From Eledone cirrhosa (lineage: Eukaryota), in NCBI GenBank assembly GCA_964016885.1, contig CAXHJY010001736.1:38793-102792 (forward strand): a stretch of 64,000 nucleotides of DNA. The letters run 5' to 3'. Below, piece after piece: positions 1 to 64,000 of this stretch (position 1 is its first letter; every line of letters starts with the position of its first letter). Both the position numbers and the translations under genes were made by a program. A model generated the notes under the pieces. The model saw nothing but the letters and a program-made list of their open reading frames with translations. It had not been told where the DNA came from and did no database searches.

Positions 1-15
1 ATGTGTGTGTGTATG

Positions 16-138
16 TGTAAAAGGTAAGCAGAAATAACAACACAATTTGTACAGTATATAGAAGCAATATATTAGGTTAACGCTTGAAATACCAGGAAGA
101 GGGTCTTAAAGTTTCGGGTGCTAGTCCTTCATCAGAAT
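16..138 (-). mobile_element. HHR-bearing short element, family A (Penelope pseudo-LTR-like), 3' end in (CA)n
   Basis: Minus strand reads CTGATGA-aggactagcacc-CGAAAC; homologous to 17274-17396 and 55019-55145. Confidence 0.7.
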
Positions 139-146
139 ATATACAT

Positions 147-245
<99 letters not shown>

Positions 246-250
246 TAGAT
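139..250. repeat. (CA)n/(TA)n/(GATA)n microsatellite
   Basis: Direct reading. Confidence 0.95.
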
Positions 251-786
251 ATGCTCCAGCATATAAGACGTCGGAAAACCAAAACCAGGAGAGGTTAAGG
301 GCCTAAACTCTCGCTTCAGTGGGGGGGGGGGGTATTCTCTGAAGACTTTCTGCCCTCCAGCTCCCCGGGGAGTTTCTTACCACTACATACATACATACAT
401 ACATACAGACAGACAGACAGACTCACACAGATTCAACTAACAGACAGATAGAGAGGCAGACTGAACTTACATCAGACGGGAGGACAGACAGACTCATGAT
501 ATAATTAGTAATATAATTAGTGAATATTAACTTACATAAGTTAATGTTAACTTATTGATTGTAATTAGTTAAGATAATAAAACGTGGTGTAGATTAATTG
601 CTGTAATTAACCAAGATTATCTCTCCTAATGAGGTGTGTAATAGTTTGGGTTGGTCCATTAGTCAGTGAAGGGGTGTGGGTGGGCAGAGAGGGATATAGA
701 CAAAGAAGACAGAGCGAGAGAGGGTGTGTATGTAATATATATATATTACATACAGACACCCTCTCTCTCTCTTTCTCTTTCTTTCT

Positions 787-823
<37 letters not shown>

Positions 824-826
<3 letters not shown>

Positions 827-998
827 CGAAGGAAGTGTGGTAAGGAACCAGGCGGACCATAACGCACCAGAGTACTCGATACTTAGGCTAGTAGAGTGGG
901 TAATAGGAAAAGAGTCAGGACCCCGACGGCTGAGCTCCGGCCATCTCGACAGCTAGATCCGAACAGTTCGGATCTAGCTGTCGAGACGGCCGGAGCTC
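824..998 (+). mobile_element. Short dispersed repeat starting at (TA)n and ending in a 67-bp palindrome (932-998)
   Basis: Homologous to 59691-59858 in the opposite orientation; 33-bp arms gagctccggcc...gatccgaac / gttcggatc...ccggagctc with 1 mismatch. Confidence 0.75.
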
Positions 999-1017
999 CT
1001 TCATTTAATCATAATCG

Positions 1018-1074
1018 CTGTTATATATATTTCGGTGGTAACTGTTATGCAACAGTTATGACTTCATCAGACAG
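1018..1074 (-). ncRNA. Type I hammerhead ribozyme motif
   Basis: ctgt-CTGATGA-agtcaTAACTGTTgcatAACAGTTAccacc-GAAA-tatatat-A-acag: stem I CTGT/ACAG, hairpin stem II, palindromic stem III ATATATAT. Confidence 0.75.
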
Positions 1075-1150
1075 ATAGATGTTTAACAGAAAAAACAGAA
1101 TAACATGGTCCAGGCTGATATTTGGTGTTTCTTTCTCAAGTATCCAGGAG

Positions 1151-2676
<1,526 letters not shown>

Positions 2677-2849
2677 GAAAAGTGTAATTTTCTACACAAA
2701 ACGAAGGTTATAGAGAAAATTGAGGTTGGTAATGGCACATGGAATATATAAGAGAAACCCTGCACGTGCACACACGTATATCTATATATATATGCGCACA
2801 CAGAATTATTTTAATTTCACTGCCCCAACTTCTTATATTATGGAAAAAA

Positions 2850-3126
2850 TATATGTGTCTGTATGTATATATATATATATATATTTGAAGGCCATTTCTC
2901 TGTGTGTGGGTGTATGTATGTGTGTGTGTGTGTGTGTGAGTATGTGTGTGCATGTGGATGTATGTATTGTGTGTGCGTGTGTGTGTGTGTGTGTGTATAT
3001 ATATGTGTGTGTATGTGTGTATATATATGTGTGTGTGTATGTGTGTATATATATGTGTGTGTGTGTGTGTATGTTTGTATGTGTGTATGTATATATATAT
3101 ATGTGTGTGTGTATGTATGTGTGGGG

Positions 3127-3224
<98 letters not shown>

Positions 3225-3255
3225 GTGTATCTGGATGTATGTGTATGTATATATA

Positions 3256-3312
<57 letters not shown>

Positions 3313-3373
3313 ATGTGTATATATGTGTGTGTGTGTGTGTATGTATATGTATGTGTGTGTGTATGTATGTGTG

Positions 3374-3414
<41 letters not shown>

Positions 3415-3456
3415 ATGTATGTGTATGTATGTGTGGATGAAGGTATGTGTGTGTAT
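2850..3456. repeat. Mixed (TG)n/(TA)n microsatellite
   Basis: Direct reading. Confidence 0.95.
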
Positions 3457-3689
3457 ATTGCTTCCACCCCCTCACTGACCAGCAGCTGGCTATTGCTAAA
3501 TCTGACCTTTATAAAATAACCCACACCCCAAATAACTTCTCATTCACTACCAGAAAGGGACACAGCAGTCAACCTGTTGTTGCTACCTAGATGAAAACTG
3601 CTATGAAATCCCACAATGAATTTTATACTTGAATTTTCAAGTCTCAAATTTTAACTCTTCGTATTATTAATTTTTCTTAATATTAATCA

Positions 3690-3845
3690 ACATTTGAAAA
3701 GATGGCTTTTGCAGACCCATCGAAACCGGTCATCATTTTTTATACCCTTTATTATTTCCTTACCTTATAAAATTATGTTTTTTCACAAAAAAGTATTCTG
3801 TCTCTTATATATTCCATGTGCCATTACCAACCTCAATTTTCTCTC
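3690..3845 (+). mobile_element. Degenerate HHR-bearing element, family B; inverted partial copy at 2712-2757
   Basis: tgaaaaGATGG...CCATCGAAACCGGTC (palindromic stem III ACCGGT, GUC site); 3801-3844 is the reverse complement of 2712-2755. Confidence 0.55.
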
Positions 3846-3849
3846 TCTC

Positions 3850-3944
<95 letters not shown>

Positions 3945-4167
3945 GTGTGTGTATGTATATACATATATGCAATTTGTATGATGACCCGCAGTTTCTAAAT
4001 TGCAGGCTTATCTAATTGGTTGGGTCATGGCTGGAGATCGTTGAAACATATTCAGTGACTTTTGTATACTATATATTTATGTATGTATGTATGTATGTGT
4101 GTGCATATATATATATATGTGTGTGTGTGTGTGCGTGTATGTATGAATGTATATGTATGTACGTATA

Positions 4168-4214
<47 letters not shown>

Positions 4215-4742
4215 ATGCATATATATATATGTATGTATATGCATATATATATATATGTATGTATATGCATATATACATATATGTATGTATATGTGTGTAT
4301 ATATATAATAAAATAAATATGGTTTTATAAATATAGTTTCCATTTATTAATATATTGTATATATATACATACATACATGGTGGCTGCCAACTCGTTTTCG
4401 AGTACGGCCACTACTTTATATCCATGTAGGAGAACCCCTACCGATGCGCTGAACGAGTGTGACTTTTTAGTCCAGCCAGCGACTTGAAAACTCTGGTACA
4501 AACACTACACTTGTGACAATTATTGACACATAGTGCTGGGCCCATGGTACCATGTGACGACAAGTGCAGAGAGATCTCCAGATATATAGCAATGCCTGTG
4601 CCGTGAAGCTTTTATAGTGAGCAAAGGCACTGCACAAAGCCAGTCTCACTCTCTTAACCAAGATGATATTTACCAAAAAGAACATACATACATACGTACA
4701 TACGTACATACATACGTACATACATACATACGTACATACATA

Positions 4743-4891
4743 CATGGTGGCTGCCAACTCGTTTTCGAGTATGGCCACTACTTTATATCCATGTAGGAGA
4801 ACTCCTACCGATGCGCTGAACGAGTGTGACTTTTTAGTCCAGCCAGCGACTTGAAAACAAGTTGACTCGAAAACAAGTTGGCAACCACCAT
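4743..4891. mobile_element. Tc1/mariner-type MITE (~27-bp TIRs, TA-flanked); one-ended copy at 4377-4490
   Basis: Left atggtggctgccaactcgttttcgagt, right actcgaaaacaagttggcaaccaccat; embedded in TA/TACA repeats. Confidence 0.75.
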
Positions 4892-5474
4892 ATATGTATG
4901 TATGTATATATGTGTGTATGTATATATATATGTATATATGTATGTATACATACATACATACATACATACGTACGTACATACGTACATACATACGTACGTA
5001 CGTACGACCGCTAAACTAAATGAAATTTGAGTTACCATGTAATTTTTACTTTGCAGAAGAGGATACACTTAAATAATTTTATTCTCTTTTGTGTGGAAGG
5101 GGAGAAGTTCGGGAAGGTTCTGTTTCCTCTGGTGAAACTTCTACTGGTATCAATTAACATGAAATAACACTAGAGGCTTTAGTGTAACTGTTTAGGGGAG
5201 GATAACTCCTCTTAAATTGGATTGAAGCGACATGATCAATTGTAATGTCGATATGGCCTGCAACGGTGTATTTGTGGTGGTGGTGGTGGTGGTGGTGGTG
5301 GTGGTGGTTTTATTGGTGGTTGTGGTGGTGGTGATAGTAGCAGTAGTTAGTGGTTGTAGTAGTAGTGGTAGTGGCGGTATTGTAAGAGTTGAAACCTCCT
5401 AGAGGTCAAGTAGAAAAATGAAATAATGGTTCCTGATTTAGACACAAGGCCACAATCAGCACAGTGATCCCCAA

Positions 5475-7320
5475 CCTACCCACTCCACCACCACCACCAC
5501 CTCCACAATCTGCACAATGACCTCAGCTCCACCACCACCACTTCTATCTCCACAGTGAGCTCAGCTTCTCCACCACCACCACCACCACCACCACCAACAC
5601 CACCACTTCTATCTTCACAGTGACCCCCCAGCTTCTCCATCCCACCACCACTACCCCACAGTGACCTCGGCTTTACCACTCCACCACCACCTCCACAATC
5701 TCTACAGTGACCCCAGCTTCTCCACTCCACTCCACCTCCACAATCTCTACAGTGACCCCCAGCTTTACCACACCACCACCACCGCCAACACCACAATCTC
5801 TACAGTGACCCCCAGCTTCTCCACTCCACCACCACCTCCACAATCTCTACAGTGACCCCCAGCTTTACCACACCACCACCACCGCCAACACCACAATCTC
5901 TACAGTGACCCCAGCTTCTCCAATCCACTCCACCACCACCTCCACAATCTCTACAGTGACCCCAGCTTCTCCACTCCACTCCACCACCACCTCCACAATC
6001 TCTACAGTGACCCCCAGCTTCTCCACTCCACCACCACAATCTCTACAGTGACCCCAGCTTCTCCACTCCACCACCACAATCTCTACAGTGACCCCCAGCT
6101 TCTCCACCACCACAATCTCTACAGTGACCCCAGCTTCTCCACTCCACCACCACAATCTCTACAGTGACCCCAGCTTCTCCACTCCACCACCACAATCTCT
6201 ACAGTGACCCCCAGCTTCTCCACCACCACCACCACAATCTCTACAGTGACCCCAGCTTCTCCACTCCACCACCACAATCTCTACAGTGACCCCCAGCTTC
6301 TCCACTCCACTCCACCACCACCTCCACAATCTTTACAGTGACCCCCAGCTTCTCCACTCCACCACCACAATCTCTACAGTGACCCCAGCTTCTCCACTCC
6401 ACCACCACAATCTCTACAGTGACCCCAGCTTCTCCACTCTACCACCACAATCTCTACAGTGACCCCAGCTTCTCCACTCCACCACCACAATCTCTACAGT
6501 GACCCCCAGCTTCTCCACTCCACTCCACCACCACCTCCACAATCTTTACAGTGACCCCCAGCTTCTCCATCCCACCACCACAATCTCTACAGTGACCCCA
6601 GCTTCTCCACTCCACCACCACCTCCACAATCTCTACAGTGACCCCAGCTTCTCCACTCCACTCCACCACCACCTCCACAATCTCTACAGTGACCCCCAGC
6701 TTTACCACACCACTCCACCACCACCTCCACAATCTCTACAGTGACCCCAGCTTCTCCACTCCACCACCACCTCCACAATCTCTACAGTGACCCCCAGCTT
6801 CTCCACTCCACCACCACCTCCACAATCTCTACAGTGACCCCAGCTTCTCCACTCCACCACCACAATCTCTACAGTGACCCCCAGCTTCTCCACTCCACCA
6901 CCACAATCTCTACAGTGACCCCAGCTTCTCCACTCCACTCCACCACCACCTCCACAATCTCTACAGTGACCCCAGCTTCTCCACTCCACCACCACCTCCA
7001 CAATCTCTACAGTGACCCCCAGCTTCTCCACTCCACCACCACAATCCCTACAGTGACCCCAGCTTCTCCACTCCACCACCACAATCTCTACAGTGACCCC
7101 AGCTTCCCCACTCCACTCCACCACCACCTCCACAATCTCTACAGTGACCCCCAGCTTCTCCACTCCACCACCAACACCACAATCTCTACAGTGACCCCAG
7201 CTTCTCCACTCCACCACCACAATCTCTACAGTGACCCCAGCTTCTCCACTCCACTCCACCACCACCTCCACAATCTCTACAGTGACCCCAGCTTCTCCAC
7301 ACCACCACCAACACCACCAC
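5475..7320. repeat. Minisatellite, ~37-50 bp unit ccacaatctctacagtgacccc(c)agcttctccactccacca(cca)n
   Basis: About 40 tandem copies with variable CCA spacer. Confidence 0.95.
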
Positions 7321-7425
7321 CACTATCATATCTATATTTCTACCACCACCATCAGATAGTTATAAACACACGGAGTACGTGACTTTTCAAGACCTCCAAT
7401 CTGACCTATATTACATACATATATA

Positions 7426-8818
7426 TTGTCCTGGGTATGACATTAAACTACACCCAGTGGCAAGGCTCCAGTTCGGGAGTTCAGGAGATGTGGGGAATGT
7501 GGAGTTACCCCTTAGTTGTCATGACTCCCAGGTCTGCCCTGGCCCGGGGTGGTAGTACCTGTTAGGGCTCCATTTATGGGTTAAATAACTACCTTATTCG
7601 AGTGGCGCTGGTAAGGTATTGTCAGCCATTGAAAAGAAATATGGAGAGTCGATCTATCAGCACTAGGGTTAGAGCCCCTAATTACACTGTCAAGGAGCAG
7701 CCTGGTCGTTATGACTCTGCTGGCTTAGAGCCACAGAGAGGGCCAGTGGATGATGGATCAGCTGTCTCTGAGACAAATATAAAGAATGCAGTTTTGTCCT
7801 GCAGAAGAGCCATCAAAATGGGCACTTTGAATGTGAGGACTATTCGGACGCTGGAGAAGAGAGAGGAGTTGGGACAGAGCCCTTCACCAGAGAGGAGCTT
7901 CAGAGAGCCAAGAAGAGGATCAAGGAGGGCAAGGCTCATGGAGAAGATGGAGTGGCATCAGAGGTGATGAAGAGGTGTGATTTTGATGATATCATCCTGG
8001 GGTTCTGTAACGGGGCACTAGAGAAAGGAGTTGCCCCGAATCAGTGGGGGATCAGTAACATCGTCCCAGTGCCAAAGAAGGGAGATCTCTCTAACACCAA
8101 CAACTACCGGGGGATCTCACTGACGTCACTTGTGGAAAAGACCCTCAACAGGATGATTCTTAACAGGATCCAGCCTGAGATGGAGAAGAAGCTCAGGGAC
8201 AACCAGAACGGCTTCAGAGAGGGTAGATCAACCACCAGTCACATCCTGATGCTGAGGAAGATATTAGAGGGAGCTAGAGCAAAGTGCCTTCCTGCGGTCA
8301 TGGTTTTCATTGACTTTAGGAAGGCCTTTGATTCTGTGGACCGTTACTGCCTGATGAAGATCTTACAGACTTATGGAATCTCCAAGAAGATAGTGGACCT
8401 GATATCACTGCTCTACACCAACACCAAAGCCCAAGTCATTACACCTGATGGGATGACAGAGTTCTTTGAGATACTGGCTGGAGTGCTCCAGGGAGATACA
8501 TTGGCTCCCTACCTTTTTATCATCGTAGTGGACTATTGTATGCGCCTTGCACTGGAGAAACACCAGGACTCTGGCTTTACTGTACCACCGGCTCAGAGCA
8601 GGAGAGTTAGGGCGAAAAAGGTATCGGATACTGAATTTGCCGACGACATAGTTTTGGTGACAAATACAGTGAAGGAGGCAGAGGATTTGATGCGGGAGGT
8701 TGAGACTGTGTCGATGAGTGTGGGGCTGAGAATGAATGAGACTAAAACAAAATATCTGGTAGAGAATGTTGAGAAGCCAGAGGGGATCACTAATGTAGGC
8801 GGGAATCTGACCAACTAG
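7426..8818 (+). mobile_element. RTE-clade non-LTR retrotransposon: 5' UTR, APE N-terminus fused to RT by internal deletion, 3' truncated
   Basis: APE start MGTLNVRT, then RT motifs PVPKKGDL..NYRGISL, QNGFREGRST, FIDFRKAFDSV, GVLQGDTLAPYLF, EFADD, GLRMNETKTK. Confidence 0.92.
7952..8818 (+). pseudogene. Reverse transcriptase fragment of RTE LINE
   Basis: 288-aa open frame with non-LTR RT motifs; stops before thumb and C-terminus. Confidence 0.9.
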
Positions 8819-8849
8819 CTGCTTTCACCTCGGCCAGTCGCCTTCATAT

Positions 8850-8889
<40 letters not shown>

Positions 8890-8892
8890 TAT

Positions 8893-9050
8893 AGTATTAA
8901 GGATACTATTTATGGTTATGTATATACTAAAACCTTTTATAGTTATATATATATTATACCCTAAATAGTGAAAGACAGTAATTTATTACTATCTTATTAC
9001 CAGTAAGATAAATAGCTCAATGTAACAACATCAGTTGTTCTACAGAGCAG

Positions 9051-9053
<3 letters not shown>
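8893..9053. repeat. Unclassified ~160-bp dispersed repeat in (TA)n; second copy 54617-54782
   Basis: agtattaaggatactatttatgg...cagagcagtt found twice, both adjacent to (TA)n. Confidence 0.75.
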
Positions 9054-9116
<63 letters not shown>

Positions 9117-9469
9117 CGATACAATACAATAGGTGAAACGAAAACATTTGCGTTGTTAAAATGGCTGAAAACTTGAGCAAGCAGAAGCCACTTTGGAAGT
9201 GAAGAGGGTGTGCTTAGACAAAGATGCGTTACTAGTCGCGCAGGAGAACTGAGAACTTCTTTGGGCCCCTGACGGCAATAATGATGGTGGTGGTGTGAGA
9301 GACAGTGACAGAGAGAGAGGGTGCGTGTGTCCGTTTAATAACTTTATAATGCTGATGGTGTTGGTGTTGGTGGTCGTGGAGATGTGGTATGGGGGTGGTG
9401 ATGGGGATGATAATGCCAATAGCGATGGTGGCGGAGATGATGATGATGATATTATTGGTGATGATAGGG

Positions 9470-9660
9470 CGGTGGATTGACAGTATCGGTAGAGGGTCGG
9501 ACGCCATGCTTTGCAGCATAGAGTTATGTCCCTTTATGTTCTGGGCTCAAATCCCGCCGAGGTTAACTTTGCCTTTCATCCTTACGGGGTCGATAAAATA
9601 AAGTACCAGTAATGTACTGGAGTAATTGCTGGCCTTGTGTCAAAAGTAGAAACAATTATT
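9470..9660 (+). mobile_element. tRNA-derived SINE, family 1 (central gcctttcatcctt..ggggtcgataaaataaagtaccag domain, ATT tail)
   Basis: A/B-box-like tggcagtatcgg / gagttcaaatcc consensus. More than 20 full or partial copies, e.g. 19810-19997(-), 20058-20245(-), 20838-20950, 28490-28740, 40375-40730, 41265-41480, 41655-41970, 42790-42935, 43258-43475, 49708-49895, 61680-62180(-), 62260-62730, 62868-63190(-). Confidence 0.9.
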
Positions 9661-10960
9661 GGTGGTGATAGTTGTTGGTGGCGGGGATAGCAGTGGTAGT
9701 GGTGGTAGTGGTGGTAGTGGTGGTAGTGGTGGAGATAGTAGTGCTATTTATGATGGTGTAGATGGTGGTGGTACTAGTTAGGATAATGGTGGCGGTGGTG
9801 GAGATAGTGATGGTGGTGGTGGTACTAGTACTAGTTAGGATAAAGGTGGTGGAGATGGTATTGGTGGTGGTGGTACTAGTTAGGATAGTGGTGGCGGTGG
9901 TGGAGATAGTGATGGTGGTGGTGGTACTAATACTAGTTAGGATAATGGTGGTGGTGGTGGAGATGGTGGTGGTGGTACTAGTACTAGTTAGGATAATGGT
10001 GGTGGTGGTGGAGATGGTATTGGTGGTGGTGGTACTAGTACTAGTTAGGATAATGGTGGCGGTGGTGGAGATAGTGATGGTGGTGGTGGTACTAGTACTA
10101 GTTATGCTAATGGTGGCGGTGGAGAGGATGGTGGTGGTAGTGGTTATAGTAGTGCTAGCTATGATAGTGGCGGCGGTGGAGATGATGATGATGGTGGTGG
10201 TGGTGGTGGTTATACTAATGCTAGTTGTGATAATGGTGGCGGTGGAGAGGATGGTAGCGGTGGTGGTAGTAGTGGTTATAGTAGAGCTAGCTATGGTAAT
10301 GGTGGAGATGGTGGTGGTTGTTGTTATACTAGAGCTAGTTATGATAACGGTGGTGGTGGAGAGGATGGTGGTGTTAGTGGTTGTAGCAGTGCTATTTATG
10401 ATAGTGGTGGCGGAGGTGGTGCAGATAATAGTGCTGGTAGCAGTGATGGCGGCGGGGTATTCAAGGCTATCGTACAAATATCTGCACGTAACCAAGCGTA
10501 CTATTCAATATAGTTATGAGAATTTCTTTCTTTCAGTGCTTCCAACACACCACCACACACCACCACCAACACGTCCACCAACACATCGCCACCACCAGCA
10601 CCACACACCACCACCAACACATCGCCACCACCACCACCAACACATCGCTACCACCACCACCACACACCACCACCAACACGTCCACCAACACACCGCCACC
10701 AACACACCACCACCAACACGACCACCACCAACACGACCCCCCCCCCACCAACACCCCACCACCACACACCACCGCCACCACTACTACTACCAACACCCCA
10801 CCATCGACACCACCACCACGAACACACCGCCACCACCACCACTGCCACCACTATTAACACCCCATCGTCGACACCACCACCACCATTACTGACAACGCAC
10901 CACCATCACCAACATTACACTGATACCGCACAACAACACCACCACCACCACCACCACCAC
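9660..10960. repeat. Degenerate (TGG)n then (CCA)n trinucleotide-derived repeats
   Basis: Direct reading. Confidence 0.9.
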
Positions 10961-11126
10961 CAGATACCAATATCATTTACGAGAAATTCTTCTTTACTGT
11001 TGATTGTAGAACTTACAGAAAAAGGCAGGAAAAAAATCTTGTTCAACAAGTTACGAAACAGTGGCCTTCAAACAGAAATATCTTGGCTGGCTCTGTATCA
11101 ACATATCAGCTATGGCTGCTCCTGAT

Positions 11127-11635
11127 CAGTGCTACCGAAAGTTTTTTTCAAAACGTACAGAATTTTTTTTAAAAACTTACAGAATCTGACCAAAACGTAC
11201 AGAATTTTACTAAATCCCCCAATTACAATCAAAAACACTCTTTTTATACATATTTTTGAAGTTAACAACATTTATTGACAATTTAAACATAAGGGCATCA
11301 AAAAGAAACGCCATCTTCCTGAGCAGATTCTCTGTTGTACCAATTTTTTTCAAATAATGCTTTGCAAAGATGTTCATCGGGCTCCCGCGTCGTGCAGTCG
11401 GCATGTCGTAACAAATATTTCGACCTAACAAGAGCGTTAAGAGTGGAAGTTTTCAAACAATTTCGATTCTTTGTTTTAAATAAAGTGGAGAACAGAGAAA
11501 ATGCGTCAAAACATGAATTTTATAAACCGATGGCAAGATCACTAAAACGTACAGCAAATTCGTCCGAACGTACAACACATCAAAATGTTGAGCAAAACGT
11601 AGTTTTGTACGAACGTACACTCATCAGCAGCGCTG
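11127..11635. mobile_element. hAT-type non-autonomous element, 509 bp, with 8-bp TSD
   Basis: CTCCTGAT duplicated at 11119-11126 and 11636-11643; imperfect TIRs cagtgctaccga / tcagcagcgctg; repeated subterminal AACGTACA motifs. Confidence 0.8.
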
Positions 11636-11669
11636 CTCCTGATACTGTTGTTTGGTCGTCTGTTTTTAG

Positions 11670-12335
11670 TTGTTTGGTCGGTTGGTTTGTTAGTTGGTTG
11701 GTTGGTTGGCTGGTTTGTTGGTTCGTTGCTGGCTGGTTGGCTGACTGGCTAGTTGATTGGTTGGTTGGCTGGCTGGTCGGTTGGCTGGTCGGTTGGCTGG
11801 TTGGCTAGTTGGCTGGTTTGTTGGTTTGTTGGTTCGTTGGCTGGCTAGTTAATTGGTTGGTTGGCTGGCTGGAAGGCTGGTTGGTTGGTAGGCTAGCTGG
11901 TTGGCTGGTTTGTTAGTTGGTTAGTTGGCTGGCTAGTTGGTTGGTTGGTTTGTTGGCTGGCAAGTTAATTGGTTGGTTGGTTGGCTGGCTGGTTGGCTGG
12001 TTGGTTGGTTGGCTGGTTTGTTAGTTGGTTGGTTGGCTGGCTGATTGTTTTTATTTTCGGTTTTTGTGTTTTTATTGTTGCACTTTTCAATCATCTATTT
12101 GGTGTTGTAATTGTTGTTGTTGGGGGGTGGTGGTGTTGTTGTTGTTGTTGTTGGTGTAGATGATGATGTTAGTTTTGTTGTTGTAGATGTTGTTGGTGTT
12201 TTTCTTGTTGGTGGTGTAGATGTTGTTAATGCTGTAGATATTGTTGTTATTGTTGATGTAGTCGTTGTCGTAGTTGTTATTGTTGCAATTGTTATGGTAG
12301 ATGTTGTTATTGTTGTAGATATTGTTGTTGTAGTC
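11670..12335. repeat. (GGTT/GGCT)n and (GTT)n low-complexity repeats
   Basis: Direct reading. Confidence 0.9.
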
Positions 12336-12344
12336 TAATCAAGA

Positions 12345-12985
12345 TAGAATTTGACCAAATGAGGTTTATTGTTCAACATAGTCTACCTTATGGTCCACAC
12401 ACTTCTTCCATTGGTGTTGCACTGCTTGGATCCCATTAACCTTTAGCATCTACATTGCTCTATATTTGCTATAAAGCAATTATATTTTCTCGGTAAACAC
12501 TTACATAATTATCTCACATATTATTGAATCTATGAAATTTTGATATTATTTATTTTGAGAACAATACCTTAACATCAGTATGAGTGGTCAGTTATGGCAG
12601 GTTTGAACAGAAAGAGGTGAGAGAATTCTGGCCGGATATCGTCGGTTTAAATGATAAAAGGTTAACGAAGAAGCTTTCGTCCTCTTTTTCAAAAAAAACA
12701 GTTACGATACTGGTTCCCAGCCAAGTGTTTTTTCATGTTGAGAAACAGGTGATAGTCAGATGGGGGCCAAATCAGGAGAATAAGGACTGTGATCAACCAG
12801 TTCAAAGCCAAAACCTCAGTCGCGCACAACAGCCATTGAAACAAAGGACTTATGTGCTTGAGCATTGTCCTGATAAAACAAGACCCCCTTTCGTCAGTTT
12901 TCCTTGATGTTTGGTCTTGATAGTCTTTCGTAACTGCCTTAACAAGTTGGTACAGTACTCTCCATTGATGGTGCGACCATTTTGA
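12345..12985 (-). pseudogene. Mariner (DD34D) transposase relic in two pieces (12710-12985 and 12345-12435)
   Basis: Minus strand gives FYQDNAQAH, GFELVDHSPYSPDLAP/SDYHLFLNMKKHLAG and C-terminal GIQAVQHQWKKCVDHKVDYVEQ*. Confidence 0.85.
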
Positions 12986-13314
12986 ATATAATTAATTAAC
13001 ACAATGTTTTTTTTGTATTGTATTGTGACTATTGACTATCTTCAAAGGTTAGTTAAATACCGTCCTTTATGTTCTTAGTTCAAACCCCACTCTAGGGAAC
13101 TTCTTCGCCTGTTATCCTTCCGGAATACCAGTCAAATACTTGGGTCGATATAATAACCCCCCTCCCAGGCTTTCCCCTCACACCTCTACCCAATTGCGGC
13201 ACGATGCACTTTACTCCAAGGTCACAATAAATGTACTATCTGTCATGTATTGATTAAACCAATTGACGACTTCGTGTCCTTGTGGATAAACTGAGGTATC
13301 GCTCTAACAGTTAT

Positions 13315-14008
13315 CATGTTGTTGTTGTTGTTGTTGTTGTTGTCGTTGTTGTTGTTGTCGTCGTCGTCGTTGTTGTCGTCGTCGTCGTCGTTGTTGTCGT
13401 CGTCGTCGTCGTTGTTGTCGTCGTCGTCGTCGTCGTTGTTATTGCCGTTGTCGTCGTCGTTGTTATTGCCGTTGTCGTCGTCGTTGTTGTTGTTGCCGTT
13501 GTTGTTGTTGTTGTTATTGTCGTTGTTATTGTTGTGGTTATTGCTGCCATTGCAGTTGTTATCGTTACTGTTGTGGTTGTTCTTGTTGTTGTTATCGTAG
13601 TTGTTGTTGTTGTAGTCGTTATCGTTGTTGTTATTGCTGTTGTTGTGATTGTTATAGTTGTTCTTGCTGTTGTTGTTTGTTATCGTTGTTATTATTGTGG
13701 TTGTTGTTGTTGTTATCCTTATCATGTTCTTACTCTTCTACTTATTTAATATTCTATCATACTTCGCGTTAGTTTTCTTGTTGATGTTGTTGTTGATGAT
13801 GATGATGATGATGATGATGATGTCGTTGTTGTTGTCATTGTTGATGTTGTCGTTGATGTCGCTGTTGTTGTCGTTGTCGTTGTTGTTGTTGTCGTCGTTG
13901 TCGTCGTTGTCGTTGTTGTTGTTGTTGTTGTCGTTGTCGTTGTTGTCGTCGTTGATGTCGTTGTTGTTGATGTCGTTGTTGTTGTTGTCGTTATCGTTGT
14001 TGTTGTTG
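13315..14008. repeat. (GTT/GTC/GAT)n trinucleotide repeat
   Basis: Direct reading. Confidence 0.95.
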
Positions 14009-14243
14009 GTCAAGGCCAGAGAAAAACAAAACTCTATATTGAGAATTCTCAAAATATTTTCTGAACTTCGTCCTTAATAAATAAGCTTGTTATACAGCTG
14101 TTACGAAACAGCGGCTTTCGTTGGACACAAATATCCTGGCTCTGTATCAAGACATCATCTTTACTTGTTTTCTTGCTGTTATTGTTGTTGTTGTTGTTGT
14201 TTAAAATCCTTTTGTCTGACTGTCTATCGTTTTATTTTTAAAT

Positions 14244-15572
14244 CAAGCATGTCAAACATGCGGCCCTTTATAAGCACACCTGCGGCCCGCAATAAAGGTG
14301 TTTTTTTTACAGCGTGGGCATGTTATAAAATAAAAAAAAATATTAGTTGTAATGTGCGCAATTAGTTGTTGTCTGTGGCCCTCAGACAACACTTATGACC
14401 CATGTGGCCCTCGGGACACCCTCAGACAACACATATGTGACCCATGTTGCCCTCGGGAGACCCTCAGACAACACTTATGACCCATGTGGCCCTCGGGACA
14501 CCCTCAGACAACACATATGTGACCCATGTTGCCCTCGGGAGACCCTCAGACAACACTTATGACCCATGTGGCCCTCGGGACACCCTCAGACAACACATAT
14601 GTGACCCATGTTGCCCTCGGGAGACCCTCAGATAACACACATGTGACCCATGTGGTCCTCAGGATACCCTCAGATAACACGTGATCCATGTGGCCCTCGG
14701 GAGACCCTCAGATAACACACATTTGATCCATGTGGTCCGCGGGGGGGGGGGGGGGGGGGGCGTCAGATAACACATATGTGACCTATGTGACCCTCGGGGA
14801 ACCCTCAGATAACATAAGTGACCCATGTGGCTCTCGGAAGACCCTCGGACAACACATATGTGGCCCATGTGGCCCTCGGGGAACCCTCAGATAAAATAAG
14901 TGACCCATGTGGCCCTCGGAAGACCCTCGGACAACACATATGTGACCCATGTGACCCTCGGGGGAGCCTCAGATAAAATAAATGACCCATGTGGCTCTCG
15001 GAAGACCCTCGGACAACACATATGTGACCCATGTGGCCCTCGGGGAACCCTCAGATAAAATAAATGACCCATGTGGCCCTCGGACAACACATATGTGACC
15101 CATGTGGCCCTCGGGGAACCCTCAGATAAAATAAGTGACCCATGTGGCCCTCGGAAGACCCTCGGACAACACATATGTGACCCATGTGACCCTCGGGGGA
15201 GCCTTAGATAACATAAGTGACCCATGTGGCCCTCGGAAGACCCTTGGACAACACATATGTGACCCATGTGGCCCTCGGGGAACCCTCAGATAAAATAAGT
15301 GACCCATGTGGCCCTCGGAAGACCCTCGGACAACACATATGTGACCCATGTGATCCTCGGGGGAGCCTTAGATAACATAAGTGACCCATGTGGCCCTCGG
15401 AAGACCCTCGGACAACACATATGTGACCCATGTGGCCCTCGGGGAACCCTCAGATAACATAAGTGACCCATGTGGCTCTCGGAAGACCCTCGGACAACAC
15501 ATATGTGACCCATGTGACCCTCGGGGGAGCCTTAGATAACATAAGTGACCCATGTGGCCCTCGGAAGACCCA
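14244..15572 (+). mobile_element. hAT-like MITE 5' part whose internal ~41/82-bp segment is amplified into a minisatellite (14375-15572)
   Basis: Starts aagcatgtcaaacatgcggccc; homologous to 53197-53453, which ends in the complementary TIR gtttgacatgcct. Confidence 0.75.
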
Positions 15573-15908
15573 CGGTGAACATAAGTTCTGTGGAATCGTA
15601 GACGAGAGAGAGAAAAAAGGCGAACCGGCCTGACCAAGCGTGCGAAAGAAAATAATTACGCACAGGTCAAACGGGAAGAAGGAGGAGGAGGAGAGGTAGT
15701 AACAGAGTGAGTGAGTGAGTGAGTGAAGGGTGAGGAAGAGGCTAACAGAGAGAGTGACTGTTAGAGAGGGTAAAGATAGAGAGAAAGTGGAAAGCAGTAA
15801 GAACGAAATAGACGGGTCACAGCGAGGGAAAAAATATGTGTAAATATGAGAATAGACCTGCTGCGTGGTTGCAAACGTGTTACATATGAATAAAGTTAGT
15901 CCTTCAGT

Positions 15909-15950
<42 letters not shown>

Positions 15951-16283
15951 TAATAATAATAGGCTGCCCGTTGCAAATGGTGGGGCATGTGAAAAAGTAG
16001 GTCCTTCATCAGTGACCCTCCAACCGTCCCAGGCATTTCATCGCTTTAAGGGCCATATGCCTCAGGTTGGTGCGAACAACGGCTAAAAAAAGTCGTTGGG
16101 ACACGTAAACAAAGGGGACGCCAGGGTAACAAACAAAAAAGTTTAAGCAACGGAAAGTGAGAGGAAATAGACAAGTCCCAGATCTCTATGAATATAAACT
16201 CGGTGAAATCGTGAACAAGAGACAAAAGACCATCAAACCTGGTTGAAATGTGAGCAAGGAAAGAATTTCGCCCAAGTTTGATA

Positions 16284-17203
16284 TATATATATATATATAT
16301 ATATAAGACTGAAGATGTCTGTCTGTGTGTGTGTGAGTTTGAATCCCTAAAACTCGAGAACCACCCAACCGACTGTTTTCAAACTTTACACATGTAATAC
16401 TTATGATTCAGGGAGTGTTCTGAGGAAAAGAAATTTCAAATTTTCAATGCCCTAGGGACCACATTAGGCGATTTAGCGATCTCTCTCTATAATTCTTAGT
16501 CTTTCTCTTTTTAGATAGATACATACATATAACGTCGCACACTTATAATATTTGTCTGTATGTCCTGTCTGCATTACGTCACTTCCCTGAGGATGTCTGT
16601 CTGTGTGTGTGTAAGTTTCAATCCCTAAAACTCGAGAAGTACCCAACCAATTTTTTTCAAACTTTACATGTGTATTACTTATGTTTCAGGGAGTGTTATG
16701 CACATAAAAAATTCAACTTTTTGATCCCCTAGGGCCCGCATTAGGTGAAAAACGGCGTTTTTTAAGCTTTTTAGGGTTTTTTTGAGGCGTTACGTCAGAC
16801 CGATTTCCTTGAAATTGTAACTATGTATTAGTCAGTCTCTTCTTCATACCGCGAGCAAAGAAAATCCAACTTTTGTTATGGCCCGCATTAGGTGAAAAAC
16901 TTCATTTTTTTTCAGCTTTTTAGGGCTTTTTGGAGGCGTTACGTGTAGCCGATTTTCCTGAAATTTCAAGGCATATTATGGACATAAAAAAATTCATTTT
17001 CTTGATCCCTAGGGCCCGCATTGGGTGAAAACCTGCAGTTTTCCTGTTTCATCGAGAAAAATCTTAAAGATTATCCAGCCATCAGAGTATTCGGTTTATT
17101 TTCTTTACATATTGTCCAGGCATGCAGTTTTTCCACAATTAGGTCTGTTGGCGGCCCGCCTTCCAAAATACCGTATCCCGTGCAACGCCGGGTACCACTG
17201 CTA

Positions 17204-17204
<1 letters not shown>
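16284..17204 (+). mobile_element. Non-autonomous Helitron (HINE-like), with internal direct duplications
   Basis: 3' end CCCGTGCAACGCCGGG hairpin + TACCACTG-CTAG|T in (TA)n, nearly identical to the ends at 29834 and 35546; 5' block repeated at 16309 and 16587. Confidence 0.85.
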
Positions 17205-17273
<69 letters not shown>

Positions 17274-17279
<6 letters not shown>

Positions 17280-17396
17280 GGTAAACAGAAATAACAACAC
17301 AATCGGTACAGTATATGGAAGGAATATATTAGGTTAACGCTTGAAATAGCAGGAAGAGGGTCTTAACGTTTTGGACGCTAGTCCTTCATCAGAAGA
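17274..17396 (-). mobile_element. HHR element family A, copy 2 (core GAAA mutated to AAAA)
   Basis: tctt-CTGATGA-aGGACtagcGTCC-aaaacgtt-aaga; abuts (TG)n. Confidence 0.7.
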
Positions 17397-17483
17397 AAGA
17401 ATGAGAAATATGATAGATTGAAGGGACGGGCGGGGTGGAATTGGAATTTATATATAGAAAGTGAACAACACAGTATATAACTA

Positions 17484-17551
17484 CTCCATTACCAAAGGTT
17501 TCAGGACCCTAGAAAATATTAACATATGTCTAGCTCGCTCATCAGATGAAA
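17484..17551 (-). ncRNA. Type I hammerhead ribozyme, family F
   Basis: tttcat-CTGATGA-gcgagCTAGA...TCTAGggtcct-GAAA-cc-ttt-ggt-A-atggag: GUA site, 3-nt-loop stem III, stem I extended by flanking inverted repeat 17456-17475 / 17556-17574. Confidence 0.75.
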
Positions 17552-17929
17552 AGTTACTACTGTTGTTCACTTTCTAATTAAAGAGCTCTGTATTATACAT
17601 AGAGCACTCTTTTTTCCTTTTTCCTTTGCTTTTTCTTCGGAAATACTTAACATATATATATATATATGTGTGTGTATGTGTGTATGACTGTGTACGTATG
17701 CGTATAGGTATGCATATATATGTGTGTGTGTATGTATGTGTGTGTACGTATGTGTGTATATGCATATTTATGTGTGTACACACAATAACTACGATGATCT
17801 GTACGCCAAGTAGATCATAAGACCTAGCCATCACTTCACGTGGATCACATGATGTTAATGATAATGGTGGCGGTGGTGGTGGTGGTGGTGGTATGTGTGA
17901 GTGTGTGTTGTGTGTAGATGGATGTATTG

Positions 17930-18601
17930 ATAGACTATGTGTGTGTGTGTGTGGATGTATAGAAGGTGTGTGTGTGGATGGGTATATAGGTGTGGTTGTG
18001 TGCGTGTGTGTGTGTGTGGATGGATGTATAGAAGGGCTGTGAGTGTGGATGTATAGAAGGTGTGTGTGTGTGTGTGGATGGATATATAGAAGGGCTGTGT
18101 GTGTGTGGATGTATAGATGGGGGTGTGTGGATGGGTATATAGGTGTGGTTGTGTGCGTGTGTGTGGATGGATGTATAGAAGGGCTGTGTGTGTGGATGTA
18201 TAGAAGGTGTGTGTGTGTGTGGATGGATATATAGAAGGGCTGTGTGTGTGGATGTATAGAAGGTGTGCGTGTGTGTGGATGGATATATAGAAGGGCTGTG
18301 TGTGTGTGGATGTATAGAAGGTGTGTGTGTGGATGGGTATATAGGTGTGGTTGTGTGCGTGTGTGTGTGTGGGTGGATGTATAGAAGGGCTGTGTGTGTG
18401 GATGTATAGAAGGTGTGTGTGTGTGTGTGGATGGATATATAGAAGGGCTGTGTGTGTGTGGATGTATAGATGGGGGTGTGTGGGTGTATTTTCTCATCCT
18501 CAACAAGTGGTGGTGGTGTGTGTGAGTGTATGTTGTGTATATGTGTGTGTGTGATTGTAGATGAATGTATTGATAGGCTGTGTGTATGTATAGATGGACT
18601 G

Positions 18602-18644
<43 letters not shown>

Positions 18645-19740
18645 ATATATAGGTGTGTGTGTGGATGTATAGATGTGTGTGTGTGTGGATGTATAGATGT
18701 GTGTGTGGATATATAAGTGTGTGTATGTGTGTGTGGATGTATAGATGTGTGTGTGTGTGTATCTAGATGGGCTGTGTGTGTGTGGATGTATAGAAGGTGT
18801 GAGTGTGTGGATGTATAGATCTGTGTGTGTGTGGATGTATAGATGTGTGTGTGTGTGGATGTATAGAAGGTGTGTGTGTGTGTGTATATAGATGGGCTGT
18901 GTGTGTGTGGATGTATAGATGTGTGTGTATGTGTGTGGATGTATAGAAGGTGTGAGTGTGTGGATGTATAGATCTGTGTGTGTGTGGATGTATAGAAGGT
19001 GTGTGTGTGTGGATGTATAGAAGGTGTGTGTGTGTGTGTATATAGATGGGCTGTGTGTGTGTGGATGTATAGATGTGTGTGTATGTGTGTGGATGTATAG
19101 AAGGTGTGTGTGTGTGGATGTATAGAAGGTGTGTGTGTGTGTGTATATAGATGGGCTGTGTGTGTGTGGATGTATAGATGTGTGTGTATGTGTGTGGATG
19201 TATAGAAGGTGTGTGTGTGTGGATGTATAGAAGGTGTGTGTGTGTGTGTATATAGATGGGCTGTGTGTGTGTGGATGTATAGATGTGTGTGTATGTGTGT
19301 GGATGTATAGAAGGTGTGTGTGTGTGGATGTATAGAAGGTGTGAGTGTGTGGATGTATAGATGGGCTGTGTGTGTGTGGATGTATAGATGTGTGTGTATG
19401 TGTGTGGATGTATAGAAGGTGTGAGTGTGTGGATGTATAGATCTGTGTGTGTGTGGATGTATAGATGTGTGTGTGTGTGGATGTATAGAAGGTGTGTGTG
19501 TGTGTGTGTATATAGATGGGCTGTGTGTGTGTGGATGTATAGATGTGTGTGTATGTGTGTGGACGTATAGAAGGTGTGTGTGTGTGGATGTATAGAAGGT
19601 GTGTGGATGTATAGATGTGTGTGTGTGTGGATGTATAGATGTGTGTGTATATAGATGGGCTGTGTGTGTGTGGATGTATAGAAGGTGTGTGTATGTGTGT
19701 GGATGTATAGGTGTGTGTGTGTGTGTATGGAGGTGTGGGT
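17930..19740. repeat. Minisatellite gtggatgtataga(ag)g(tg)n
   Basis: Dozens of tandem copies with variable TG spacer. Confidence 0.95.
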
Positions 19741-20993
19741 GTATGTTCCTCCAACAACATATTGTCCACAGCAAACACAGCTTCTCTATATCTAGGAGAA
19801 ATGTTCCAATAATTGTTTCTACTTTAGGCACAAGGCCAGCAAATTACCCAGTACATTACTGGTACTTTATTTTATCGACCCCGTAAGGATGAAAGGCAAA
19901 GTTAACCTCGGCGGGATTTGAACTCAGACTGTAAAGGGACGTAACTATGCTAGAAAGCATGGCGTCCAACCCTCTACCGATACTGCCAATTCACCAATGA
20001 CAGCTGGAAGGAAACACTTCACATAGGAACGCCACTTCACGTAATAATAAAAATACTTGTTTCTACTTTTGCCACAAGGCCATCAATTATCCCAGTGCAT
20101 TACTGGTACTTTATTTTATCGACCCCGTAAGGATGAAAGGCAAAGTTAACCTCGGCGAGATTTGAACTCAGAATGGCAAGGGCCGTAACTCTATGCGTCA
20201 AAGCATGGCGTCCGACCGTCCACCAATACTGACAACCCACCGCCAATAATGATAATTGTTTCTACTTTTGGCACAAGGCCAGCAATTACTCAGTGCATAA
20301 TAACAATAATAATAGTAATGATGATGACGATGATGATGGTGGTGACGATGATGGTGGTGGTGGTGGTGGTGGTGATGGTGATGGTGGTGATGATGATGTC
20401 GGTGATGATGATGATGACGGTGATGGTGGTGATGTTGGTGATGATGATGATGTCGGTGATGGTGATGATGATGATGATGATGTCGGTGATGGTGATGGGA
20501 ATGATGATGATGTCGACGATGATGATGTCGACGATGATGATGATATCATGTGATGATGTCATCGTCGTTGTCTTTCTGTCAGCAACTGGGTCAAGTAGTT
20601 AATCTTTTCCCCTCCATTTTCCACCTCTCAGCAGCCTCCATTGTCCTTGTGTGACACTGATATTAAATATATGGATCTAATCCGCCACACTTGCTTCCGC
20701 TCTTTCATCAAATATATTGTAGAAGAATCTTTTCACATACACCGGAAGCTGCTACTTGTTTCCAGGAAGCCTCCACGGCTAGAAATAGCAACGAAATTCC
20801 ACTCAAACCACCCACACCTTACCATACCATTATCATATTTGGCAGTATCAGTAGAGGGTCGGACGCCATGCTTTCCAGCATAGTTACGTCCCTTTACGAT
20901 CTGAGTTCAAATCCCGCCGAGGTTGACGTTGCCTTTCATCCTTACGGGGTATATATATATGTAAGTATGTTTTGAAACAGTGAGCGAGTTTGA

Positions 20994-21205
20994 AATTAGA
21001 AATATAAGCTTTCACCGTATTTTTTTACTAAAGAAATTTTTTAGCCTAATAGTGGGGTTTAGAACCCTCAGAGATATGGGAAAAGATGAGTGTTGACGTA
21101 CATGTACGTCAACACTCATCTTTTTCCATATCTCTGAGGGTTCTAAACCCCACTATCAGGCTAAAAAATTTCTTTAGTAAAAAATACGGTGAAAGCTTAT
21201 ATTTC

Positions 21206-21210
<5 letters not shown>
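20994..21210. repeat. ~217-bp near-perfect spacerless palindrome centred on gtaCATGtac, abutting (TA)n
   Basis: Arms of ~108 bp are reverse complements with about 3 differences. Confidence 0.92.
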
Positions 21211-21246
<36 letters not shown>

Positions 21247-21442
21247 ATACTTGCGGAGGGTCATATTTGTGTAATATTGCCAGAATTAATAATAGAACAC
21301 ACTCACTGTTTGGTTGGTTTTCGCTTCTCGCTGTCTTTTATATCTGCGATCTAACTTACTCGGTCCTCAATGTTGCCATTGACTGACCGACGGTCAAAAA
21401 TAATACAGATACAATATAGACACAAACACATATATATAGTTT

Positions 21443-21485
21443 ATCATAAATCTTTCGTTGCACATCTGCAACATCGTCAGTGGTG
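21443..21485 (-). ncRNA. Hammerhead ribozyme motif in Penelope 3' pseudo-LTR
   Basis: cacca-CTGACGA-tGTTGCAgatgTGCAAC-GAAA-gattt-A-tgat; about 240 nt downstream of the GIY-YIG stop, same strand; stem I weak. Confidence 0.75.
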
Positions 21486-21723
21486 TTATCGTTTCCTCCT
21501 GTTGTATTGTATGTCTACGCCATTTTTATTCAGTCTGTCTATATATTTATTTATTTATTTGCTTGTTTGTTTATTTTATTTTGTCTTCTTTGCGCATGCG
21601 TTTGCGTGTGTGTGTAGTGTTTTGTTTGCTGTGTGATGGGTGACTAGTGTGTGTTTATGTGCTTGTTGTTATTGTGCTTGTGTATGTATTTATTTATTTA
21701 TTTATTTTATTTTATTTACTTAT

Positions 21724-22497
21724 TTATACTTCTCTTAGGTCAGTGGTGTTTATTTGGGTGTTGTTGTTATTCCATTCATTCTTTCTGTTTAGTCTCTTTA
21801 GTCTTCTAATTTCTATTTCACTGGCCTCTCTGATTTGCCTATCTGCTGGGTCATTTCTATGTTTAGATATTATTCTAATTTCTATGTTGTCTATGTTACC
21901 GTCATGTTGTTGTCTAGCATGTTCGTATAGTACTGACCCGTTTTTTCGTCCTTTTAGTTCCCCCCAGTGTTGGTCTATCCTTTCACCTATGCTACGAGCT
22001 GTCTCACCTATGTATGTTGTTGTCATGTTTCTGCAAGTACCCTCTGTACATCTTATGCTATAGACTACGTTTCTAGTTTTACAGTTTATCCGGGGGTTTA
22101 CCTTACATATGATACATTTCCTATTGGTACAGTGGGTTTTCTTAAAAGGGTAGGTTTTGCTGATCAGGGATTTTATGGTGGTTCCTGGCTTTTCTACCAC
22201 CTTAATTTTTAAGTGGGTCTTTCTCGGGGCCTTTCTACACTGGTTAGCTAATTTCCCTCCAGGGGTAGCGTCCACAAACATGACACTCTGGTATCTCTGG
22301 TTGTCGTACCATGAGGTGTCTTTCCCTATCTTATGTCTAGCCTTATCTAAGCTACTCCATGATTTGCTCCTCTATAATGGGCAAATTCCTTTCATGTCCA
22401 GTTCTATGAGGGTCTTATACTTTTCCATGGCTCCTTCGTATACTCTGACTCTGTCTCTTTGGTTGTAGCCAGAGAACTGCATGCGGTTGATGAAGTG
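21724..22497 (-). pseudogene. Penelope linker and GIY-YIG endonuclease
   Basis: ORF 21724-22281 plus upstream in-frame HFINRMQFSGY... Confidence 0.88.
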
Positions 22498-23142
22498 TTA
22501 GATGTGTCTTTCCATTTCTGTTGGGTCGCACATGCGGGACACATTCTTCATCACTCGTACCAAATCTGCGATCAGAATATTAAACTTAGCACTACTGGAC
22601 ATTGCTGAGTTTTTGAGTATCAGGTATTTGGAGGCCATGGGTTTAGCATAGTGTGAGTGGAGAATTTTGGCTCTCTCGTCTATAGTGTTAATCCAGAATT
22701 CTGTGTCTAATACAGGTAGTCTATTGTTAGGGTGTTTGGAAGGGAAGTCGATAGTTACAGTTATACTCTGGTGTATGGAATTAGCTATCTGCTGGATTTC
22801 TATTGTGCTAAGTTCTAAATCAAACTTGTTAGTGCTCTCTTGTGGGGATGTTCTTATAACTATATTGATATCGTCTACATAACGAGAGTACATGATGAGG
22901 TCTATGGAGCTCTCATTAAGGAGATCTTTAAGTCTCCTTTCCCACCACACCATGAAAAGGTTGGCAACATCACCAGCTATGCTGACGCCAATGGCTGCTC
23001 CCTCATTTTGGGTGTAGATCTTCTTGTTGAACTTAAATATGTGGCCCTTTAGGGTAGTTTTGATACTAGCCCCTATTGCATGTGCAACCATTTTTCTTAC
23101 CTGATCATTGTTTTGGAGGGTCCGTATAGCTTTGGTCCACAT
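22498..23142 (-). pseudogene. Penelope RT fragment
   Basis: 214-aa ORF with YVDD catalytic motif; reading continues past a frameshift into the linker. Confidence 0.9.
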
Positions 23143-23239
23143 TATTTAGTAAACCCCCCCCCCCCCCCGAAAGGGATGAAAATGTGAAGTTGACCTCGAC
23201 GGGAGTTGAACTCAGATCTCAGAGCTGAAACGAATACTA

Positions 23240-24067
23240 TACATACATGCATACACACACATACATATACATGCATACACACACATACATATACATACAC
23301 ACACACACACATACATACATACATATACATACATACACACATACATATACATACACACACACATACACACACATACATATACATGCATACACACACATAC
23401 ATATACATATACATACACACATACATATACATGCATACACACACATACATATACATGCATACACGCACATACATATACATACATACACACACACATATAC
23501 ATACATATACATACATACACACATACATATACACACACACACACACATATACATACATACACACATACATATACATACACACACACATACATATACATAC
23601 ATACACACACACATACATATACATACACATACATATACATACATACACACACATACATATACATACACACACACACACACACATATACATACATACACAC
23701 ATACACATACATACACACACACATATACATACACACACACATACATATACATACATACACATACACACACACATATACATACATACACATACATATACAT
23801 ACATATACATACACACACACACATACATATACATACATACACACACACTGACATATATAAATATTTTACACATTACATACACGCTCACACACACTTACAC
23901 ACATACATACACATAATACTCCTTCACATACACACACACACACACGGACATATATACATATTTTACAAACATACATAAATATTTTACACATTACACACAC
24001 ACACACATACATATTTTACTGATACATACACGAATATACGCACACATGGACACATACACACACCTAC

Positions 24068-24102
<35 letters not shown>

Positions 24103-24290
24103 CACACGCACACACCTTCACACACACTCACACACACACCTTACACCTACACACATTTTACACCTACACACCTCACACCTACACACAGACACACATCTAC
24201 ACACCTTCCCACACACACCTTACACACATACACCTACACACACACTTTCACACACCATACACACCTTCACACTCACACACACATACACAC
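23240..24290. repeat. (CA)n/(TACA)n microsatellite
   Basis: Direct reading. Confidence 0.95.
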
Positions 24291-24521
24291 ACAGTTTCAT
24301 GTGTTGACCCTCATACGTCAATAATAACTACAAGTACAGAAACAGTTGACGTCACGTGATTTCCAGTCGTTCCCGTTTCCAAGGGAAATCTTCCTCTTCT
24401 TATTTCTACTGATATTTACAACCGACATTTTTTCCCCCCCACACAAGGTTGTTTCAGTACAAGTTTAGTCCTTTGTGTGTCGTATATCCAACCGTGTATT
24501 TACTATAAATAGATTGTATCT

Positions 24522-25330
24522 ATGTGTGGCTTAGTGGTAAGGGTGTTGGACTTATGAACATAATGTCGTGGGTTCGATTCCTGAATTGGGTTGAGTGTTG
24601 TGTTGTGTTCTTGGGTAAAACACTTTATTTCATGTTGTTCCAGTATACTTTTAACCCTTTAGAATTCTCTCACGTCTTTCTGTTCAAACCGGCCATAACC
24701 GGCCACTCATACTTATTTATGTTAAGGTGTTGTTATCAAAATCTCATAGATTCGATATTGCGTGAGATAATTATGAGAAATAAAGTGTTTACCATGATAA
24801 TACAATTGTAAATATAGAGTAATGTAAATGCAGGGTGTTTGACTTTTCCGGTATATTCAACTGAAAATGAGTACCTGCAATAGATGTGAATTTAACCCTG
24901 TAGTGGACTGGCGTCCTGCCCAGGTAAGAGGTCTTGTACTCCCAGTCTTTTAACACCATGGAGACATGTGGCATTGTGGTAAGGTGTTGTATAATTAGCT
25001 GGTTTAAGTAAAGACGTGTGGCCTAGTGGTAAGTGTGTTAGACTTACAAATATAATGTCCTGGACTGGGTTGTGTGTTGTGTTCTTGAGCAAGACACTTC
25101 ATTTCACGCTGCTCCAGTGTAATTAGCTGGTTTAAGTAAAGACGTGTGGCCTAGTGGTAAGTGTGTTAGACTTACAAATATAATGTCCTGGACTGGGTTG
25201 TGTGTTGTGTTCTTGAGCAAGACACTTCATTTCACGCTGCTCCAGTATAATTATCTGGTTTAAGTAAAGACGTGTGTTGTGTTCTTGAGCAAGACACTTT
25301 AATCCAGTATACTCAGCTGTAGCTGGGAGT
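24522..25330 (+). mobile_element. tRNA-derived SINE family 2 (V-domain-like gtccttgagcaagacactt); includes a 128-bp tandem duplication at 24993-25250; another copy 42168-42292
   Basis: tggcttagtggt A-box, ggttcgattcc B-box, conserved ttgagcaagacactt motif. Confidence 0.75.
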
Positions 25331-26503
25331 TTAGCCCTGTGATAGACTGTTTTATACCAAACAATTATTGTAACAAATTACAGGTAGAAATAGAATTACT
25401 CACCTGTAATTTAATTATGGTATTATTGTTGCTGTCAGTCTGCCTATTTGTCATGTGATAATATTGTTATTGTTGCTATCTATCTGTATGTATGTATGAT
25501 TGTCTTGTTGCTTATGTCTGTCTGTCTGTCCCTTTACCGGCTTGTCTCTCAGTCTATCGGTCTGTGTCTCTAGCGGTCTGTCTGTCTCTCTCTCTCTCTG
25601 GCGGTGTGTGTGTCTGTCTCTCTCTCTGGCGGTCTGTCTGTCTGTCTCTCTCTCTGGCGGTGTGTTTGTCTGTCTCTCTCTCTGACGGTCTGTCTGTCTG
25701 TCTCTCTCTCTCTGGCGGTGTGTTTGTCTGTCTCTCTCTCTGGCGGTTTGTCTGTCTGTCTCTCTCTCTGGCGGTGTGTCTTTCTGTCTCTCTCTCTCTG
25801 GCGGTTTGTCGGTCTGTCTGTCTCTCTGGCGGTGTGTCTGTCTGTCTCTCTGGCGGTGTGTCTGCCTGTCTCTTTACCGGCATGTTTATCAGTCGGTCTG
25901 TCTGTCTGTCACCTTCCTCACATAACTCAACATTTAGCCTTGAAGGAGGCAGAGAGTTGTTTATGAAATTGTAGGTGTTTTAGCACCAAGGAATGATTAC
26001 CACTAGACGTGTGTGTAAGAGAGAGAGAGAGTGTAAGAGAGAGAGAGAGTGTAAGAGAGAGAGTGTGTGTAAGAGAGAGAGAGTGTGTGGAAGTGTGTAT
26101 GTGAGAGAGTGTGTGTGTATGTGAGAGAGAGGGTGTGTGAGTGAGTGTGTGTGATAGAGTGTGTGTGTGAGAGAGAGAGGTGTGAGAGAGCGAGAGTGTG
26201 TATATATGTGTGAGAGAGTAAGTGCGTGTGTGTGTGTGAGAGAGAGAGAGAGAGACACTCACAGCAATTAGTTCCATTTTGTTCACGAACAATTTTTTCC
26301 GAACATAAAACGTCTCGGTTGACGAAGACGTCATCAACTATCACTGAAGCCGGCAACAAGCTGGGAGTATTGGCGGGAAAGCTTGACTTGCTGTGTAGTT
26401 AGTTACAATGGTGATATCTATCTGCCTTTCACACGCAGTCTCTCTATCGCTCTCTCTCTCTCGTTCACTCGCTCGCTTGTTCGGTCCCTCTCTCTCTCGC
26501 GTG

Positions 26504-26538
<35 letters not shown>

Positions 26539-26752
26539 GTTCGCTCGCTCGCTTGTTCGCTCTCGCTCCCTCCCTCTCTCCCTCTCTCTCTCGTTCGCTC
26601 GCTCGCTTGTCCCCCCCATCTCCCTCCCAATCTCCCCCCCCCATCTCCCCTCCCCCTCCCCCTCTCTATCCACCCCACCCCCTCTCTCTCTCTGTCCACA
26701 CACACACACATTGTCCCTCTTATGCTGTCTGACCACACACACACATTATTCC

Positions 26753-26909
26753 CAGAGCCGTCTTAACAGCATTATAGCCCCCGGGCAAAGCAGAGCACTG
26801 GGACTCCTACCTACACAACCACTCACAGGAATAAAAATACAAATGGGCCCCTATCCTCGTGGGGCCCCCGGGCAACTGCCCAGCATGTCCATGCGTTAAG
26901 ACGGCCCTG
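26753..26909. mobile_element. hAT-type MITE, 157 bp, with 8-bp TSD
   Basis: TIRs cagagccgtcttaac / gttaagacggccctg; ATTATTCC duplicated on both sides. Confidence 0.88.
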
Positions 26910-26921
26910 ATTATTCCCATA

Positions 26922-27300
26922 ACCTGTCTGGCCGCACACACCACAGATCCCTTACCCTGTCTGGCCACACACACCACAGTTCCCTTACCCTGTCTGGCCA
27001 CACACACCACAGTTCCCTTACCCTGTCTGTCCACACACACCACAGTTCCCTTACCCTGTCTGTCCATACACACCACAGTTCCCTTACCCTGTCTGGCCAC
27101 ACACACCACAGTTCCCTTACCCTGTCTGTCCACACACACCACAGTTCCCTTACCCTGTCTGTCCACACACACCACAGTTCCCTTACCCTGTCTGTCCACA
27201 CACACCACAGTTCCCTTACCCTGTCTGGCCACACACACCACAGTTCCCAGACTTTGCCCATACACACCACAGTTCCCTTACCCTGTCTGGCCACACACAC
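26922..27300. repeat. ~33-bp minisatellite cacacaccacagttcccttaccctgtctg(g/t)cca
   Basis: About 11 tandem copies. Confidence 0.95.
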
Positions 27301-27559
27301 ATCTTGTGTTCCCAGACATTTCCCACACACACCTTGCCAATATCTTCTGTCCTCAATCACTGTCCACGTGAATCTCTTAGTTGTAACCTCAATACTCAGA
27401 AATGGGTCAAACGTCAAACAAATTGGGGAAACACCCATTGAATATATACATATATCTGAAATGTAAATTACTGATGGATTTAAAGAAAGGTGATACAAAG
27501 GCAGAAGTAAATTCACGCTAAGTACCTATATCTATGTGTTCACGTTGACTGATAAAATG

Positions 27560-28085
27560 ACAAGTCAGTCAATCATATTGATGCCCCCTCTCTACAGCCC
27601 CGGCGGACAGAATGGAGACGGCGTTTCCCCGGAGGACGGCAAGGGAGACGCGCTAGAAGAGCCATTCCAATTCGCGAAGCTTCACACCTGTGGCTGGCCA
27701 GTTCAGCGCCTATGGTGGTGAGTAGAGAGGTAGCCCTAGGGCCGAAGACACCAGAAGTCTCCACTGCCAAGGGTACGACCGCAAACCTGTCGAAGAGCGA
27801 CCGGTATTTGGAGAGTTTACCCTCCTCAGCCCGACGTGCAGCAGAACCTGGGTTAGTCGCAGACTGCACCAGGTTGCGGCTGGAGAAAGTGTTGGCTGGA
27901 GAAAGTGGCATCCCAGACGAGGGGTTCGCCACCGCGGACGGGAAGATGGTCATGCCGTCTGGCCTTTTACCGTCTCTCGGTCCAGCCCCACCGGCTCGAG
28001 TTGGGAAGGGAAGCCTGCAGCGTCCAAGGCATGCTTTATGACTCGTTGAGGACATCATGGCGTGGAAGGCGGCCGGCACTGAAAT
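27560..28085 (-). mobile_element. CRE-like (restriction-like endonuclease) non-LTR retrotransposon 3' fragment
   Basis: Across frames: SAGRLPRHDVLNE, DGKRPDGMT, AARRAEEGKLSKY, PLAVETSGVFG, WLF*RVSLAVLRGNAVSIL. Confidence 0.8.
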
Positions 28086-28740
28086 GAATGGGTGGCAGTA
28101 GTTCCAGCTGCACGCATCGAAATACTGGTGTAGTGGTTCTGAGAACAATGCGGTTTTGCAGATGATCAATGAAAATTGACAATGGAAAGGTGCTCCCGCT
28201 CGAGTTAGAAGAGAACTTTTGACCTTCAGGAGAAGCAGCGACCCCTGATTGTATTCAACAACCAAAACAAATATGAGGTTAACCAAATCCAATACTCCTA
28301 GGGGCGGCCATGGTTCTTCTTATTTGCGAGTGTAAACTCGGCCAGATTAGATTAGATTAGATTAGAAAAAATTTCAGTCATACCTCGCCCCTCCCCCTCT
28401 GTTGTCCATTGTAGTATTCTGTACTAATGGACAGACGATGGATCAGTCCATTATTTCATTTGGAGGGGGTGCGTCGGTTATTAAGGACGTTAGATTGGCA
28501 AAATCGGTCGAGCATTGGACACATGCTTTGTGGCATATATTTACGTCCTCTCCCCAACAAAAAATTGTTGGCCTTTTGCCTGAATCAGAGCGTCAGACGT
28601 CATGCTTTCCAGCACAGAGTTATGGCCCTTTACGTTCTGAGTTCAAATCCCACCAAGGTTAACTTTGCCTTTCATCCTTACGGGGGTCGATAACATAAAG
28701 TACCAGTAATGCACTGGAGTAATTGCTGGCCTTGTTCCAA

Positions 28741-29058
28741 AACCTTCATGAGGACGGAAGAGTCCATTATATCATTGCTTTCCCTGTCCATCCTGTACTA
28801 ATACAGACTAAGCACTAAGCCACGAAACCTTCACGAGAATGGAAGAGTCCATTATATCATTGCTTTCCCTGTCCATCCTGTACTAATACAGACTAAGCAC
28901 TAAGCCACGAAACCTTCACGAGAATGGAAGAGTCCATTATATCATTGCTTTCCCTGTCCATCCTGTACTAATATAGACTAAGCACTAAGCCACGAAACCT
29001 TCACGAGAATGGAAGAGTCCATTATCTCATTGCTTTCCCGGTCCATCCTGTACTAATG
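28741..29058. repeat. 85-bp tandem repeat, ~3.7 copies
   Basis: aaccttca starts at 28741, 28826, 28911, 28996. Confidence 0.92.
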
Positions 29059-29585
29059 TATCGAGAACCGATCATCCTAATAATTACTTTAGTTAGACGC
29101 CAATGTCACATAATTTACTCTCCGGAAAACATACTTTCACATTTTTTATTAAGTGTCTGCTTTGATGTCGCATCTCTCATACAACAAAGACTATTATATA
29201 TAACTATATATATATATATATATATATAATTGAAAGGTATAGAAAAACATTGTAGCGAAAAGCCAACAGTATTCCATAATATATAAGTGACTATAGCGTC
29301 AAAATGGGAAAAATAGTTAACGTAAGTTGTGGGAAAAATAATTCAAACTCATCTCAAAGAGAATCAGGATATAGATTCATCCACAGAATTTATTGAAATC
29401 CAGGGAAAAATCAATAGAGCCTTAACTCATGATAAAATAAAGTCTAAAATACTCATCCTTCAATTTGGAAAAACTTCAAATGTATATATATATATATACT
29501 TAGAAACACACACACACATATATATATACATACATACACACACACATATGTATATATGCACACATATATACGTTTGTAAACATGC

Positions 29586-29628
<43 letters not shown>

Positions 29629-29833
29629 AATAAATATGCACACATTATATGTTTGTAAACACACACACGCACGCAAATGTTGGTATGTTTTAAAATCTAG
29701 CGTTCTTAAAACTAATGAGCACTTAATACATGTAAGTAGTGTTAAATCCCTCTCTCTCTCATTTATGTATATATACACACACACACATAGACAGGGGAAA
29801 GAGGGGGCATATATATATATATATATATATATA

Positions 29834-32390
29834 CTAGCTGTTTAGCCCGGCGTTGCTCGGGTTTGTTCATTTGCTATGAAAAGTTACATACAGGTAAACG
29901 TGGTTTGAAAGCGAATAAGCTTATCAATTAAGTGCATAAAGCAGTTGAACCGGTTATTAAAGGTTACGAACCAATTAGCATTTTGGTCAATCAATGATGG
30001 GTTAAAAATCTTCCAATAGCGAATTTAGTAGACCAAAGTTGCAAGATGGTGGCCCTGATGCCGCTGGGTGTCAGATCTGTCCGCCATGGAATACCCATCC
30101 AGGAAATAGTGTTCCAGATGGCATAGCTCCAACACCTGCACCAACATCTATAGCACCTCTTTGTAGACGATATTGCGTGTCATCTCTTAAGGAGAGTAAG
30201 CAAAAAGTCCATTCCTGCATAAAGTTGGCCATGGGAGAAGCATGGCTCCCCCAAATGGATGACCGCCACCGACAATGTTTGCCCTTGTGACTTGTTAATG
30301 GACATGGCAAAACATGGTCTCACCGGGAATTGGGAACGCCGGAAATCGAACGGAATATCTGATGCCGAGGGGAAAAGGTTCATCCTTGGAATGAAAACAT
30401 TCTCCCCTCTTCCACACCCGTTACAATGGTGGCCTCTATCAAGTGGGGTGTCAGTGACTTGATGACCATGCGAGTACCGTTGCAATGCTTTGGTGGACGC
30501 AAGTTCCTTATTAGCATAATGGGACAGCCAACCCTAAGCTTAATAATGTGAGGTGGGAGCCCTGGGGGCTCAAAGGGAATTTAATAACTCAACCGGATAA
30601 TTAACGATATCGTCGGGGTCTGACGTCCGGTCGATAGATTTGAAGATGTGCTCTTTACCGGGAATCTTCTCAATCAGCTGCTCGTTAATAAAATTAACCA
30701 TGGTATTTTACGGAGCAAGGATAGCTCTTTCGCTGAGCCAATCAAGGTTTTTAAAGTTAGATGAGACATTAGGAAAAACTGCTTTCCAAAGGTCAGAAGG
30801 GCTGCTCACAATGTAGCACAACGAGTCGATTGCTATGCCGTCCTTGTCATCCGCAGGGACCTTGCCCTCACCAAGTGCTAAAATATTCTGAGCAAATGCT
30901 GCAGACATGTTGTCACCATGCAAATGAGCACGCATATTTGTGCTCAGGTACAAACTCTCACCTGGAGCCACAAGATGGACGACTTAAGACAGGCACGAAC
31001 TTCATCAACTATTGTCCCTTTGGGGATGACAGGCAGCGTTTGCCGAAAATCCCCTAATAGCAGAAGGGTTACGCCACCCATAGGAGCCGTAGAATCCCTA
31101 ATGTCTTTCAGGGTCCTGTCCAATGCCTCAAGGGCACCCTTGAATGACTATCTGCACTCATCCCAAACAATGAGGCAACACTTTTTGAGAACCAGAGCTT
31201 TGTGTGAACTCTTGGTGATATTGCATGTTGGTCCGACAGAAGTTTGGGCTCATTTTCATCTAAGTATTGGGAAAGAGATTCGATATCATATGCTGTTTCC
31301 CGCAACAAATCCGGGGCCAACGTGTTAGCTTCCTCTCTGACGGTTGACGGCAAGCCATACGTCGTCAACTCACTCCCACCCATGTCGAGGTGGGCGTCCT
31401 CGATATCAATGAGTGCCCTGTTGTAGATAATGTCGCTGTAACCAACTTCCACTGAAGTATACTGCAGATGAGCCAGGCGCAGGAAGTCCTCATACATGAA
31501 GTCTCTGTACTTGACCCATAAAGATTTGGGATCACCCAATTAATATTTTTGAAGCAAAATGGCAAAGAGTTCCCGTAGACCTTTAGGTGATTTCAACAAA
31601 GCACCCTCTGTTAAAGTGGAATCCCATTGCGAATCATCTTCCAAAAGACCACGCTTAAAGCAGGCTTCCCGGTACATATCACATATTTCTCCATTAACAG
31701 TTTTGATGTCCTGAAAACTTTGTGGGCCTACAACTTCATGCAGAAGAAGGCGGAGATGAAAGCACTCATGCTGACTTGGGGACACAGTGTAAACCCTTCC
31801 AAGACAGCTGTCAAATTTTACGCCAGGATGTCTTTCAGCAGCCTGACCTGACTTTCTTCGCACCCAAGGGCATCAGAGCCCTTATTTACATATTTGCATA
31901 TGTATTTTATCGACTTGACGGAGTTGCAAAAGTCAACGTTGATGTGGGCGTTGAGCATCTTAAAGAGAAGCGGGCAGTAAGGGACCACCCATTTATTGTC
32001 GACTTGACCTCCCCTTACTGTTGTGGTGAAGCCACCGTTCTCGGGCCATCTCCACCTGTACAGGGGGTACCCGTCGCCACCAGTCTGAGTCTGGTCAACA
32101 AAATTTTGGGGGTATCCCTTACTGCACGACCCCCCCCCCCTTTTCAGACACGTGTGATGCTCATTAGGACCCGACGCACACGGACCATGAATCATGTTAC
32201 CTTTGACGATGTCATGTAATTCCTGGTCAGTTGCTGGGTTGGGGGTTTCAGCCGAAATGAAGCTGTCTATGGCACTTGAATTGATTTTATCAGCTAACCA
32301 AATCAAAATGTGAGCATGTGGCAGCCCTCGTTTTTGCCATTAGACGGTGAACATGTCACATTTTACAGCCCCAAATACCTGACCATCTGG
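29834..32390 (-). mobile_element. Helitron copy 1 (Rep motifs 2-3 plus Pif1-like helicase, decayed) with intact 3' terminus
   Basis: WQKRGLPHAHILIW (HUH), KYICKYVNKG, GDFRQTLPV, QFPVRPCFAMSINKSQGQTL..FSHGQLY; hairpin + CTAG end at 29834. Confidence 0.93.
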
Positions 32391-33212
32391 CAATGAGGTC
32401 ATGTCTGTTCGAATAATTCTGCCCAGGAAAAAGTTCACGCGTTACATTCTGATTCATATGTCTATAGCATTAATCTGTTATATGAAGTGTTATTTTGTGG
32501 GTTATAATTTGCAATAAGCCGATTGAAAATGCCCCAGATAAGCCGTATGTCAATACGTAAATAAGGGCTCTGATGCCGCAATGTTCGCATTTCAAGCTGA
32601 AAACAGCAAGGACGAGGTCACAGAATACCTGGCGGGGCGGTACATCAGTAGCAATGAAACTTTTTGACGCCTATTTGGTTTACCCCTACACCAACGTCAC
32701 CCCGCCATCGTACAGCTTGCGGTACATTTGGAAAATGGGCAAAGGGTTTACTTTACGGACCAAACCGCCGCCAAGTTGGCCGCCGATCCGAAAGAGACCA
32801 CTCTGACGGGTTTCTTCAAACTTTGCCAGTTCGATACATTTGCGCAAACAATTGTGTACTCCCAGGTTCCATCCTACTTTATATGGTCGAAAAACACTTG
32901 GGTGCGAAGAAAGTCAGGTCAGGCTGCCGAAAGACATCCTGGTGTAAAATTTGACAACTGTCTTGGAAGGGTTTACACTGTGTCCCCAAGTCAGCATGAG
33001 TGCTTTCATCTCCGCCTTCTTCTGCATGAAGTTGTAGGCCCACAAAGTTTTCAGGACATCAAAACTGTTAATGGAGAAATATGTGATACGTACCGGGAAG
33101 CCTGCTTTTGGAAGATGATTCGCAATGGGATTCCACTTTAGCAAAGGGTGCTTTATTGAAATCACCTAAAGGTCTACGGGAACTCTTTGCTATTTTGCTT
33201 CAAAAATGTTAA

Positions 33213-34292
33213 TTGGGTGATCCCAAATCTTTATGGGTCAAGTACAGAGATTTCATGTCTGAGGACTTCCTGCGCCTGGCTCATCTGCAGTATACTTCAT
33301 TGGAAGTTGGTTACAGCGACATTATCTATAACAGGGCACTCATTGATATCGAGGACGCCCACCTCGACATGGGTGGGAGTGAGTTGGCGACGTATGGCTT
33401 GCCGTCAACCGTCAGAGAGGAAGCTAACACGTTGGCCCCGGATTTGTTGCGGGAAACAGCATATGACACAGAATCTCTTTCCCAATACTTAGAGGAAAAT
33501 GAGCCCAAACTTCTGTCGGACCAAAGGTTGGCCTATTTAACTATCATTGACGCGGTTCAAAATCAGACTGGGGGTATTTACTTTCCGGATGCTCCTGGGG
33601 GTACTGGAAAAAGTTATGTAACGAAATTGATTCTCGTTAAGATTCTTCAGAAGAAAAAAGTTACGTTGTCCGTTGCATCGTCCGGGATCGCTGCTACTTT
33701 GCTCCCGGGAGGCAGGACAGCACATTCAACCTTTAAACTCCCCTTGCATTTAGTAAAAACTGAGACACCAACATGCAATATCACCAAGAGTTCACACAAA
33801 GCTCTAGTTCTCAAAAAGTGTTGCCTCATTGTTTGGGATGAGTGCACAATGGCACTCAAGGGTTCCCTTGAGGCATTGGACAAGACCCTGAAAGACATTA
33901 GGGATTCTACGGCTCCTATGGGTGGCGTAACCCTTCTGCTATCAGGGGATTTTCGGCAAACGCTGCCTGTCATCCCCAAAGGGACAAGAGCTGATGAAGT
34001 TCGTGCCTGTCTTAAGTCGTCCATCTTGTGGCTCCAGGTGAAGAGTTTGTACCTGAGCACAAATATGCGTGCTCATTTGCATGGTGACAACATGTCTGCA
34101 GCATTTGCTCAGAATATTTTAGCACTTGTTGAGGGCAAGGTCCCTGCGGATGACAAGGGCGGCATAGCAATCGACTCGTTGTGCAACATTGTGAGCAGCC
34201 CTTCTGACCTTTGGAAAGCAGTTTTTCTTAATGTCTCATCTAACTTTAAAAACCTTGATTGGCTCAGCAAAAGAGCCATCCTTGCTCCGTAA
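33213..34292 (+). pseudogene. Helitron Pif1-family helicase fragment
   Basis: 359-aa ORF with SF1 helicase motifs I-IV; premature stop. Confidence 0.9.
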
Positions 34293-34454
34293 AATACCAT
34301 GGTTAATTTTATTAAGGAGCAGCTGATTGAGAAGATTTCCGGTAAAGAGCACATCTTCAAATCTATCAACCGGACGTCAGACCCCGACGATATTGTTAAT
34401 TATCCGGTTGAGTTATTAAATTCGCCTGAGCCCCCAAGGCTCCCACCTCACATT

Positions 34455-34460
34455 ATATAT

Positions 34461-34517
<57 letters not shown>

Positions 34518-34838
34518 TATCCATATATACATATCTATCTATCTAAGGCGGGTAAAATTCCCGAGATCCATGGACGAGTTCTCTCCAGCGGTCTCTGTCC
34601 CTGTTAGGACTCCATTTATGGGTTAAATAACTACCTTATTCGAGTGGCGCCGGTAAGGTATTGTCAGCCATTGAAAAGAAAAAAATATATACATATATAT
34701 ACATATATATATATACATATACATATATATACATATATATATACATATACGTATATATACATATATATATATATACATATACGTATCCCAGTAATGCACT
34801 GGGTAATTGCTGGCCTTGTGCCTAAAGTAGAAACAATT
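34455..34838. mobile_element. Composite insertion in Helitron helicase: (TA)n + inverted RTE 3' end + RTE 5' UTR piece + (TA)n + SINE tail
   Basis: 34546-34600 is the reverse complement of 54545-54600; 34601-34680 matches 7559-7640; 34787-34838 is a SINE 3' end; copy 1 is uninterrupted here. Confidence 0.85.
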
Positions 34839-35572
34839 ATTAAGCTTAGGGTTGGCCGTCCCATTATGCTAATAAGGAACTTGCGTCCACCAAAGCATTG
34901 CAACGGTACTCGCATGGTCGTCAAGTCACTGACACCCCACTTGATTGAGGCCACCATTGTAACGGGGGTGCGGAAGAGGGGAGAATGTTTTCATTCCAAG
35001 GATGAACCTTTTCCCCTCGGCGTCAGATATCCAGTTCGATTTCCGGCGATCCCAATTCCCGGTGAGACCATGTTTTGCCATGTTCATTAACAAGTCACAA
35101 GGGCAATCATTGTCGGTGGCGGGTATCCATTTGGGGGAGCAACTTTATGTTGCCTGTTCCCGCGTAGGGAGCAGGAATGGACTTTTTGCTTACACTCCTC
35201 AAGGGATGACACGCAATATCGTCTACAAAGAGGTGCTATAGATGTTGATGCAGGTGTTGGAACTATGCCGTCTGGAAAACTGGTAGGGTCACCCATAGCG
35301 GACAGATCTGACACCCAGCGGGATCAGGGCCACCATCTTGCAACTTTGGTCTACTAAATTCGCTATTGGAAGATTATTAACCCATCATTGGGTCCAAAAT
35401 GCTAATTGGTTCGTAACTATTAATAACCGGTTCAACTGCTTTATGTACTTAATTGATAAGCTGATGCGCTTTCAAGCTACGTTTACCTGTTTGTAACTTT
35501 TCATAGCAAATGAACAAACCCGAGCAACGCCGGGCTAAACTGCTAGTATATATATATATATGTATAAACACA

Positions 35573-35673
35573 CAAGGTTTCCTCCAAAAATGTATACACA
35601 CTTTGATTACCTGTACAGGTAACATTTATAAGAACGCTGTTGAAAAATGTATACATTTTTGGGGTACACTATG
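35573..35673. mobile_element. Small Tc1/mariner-type MITE
   Basis: Imperfect TIRs ...ccaaaaatgtataca / tgtatacatttttgggg... Confidence 0.6.
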
Positions 35674-35864
35674 TGTACATTATATATATATATACATATA
35701 TATATATATCACACACACAGAAAAGGAGAGAGAGAGAAGGGAAGCAGTTTTTCGTGTCAGTCAGTGAAGTTGAGGTTCGCCATTTCAGTTTGCAATAATC
35801 ACTCGGTGTGCACGTGAACAAAAAATGGTTTATCTCATGTTTTGAGGAGAGCTTCGTGTTGCAG

Positions 35865-38500
35865 CTGTCACCGCCACCACCACTACTACCACCACTACCA
35901 CTGCCACTACCACCATTGTTGGCTGCTGCTGCCGTTGTTGGTGGTGGTGTTGTTGTCACTTTGCACCACCACCACCGCCACTATCACCACCACCACCGCC
36001 ACCACCAACAACATCACCACCACCATCACCACCAACAACATCACCACCACCATCACCACCAACACTATCAACAACATCACCACCAACAACAACATCACCA
36101 CCACCACCAACACTATCAACATCACCACCACCATCACCACCAACACTATCAACAACATCACCACCAACAACAACATCACCACCACCACCAACACTATCAA
36201 CATCACCACCACCATCACCACCAACACTATCAACAACATCACCACCAACAACAACATCACCACCACCACCAACACTATCAACATCACCACCACCATCACC
36301 ACCAACACTATCAACAACATCACCACCAACAACAACATCACCACCACCACCAACACTATCAACATCACCACCACCATCACCACCAACACTATCAACAACA
36401 TCACCACCAACAACATCACCACCACCACCAACACTATCAACATCACCACCACCATCACCACCAACACTATCAACAACATCACCACCAACAACAACATCAC
36501 CACCACCACCAACACTATCAACAACATCACCACCACCATCAACAACATCACCACCACCACCACCACCACCACCACCAACACTATCAACAACATCACCACC
36601 ACCATCACCACCAACACTATCAACAACATCACCACCACCACCACCATCACCACCAACACTATCAACATCACCACCACCACCACCAACACTATCAACATCA
36701 CCACCACCACCACCATCACCACCACCACCACCAACAACACCACCACCACCACCACCACAAACACTATCAACAACATCACCACCACCACCACCACCACCAC
36801 CAACATCACCACCACCATCACCACCAACACTATCAACATCACCACCACCACCACCAACACTATCCACAACATCACCACCACCACCACCATCACCACCAAC
36901 ACTATCCACATCACCACCACCACCACCACCAACACTATCAACACCCCCCCCCCCCCAACAACACTATCCACAACATCACCACCACCACCACCACCACCAA
37001 CACTATCAACATCACCACCACCATCACCACCAACACTATCCACAACATCACCACCACCACCACCACCAACAACAACACTATCAACAGCATCACCACCACC
37101 ACCACCACTACCACCACCACCACCAACACTATTACCACTGCTGCTGCTGCTGCTGCTGTTGTTGTTGTTGTTGTAGTCACTTTGCACCATCTTCACCATC
37201 ACTATCACCATTATCACCGACACCATCAACGCCACCACCACCACCATTGCAGGCTGCTGCTGCTGCTGTTGTCACTTTGTACCATCATCATCAACATCAC
37301 CACCACCACCATCGCCACCACCATCATCACCATCACCACTATTTCTTGCTGCTGTTGCTGCTGTTGTCACTTTGCACCACCACCACCACCATCACCACCA
37401 CCACCACCACCATCATCACCACCATCACCACCACCACCACCACCATCATCACCACCACCACCACCACCATCACCGCTACCGCCATCTTTGCTGACTGTTG
37501 TTGCTGTTGCTGCTATTTTGCAGCACCACCATCATCGTCATTGCAGGCTGCTGCTTCTGCTGCTGTTGCTGTCACTTTGCACCACCACCAGCACCGCCAC
37601 CACCATCAACGTCACCACCACCACCACCATCATTGCTGGCTGCTGCTTCTGCTGTTGTTGCTGTTACTTTGCACCACCACCACCACCACCATCACAACGG
37701 TCGTCACCCACCACCATCGCCACCACCACCACCACCAGCTGCACTGTCACCACATCCATCATCATCATCATCGCCCCACCAACACCTTCACCACTGACAT
37801 CACAACGATCAGCCACCCTGTATTTCTATGCCCCCCCCCCCCACCTCTAACACCACCACCATCACCACTAGCACCACCACCACCACGGTCACCACTAACA
37901 CCAGTACCAGCCCCTCCACTAACATTAGCACCACCGTCACCAGCACCGTCACCAGCACCGTCACCACCAGCACCGGCACCACCATCACCATTACCACCAC
38001 CACCACCACTATCACCAGCGACCTCACCACCCCAACCACTATCACCAGCAATATCTAAGACCACCACCACGACCACCTATATCTAAGCCCTACCCCCACC
38101 CACACCCTCTATATCTAAGCCCCCCCCCCTCCCACCTATATCTAAGCCCCCCCCCCCCCCCCTCTATTTCTAAGCCCCACCACCACCACCTTCTATATCT
38201 AAGCCCCACCACCACCTTCTATATCTAAGCCCCACCACCACCTTCTATATCTAAACCCCACTCTATATCTAAGCGCCCCCCCCCCCTATATCTAAGCCCC
38301 ACCACCACCACCCTCTATATCTAAGCCCCCCCCTCTATATCTAAGCCCCACCACCACCACCTTCTATATCTAAGCCCCACCACCACCTATATCTAAACCC
38401 CACTCTATATCTAAGCCCCCCCCCCCCTATATCTAAGCCCCACCACCACCACCCTCTATATCTAAGCCCCCCCCCCCTCTATATCTAAGCCCCGCCACCC
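35865..38500. repeat. (CCA/CAA/CAT)n-derived minisatellite followed by ctatatctaagcccc repeats (38077-38500)
   Basis: Direct reading. Confidence 0.92.
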
Positions 38501-38650
38501 CTAATGCAGTTGTATTGTATTTCTTTATCTCCTAAAATATCACAGAAAACAGTTCCTGAGATTAACTAAACCAGTTGTTCTTTGAAAACAGACGATACAA
38601 CAAACCCACCATATTGTGAGGTGTCGTCTGTTTCAGTCAATTGCAGCTTT

Positions 38651-38731
<81 letters not shown>

Positions 38732-39146
38732 GCATATACATACATTCACACACACACACACACATACATACAAATATATATATATATATATATAAACACA
38801 CATATACACATACATTCACACACACACACACATAATACACATACAAATATATATATATATATATAAGAGGGTGTTAAAGTTTGCTTTTTATATATATATA
38901 TAAACACACACATACACATACATTCACACACACACACATAATACACATACAAACATATATATATATATATATTTATATAGATGAGATTCTACAGGACTAG
39001 AACTGTTTCATTCTTTAGATAAACACACATATACACATACATTCACACACACACATAATACACATACAAACATATATATATATATATTTATATATATATA
39101 AGCACATATACACATACATTCACACACACATAATACAAATACAAAC

Positions 39147-39200
<54 letters not shown>

Positions 39201-42200
39201 TAACTTACTGACTTGCTATATATATATATTTAATTATTTATTTATTTATTTATTCTGTATACTTTACATACGTACATACACATACGCGCATACATACACA
39301 CACACATATATACACATACATACACACATATACACATACATATATATACACGCGCATACACACAAACTATATATACATATATCTACAAACCTGTAGGCTT
39401 TCTCTGTTTCTTTACTGGGGGAGAGTCACAGAAGCACCGTGCTAAGGTAGGCAGCTTGTTTTGATATTATTTTAATTACTACTACTACCACTCTGAAAAT
39501 TTCATTGGGACTCTCTAAATACTGTGGGTCAGGTCAGCAACCTCTCTCACCCACCCCCAACTATGGCCTCAATCCGCTACTGCATACGATATAAAAATAT
39601 TAAATTCCTTGTACATTATAAAGTATTAAGAGACGAGATGTTCTCATTTGTCTGTGATGTAGTGTCTTTTATGCATTCTTCACAGTGCTGGACTTACTTG
39701 TAAGCTATAGTTTAAGGTCACACATCCTCCAGGGGGCCTCATTTAAAAAAGAAAAATGTTATCACAAGTTTTTATTCTTTATATAAAAGATAATAATTAT
39801 ATATACATGTTTTTTTATTTTTTTATTTTAGAGAAGGGCTTCAAATTTCATATAGTTTAAGGTCTCGAGCAGGCCTTGATTTCCTAACTAGAGAAGGTGA
39901 GAGGGCTGGAAAAGATTTTAAATAGCTTCAAATTGGGAGTGGGGCCACCTGAGAAGTGAAACGGTTATAATTATATATACATATTTTTCTTTATATATTC
40001 ATATATTTTTTAGGGAAGGGCCTCAAATTTCATATAGCTTAGGGTCTCAAGCAGGCAAGCGAAAGCCCGGCTCTAATTTCCTACACTCGAAAGGAAACCT
40101 AACCAGAGAAGGTGTGAGGATTGGAATAGATTTTAAATAGCTTCAAATTGGGAGTCGGGCCAGCCGAGAATCGAACCCGAATCGCCAAGACGAGGATGTT
40201 TGTATTTGCTGACTTATGCACCGTTCTATTAATAAAAACATATTTTCTTTATAAAACTCAACATTACAACCGGGTGGGAAAGGGGGTCTGTTTATAAAGT
40301 GTATAACATATACATATATATTCATTAAATTGACTATACCATTATAATCATCATCATCATGTCCTCGGGCGATGGATTGGCAAAATCGCTATAGCTTTGC
40401 ATCATTTAGTTACATCCCTTTACGTTCTGAGTTTGAATCCCGCCGAGGTTAGCTTTGCTTTGCTTTTCATTCTTTGAGGGTCGATAAAATAAAGTACCAG
40501 TCATGCACTGGGATCGATTTAATCGATTTTCCTCTCCCCCCCCCTCTATTTTGTTGGCCTTGTGCCTAAATTTGAAACCATTTACGTCCCTTTGCGGTCT
40601 GAGTTCAAATCCCGCCGAGGTTAACTTTGCCTTTCATCCTTACGGGGGTCGATAAAATAAAGTACCAGTAATGTACTGGGATAATTGCTGGCCTTGTGCC
40701 AAGAGTAGAAACAATTATTATTATTATTATTATTTGGGAAGTATCATCTTTCCGGGATCGGTAAAATAAAGTACTAGTCTCAATTATCGATTTACATACC
40801 CCCACCCACCACCACCCCCAAAAATTACCGACCTTGTGCTAATGCTAGAAATCATTAAAAAAGGGCCGTGGGTTACGAGAATTGGTAAAGGGTCGGATAA
40901 AGTCCCTTGTGGTATTTAATTACGACCCGAGTTCAAATCCCACCAAGGTCAACTTTGCCTTTCATCCTTCTGGGGTTGTCTGTGCCAGATTTATTATTGT
41001 GCCTAGGTGCCCTTAAGCACTGGGCCCCTTTGGCCGGGTTATCCTCCTGCCAAAAAAATTGTTTACGGTGAATTACTTCCTTCGGGGCCCAACTAAGGGG
41101 CCTCAAAACTTAACTAGCACAAGGCCTTATTTGTCTTAAATCCGACGCTGAAAGTACGAGTTAAAAACTGGGACGATTTAATCAGTTTTCTCTTTCCCTT
41201 TAAAATTGCTGGCCTTGTGCCTAAATTAGAAATAATAAATATTATTATTTGTGGACTCTGACTTGGATTGGCAGAATCGGTGGAGCGTCGGACCATATGC
41301 TTTGCAACATTGAGTTACAACCCTTTACGTTCTGGTTTGAAATCCCGCCGAGGTTAGCTTTGCCCTTCATCCTTACGAGGTCGATAAAATAAAGTACAAG
41401 TTAGTGTTGGGGTCAATTTAAGTGACTTTCTCCTCACCACTTCAAATTGCTGGCCTTGTGCCTAAAGTAGAAACAATTATTTGTGGACTATGACCAGATA
41501 ACGAGAGTATTCTGACCAAAGACTGTGTAACCCGTTCTGAAATGCCATCAGCCAGGCCTACCAGACCGTGTCTTCACTCATTTGTTCAGTAATCCGAGTG
41601 TTTGCTGACCTGTGGGATTACGTCAAACAACTGTTATTGTTTTGTTGGATAATGCGGTGAAATAGCAGTATCCGTAGAAGGTCGGACGTTATGCTTTACA
41701 GCATAGAGTTACTGTCCTTTACGGTCTGAGTTCAAATCTCGCCGAGGTTTACTTTGCCTTTCATTTTTACGGTGTGGGGTCGATAAAATAAAGTACCAGT
41801 AATGCACTGGGGTAATTGCTGGTCTTGTGCCAAAAGGTAGAAACGATTAGTATATCGGACAACATGCTTTGTGGCATAGAGTTACAGCCCTTTACGGTCT
41901 GAATTTAAATCCCGCCGAGGTTAGCTTTGCCTTTCATCCTTACGGTGTGGGGTCGATAAAATAAAGTACCTTTGAATTACAGATACAGTAATTCCATCCG
42001 AGGGGGCTTCCAAACAGTTTCCATCTAGCAATTTTACTCAAAGGTCCCGGGTCTACCCGAAGATGTGGTAAATAACACTTGCCTAAGATACCACGCCGTG
42101 GGATCGAACCTGGCACCTAAGAATTGCTAAGCTAACTTCTTAACCATTCGACTATGTTGCATCTAGAAGGCGCATGGCTTAGTGGTTAGAGAGTTCGATT

Positions 42201-42945
42201 CGCAAGCGTGAGATCGTGAGGTTGCGAGTTCAATTCTCGGACCAGGCGATGCGTTATGTCCTTGAGCAAGACACTTTATTTCACGTTGCTCCTTCTGCCA
42301 GGAGTTGCGACCGATAGAGAGTCTTAGCAATTGGAAAGACCAACGGAAACATTGGTTTGACGAAAGTTGATCGATTGTCTATATTGTGCGTTGAGTATTT
42401 ATGTCACTGATATTGTCCAGATCAACCATATCGGGATTTCTTCCTTTGTCCGATTTGCCGAGGTCCACCCCACTCGGCAAGGTCTAGGATCTTGTCGATC
42501 GATCAGCGCGAGATCATCTAGAACAGTGGTTCTAAACCTGCGGGTGTGTCAGATTCAGGTTTTTCTCTTATGATGACATTAGATCTTTTCCATACCTGTG
42601 TTTCTGTATCGATCCGGAGGCGATAAAATAAATTTATCAGTTAAGTACCAAGATCGATATAATCGAATGCCCCCCCCCCCCCCAGAAAAAAAAATTATTG
42701 GTCTAAGAATTATCATTATTGCACACACACACACACACATATACTATATATATTCCTTCCTAATATTGTACACACATATATACATATATGAGTTCAAATC
42801 CCGCCGATGTTAGCTTTGCCTTTCATCCTTACGGGGGTCGATAAAATAAAGTACCAGTAATGCACTGGGATCGATTTAATCGACTTTCCCCTCCCACCAA
42901 ATTGTTGGCCTTGTGTCAAACTCAGAAAACATTATTATTATTATT

Positions 42946-43255
42946 CTGACCATGCATCTATAGGCTAGCTAACTTGAGGAGAGGGGTGCTCTCCCTGGGT
43001 GCCCTAGAAGCGCAGGGTGGTTCAGGATTGGTGGGGTACCCGAGTCACCCCAGGGTCGTCCACCCCCTATCGGGGAATTTATTTTGTTATATTTATGCAT
43101 AGTTTATTTTATAGTTTTTATATCTTCATTGTTAAATTAGTCTTGCCATTGTGTACTTTTACTCGACCTTATTGTAAACCCCACTGTCCCTGTCTTTGTA
43201 TTGTCCCCTACATGTCGGCCCTTGTGACTAATAAATGAAATCGTTATTATTATTA
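42946..43255 (+). mobile_element. Probable LINE 3' UTR fragment ending AATAAA + (ATT)n; related copy at 53470-53745 (-)
   Basis: Shared ccccctat(c/t)ggggaattt and cccttgtg..taataaa in both copies, each with an ATT tail. Confidence 0.55.
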
Positions 43256-43631
43256 CTATTTGGCAGAATCGGTAGAGCGTCGGACACCATGCTTTGTGGC
43301 ATAGAGTTATGGCCCTTTGCGTTCTGAGTTCAAATCCCGTCGAGGTTAGCTTTGCCTTTAATCCTTACGAAGTTGATGTCGATAAAATAAATCACCAGTA
43401 ATGCATTGGGGTCGATTTTCTCGACTTTCCCATCCCCTTCAAATTGTTGGCCTTGTGCCTAAAGTAGAAACCATTACTATTATTATTATCCTTATTATTA
43501 TTATTATTTTAATTGACAGAATCAGTGGAGCGTCGGACACAGGGAATTATATTATTACTATTGATATTATTGGATGATAAAAATGATGCAAGACCGCAAA
43601 GGTAAAGTGGAAAACGCTATTTTCTTAATTT

Positions 43632-43680
<49 letters not shown>

Positions 43681-43686
<6 letters not shown>

Positions 43687-43815
43687 AGATCAAAAGATGG
43701 TTAAAGGAGTTCCATGTATTTTATTATGCGCATTTAAAAAACAAACATGTTTGTTTTTGAAATGCGCATAATAAAATACATGGAACTCCTTTAACCATCT
43801 TTTGATCTTATATTA
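43681..43815. repeat. ~134-bp spacerless palindrome in (TA)n containing the 3' half of an HHR
   Basis: Centre aaaCATGttt; right arm GAAA-TGCGCAT-A-ATAAAATA. Confidence 0.88.
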
Positions 43816-43929
43816 TGTATACTCCAGTCCTACAAATTGTAGAGTGCTTCTTATCCGATATCTGCATTGCTTTATTGTACTACAATAAAACTCACCTCCT
43901 ACATTATATATATATATATATATATATGG

Positions 43930-44366
43930 AGAGCTTATATTTAATTTCTTGGGATTCAACAAGCTTAAAAATGTTTATAACTGATATAAAGCACTCAACG
44001 ATTTAGTGGGTTAAATACATAATATATTAATAAATGGAAACTATATTTATAAAACCATATTTATTTTATTATATATATTTCAAGGGTGACCAAGGTAAAT
44101 TATGGCGCGCTTTCATCAGATAAAATACAGATTTGTTTTATAAATAAATATTGACATACCCGGAAAAAAGACAACCCCAACGGTCGAAATATCCAGCAAA
44201 TTTCGACCGTCGAGGTTGTCTTTTTTCCGGGTATGTCAATATTTATTTATAAAACAAATCTGTATTTTATCTGATGCAAGCGCACCATAATTTACCTTGG
44301 TCGCCCTTGAAATATATATAATAAAATAAATATGGTTTTATAAATATAGTTTCCATTTATTAATAT

Positions 44367-44369
<3 letters not shown>
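43930..44369. mobile_element. Family C HHR element as fold-back: 170-bp arms (44021-44190 / 44200-44369), one HHR per arm, ~90-bp extra tail on left arm
   Basis: TATTTTAT-CTGATGA-stem II-GAAA-TATATAT-A-ATAAAATA on minus (~44057-44128) and plus (44263-44328, core variant CTGATGC). Confidence 0.88.
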
Positions 44370-44426
<57 letters not shown>

Positions 44427-44533
44427 TAGAAGTTGTATTTAATTTGTTGGAAGTCCGACAAACTATCCAGTGAATTTCCAACCGATAAGGTATGATTTTT
44501 ATGGGTACGTCTTTATTTATAAAACAAACTTTG

Positions 44534-44598
44534 TATTTTATCTGATGAAAGCGTACCAATGTTGTCTTGGTCGCCCTTGAAATATATATAATAAAATA
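44534..44598 (+). ncRNA. Type I hammerhead ribozyme, family C
   Basis: tattttat-CTGATGA-aagcgtacca...tggtcgccctt-GAAA-tatatat-A-ataaaata; 8-bp stem I. Confidence 0.8.
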
Positions 44599-44710
44599 GA
44601 TATGGTTTTATAAATATAGTTTCCATTTATTTAATATCATTGTATATATATATATCTCGTATATATAAAAGGAGGAAGTTATAGTTCACTTGAAGCATTG
44701 TGTAATGAAG

Positions 44711-45044
44711 TATAAACGTTTGTATTTATAAAGCCAAAACAATGCAGGTATGGATATAGAATATAAATGCAAATGCAAAAGATATTGTTGACAATTAGTC
44801 TTTTACCTTAAATTTATTTAAATATCCTTAATTTTCGAGATAATATCTCTTCTTCGGCAAGCTATTTAGAACGGAGGTTTAACCACTTTACTTCCCTCCG
44901 AAGAAGAGATATTATCTCGAAAATTAAGGATATTTAAATAAATTTAAGGTAAAAGACTAATTGTCAACAATATCTTTTGCATTTGCATTTATATTCTATA
45001 TCCATACCTGCATTGTTTTGGCTTTACAAATACAAACGTTTATA
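44711..45044. repeat. Fold-back with 147-bp arms and 40-bp spacer; HHR-like motif at the inner end (44895-44929)
   Basis: cct-CCGAAGA-aGAGATattATCTC-GAAA-att-A-agg (core U4 replaced by C). Confidence 0.85.
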
Positions 45045-45050
45045 TATATA

Positions 45051-45154
45051 TACATTTAAAATATATGATAAACACGAAATGTGTTTATATTAATAGCTAA
45101 CTTTGTCTGTTGCAATATAAACACATTTCGTGTTTATCATATATTTTAAATGTA
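45051..45154. repeat. Fold-back with 41-bp arms and ~21-bp spacer next to (TA)n
   Basis: tacatttaaa...gtttatatt / aatataaac...tttaaatgta. Confidence 0.85.
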
Positions 45155-45254
45155 TTTAACTGCTCGGAAGAGCCCCTTCCTGGAGCTTAATTATTGTAAA
45201 CGACTGAGAGTTTATTCTCAAAATATAATATAATATATATATATATATTAGTTT

Positions 45255-45640
45255 AATCAGAGTGTGGGCTTGTCTATAGTTAACCTTTAACCACCTGAGA
45301 TCTGGTCTGAAGTGTGGGTTTGTGTATAGTTTAACCTTTGGCCACATGAGATCTGGTCTAAAGTGTGGGCTTTGTCTATAGTTTAACCTTTGACCACCCG
45401 AGATCTAGTCTGGAGTGTGGGCTTGTGTATCTTTAACCTTTGATCACATGAGATCTGGTCTGAAGTGTGGGGTTGTCCCTTTACCATCCGAGATTTAGTC
45501 TAGAGGCTATGGTTGTGTCTAAGGCCTTACTTTAACCCCATATCCCCGAAAAGTTGGCCTGGAGTGTGGCGTTATATCTATGGGCTTTTATTTTACTCTG
45601 TATCCCCAAGATATGGTCTGAGACCTGGTCTGGAATAAAA
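45255..45640. repeat. Degenerate ~52-bp tandem repeat (gagatctggtctgaagtgtggg...)
   Basis: About 7 diverged copies. Confidence 0.75.
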
Positions 45641-45759
45641 GGGTCCGCTAAGTTTTATATCTGGAATTTGTAGATCCACCAAGGTCTAATCTGGAGGAAG
45701 GGACTGAGCCCATAGCTTTTGAAGGACCACCATGACTTAGTGTGGTTGATGTGGTTAAT

Positions 45760-48350
45760 GTTGGTAGTGGTGGCAGTAGTGGTGATAATGGTGGTGATGA
45801 GGGTAATGAGAATAGTGGTCGTGGTGGTAATGGTAGTGGTGGTAATGGTAGTGGTGTTAATGGTAGTGGTGGTAATATGGTGGTAGTGGTGGTGGTAGTA
45901 ATGGTAGTGGTGGTAATGGTAGTGGTGGTAATGGCAGTGGTGGTAATGGTGGTGGTAGTAATGGTAGTGGTAGTAATGGTAGTGGTGGTAATGGTAGTGG
46001 TGGTAGTGGTGGTGGTAATGGTAGTGGTGGTAATGTTGGTGTTGGTAGTGGTGGTAATGGTAGTGGTGTTAATGGTAGTGGTGGTAGTGGTGTTAATGGT
46101 AGTGGTGGTAGTGGTAGTGGTAGTAATGGTAGTGGTGTTGGTGGTAGTGGTAGTATTGGTAGTGGTGTTAATGGTAGTGGTGGTAATGGTGGTGGTAGTA
46201 GTGGTAATGGAAGAGATGGTGGTGATGGTAATAGTGGTGGTGGTGGTGGGGGTAATAGAAGAGGTGGTGGTAATGGTGATAGCGATGCTGGTGGTGATAG
46301 TAATGGTAGTGGTGGTGGTAATGGTGGGAGTAATGAGAATGGTGGTGGTAGTAATGGTAGTGGTGGTAGTGGTAGTGGTGGTCATGCTGGCAAAGGTCAG
46401 TCACACAGTTCTCTCAAATCAGTTCTCTCAAATCCCCCCACCCACTCACTACCATGAACCAACCCTCACATACCCCGCCACCTACATACCCCCGCCACCC
46501 ACATAACCCCACACATACCCACCACACACCACAACATATATACCCTCCTCTCCACCCACATAACCCCACATATACACACCACACACCACAACATACCCCG
46601 CCACCCACAAACCCCCCGTCATCCACATAACCCCACACACCACAACATACCCAAGCCCCCCCATACCCCCGCCACCCACATAACCCCACACATACACACC
46701 ACACACCACAACATACCCCGCCACCCACAAACCCCCCGCCACCCACATAACCCCACACATACCCACCACACACCACAACATACCCAATCCCCCCATACCC
46801 CCCCCCCCGCGCCATCCACATAACCCCACACATACCCACCACACACACCCAAGCCCCCCATACCCCTCCGCCACCCACATAACCCCACACATACCCACCA
46901 CACACCACAACAGACCCCCCAAAAAATTATTAGATCATAGTTTATTATGTAATTGTTTTCATGGAATTTGATAATCCGGCATGTTGATTGTTATTGTCGT
47001 TTGTATGTCCAGGGAGTGGCGGTGGTGGTGGTGGTGGTGGTGGTGGCGGTGGTGTTGATGGTGGTGGTGGCGGTGGTGTTGATGGTGGTGGTGGTGGTGG
47101 TGGTGTTGATGGTGGTGGTGGTGGTGTTGATGGTAGTGTTGATGATGGTGGTGGCGGTGTTGGTGGTGGTGTTGATGATGGTGGTGGTGGTGGTGGCGGT
47201 GTTGGTGGTGGTGTTGTTGACGGTGGTGGTGTTGGTGTTGATGGTGGTGGTGATGGTGTTGATGGTGGTGATGGTGTTGATGATGATGGTGGTGGTGGTG
47301 TTGGTGGTGGTGTTGATGGTGGTGGTGTTGATGGTGGTAGTGGTGGTGGTGTTGATGGTGGTGGTGATGGTGTTGATGGTGGTGGTGGTGGTGGTGGTGT
47401 TGATGATGGTGTTGATGATGGTGGTGGTGGTGTTGATGATGGTGGTGATGGTGTTGATGGGTGTGTGGTGTTGATGATGGTAGTGGTGGTGGTGTTGATG
47501 GTGCTGGTGGTGTTGATGGTGCTGGTGGTGTTGGTGGTGTTGATGATGGTGGTGTTGATGGTGGTGTTGGTGGTGGTGGTGATGGTGTTGATGGTGGTGG
47601 TGGTGGTGGTGTTGATGATGGTGGTGTTGGTGGTGTTGATGGTGGTGGTGGTGGTGTTGATGGTGGTGGTGGTGTTGATGGTGGTGGTGCTGGTGGTGAT
47701 GTTGGTGGCGGTGGTGTTGATGATGGTGTTGATGGTGGTGGTGGTGGTGTTGATGGTGGTGGTGGTGTTGATGGTGGTGGTGCTGGTGGTGATGGTGGTG
47801 GTGGTGGTGTTGATGGTGGTGGTGGTGTTGATGATGGTGGTGGTGGTGGTGGTGGTGTTGATGATGGTGGTGATGGTGTTGATGGGTGTGTGGTGTTGAT
47901 GATGGTGGTGCTGGTGGTGGTGGTGGTGGTGTTGGTGGTGTTGATGGTGGTGGTGCTGGTGGTGTTGATGGTGGTGTGGTGTTGATGATGATGGTGGTGG
48001 TGTTGATGGTGGTGGTGGTGGTGGTGGTGGTGTTGATGATGGTGGTGATGGTGTTGATGGGTGTGTGGTGTTGATGATGGTGGTGCTGGTGGTGTTGGTG
48101 GTGGTGGTGGTGTTGGTGGTGTTGATGGTGGTGGTGCTGGTGGTGTTGATGGTGGTGTGGTGTTGATGATGATGGTGGTGGTGTTGATGGTGGTGGTGGT
48201 GGTGCTGGTGGTGTTGATTGTGGTGATGTTGATGATGATGATGGTGGTGTTGATGGTGGTGGTGGTGATGGTGGCCAAAGTGATGGTAGTGGTGGTGGTG
48301 ATGCTAAGAATGGTGATCGTGATGATGATGGTGAGGATGATGATGATGAT
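45760..48350. repeat. (GGT/GAT)n-derived low-complexity blocks with an intervening CCA-rich minisatellite (46450-46915)
   Basis: Direct reading. Confidence 0.92.
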
Positions 48351-48611
48351 AATATATACATATATATATCTATACTTACATATCTATGTATATATACATA
48401 TATAAATCTATGTATATATATACATATATAAATCTATGTATATATATACATATATAAATCTATGTATATATACATATGTAGATAAATCTACCAAGAGTTT
48501 ACGGTAGTGTCCAATCCGTATGAAGAACTCAATGTATTCCGGATATCATGGAAAGAAGAGATGTAATGAAAAACCACTTTCGGTGAAAGATAAACGGTAT
48601 ACAGAGTCAAG

Positions 48612-49029
48612 ATAAAATATTAAACAAATAATGAATAAACAATTCCTTATATTAAACAAAAAAAGTTCATTATTTAACGATCGTTTCTAGGGTATATATG
48701 TGTTATAATTGGTATGCATATTCAACAGATCTATGTACAAAATTATACAAGATTATACAAATTATCAAGATTAAATATACATACCAAACACATATATACG
48801 CCGTCTTCAGAAATATTATTCAGATTATTTCTGAAGACGGCGTATATATGTGTTTGGTATGTATATTTAATCTTGATAATTTGTATAATCTTGTATAATT
48901 TTGTACATAGATCTGTTGAATATGCATACCAATTATAACACATATATACCCTAGAAACGATCGTTAAATAATGAACTTTTTTTGTTTAATATAAGGAATT
49001 GTTTATTCATTATTTGTTTAATATTTTAT
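48612..49029. repeat. 418-bp fold-back (204-bp arms, 10-bp spacer) holding two opposed HHRs with a very long stem II
   Basis: Plus HHR 48824-48972: attattt-CTGAAGA-[~116 nt]-GAAA-CGATCGT-T-aaataat; mirror copy 48669-48815. Confidence 0.9.
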
Positions 49030-49181
49030 ATATACATATATATCTATGTAATGAATTCAATGATATTAAATAAATGGAAACTATATTTATAAAATACAAA
49101 ATGTTATATACATATATATATATATGTATATATATATACATATATATATATACATATATATATATGTGTATATATATATAC

Positions 49182-49225
<44 letters not shown>

Positions 49226-50345
49226 CTATATACATAGATATATATACGTATATATATATATATCTATGTATATATATATCTATATACATAGATATATATG
49301 TATATATATACATAGATATAGATATATATACATAGATATATATGTATATATACATAGATATATATGTATATATATGTATATATACATAGATTTATATATG
49401 TATGTATACATAGGTTTGTAAATGTATATATACATAGATTTATATGTATATATACATAGATTTATATATGTATATATTGTATATATACATAGATACATAA
49501 GTATATATACACACCTTACCGCTGCATTAAGCGTGGCCGAAACTCGAGTCCGGGAATAAGTATAGGCACCCGTTTTACGTGTTGTATTGAAGCGAATAAC
49601 TGTGTGTATACTCTGGGAATGTATCTTACATTACCTATTGAGTACGCTGAGATACAACCGCTCCTGGCATTGATAAATGTGGTGGGTCTGTCAACTCCTT
49701 AGTAATGGATTGGCAGTATCGGTAGAAGGTCGACGCCATGCTTTGACGTATAGAGTTATGGTCCTTGCCATTCTCAGTTCAGATCCCGCCGAGGTTAACT
49801 TTGCCTTTTATGCTTACGGGATCGATAAAATAAAGTACCAGTAATACACTGGTTTATTTATTGCTGGCCTTGTACTAAAACTAGAAACAATTATTAAATA
49901 TATAGCCCCGTTTTTTCCTCATGTGCTTTTTCATAAATACACATGAAGGCGAACTAGCCAGTTTTAGAATTCCCTTTTTCGGACTATATTACTGTGAGAG
50001 CCCTGGTTTTCTGTTGAGCTCTGCTGATGAATGATATTCCAACCGTGACCATCTCCACTGAAAGTTTTCATGAAATAGTCTTTTAAGACTATACAGAGCA
50101 TTTGATGTTATTCCAAATTGAAGGATAAGTGTTTCAAACTTTGTTTTATCATGAGTTAAAGGTCTATAGATTTTTCCATGGATTTTACTAAATTCTGTGG
50201 ATGAATTTGTATCCTGATTCTCTTTTGAGATGAGTTTGAGTTATTTTTCCTAAATCTTTCGTTAACTACTTTTCCCATCTTGACGTTATAGTCGCATATA
50301 TGTTATAGAATGCCGTTAGCTTCTTGCTAAAACAATCTCTATACG

Positions 50346-50411
<66 letters not shown>

Positions 50412-50412
<1 letters not shown>

Positions 50413-50622
50413 AAAGTTTTATTTAAAATTGTTGGGTTACAACAAGTAAATATTTTATAACTGATATAAAGCACTCGACAAGTTTTGGAGTAGATATACG
50501 ATATTAAACAAATGGAAACTATATTTATAAAACCATATTTATTTCATAATATGGTATCCACGAAATATGTATAATGAAATAAATATGCTTTTATAAATAT
50601 AGTTTCCATTTGTTTAATATCG

Positions 50623-50624
<2 letters not shown>
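50412..50624. mobile_element. Family C fold-back (arms ~50496-50549 / 50571-50624) with HHR 3' half and left tail
   Basis: cGAAAtatgtatAatgaaata; tail tataactgatataaagcactc shared with 43975-44000. Confidence 0.8.
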
Positions 50625-50656
<32 letters not shown>

Positions 50657-50820
50657 TAACAGATTAAAGTTTAAGCAAAGAATCGCTGCTTTCACCCTTA
50701 ACGGGATCTTCTGATATATTTGATATATAGTTATGCTTATCGAGCCCTCTTTGGATTTTAGTCTTCAAATTTATTATAATTACTATATATATATATATAC
50801 ATATATGCTGAACTTCCATT

Positions 50821-50854
<34 letters not shown>

Positions 50855-50856
50855 TC

Positions 50857-50991
50857 AAATATTAACAAAAATAGATATTCTTGTGATCAATTAAATTTTG
50901 TTATACATATTTCAGTACTTAATTCAGTACCTCTGAAATATGTATAATAAAATTTAATTGATCACAAGAATATCTATTTTTGTTAATATTT
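50857..50991. repeat. Fold-back with 59-bp arms and HHR 3' half
   Basis: ctGAAAtatgtatAataaaat at the start of the right arm; similar to 58570-58635. Confidence 0.8.
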
Positions 50992-51189
50992 CAATTAATA
51001 TTAATAACTCTTGAAAATATTTTTTAGTAGAGTGTTTCCAATCTACTGTAAAACTCATTCTTTGATATACTCATTGAATCTTGTTTAACTCTTTACCTCG
51101 GATAGACAGATAGAGAAAGCAGATAATGAACCCCCCCCCCCTCTCTCTCTTTACCTCAGATAGATAGATACATAGATAGAAAGTAAGGG

Positions 51190-51950
51190 ATTTCTCCCTT
51201 CCTCTCTAACACTGTCTATATCTTTACCTCAGATAGAAAATAAAGGATTTCTCCCTGTCTCTCTTCCTCTCTAACACTGTCTATATCTTTACCTCAGATA
51301 GATATATAGAAAGGGATTTCTCCATGTCTCCCTTCCTCTCTAACACTGTCTATATCTTTACCTCAGATAGATATATAGAAAATAAGGGATTTCTCCCTGT
51401 CTCCCTTCCTCTCTAACACTGTCTATATCTTTACCTCAGATAGATATATAGAAAATAAGGGGTTTCTCCCTGTCTCCCTTCCTCTCTAACACTGTCTATA
51501 TCTTTACCTCAGATAGATATATAGAAAATAAGGGATTTCTCCATGTCTCCCTTCCTCTCTAACACTGTCTATATCTTTACCTCAGATAGATATATAGAAA
51601 ATAAGGGATTTCTCCCTGTCTCCCTTCCTCTCTAACACTGTCTATATCTTTACCTCAGATAGATATATAGAAAATAAGGGATTTCTCCATGTCTCCCTTC
51701 CTCTCTAACACTGTCTATATCTTTACCTCAGATAGATATATAGAAAATAAGGGATTTCTCCCTGTCTCCCTTCCTCTCTAACACTGTCTATATCTTTACC
51801 TCAGATAGATATATAGAAAATAAGGGATTTCTCCCTGTCTCCCTTCCTCTCTAACACTGTCTATATCTTTACCTCAGATAGATATATAGAAAATAAGGGG
51901 TTTCTCCCTGTCTCCCTTCCTCTTTAACACTGTCTATATCTTTACCTCAG
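51190..51950. repeat. 73-bp minisatellite, ~10 copies
   Basis: cctcagatagatatatagaaaataagggatttctcc... period 73. Confidence 0.95.
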
Positions 51951-52074
51951 CATTTCTCAATCAGCTGACTGGGAACTGCTGAACACGCGCTGTAAGCGTG
52001 GTTTCGTCCTGAAGTCGACGTGATCACACAATGCTCTCACAACACATAACTTACTCATCATAAACATTGATTCA

Positions 52075-52901
52075 GCTAGCTCTCTCTAGCTCTCTCTCTC
52101 TCTAGCTAGCTCTATCTTTATTTCACTACTCTCTCTAGCTAGCTCTAACTTTATTTCACTACTCTCTCTCTAGCTAGCTCTAACTTTATTTCACTACTCT
52201 CTCTCTAGCTAGCTCTAACTTTATTTCACTACTCTCTCTCTAGCTAGCTCTATCTTTATTTCACTACTCTCTCTCTAGCTAGCTCTAACTTTATTTCACT
52301 ACTCTCTCTCTTGCTAGCTCTATCTTTATTTCACTACTCTCTCTCTCTCTTGCTAGCTCTATCTTTATTTCACTACTCTCTCTCTCTCTAGCTAGCTCTA
52401 ACTTTATTTCACTACTCTCTCTCTAGCTAGCTCTAACTTTATTTCACTACTCTCTCTCTCTCTTGCTAGCTCTATCTTTATTTCACTACTCTCTCTCTAG
52501 CTAGCTCTATCTTTATTTCACTACTCTCTCTCTCTCTTGCTAGCTCTATCTTTATTTCACTACTCTCTCTCTAGCTAGCTCTATCTTTATTTCACTACTC
52601 TCTCTCTCTCTTGCTAGCTCTATCTTTATTTCACTACTCTCTCTCTCTCTCTAGCTAGCTCTATCTTTATTTCACTACTCTCTCTCTCTAGCTAGCTCTA
52701 TCTTTATTTCACTACTCTCTCTCCCTCCAGCTCTATCTACTCTATATCTATCTACTCTTTCTCTCACTCTCTCTCTATCTAGCTCTATGTACACTCTCTC
52801 TCTCTATCTAGCTCTATTTACTCTCTCTTTATTTCACTACTCTCTCACTCTCTCTATCTATCTACTCTCTCTCTCTCTCTCTACTCTCTCTCTCCATCTA
52901 C

Positions 52902-52941
<40 letters not shown>

Positions 52942-52997
52942 CTCTATTTATTTCACTACTCTCTCTATCTCTCTATCTACTCTCTCATTATTTCACT

Positions 52998-53035
<38 letters not shown>
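52075..53035. repeat. ~36-bp minisatellite ctagctagctctatctttatttcactac(tc)n grading into (CT)n/(CTAT)n
   Basis: Direct reading. Confidence 0.92.
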
Positions 53036-53040
<5 letters not shown>

Positions 53041-53196
53041 CACACACAATGCCATGCACATGCACTTATACACACATACACACACACACATCTTGACATT
53101 CGTTCACAACAATCAAGTATAGTACATTCTTTACTACCGACAACCAATTATCACATATATTGCATGCTAGAAATACCAGCCAAATACTCTTGAAAT

Positions 53197-53453
53197 CATG
53201 CGGCCCGCTACAAGCTCACATGCGGCCCGCTACAAGCTCACATGCGGCCCGCTACAAGCTCACATGCGGCCTGCTACAAGCTCACATGCGGCCCGCAACA
53301 AGGTTTTTACAGCACGAACACGTTTTATTTTCGTAATATAAAATTTTAAAATTTACTTGTAATCTGCGCAATTAGTTGTCATGTATGGCTCTCAGACAAT
53401 ACATAAGTGGCCCGGGGAGGGGGGGGGGGGGGTAACCTCAGTTTGACATGCCT
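53197..53453 (+). mobile_element. hAT-like MITE 3' part with a 23-bp internal tandem repeat
   Basis: atgcggcccgctacaagctcac repeated ~4.5 times; ends gtttgacatgcct; homologous to 14257-14410. Confidence 0.7.
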
Positions 53454-53467
53454 ACTCTACAGTCTTA

Positions 53468-53504
<37 letters not shown>

Positions 53505-53759
53505 CTTTCTTTATTAACCACAAGGGTTTACATAAAGTAGACACTAAGGACAGTACAGGACAATACAGGACGGTACAAATGGGCATTTCTGCGTGTAAAA
53601 ATAACAAAAATAGGATGTAACAAAAAATAACAATGAAAAATTCCCCAATAGGGGGGGAGACTTCCGAGGGACATTTGTGGAGAAAGCCCATTAAAAGGCC
53701 ACAGTGACCCTGACCACCAGGGCAAGTGCCCTCTCCCAGTTTTCCACCTTTAATTTATA

Positions 53760-54325
53760 GACACATACTCAATAATGAAATTGTGTACAGTGCTCAGGTG
53801 CACTACAACTCATCAAAGTTACATGTATAGTACATAGAATAATGTACAAATGTCAGGAAAATGAATAGTGTACGAGTCATGATATACATGTGTGCGTGTG
53901 TATGGAGTGGGGATATCAGGTGTAGTGTTGGCGAATCTCAGGAAGCATGGAGGTTTTTAAGGATGCAGTGTCTCGACAGCTAACAACTGATGCAGGTAGT
54001 TTGTTCCATGGAGGTTTTTAAGGATGCAGTGTCTCGACAGCTAACAACTGATGCAGGTAGTTTGTTCCATGGAGGTTTTAAAGGATGCAGTGTCTCGACA
54101 GCTAACAACTGATGCAGGTAGTTTGTTCCATGGAGGTTTTAAAGGATGCAGTGTCTCGACAGCTAACAACTGATGCAGGGAGTTTGTTCCATGGAGGTTT
54201 TAAAGGATGCAGTGTCTCGACAGCTAACAACTGATGCAGGTAGTTTGTTCCATGCTTCAGCAACTCTGAGCGTGAAAAAATGTTTCCGAAAGTCATGGGA
54301 GCTGGGCTGTTTTCTGACTTCTTGG
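53760..54325 (-). mobile_element. CR1/L2-group LINE 3' end with a 61-bp segment tandemly repeated 5 times (53947-54253)
   Basis: HDFRKHFFTLRVAEAWNKLPASVVSCRDTASFK matches the typical CR1-group ORF2 C-terminus. Confidence 0.8.
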
Positions 54326-54337
54326 AGAAAAAAAAAA

Positions 54338-54600
54338 CGCAGCTCCAAAGTAACATAGAGTAGACTGAGGTTAGCTGGACATACTCACCAACATCCAGAG
54401 TTGACACTGCACTCAGTGTTCCTGTGGGAGCCCCTCTACACGGACACACTAGAAGAGGGAGACCGAGGTTGACATATATATTGATGCCCTAGGATAGACA
54501 CTGGTCTCTGGGAGACGGACGCGGAACATAGCGGCGATGATGAAGGACAGAGACCACTGGAGAGAACTCGTCCATGGATCTCGGGAATTTTATCCGCCCT
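54338..54600 (+). mobile_element. RTE LINE 3' end
   Basis: RLRLAGH..HPE..LWEP/HGHTRRGRPRLTYIDAL...MMKDRDHWRELV across frameshifts, then (TA)n. Confidence 0.85.
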
Positions 54601-55018
54601 ATATATATATATATATAGTATTAAGGATACTATTTATGGTTATGTATGTAATAAAACCTTTAATGGTAATATATTATTTATACAAACCTTAAATAGTGAA
54701 AGATAGTCATTAATTACTATCCTATTACCAGTAAGATAAATAGCTCAATGTAATAACATCAGTTGTTTTACAGAGCAGTTATATAGAGATTACAATAATC
54801 AAAGTTCAGTTTAAGTCATTTATTTGCTTACAATTGTTTCCTCCAAACCGAGGTTTGGATTCTTCGGAGCAACTATTTACTGATCTATAACATACTCTAT
54901 ATATATATATATATATCCAAGAGATGTCAACATGAATGGACCTGTTATTTTTATCTAAAGACATTTTTTTCCAATTCCACCCCGCCAGTTCCTTCAATCT
55001 ATCTTATTTATCATTCTC

Positions 55019-55145
55019 TCTTATGATGAAGGACTAGCGTCCGAAACGTTAAGACCCTCTTCCTGCTATTTCAAGTGTTAACCTAATATATTCCTTCCAT
55101 ATACTGTGCCGATTGTGTTGTTATTTCTGTTTACCTTTTACATAC
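55019..55145 (+). mobile_element. HHR element family A, copy 3 (core C3 replaced by A), 3' end in (CA)n
   Basis: tctt-aTGATGA-aGGACtagcGTCC-GAAACGTT-aaga. Confidence 0.72.
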
Positions 55146-55229
55146 ATACATACATTCATACATACGTGTGTGTGTGTGTGTTTATTCACACACACACACA
55201 CACGCACACGCACACGCACACGCACACGC

Positions 55230-55273
<44 letters not shown>

Positions 55274-55609
55274 CGGTTTACGAATTGTGTCTCGAGTAAC
55301 GAACATGCAAGCCGGCAATAACGCTTCGCAACAAGGTTTCATAGTTTTTGGCTATGAAAAAAGTTACAGGAAAACAAAATTTGGAAATTTAAATATTTCC
55401 AGTGATTTTATTTTTGTTTTCTCTGAAATCTCTGTAGATGTAAGTTTTTTCTGTTTTAAATAAATTGTCTTTTTTTGGTGGTATTTAAATAAAATGTGAC
55501 CTTTTTTTTCCTGAATTTGTGACGTACGGTCAATTCCGGTGTAGGAACATACGTAGAATTGGTGGTGTTACTAGTGGTGGTGGTGGTGGTGGTGGCGGTG
55601 GCGGTTTGG

Positions 55610-58330
55610 CTGCTGAAGACTGGGTTTTTTACTCTTTCTGTGTCTCTGTCTCTGTGAGAATAATCATTGGTTTCCTTTCATCATATAAGTGGTGTTAGCG
55701 GCGGTGGCGGTGATTGCCGAAGACTGGGTCTTTGACTCTGTATCTGTCTTTCTGTGTCTCTGTGAGAATAATCATTGGTTTCCTCTCATCATATGTAGAA
55801 ATGGTAATAGTGGCGATGATGGTGGTGGTGGTGCTGCTGCTGCTGCCGAAGACTGGGTCTTTGACTCTGATTTCTGTGTTGTTTCTGTGGCAATAAACGC
55901 CGGTTTCCTCTCATTTATGGTAGTAGTGGTAATGGTGATATTGGTGGTGGTAGTGGTGCTACCGAAGACTGGGTCTTTGACTCTGATTTCTGTGTTGTTT
56001 CTGTGGCAATAAACGCCGGTTTCCTCTCATATGTGGTAGTAGTGGTAATGGTGATATTGGTGGTGGTTGTGGTGCTACCGAAGACTGGGTCTTTGACTCT
56101 GATTTCTGTGTTGTTTCTGTGGCAATAAACGCCGGTTTCCTCTCATTTATGGTAGTAGTGGTAATGGTGATATTGGTGGTGGTTGTGGTGCTACCGAAGA
56201 CTGGGTCTTTGACTCTGATTTCTGTGTTGTTTCTGTGGCAATAAACGCCGGTTTCCTCTCATTTATGGTAGTAGTGGTAATGGTGATATTGGTGGTGGTT
56301 GTGGTGCTACCGAAGACTGGGTCTTTGACTCTGATTTCTGTGTTGTTTCTGTGGCAATAAACGCCGGTTTCCTCTCATTTATGGTAGTAGTGGTAATGGT
56401 GATATTGGTGGTGGTAGTGGTGCTACCGAAGACTGGGTCTTTGACTCTGATTTCTGTGTTGTTTCTGTGGCAATAAACGCCGGTTTCCTCTCATTTATGG
56501 TAGTAGTGGTAATGGTGATATTGGTGGTGGTAGTGGTGCTACCGAAGACTGGGTCTTTGACTCTGATTTCTGTGTTGTTTCTGTGGCAATAAACGCCGGT
56601 TTCCTCTCATTTATGGTAGTAGTGGTAATGGTGATATTGGTGGTGGTTGTGGTGCTACCGAAGACTGGGTCTTTGACTCTGATTTCTGTGTTGTTTCTGT
56701 GGCAATAAACGCCGGTTTCCTCTCATTTGTGGTAGTAGTGGTAATGGTGATATTGGTGGTGGTTGTGGTGCTACCGAAGACTGGGTCTTTGACTCTGATT
56801 TCTGTGTTGTTTCTGTGGCAATAAACGCCGGTTTCCTCTCATTTGTGGTAGTAGTGGTAATGGTGATATTGGTGGTGGTTGTGGTGCTACCGAAGACTGG
56901 GTCTTTGACTCTGATTTCTGTGTTGTTTCTGTGGCAATAAACGCCGGTTTCCTCTCATTTATGGTAGTAGTGGTAATGGTGATATTGGTGGTGGTTGTGG
57001 TGCTACCGAAGACTGGGTCTTTGACTCTGATTTCTGTGTTGTTTCTGTGGCAATAAACGCCGGTTTCCTCTCATTTATGGTAGTAGTGGTAATGGTGATA
57101 TTGGTGGTGGTAGTGGTGCTACCGAAGACTGGGTCTTTGACTCTGATTTCTGTGTTGTTTCTGTGGCAATAAACGCCGGTTTCCTCTCATTTATGGTAGT
57201 AGTGGTAATGGTGATATTGGTGGTGGTAGTGGTGCTACCGAAGACTGGGTCTTTGACTCTGATTTCTGTGTTGTTTCTGTGGCAATAAACGCCGGTTTCC
57301 TCTCATTTATGGTAGTAGTGGTAATGGTGATATTGGTGGTGGTAGTGGTGCTACCGAAGACTGGGTCTTTGACTCTGATTTCTGTGTTGTTTCTGTGGCA
57401 ATAAACGCCGGTTTCCTCTCATTTATGGTAGTAGTGGTAATGGTGATATTGGTGGTGGTTGTGGTGCTACCGAAGACTGGGTCTTTGACTCTGATTTCTG
57501 TGTTGTTTCTGTGGCAATAAACGCCGGTTTCCTCTCATTTATGGTAGTAGTGGTAATGGTGATATTGGTGGTGGTTGTGGTGCTACCGAAGACTGGGTCT
57601 TTGACTCTGATTTCTGTGTTGTTTCTGTGGCAATAAACGCCGGTTTCCTCTCATTTATGGTAGTAGTGGTAATGGTGATATTGGTGGTGGTAGTGGTGCT
57701 ACCGAAGACTGGGTCTTTGGCTCAGATTTCTGTGTTGTTTCTGTGGCAATAAACGCCGGTTTCCTCTCATATGTGGTAGTAGTGGTAATGGTGATATTGG
57801 TGGTGGTTGTGGTGCTACCGAAGACTGGGTCTTTGACTCTGATTTCTGTGTTGTTTCTGTGGCAATAAACGCCGGTTTCCTCTCATATGTGGTAGTAGTG
57901 GTAATGGTGATATTGGTGGTGGTTGTGGTGCTACCGAAGACTGGGTCTTTGGCTCAGATTTCTGTGTTGTTTCTGTGGCAATAAACGCCGGTTTCCTCTC
58001 ATATGTGGTAGTAGTGGTAATGGTGATATTGGTGGTGGTTGTGGTGCTACCGAAGACTGGGTCTTTGGCTCAGATTTCTGTGTTGTTTCTGTGGCAATAA
58101 ACGCCGGTTTCCTCTCATTTGTGGTAGTAGTGGTAATGGTGATATTGGTGGTGGTTGTGGTGCTACCGAAGACTGGGTCTTTGACTCAGATTTCTGTGTT
58201 GTTTCTGTGGCAATAAACGCCGGTTTCCTCTCATTTATGGTAGTAGTGGTAATGGTGATATTGGTGGTAGTGGTGGTGGTGGTAATAATGATAGTGGCGG
58301 TGTTGTGACATCTGAAGACTGGGTCTTTGA
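55610..58330. repeat. 116-bp satellite, ~21 homogeneous copies plus degenerate edge copies
   Basis: ccgaagactgggtctttgactctg... period 116 from 55846 to 58166. Confidence 0.97.
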
Positions 58331-58484
58331 TTGATTGCCTGTCTGCGTCTCTAACGTGACAATAAACGTTGGTTTTCTCCCATCATTCTGTTGAATGTAT
58401 CGATCAGATTGTCTGTGTGTCTGTGTATACGTATGTGTGTGTATATGTGAATATATACCCTAGAGAATATCTTTGTATTTGTGT

Positions 58485-58568
<84 letters not shown>

Positions 58569-58614
58569 TTAATTCAAAATATTAATAAATGTAGACATTC
58601 ACGTAATCAAAATA

Positions 58615-58680
58615 TATTTTATTATATATATTTCGGAGGTAGTGTGCTGTTTCCTCAGTACGTCCTCATCAGATAAAATA
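58615..58680 (-). ncRNA. Type I hammerhead ribozyme (family C-related)
   Basis: tattttat-CTGATGA-GGAcgtaCTGaggaaaCAGcacactaccTCC-GAAA-tatatat-A-ataaaata. Confidence 0.82.
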
Positions 58681-59650
58681 AATTGATGTCTGACATACCT
58701 CAACTGTGCTGATGATTCAATTCCAGTCTTGGCAGTGATTAGTGATGACAAAACTCAATATTTATATACCATAAGTATTAACATGACAAACTAAATATAA
58801 TGGAGAGGGTGAGTAGGAGAAAGTGTAGAAAAAATAAATAAATACATAAATAAAATAAATAACTACATAAACACATAAGTACATAAATATTAAATATTTA
58901 GATATTTAAATATGTAAATATCCGTATTAGAGAAAAAAACAAATGAGAGTGAGAGAGAGAGAGAGAGAGCTAAATAGAAGAGAAAGAGAAAAGATAAGGA
59001 GATGAAGATAAAAACAAAGAGAGGGAGATAGAGATGGTAGAATATATAATTGCATAAGGAAAAGAAAGAAAGAAGAGAAGGACATGATGCGTGACCATTT
59101 TTTTCTTTTTTTTCAAATATTAAGTCAGGTAGAAGCGATCAATTAAATACCGTGAAATATCTATTGTATTTGATAGAAATTATACTATTATATTATATTA
59201 TATCAAAATTAAACAATATACAATAATATAAATTAATATAAAATATTTTCAATGATGATCTGAAACATAGTTAAATTAATAAATACATTCAATAATTTAG
59301 TTATAAAATTCAAAGTTAGAAACATTATTAACTAACAATGATGCTTACAAACGTAGTAAATAAGTATGAGAGTGTTTAACTTAACTTACTTGGATATTAG
59401 CATCTGTATATGCATTTTATATAATGTTTAGAATTATATATATTATAAACAACACTATTTAAATCAATATTCGTCAATTACATATAGGATTAATTATTAG
59501 TTATATTTACTCTTGAGAGTAATATTATTTCGATTCAACCAAATCTTATTGTATTCAATACTATAGATCAAGTTAAATACAGATTATTAATCAATTTTCA
59601 CATACATGTTCATTCAGAGAAGAGAGTTCATTTCTTTGTTAATAGCTTGG

Positions 59651-59690
<40 letters not shown>

Positions 59691-59691
<1 letters not shown>

Positions 59692-59854
59692 AGAAAGTAT
59701 GATCCCGACGGCAGAGCTCAAGCCGTTTCGACGTCGAAACGGCTTGAGCTCTGCCGTCGGGGTCATACTTTCTCCTTTTACTCACTCTACTACCCTAAGT
59801 ATTGAGTACTCTGGTGCGTTATGGTCCATCTGGTTCCTTACCACAACTCCTCCG

Positions 59855-59858
<4 letters not shown>
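59691..59858 (-). mobile_element. Second copy of the 824-998 family, TA-flanked, with an ~84-bp spacerless palindrome (59691-59774)
   Basis: gagaaagtatga.cccgacggcagagctcaagccgtttcgac|gtcgaaacggcttgagctctgccgtcggg.tcatactttctc. Confidence 0.85.
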
Positions 59859-59891
<33 letters not shown>

Positions 59892-59910
59892 AATGTATAA
59901 TAAACAAGGC

Positions 59911-59988
59911 AATTACCTTGTCTGACGAACGAATGCGGACGTTTCTTGTATTCGTCTCATTCGGGAAACCTCTGGTAATGAGGTAATT
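59911..59988 (+). ncRNA. Type I hammerhead ribozyme, family F, intact core
   Basis: aattaccttgt-CTGACGA-aCGAATGcgGACG..CGTCtCATTCGg-GAAA-cc-tct-ggt-A-atgaggtaatt; outer inverted repeat 59887-59907 / 59997-60017. Confidence 0.85.
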
Positions 59989-60091
59989 ATATTGTATTGT
60001 TTATTATACATTAAATTTAGCTCTGTAACTTACATAGAGCACTCTTCACTCCTATGACTTTTTCAATTTTCAACGGAAACTTCAATACTTG

Positions 60092-60127
<36 letters not shown>

Positions 60128-60432
60128 ACATACACACGCACATACATTTATGTATGTGTGAGCAACGTAATAGCCAAAAAGTAGTACAAATGCCGTATAT
60201 TAGTAGCAGAAGCTACACATAGTTACATAGACATGAAAAATGCGCAGGTTCAAAAGAGCCACATAATGTTATAATAAATCTTAAAAGTGTGGGACTAGAG
60301 TTGTTGCTCAAAAATATTGTAATCATTATCTATCGTACATTCTGTGGCATCCTTTATAAAAATATCACAATAAATACATCTATGTTTTAAAATATTACGT
60401 AATTATTTATAGCTGTTATTACATTAAACATA

Positions 60433-60470
<38 letters not shown>

Positions 60471-60513
60471 ATATATATATATATATACATAATATATATA
60501 TATATATATATAC

Positions 60514-60549
<36 letters not shown>

Positions 60550-60768
60550 ATAAATATATATATAGCCATAAGTATAGTAATAATAATAAAGATGATTTCA
60601 TCTTTATTTCTGAGTATTATAATTTATTATATATTCACATTTGGAAAGTTACCACTGAATGATCTCATCTCCTTACAAAGATAGATTTATATTTATAAAG
60701 AAAATAACTTTCAATTAATGAACACGAATAGGTAGAGTCGGTGTAGGCTTTACCATTGTGCTTAAGTA

Positions 60769-61600
60769 CAGGGTCCCCCTGACTAGAGGAACCCATCTTC
60801 CTTCAGGGCCCAAGTAAGGGCTCTCCACAGGGTCCCCCTGGCCAGAGGAACCCATCTTCCTTCAGGGCCCAAGTAAGGGCTCTCCACAGGGTCCCCCTGG
60901 CCAGAGGAACCCATCTTCCTTCAGGGCCCAAGTAAGGGCTCTCCACAGGGTCGCCTTGGCCCGAGGAACCCATCTTCCTTCAGGGCCCAAGTAAGGGGTT
61001 TCCACAGGGTCCCCTTGGCCCGAGGAACCCATCTTCCTTCAGGGCCCAAGTAAGCGGTCTCCACAGGGTCCCCTTGGCCCGAGGAACCCATCTTCCTTCA
61101 GGGCCCAAGTAAGGGGTTTCCACAGGGTCCCCTTGGCCCGAGGAACCCATCTTCCTTCAGGGCCCAAGTAAGGGGTCTCCACAGGGTCCCCCTGGCCAGA
61201 GGAACCCATCTTCCTTCAGGGCCCAAGTAAGGGCTCTCCACAGGGTCCCCTTGGCCCGAGGAACCCATCTTCCTTCAGGGCCCAAGTAAGGGCTCTCCAC
61301 AGGGTCCCCTTGGCTCGAGGAACCCATCTTCTTTCAGGGCCCAAGTAAGGGCTCTCCACAGGGTCCCCTTGGCCCGAGGAACCCATCTTCCTTCAGGGCC
61401 CAAGTAAGGGGTCTCCACAGGGTCCCCTTGGCCCGAGGAACCCATCTTCCTTCAGGGCCCAAGTAAGGGGTCTCCAGAGGGTCCCCTTGGCCCGAGGAAC
61501 ACATCTTCCTTCAGGGCCCAAGTAAGGGGTCTCCACAGGGTCCCCTTGGCCCGAGGAACACATCTTCCTTCCCCAAAAAATGTTTTCCTTCAGGGCCCAA
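60769..61600. repeat. 59-bp GC-rich minisatellite, ~13-14 copies
   Basis: cagggtccccttggcccgaggaacccatcttccttcagggcccaagtaagggg.ctcca period 59. Confidence 0.95.
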
Positions 61601-63520
61601 TTAAGGGGTCTCATAACTTAATCTAACCAGCACAGGGCCTCATTTGTCCAAAATCCGGCAATAGGCAGAGTCGTTAAAATAATGGTTTCTAATTTTGGCA
61701 CAAGGCCAACAATTATTAAGCAGTACATTACTGGTACTTTATTTCATAGACCCCGAAAGGCAAAGTTAACCTCGGCGGGATTTTAACTCAGATCAAAAAG
61801 GGACGTAACTGTGCTGCAAAGCATGGCGTCCGACTCTCTATCGATTCTACCAATCTAAGAATCGTTAAAATAATGGTTTCTGATCTAGGCATAAGGCCAA
61901 CAATTTTGGTGGAGAAGGAGGGGGGGGGGGGTCGATCAAATTGACCCAGTGCATTACTGGCACTTTATTTCAATCGACCCTCGTAAGGATAGAAAGCAAA
62001 TGTAATCTAAGCGGGATTTGTACTCGGAACGTAACTCTATGCCACGAAGCATTTTGTCCGATGCTCTACCGATACTGCCAATAATGGTTTCTTATTTAGA
62101 TACAAGGCCAACACTTTTTGGGAGTGGGGAGGAGAAAGTCGATTAAATCGACCGCAGTGCATTACTGGTACTTTATATTACTAGCACTATATATATATAT
62201 ATATATCTAGGGGGTGTAACGCGGAGTTACTGTAGGTTCACCCGGGTGAAGAGTAGCGGATTAGGTAGAGCATCGTATAAAATACCATAGTGGTATTTCT
62301 CTGGCTTTTTACATTCTGAATTCAAATCCCACCAAAGTCTTTCAACCTTTCGGGGCAGATAAAATAAAGTACCAGTTATTTACTGGGGTCGCTAAAATAA
62401 AATACCAGTAAATTACTAGAGACGATTTAACTAACATGTCCTTCCTCCTCAAATTACTGGTTATGTACCTAAATTAGAAATCAACATTATTTGTATATAT
62501 AAATGATAGTTGATTAGTAGAGCATCGAATAACGTACTATTGCGGTATTTAGTTACAGCTCTTTATATTCTGAGTTCAAATCCCACAAGGTCTTTCATCC
62601 TTACGGAGTCGATAAAATAAAGTACCAGTTAATTACTGGGGTCGATAAAATAAAGTACCAGTTAATTACTGGGGTCGATTTAACTAGCTTTCCCTGGCCC
62701 CTCAAATTGCTGGTTATGTACCTGAAGTAGACATTCTTATTAATGATAAATATTTACTTCAAAGTTTCGTCGATACTCCCGGCTTCTCAAAACAGTGTGG
62801 TGGACCCTTCCCTATATATAGCATTAACATGACTTAGGTAAGAAATAGTGGAGGGTAAATATAATATAATGTTTCTACTTTTGGCACAAGGCCAGCAATT
62901 ATACCAGTGCATTACTGGTACTTTATTTTATCGACACCGTAAGGATGAAAAGCAAAGTTAACCTCGGCGGGATTTGAACTCAGAACATAAAGGGTCATAA
63001 GTCTGTACTGCAAAGCATGGTATCTGACGCTGGCCAATAATTACACCAGTATATTACTGGTACTTTATTTTATCGACACCGTAAGGATGAAAGGCAAAGT
63101 TAACCTCGGCGGGATTTGAACTCAGTCCGTAAAGGGACATAACTATGCTGCAAAGCATGGCGTCCGACCCTCTACCGATGCTGCCAATCCACCGTGGAGG
63201 GTAAATATAATAAACACTTAATACAATTGTAAGACATAACATTATTATTATCAGTTGTTTTTCACAGGTGACCTTCAAACTGAAGCTGTTTATACAATAG
63301 CAACTTTATTCACTACCTGGCTAAAGAAGCATGTGGTAAATACACGTCGCACCCGTTTCTTCTCCATTGTTTGTTTAACTTTACCTACATAACTTACCTT
63401 TACTACAGTCCAACCTAGGCCATACCTTTCTCCCCTTCCACTAACTTCCTTTGTTTTAGTGTTTACTTACATCTATCTAATAGCTCTGATCTAAACTCAG
63501 TTGCTGCTAAATATAAAGAA

Positions 63521-63583
63521 CGGTTCATGACCAGTCACTGTTTTGAGAAGCCGGTAGTCTCGACGAAACTTCGAAGTAAGCTG
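63521..63583 (+). other. Degenerate HHR-like motif; inverted partial copy at 62754-62797
   Basis: cggtt-catgacca-GTC...GAC-GAAACTTCGAAGT-A-agctg; the CUGANGA box is corrupted. Confidence 0.45.
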
Positions 63584-63654
63584 TCATTATTAATAATAGA
63601 TATTATTTTGACTCTTTACACAATATCTGAGTCATTTATGCAATGTTTAGTGTG

Positions 63655-63703
<49 letters not shown>

Positions 63704-63738
63704 CACATTTTATTTTGTAACAGTTTTTATGCCCCACC

Positions 63739-63786
<48 letters not shown>

Positions 63787-64000
63787 CACATTTTATGAAA
63801 ATAAAAATTTCTAATTTAGATACAAAGCCAGCAGTGTTAGAAGAGAGAGGAATGTTGAATACATCGACGTTAAAATAAAGTACCTGTTATGTACTGAGGT
63901 CGATTTAATCGACTTTCCCTTTCCCTTCAAATGTCTGGCCTTGTGCCAAAAGTAAAAACAATTATCCTCATTATTGCGTCGGATAAAAAGGTTTTGCTGT

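Follow-up and report, generated by a model that had tools for sequence, protein, structure and literature searches.

EN+ Penelope-like elements (PLEs) are described, in Arkhipova et al. 2013 (PMC3846280) and Craig et al. 2021 (PMC8557442), as carrying an inverted, 5′-truncated copy (pseudo-LTR) at their 5′ end. The insertions analysed here share this feature with them, as well as a tail at one end, junction palindromes, (TA)n targets and an initiator-like motif; unlike the copies described there, they mostly consist of only two stubs, and their tails measure 41–135 nt against 30–40 nt. Pairs of hammerheads on opposite strands, 100–700 bp apart, have already been noted (Cervera and de la Pena 2014, PMC4209133), and the origin of the tandem and inverted structures of PLEs and of their tails has been named an open question (PMC8557442, PMC2377424). 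For the anole Poseidon PLE, both strands are cut and extended in vitro, two reverse transcriptase (RT) start sites bracket the tail, and cleavage by the hammerhead ribozyme (HHR) is not needed (Frangieh et al. 2024, PMC11167929). The reading proposed here shares the extension of both strands, the tail-bracketing sites and the dispensable HHR cleavage; that study describes no strand difference in start site, and the present genome displays one of each site per insertion as well as the cDNA end points. The head-to-head palindromic structure was known already; a literature search, which covered only a minority of subscription papers, turned up neither such evidence on its formation nor a report of the stop or the extra G.

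The window is a 64,000-nt stretch of Eledone cirrhosa DNA (contig CAXHJY010001736.1, positions 38,793 to 102,792), to which all coordinates refer. The original prediction listed seven near-perfect inverted repeats within 7.3 kb, each next to a TA-rich tract. All seven were recovered at their places (43674–43821, 44021–44369, 44711–45044, 45050–45155, 48612–49029, 50494–50627 and 50851–50997; arm length 42–204 nt, 0–5 mismatches, spacers of 0–40 nt), and a (TA)n tract directly adjoins one end of every one. Three additional inverted repeats were found in the same window (932–998, 21021–21184 and 59691–59774). Twenty shuffles of the 7.5-kb segment yielded none, and 20 evenly picked 10-kb chromosome stretches gave a genomic background of 17 per 200 kb (19 with a looser complexity filter). 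The density of seven in 7.3 kb is about 11-fold over background (Poisson P = 4e-6, a value qualified by the picking of the window for its palindromes and by clumped background counts of 0–4 per 10 kb).

The seven palindromes are head-to-head pairs of 5′-truncated pseudo-LTRs from six PLE families, A–F, and their description as extremely 5′-truncated PLE insertions that carry minimal hammerheads and lie in (TA)n was borne out. Divergence between the arms of one pair is 3–12 times lower than between arms of different insertions. Neither an allelic copy nor an empty site was found among the 40 scored of 8,763 candidates. A palindromic mobile unit (MITE-like) was ruled out, as centres differ from copy to copy; the one recurrent centre, in family E, is the one expected from a short overlap at the stop described below.

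In each of families A, B, C and E, one ORF that combines RT with a C-terminal GIY-YIG is linked to the repeat. The family A copy L082 matches GIY-YIG with E = 3e-4, below the curated cut-off; the family B copy L451 has an 821-aa frame with no Pfam match; the family C copy L454 matches RVT_1 (2e-14) and GIY-YIG (2e-5); and the family E ORF copies are L459 and L460. Family D is a tandem unit of about 555 bp without an ORF; D and F share their end anatomy with the other families. Pseudo-LTRs, direct or inverted, with the tail at one end, as is characteristic of PLEs, were found. The translations of A, B and E contain DKT, a CxCX5C linker and GIY-YIG at the C terminus and no CCHH, and these features, together with HHRs and (TA)n targets, are common to the Hydra clade as described (Craig et al. 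2021); the three families carry ORF motifs of this clade and may belong to it. Its RW motif is present in A and B; at the last position of RWK, A has R (RWR) and B has T (RWT). Family C is placed in another clade because of DKG and two cysteines inside GIY-YIG.

Hammerhead motifs were examined by hand and script. Families A, B, E and F have CUGANGA and GAAA boxes, stem I (8, 8, 10 and 7 bp, respectively), stem II and a palindromic helix III (8/8 self-complementary); the minimal hammerhead is degenerate in family C and absent from family D. Compared with minimal metazoan PLE hammerheads, the predicted ribozyme of family E differs in a stem II of about 115 nt and a U at the cleavage position, and that of family C in a CCGAAGA box and a 3-bp stem I. 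Type I topology, a palindromic helix III and a long helix II are common to these motifs and those of Cervera and de la Pena 2014. Rfam, with gathering and E-value thresholds, found no hammerhead on this segment, only miRNA-like hairpin noise, and free-energy folding missed the hammerhead structure in most motifs; stems were checked directly instead.

Arms were mapped on family references, element coordinate 0 being the predicted HHR cut; two fixed 3′ ends (sites 1 and 2) are observed. The leftmost pair, of family B, consists of an untailed arm (43674..43747, − strand; element −24 to site 1) with (TA)n directly to its left and, across a zero-spacer centre, a tailed arm (43748..43903, + strand) with the 3′ half of the HHR (GAAA at 43759–43762, + strand; predicted cut after 43770). 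It is followed by a family A pair, whose tailed arm (43930..44190, − strand; tail about 90 nt) extends to −121 and contains an intact HHR core (44119–44078); the untailed arm (44190..44375, + strand) begins at −131, short of the family stop by 2 nt, and its C-box at 44271 has one point change. An extra family A pair, absent from the earlier list, lies at 44426..44647 (+ strand): a diverged inverted tail-only piece (44426–44461, read by eye) precedes an arm that begins at 44462, exactly at the −133 stop, and has its HHR core at 44542–44582. In the family C pair, the arm with a tail of about 41 nt (44670..44857, − strand) begins at the variant C-box (CCGAAGA), and the untailed arm (44856..45044, + strand) runs from −71 and includes a degenerate HHR-like motif (44898–44926). 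The next pair, from the non-autonomous tandem unit of family D, which has no HHR core, joins an untailed arm (45050..45091, − strand) to one with a tail of about 82 nt (45089..45234, + strand). Family E is represented by an arm extending to −139 with a tail of about 135 nt (48477..48815, − strand) and an untailed arm (48824..49029, + strand) that begins exactly at the stop, −141, and is preceded by a G; the HHR of the latter has its C-box at 48831 and GAAA at 48954. An older family A pair comprises a tailed arm (50409..50552, − strand), which begins near the predicted HHR cut (−5), and an untailed arm (50562..50627, + strand) from −12, probably −26 in its diverged subfamily. The last pair, of family F, has an untailed arm to −14 (50851..50915, − strand) and a tailed arm from −28 (50919..51023, + strand), whose tail may outrun the reference.

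All seven window palindromes thus carry the family-specific tail on one arm only, which the original prediction had overlooked. The tail was scored in 92 pairs from families A, B, C, E and F, of which 10 were unclear; in 81 of the 82 classifiable pairs the tail is present on one arm and missing from the other (P = 3e-23 against 50:50), and no pair has two untailed arms. In 16 of the 81 the tailed arm is tail only, and the arms share almost no sequence. Neither the one-tail pairs nor the 16 barely overlapping pairs can arise by fold-back. Family D (12 pairs), with scattered ends and 4/12 pairs tailed on both sides, was excluded from this count because tandem arrays blur the ends.

Most arms end at one family-specific, initiator-like site (YC/A, the slash marking the stop), often with an extra G. 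Stops lie at −133 (A), −124 (B), −141 (E, in stem I) and −115 (F), in the contexts CC/ACTAT, TC/ATATG, TC/ATTAT and TC/ACTAC; in family C no one stop stands out. The interval −3..+8 around the stop takes in 31/74 arms in A, 24/37 in B, 20/33 in E and 15/32 in F (expected 6.0, 3.0, 2.3 and 2.9), the stops having been chosen from the samples on which they were then tested. The samples consist of exact pattern matches (young copies), mostly on contig C1, plus hand-picked B, C and E loci skewed to short insertions; one match set biased to long arms was excluded from end counts. Exact genome-wide stop counts are 393 (A), 4,231 (B) and 674 (E), compared with 3,590, 10,029 and 1,676 3′ ends. Among the first 100 matches listed for each family, hand-counted, G precedes the stop in 46 (A), 45 (B) and 23 (E), the background G shares being 18%, 14.7% and 15.8%; at control junctions G was found in 22/94 against 19.1 expected. 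The excess is weak in E (6/24 unique loci, P = 0.17), and in F G precedes the stop in 1/4. For untemplated bases alone, G makes up 21/54 at the stop against 17/54 non-C bases at control junctions, a control that is inflated by exclusion of the native base. A downstream promoter element was sought by eye and is not claimed. In long insertions both outer arms extend past the stop (16/16), which suggests that both primers draw on one RNA copy.

We read these structures, with a probability of roughly 0.7, as products of twin priming in which both cut (TA)n strands prime on one shared RNA and the cDNAs mostly end by run-off at its 5′ end, which is probably capped. The element endonuclease would cut both strands of AT-rich DNA, a step shown in vitro for another PLE; the TA adjacency is seen here. 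One strand would prime at RT start site 1 and the other at site 2, the sequence between them being the tail; each of the two 3′ ends would then mark the start site of one strand. Both cDNAs would head to the RNA 5′ end, 170–205 nt from site 1 at the initiator-like YC/A, and a base would often be added opposite the cap. The stop is sharp and G is in excess, which suggests a transcription start site and a cap; for L1, PMC11702581 describes an extra G as the mark of a capped template. A site-2 cDNA blocked early would leave a tail-only arm, and one that continues copying, whether through strand displacement or on another RNA of the same source, would give a palindrome. The two cDNA ends would finally be joined via microhomology or end joining, as supported by the overlaps and short inserts present at junctions. 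L1 twin priming, as described in PMC11702581, is alike in its two primed target ends, its inverted joint with microhomology and its extra G at full-length 5′ ends. In L1 twin priming the second primer anneals anywhere internally and the segments do not overlap; in the PLEs, unlike L1, both sites are fixed and the arms usually overlap, giving palindromes.

Twin priming could also be right with a stop that is a structural barrier or the end of a processed, uncapped RNA, which we consider unlikely. In family E the stop sits within stem I, part of a hairpin of very high stability (z −6.5), and G is only weakly in excess there; copies of a further family, I, begin 0–12 nt before the C-box (9/9 oriented copies), and a small hairpin sits just inside the family A stop. 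Against this, four unrelated families share the YC/A context, G is strongly in excess in A and B, and RT arriving from the 3′ side would run into the E hairpin some 130 nt before reaching the stop.

The published reading, self-priming on an antisense template, was proposed by Arkhipova et al. 2013 (PMC3846280) on the basis of palindromes seen where inverted copies join, and the arms of one pair are indeed near-identical; it is nevertheless improbable here, since it predicts neither a sense-strand initiator with an extra G at the turn nor strict one-tail pairs, nor the 16 pairs with a tail-only arm. The one-tail rule, the fixed stop and the extra G point to a sense, capped template.

Little probability is likewise left to a stalling of RT at the folded ribozyme, after which the cDNA would fold back or switch template. 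The original prediction had placed five turns at an HHR, and mapping confirmed these five of the seven (palindromes starting at 43674, loop/stem II; 44711, C-box; 48612, stem I; 50494, stem II/III; 50851, stem II). The turn of 44021–44369 lies 71 nt upstream of the C-box, and the palindrome at 45050 belongs to the HHR-less family D. All 11 family E fold-backs also turn in the HHR, two arms that both end well short of the stop often do so together (no more than 20 nt apart in 5/16; permutation mean 1.8, P = 0.02), and small end clusters occur at HHR edges (A, −58..−61, 8/93 arms; B, −22..−31, 5/60; C, 0..+11, 6/45); stalling may account for a minority class. As the main route it is already largely refuted, and with it the proposed ribozyme-centred palindrome generator: only 5/44 turns in families A, B, C and F fall in the HHR, and non-stop arms end there in 28/73 cases against 39 expected, with no enrichment. 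The window is atypical of its families (4/5 HHR turns against 5/44; Fisher P = 0.003, post hoc), a surplus accounted for no further than by chance and selection. In family B, 38 arms start at the HHR cut site, compared with 4,231 at the upstream initiator-like site; the cut-site pattern misses ends preceded by A, and 6/24 unique loci read were point changes in read-through copies. HHR-cut RNA is thereby rejected as the main template for family B; for family C it is conceivable. HHR-less families D and G form the same palindromes, a copy made by fold-back cannot carry a tail that the first cDNA lacks, and a single broken RNA that is copied twice would yield paired short stops just as readily. 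The HHR lies 5–85 nt downstream of the stop, and under twin priming turns fall in it when the stop adjoins it or when copying is cut short. Since only 5/44 sampled palindromes turn inside it, the ribozyme is likely a passenger and not the cause of the palindromes.

An assembly or chimeric-read artefact is highly improbable: the contig, 103 kb long, is unplaced, no short-read contig among the matches listed crosses a window centre and the bin 44863–44874 is without cover at 99% (the short-read contigs and RAD reads used are fragmented over repeats and neutral on the locus), but the arms have private mutations, the one-tail rule and fixed stop sites hold, the same forms are present on large contigs, and short-read contigs hold other head-to-head joints of these families, for example one linking 44160 with 44230, found in three runs from a single sample.

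A wider reading of twin priming is offered tentatively: ordered priming with one site per strand, a capped sense RNA and re-copiable stubs would together form a palindrome factory independent of the ribozyme. A stub from stop to tail would retain the internal promoter together with the two RT start sites and so could be transcribed and re-copied. If this is true, the stubs would be non-autonomous units of 240–340 nt, and this 3-Gb genome would hold about 250,000 fold-backs (extrapolated from 17 per 200 kb). With thousands of young copies per family, this genome allows predictions at base level, namely one start site per strand, run-off at the mapped initiator and a cap-derived G. The findings also speak for PLE hammerheads being mostly uncut passengers at insertion and for PLE insertions being a large source of long genomic palindromes.

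The original prediction of seven inverted repeats was confirmed in full (arms 42–204 nt, mismatches 0–5, spacers 0–40 nt); none was found in 20 shuffles. All are head-to-head pairs of 5′-truncated pseudo-LTRs from Penelope-like elements (PLEs), a palindromic structure that is already known. Family size was counted as genome-wide matches to the exact 3′-end pattern: A (palindromes at 44021 and 50494; 3,590 matches), B (43674; 10,029), C (44711; 2,862), D (45050; 189), E (48612; 1,676) and F (50851; 35). The assembly searched comprised 3.0 Gb in 1,796 contigs, with 102,792 bases in the contig of the window; the window is AT-rich, with abundant microsatellites. Twenty evenly picked stretches gave a background of 17 palindromes per 200 kb, which extrapolates to about 250,000 genome-wide, a common class; the cluster, selected post hoc, is ∼11-fold denser. 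(TA)n tracts were not denser in the cluster (2.1 per kb versus 2.3 per kb in the background) and so do not account for the clustering. DNA flanking the sampled loci held 205 unique palindromes in 1.48 Mb (overlaps included). Elsewhere in the window, a zero-spacer palindrome (21021–21184) adjoins broken PLE reverse transcriptase (RT) and GIY-YIG frames (21724–23145, minus strand), with a hammerhead-like core nearby (21453–21480). Genomic locus L117 (G000:C1:86129500-86137000) is an inverted duplication of several kb, in which a further PLE ORF is flanked by two pairs of family A.

RT and GIY-YIG frames were tied to families A, B, C and E by using long copies. In A, B and E, DKT and the CxCX5C linker are present and CCHH is absent, in agreement with the Hydra clade as described in the available text of PMC8557442 (section 11), a likeness at the level of motifs. 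Family C has DKG and two cysteines in GIY-YIG; family D is a tandem unit of ∼555 bp without a hammerhead ribozyme (HHR) core. One family A locus (L082) has the textbook PLE arrangement: (TA)n, inverted tailed pseudo-LTR, direct truncated pseudo-LTR, tail, ORF, 3′ UTR, pseudo-LTR and (TA)n. A very young non-autonomous unit (window 49903–50335; ∼629 bp, (TA)n at its end) has 8,763 genomic candidates, with best matches 99–100 % identical; in 9/9 loci read, its copies formed direct partial tandems and lacked an inverted arm. Broken frames at 31818–35090 (plus strand) resemble, judging from motifs, a Helitron Rep/helicase, and we take a 348-aa frame at 7772–8818 (plus strand) to resemble an RTE-type reverse transcriptase.

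The HHRs of A, B, E and F have two core boxes, stem I of 7–10 bp, stem II and an 8-nt helix III that is fully self-complementary. Predicted here from sequence, they are of the same type as the dimer-type PLE motif described in the accessible part of PMC4209133, where opposite-strand pairs were already noted. An Rfam search left the hammerheads of these families undetected. The family E HHR (window 48831–48965) has a very stable stem II of ∼115 nt (z −6.5) and U at the cleavage position, and is kept across copies. The family C motif is degenerate; 6 of 45 arms start 0 to +11 past the predicted cut of its CCGAAGA variant, which hints that the variant may cleave, and an 8-nt palindrome at this site could also cause these starts. 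Other PLE-like ends contribute additional hammerhead-like cores at 112–135, 1030–1070, 17499–17545, 58631–58672 (minus strand) and 59922–59968 (plus strand).

In every family the 3′ ends fall at two fixed positions, site 1 and site 2, and the tail between them measures 41–135 nt in A–E. We could classify 82 of 92 unique head-to-head pairs from A, B, C, E and F; 81 of these had one tailed and one untailed arm, one had two tails and none lacked a tail. The rule was obeyed by 7/7 window palindromes. Family D, kept out of the count owing to its tandem arrays, gave four one-tail, four two-tail and four unclear pairs. The available text of PMC3846280 attributes such head-to-head palindromes to self-priming, with an antisense template. 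For 16 one-tail pairs out of the 81, the tailed arm consists of nothing but tail and has nearly no sequence in common with its partner; these pairs are therefore not products of self-folded cDNA. For an anole PLE in vitro, the accessible part of PMC11167929 reports that both strands are cut and extended, that two RT start sites bracket the tail and that HHR cleavage is dispensable.

Arm starts pile up at family-specific stops, at −133 (A), −124 (B), −141 (E) and −115 (F) from the predicted HHR cut. Inside −3 to +8 of the stop were 31/74 arms in A (6.0 expected), 24/37 in B (3.0), 20/33 in E (2.3) and 15/32 in F (2.9), the stops being defined on the same samples. Later genome-wide counts of exact stop starts with a non-native preceding base (A 393, B 4,231, E 674) were consistent with the pile-ups, and all but two of 60 A and B stop loci read were true junctions. 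No single stop was found in the sampled arms of C, and arm ends of D are scattered. The stop context is YC|A in A, B, E and F alike, which resembles an initiator. An internal promoter (PMC2377424) and, in the available text of PMC3846280, a pseudo-LTR carrying initiator-like TCACT are on record. By hand count of the first 100 matches listed, G precedes the stop in 46/100 (A; 18 % in flanks), 45/100 (B; 14.7 %) and 23/100 (E; 15.8 %), versus 22/94 at control junctions (19.1 expected). Its weakness in families E and F counts against this excess, as do the figures for untemplated bases alone (21/54 at the stop versus 17/54 at control junctions). For L1, the accessible part of PMC11702581 attributes an extra G to the cap. 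The commonest other palindrome family, G (28/93), occurs for example at window 59691–59774 and at loci L066, L080 and L462.

The original prediction held that reverse transcription stalls at the folded HHR and the cDNA folds back or switches template, which would centre the turns on the ribozyme. Among fold-back-like pairs (at least 40 nt common to the arms, spacer at most 45 nt), turns inside the HHR were few in A (1/12), B (2/15), C (1/6) and F (1/11), and the longer arm ended ≤15 nt from the stop in 11/12 (A), 11/15 (B), 10/11 (F) and 10/11 (E). Family E is the exception, with 11/11 turns inside the HHR; the great length of its stem II places the stop within stem I, and the 48612 palindrome begins at this stop, preceded by G. 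Arms short of the stop lay inside the HHR in 28/73 cases (39 expected), and only 38 family B arms start at the cut site. Family G has no visible C-box, and 21 of its 28 placed turns fall between 12 nt upstream and 19 nt downstream of an initiator-like site. An HHR-like motif directly adjoins the stop in families H and I, which places their turns inside it. A family H pair in the cluster (50652–50790) joins a minus-strand arm starting from a CAGAAGA variant box to an inverted tail-like partner; the initiator-like site of H lies 5 nt upstream of this box. Family I (L014, L150, L177, L181, L257, L291 and L462) has a compact type I hammerhead, 9/9 oriented copies start 0–12 nt upstream of the C-box, and it is the leading candidate for a stop at the edge of the ribozyme. 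As the main route, the ribozyme generator is not supported; what stood was an enrichment of HHR turns in the window (4/5 versus 5/44, P 0.003, post hoc). Stalling at the HHR may explain a minority class, as suggested by short stops correlated between the arms of a pair (5/16, P 0.02) and by small clusters of arm ends at HHR edges.

An origin of the joints as chimeras or assembly artefacts is argued against by private mutations in the arms, by the one-tail rule and fixed stops, and by other head-to-head joints in short-read contigs. Sampled loci were exact pattern matches, mostly on contig C1; the family A sample was 60 of about the first 100 matches listed (L031–L060, L081–L120), added B, C and E loci were hand-picked from the matches listed and skewed to short or single matches, and duplicate junctions were merged into one.

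Within a pair (pairs being ascertained at ≤10 % mismatch), the arms show 3–12 times fewer differences than do arms taken from separate insertions. Both outer arms extend beyond the stop in 16/16 long insertions (hand-picked opposite-strand matches 2.7–7.5 kb apart), and both primers therefore seem to sit on the same repeat copy of the RNA; a copy primed near the RNA 3′ end would give long arms, and one primed near the 5′ end, stubs. The PLE RT is not known to have an RNase H, so one RNA could be copied twice. Junctions in the 92 pairs showed overlap (35), blunt joining (9), inserts of 1–10 nt (33) or longer inserts (15).

In a literature search that covered mainly open-access main texts, the fixed stop, the extra G and the strict one-tail rule were unreported; the available text of a retrozyme preprint (10.64898/2026.07.22.740005) adds nothing on inversions, and that of PMC8557442 lists the formation of these PLE structures as an open question. 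The palindromes probably arise, with a likelihood of about two in three, by twin priming in which the cDNAs run off the RNA at its start, likely a capped one.

Follow-up and report, generated by a model that had tools for sequence, protein, structure and literature searches.

The inverted pair of hammerhead motifs in this Eledone cirrhosa contig most probably (about 0.7) represents a two-armed stub of a Hydra-type Penelope-like element (PLE): both nicked strands of a TA target would have primed reverse transcription on capped sense RNA, and the two cDNAs would have run off that RNA and been joined head to head. The locus itself is an ordinary young insertion by-product of a known kind. The head-to-head layout has already been described for PLEs, and the new part is the pattern found at the junctions.

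A young two-armed insertion in a TA repeat

The window comprises 64,000 nt of Eledone cirrhosa DNA (GCA_964016885.1, CAXHJY010001736.1, 38,793-102,792, forward strand), and all positions below are window coordinates. The 418-bp palindrome with near-identical arms described in the sequence-only reading is real; its arms (48612-48815 and 48826-49029) are 204 nt each, 100% identical with 0 mismatches, and separated by a 10-nt spacer. The whole insert, sited in a TA repeat, spans 48475-49029 and thus reaches 137 nt to the left of the palindrome, which corrects its earlier limits. It is composed of pLTR and tail on the minus strand and a tailless pLTR on the plus strand, as follows.

48465-48477, plus strand: 13-nt direct repeat, left copy
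48475-48611, minus strand: tail, 137 nt, the sequence that follows the pLTR at the parent's tandem junction; present on this arm only
48612-48815, minus strand: left pLTR copy, starting 5 nt ahead of the hammerhead core
48810-48804, minus strand: left-copy hammerhead core, predicted cut between 48676 and 48675
48816-48823, no strand: junction filler TTATTCAG, 8 nt
48824-49029, plus strand: right pLTR copy, which begins at the stop shared across the family (putative +1, A of TCATT)
48824-48972, plus strand: type I hammerhead motif with 7-bp stem I, CUGAAGA, GAAA and palindromic stem III ACGAUCGU
48838-48953, plus strand: stem II region, 116 nt, with C·A, two pairs, C·C and a long interrupted hairpin
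49027-49039, plus strand: 13-nt direct repeat, right copy

The palindrome is as young as had been supposed, since 341/341 nt match a full-length copy. The left tail equals positions 7916-7780 of the parent copy L031 at 137/137 nt, and the right pLTR copy, which ends in the TA repeat without a tail, is identical at 206/206 nt to L031, L032, and L033. In the left copy merely 5 nt of the stem I 5' strand are retained, a correction to the earlier description of two opposed hammerheads. The last base of the filler, G 48823, stands where the parent element has C and is a candidate cap-derived G; alternatively, it could reflect a slip onto the TTCAG of the other arm. The 13-nt direct repeat is likely a target-site duplication, a call that we keep tentative because it lies within a TA-rich repeat and shares 3 nt with the end of the element.

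An ORF scan of the window revealed no evident host gene around the insert, and mobile-element fragments are present. Broken mobile-element ORFs occur at 7566-8815, 21727-23145, and 31111-34289, and we take them, from their motifs, to be LINE-like RT, another Penelope-like RT, and Helitron-like pieces. Elsewhere in the window a 116-bp unit is repeated about 21 times in tandem with 93-95% identity (55686-58305). A second hammerhead motif of type I, belonging to another family, lies at 44534-44640; it has an 8-bp stem I, a 30-nt stem II region, and a palindromic stem III, and a TA repeat comes after it.

A Hydra-type parent element

A search of the genome (3.0 Gb) returned 41 matches out of 31 scored candidates. 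L031 is a 6.5-kb unit consisting of a pLTR, the 137-nt tail, an ORF, a 3.5-kb microsatellite-rich region, and the same pLTR in sense. It carries a single ORF of about 810 aa and the hammerhead motif in sense orientation at its 3' end, and the linkage to a Penelope-like ORF that had been suspected from the window is therefore found. The ORF contains YRDD at residue 346 (the YxDD of RT), a GIY-YIG-like endonuclease (VYKC...YIG near the C terminus), SDKT at 114, in which DKT replaces DKG, and RWR at 37, the last shared with its four closest homologues. The CxCX5C linker appears as CNCRNKANC at 673, and the endonuclease CxxC and CxH as CRLC at 771 and CNH at 799; inspection by eye, without alignment to canonical PLE endonucleases, revealed no evident CCHH motif. 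Pfam and PDB sequence searches with this ORF yielded no useful match. Following the RT, at approximately residues 480-590, lies an Asn/Thr/Lys/His-rich low-complexity stretch reminiscent of the Asn-rich inserts of rotifer Penelope elements.

DKT, RW[K/R], CxCX5C, CxxC, CxH, and a (TA)n target are likewise given for the Hydra clade by Craig et al. 2021 (PMC8557442), as are GUU sites, closing pairs other than G-C, and hammerheads in sense near the 3' end; insertion into (TA)n and a sense hammerhead near the 3' end are both present here. The clade is described there as short (<3 kb), a typical rather than strict trait, with tails of 30-40 nt, whereas the element studied here is 6.5 kb long with its 3.5-kb microsatellite-rich 3' region and has a tail of 137 nt. 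By these motifs, rather than by an RT tree, we assign the parent as a Hydra-type Penelope-like retrotransposon. The C-terminal endonuclease rules out the Naiad clade, and a non-LTR retrozyme is ruled out by an inverted pair derived from an ORF-bearing parent instead of a non-coding tandem hammerhead array. The locus also displays the features of inverted pLTRs of EN+ PLEs, namely, head-to-head pLTRs, a one-sided tail, and a short, if tentative, target duplication.

Among the endonuclease matches listed, 150/150 are 99-100% identical. The arm, whose copy number had been left to a search, is very abundant: an exact 14-mer pattern matches the genome 11,690 times (control, 4) and an exact 20-mer 9,672 times (control, 0), which puts the core motif at about 11,700 copies genome-wide. 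Close opposed core pairs gave 1,197 matches (a few loci counted twice; control, 1). With about 1,200 opposed pairs among some 11,700 core copies, the head-to-head layout is a routine product of this family.

A hammerhead motif with a long stem II

In the right arm, stem I pairs ATTATTT (48824-48830) with AAATAAT (48966-48972), the core CTGAAGA occupies 48831-48837, and GAAA at 48954 is followed by ACGATCGT (48957-48964) and U 48965, with the predicted cut after GUU (48965). The type I hammerhead-like layout with a stem II region of about 116 nt and a predicted GUU site thus stands as originally described; the stem II strands quoted as enclosing about 85 nt do enclose such a stretch, but it measures 82 nt and is mostly paired. 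CUGANGA and GAAA boxes and an NUH site are present. The core is closed by C·A instead of the canonical G10.1-C11.1, and stem III of the monomer is not a stable helix but 2 bp plus palindromic GAUC, with an 8-bp helix possible in a dimer. A palindromic stem III implies dimers, following Cervera and de la Pena 2014 (PMC4209133). Folding of the 149-nt unit (48824-48972) gives -45.4 kcal/mol, with a z score of -6.67 and 0/200 shuffles as stable, and the active monomer fold lies 6.4 kcal/mol above the best fold. Rfam returned no hammerhead match at the gathering score or at E up to 10, only AT-rich hairpin noise, and the expectation that standard hammerhead searches would miss this motif is thereby borne out.

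Across 26 aligned copies, hand-chosen from 57 distinct copies plus further subfamily members, the core is invariant (26/26) apart from one stem III change, although conservation of CUGAAGA is partly due to selection because the pattern used to pick the copies contained the core. At H17 these copies, which span several subfamilies, have U or A and never G. Of 908 cells, 96.4% are paired; double changes occupy 54 cells versus 18.9 in shuffles, while the number of pairs showing a double change (8 versus 7.4) is not in excess. Stems I and II are 94-97% paired, with 2 and 5 pairs double-changed, far above slid controls, and these compensatory events are non-independent and stem mostly from one subfamily split. 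One pair at the base of stem II is found as G-U, G-C, or A-U. Other copies therefore keep CUGAAGA, GAAA, and stem pairing, with compensated stems, within a core-based selection of copies. The stem II region measures 90-126 nt in 113/116 pattern matches, the other 3 lacking the second box, and the long stem II is therefore a family trait; judging by the alignment, it is kept paired by compensatory change and is not palindrome-derived.

Other hammerhead families in the genome have stem II regions of 13-88 nt (0 matches in 400 kb of shuffled sequence), which puts 116 nt at the long end of the range, and they too include non-G-C closing pairs. A 163-nt stem II at L227 is an unverified descriptor match that may join boxes of two adjacent motifs. 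A long stem II as a Hydra-wide trait is ruled out, since two further families of this genome, B and C, have 13-nt regions. The Hydra motifs listed in the supplement of Craig et al. (PMC8557442, File S2) have stem II regions of at most about 27 nt versus 116 nt here and often show U·U next to the core; one of them, PLE-X1_cBra, a purely computational listing, shares CUGANGA-C ... A-GAA with C·A adjoining the core and has a short stem II of about 21 nt. The long-armed, C·A-closed hammerhead is probably a real variant, and we judge it rather likely that it can cleave under some condition. None of 97 copies begins at the predicted cut site (0/97), so cleavage is not evidenced by these insertions and a junction at the ribozyme cut site is ruled out; this is in line with the uncut main template of the anole element (Frangieh et al. 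2024, PMC11167929). Two loci (L212 and L213) contain a short inverted pair whose center is the palindromic stem III, not the start site.

A fixed stop position and an extra G

For the family of the window element (family A), we define +1 as the A of TCATT, 7 nt ahead of the catalytic core. In a sample picked by 3' ends (97 usable among the first 100 copies listed), 41 copies run on upstream, 29 end within 5 nt of +1, 17 end inside the motif, and 10 end 6-25 nt upstream, several of these 10 being chance extensions into TA flanks. Among palindrome arms, 50/108 begin exactly at +1 and 6/108 extend beyond it.

The parent element has C immediately before the +1 A. In palindromes, the filler base adjoining the arm is G in 8/18 arms that start at +1 versus 0/16 that start elsewhere. 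In 62 junctions unselected for the adjoining base, 3 abut a SINE and 17/59 others carry G; most (38/59) carry A or T. Excluding possibly templated cases leaves G in 9/13 against a nearby background of 11%, a fraction that, like the other filtered ones, is inflated because the filter discards A/T more readily than G. Genome-wide, 649 +1 junctions carry G and 2,456 carry A or T; the junction samples come mostly from one contig (C1).

Two other families display a comparable stop. Family B, also Hydra-like (25,040 matches; L118, L288-L317), has a hammerhead-like motif in which CAGAAGA replaces CUGANGA; the motif is closed by U·U, and its stem II region is 13 nt long. The stop of family B is the A of TTAGTT; of 97 usable sites among 100 non-T sites listed, 18 run on, and the 79 stopped sites carry G in 52 cases (32/44 filtered; background, 17%). 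Family C (137 matches; L318-L347) has a compact hammerhead with a 13-nt stem II region and a stop 5-6 nt ahead of the core, with G in 3/3 arms reaching its A (CCAGAT) and a TATA-like box 30 nt upstream of the stop position. No TATA box lies at -30 in family A. A conserved AATAAA sits 8 nt ahead of +1 in that family; families B and C lack one at this spacing. We take TCATT and TTAGTT to resemble an initiator.

An extra G marks capped full-length L1 insertions (PMC11702581), and a promoter in the pLTR has been shown for D. virilis Penelope (PMC2377424). From DNA junctions we infer an RNA start site and cap at +1, and the combination of a sharp single stop with a frequent extra G makes it likely that both arms were copied from capped element RNA. 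The lack of AG before +1 rules out, for family A, a splice acceptor there of the kind found in D. virilis Penelope.

Two further observations concern the vicinity of +1. The sequence TCAATAAA, 9-16 nt before +1 in each L031 pLTR, is kept in all family A subfamilies seen, while its neighbors diverge, and could be either a promoter element or a poly(A) signal. In addition, fragments of varied length that we label as SINEs lie exactly at the putative start in older copies (L093, L182, L186, L254, L255, L256, and L287), with 3-18 nt duplicated. They may reflect either repeated insertion at an ATTATT match or cDNA that jumps onto SINE RNA and back.

Template of the two arms

We compared the arms of 41 palindromes in which both are whole (one locus counted twice). 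Exactly one tail is present in 39/41, and where arms differ, 26 differences are private and 12 are family-shared, 5 of the latter at the last column. A single tail, arms of the same variant, and private differences point to one RNA or one source with two start points, and two unrelated RNA templates are ruled out; at L017, L023, and L107 the arms differ at a few sites and may be exceptions to the same-variant rule. Such a pattern could also arise by self-priming, if one cDNA or antisense template folded back at the AT-rich start and was copied into the second arm, as rotifer Penelope elements are interpreted by Arkhipova et al. 2013 (PMC3846280). This would account for arms that are nearly always of the same variant (19/41 identical) despite 66/201 alignment columns varying within family A, and for the 2-nt overlap at 23/49 junctions. 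A copied-back arm cannot, however, acquire a cap G of its own. In 49 unselected one-tail palindromes, +1 is reached by the untailed arm in 30 and by the tailed arm in 23, yet G occurs on 9 untailed versus 3 tailed arms, and six loci (L105, L218, L244, L349, L413, and L435) bear G on both arms. Nor does an antisense template predict a stop and an extra G at an initiator of the sense strand. Two primed cDNAs thus fit better, and we consider fold-back copying improbable.

The RNA end at +1 might instead arise by processing, such as 3' cleavage after AATAAA, or by a structural stop, with G added by terminal transferase. The conserved AATAAA 8 nt before +1 allows a cleavage reading, and the retention of TCAATAAA ahead of +1 with U-rich sequence after it speaks for it as well; against it, 8 nt is a short spacing for poly(A) cleavage, families B and C share the stop and the G without AATAAA there, C has its TATA-like box at -30, and G is missing at other stop positions (0/16). 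We regard processing as distinctly unlikely. Still less credible is a selected, self-inhibited regulatory ribozyme within long dsRNA at this locus. The duplex part of that earlier proposal stands, as a read-through transcript is predicted to form one 204-bp duplex hiding both cores (-310.9 kcal/mol versus -54.4 and -37.3 kcal/mol for the separate arms). Its singular, regulatory part does not, as some 1,200 pairs of this kind occur as by-products of insertion, the copy matches young source-like copies exactly and therefore shows no sign of selection, and its surroundings hold mobile-element fragments in place of an evident host gene. RNA from the element's own putative start would hold the sense copy only. 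An assembly or library artefact, that is, a fold-back chimera, is hardly credible at all: the contig is small and none of the public contigs listed bridges the exact junction, but the tail lies on one side only, the flanks are unlike, a direct repeat brackets the insert, fillers vary among loci, and a contig from another organism and study has the same kind of junction.

Proposed insertion route

In the preferred reading, twice-primed reverse transcription of capped sense RNA, the pLTR promoter would start RNA at the A of TCATT, so that the hammerhead would be transcribed first. The element's protein would initiate one cDNA at the tail end (+343) and another at the pLTR end (+206), both would run off the RNA cap, the extra G being copied cap, and the gap would be closed by end-joining with short AT overlaps or fillers. 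In vitro, the anole Poseidon protein also uses two internal start sites, and both strands are nicked and extended by it (Frangieh et al. 2024, PMC11167929). There, as proposed here, the two starts define the tail, uncut RNA is the main template, and the hammerhead is protein-assisted; Poseidon belongs to a different clade, and the examined sections of that paper describe neither inverted junctions nor a cap signature. In L1 twin priming, too, both target strands prime and full-length 5' junctions carry an extra G (PMC11702581). The inverted L1 piece comes from a neighboring stretch of the RNA and is not duplicated, whereas here both arms copy the same stretch to its 5' end.

The predicted ribozyme would work only as a dimer through the palindromic stem III, probably aided by protein. 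Cleavage would remove the cap and 142 nt, and the RNAs copied here would have been uncut. Somewhat short of even odds, we entertain a 5'-terminal decapping switch, in which the capped start lies 5-7 nt before the core and a dimer of the enzyme primes twice near that end; the run-off cDNAs, comparable to strong-stop DNA, would be joined into palindromes or else jump to another RNA. If true, inverted pLTRs, the one-sided tail, and the boundaries of pLTRs would all follow from one sense-template mechanism, and the 116-nt stem II with C·A closure would still be compatible with cleavage.

Implications for Penelope-like elements

Inverted, 5'-truncated pLTRs with a one-sided tail have already been described (Arkhipova et al. 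2013, PMC3846280; PMC8557442, Fig. 2), as have pairs of opposed min-HHRs spaced 100-700 bp from each other (Cervera and de la Pena 2014, PMC4209133). These described arrangements share the head-to-head order, the tail at one end, the short target duplication, and an Inr-like pLTR motif. In our three families the junction is fixed within a few bases at an initiator-like A and carries an extra G, whereas antisense-template self-priming is the published explanation (PMC3846280). In the openly accessible literature we found no PLE hammerhead with a cap-marked run-off junction at its 5' edge and no PLE stem II as long as 116 nt.

Searches for hammerheads should allow a wider range of motifs, given this long stem II closed by C·A. 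From the putative start site, the ribozyme would lie at the extreme 5' terminus of the transcript, which suggests a role in cap removal. The origin of inverted ends, and whether the template is sense or antisense, is a stated open question (PMC3846280, PMC8557442). The junctions of these young, abundant families provide a base-precise record favoring a twice-primed capped sense template, and their pattern makes the question of template and priming directly testable by naming exact start sites. More valuable than the single locus, the family-wide junctions are a clue to how Penelope-like elements insert.
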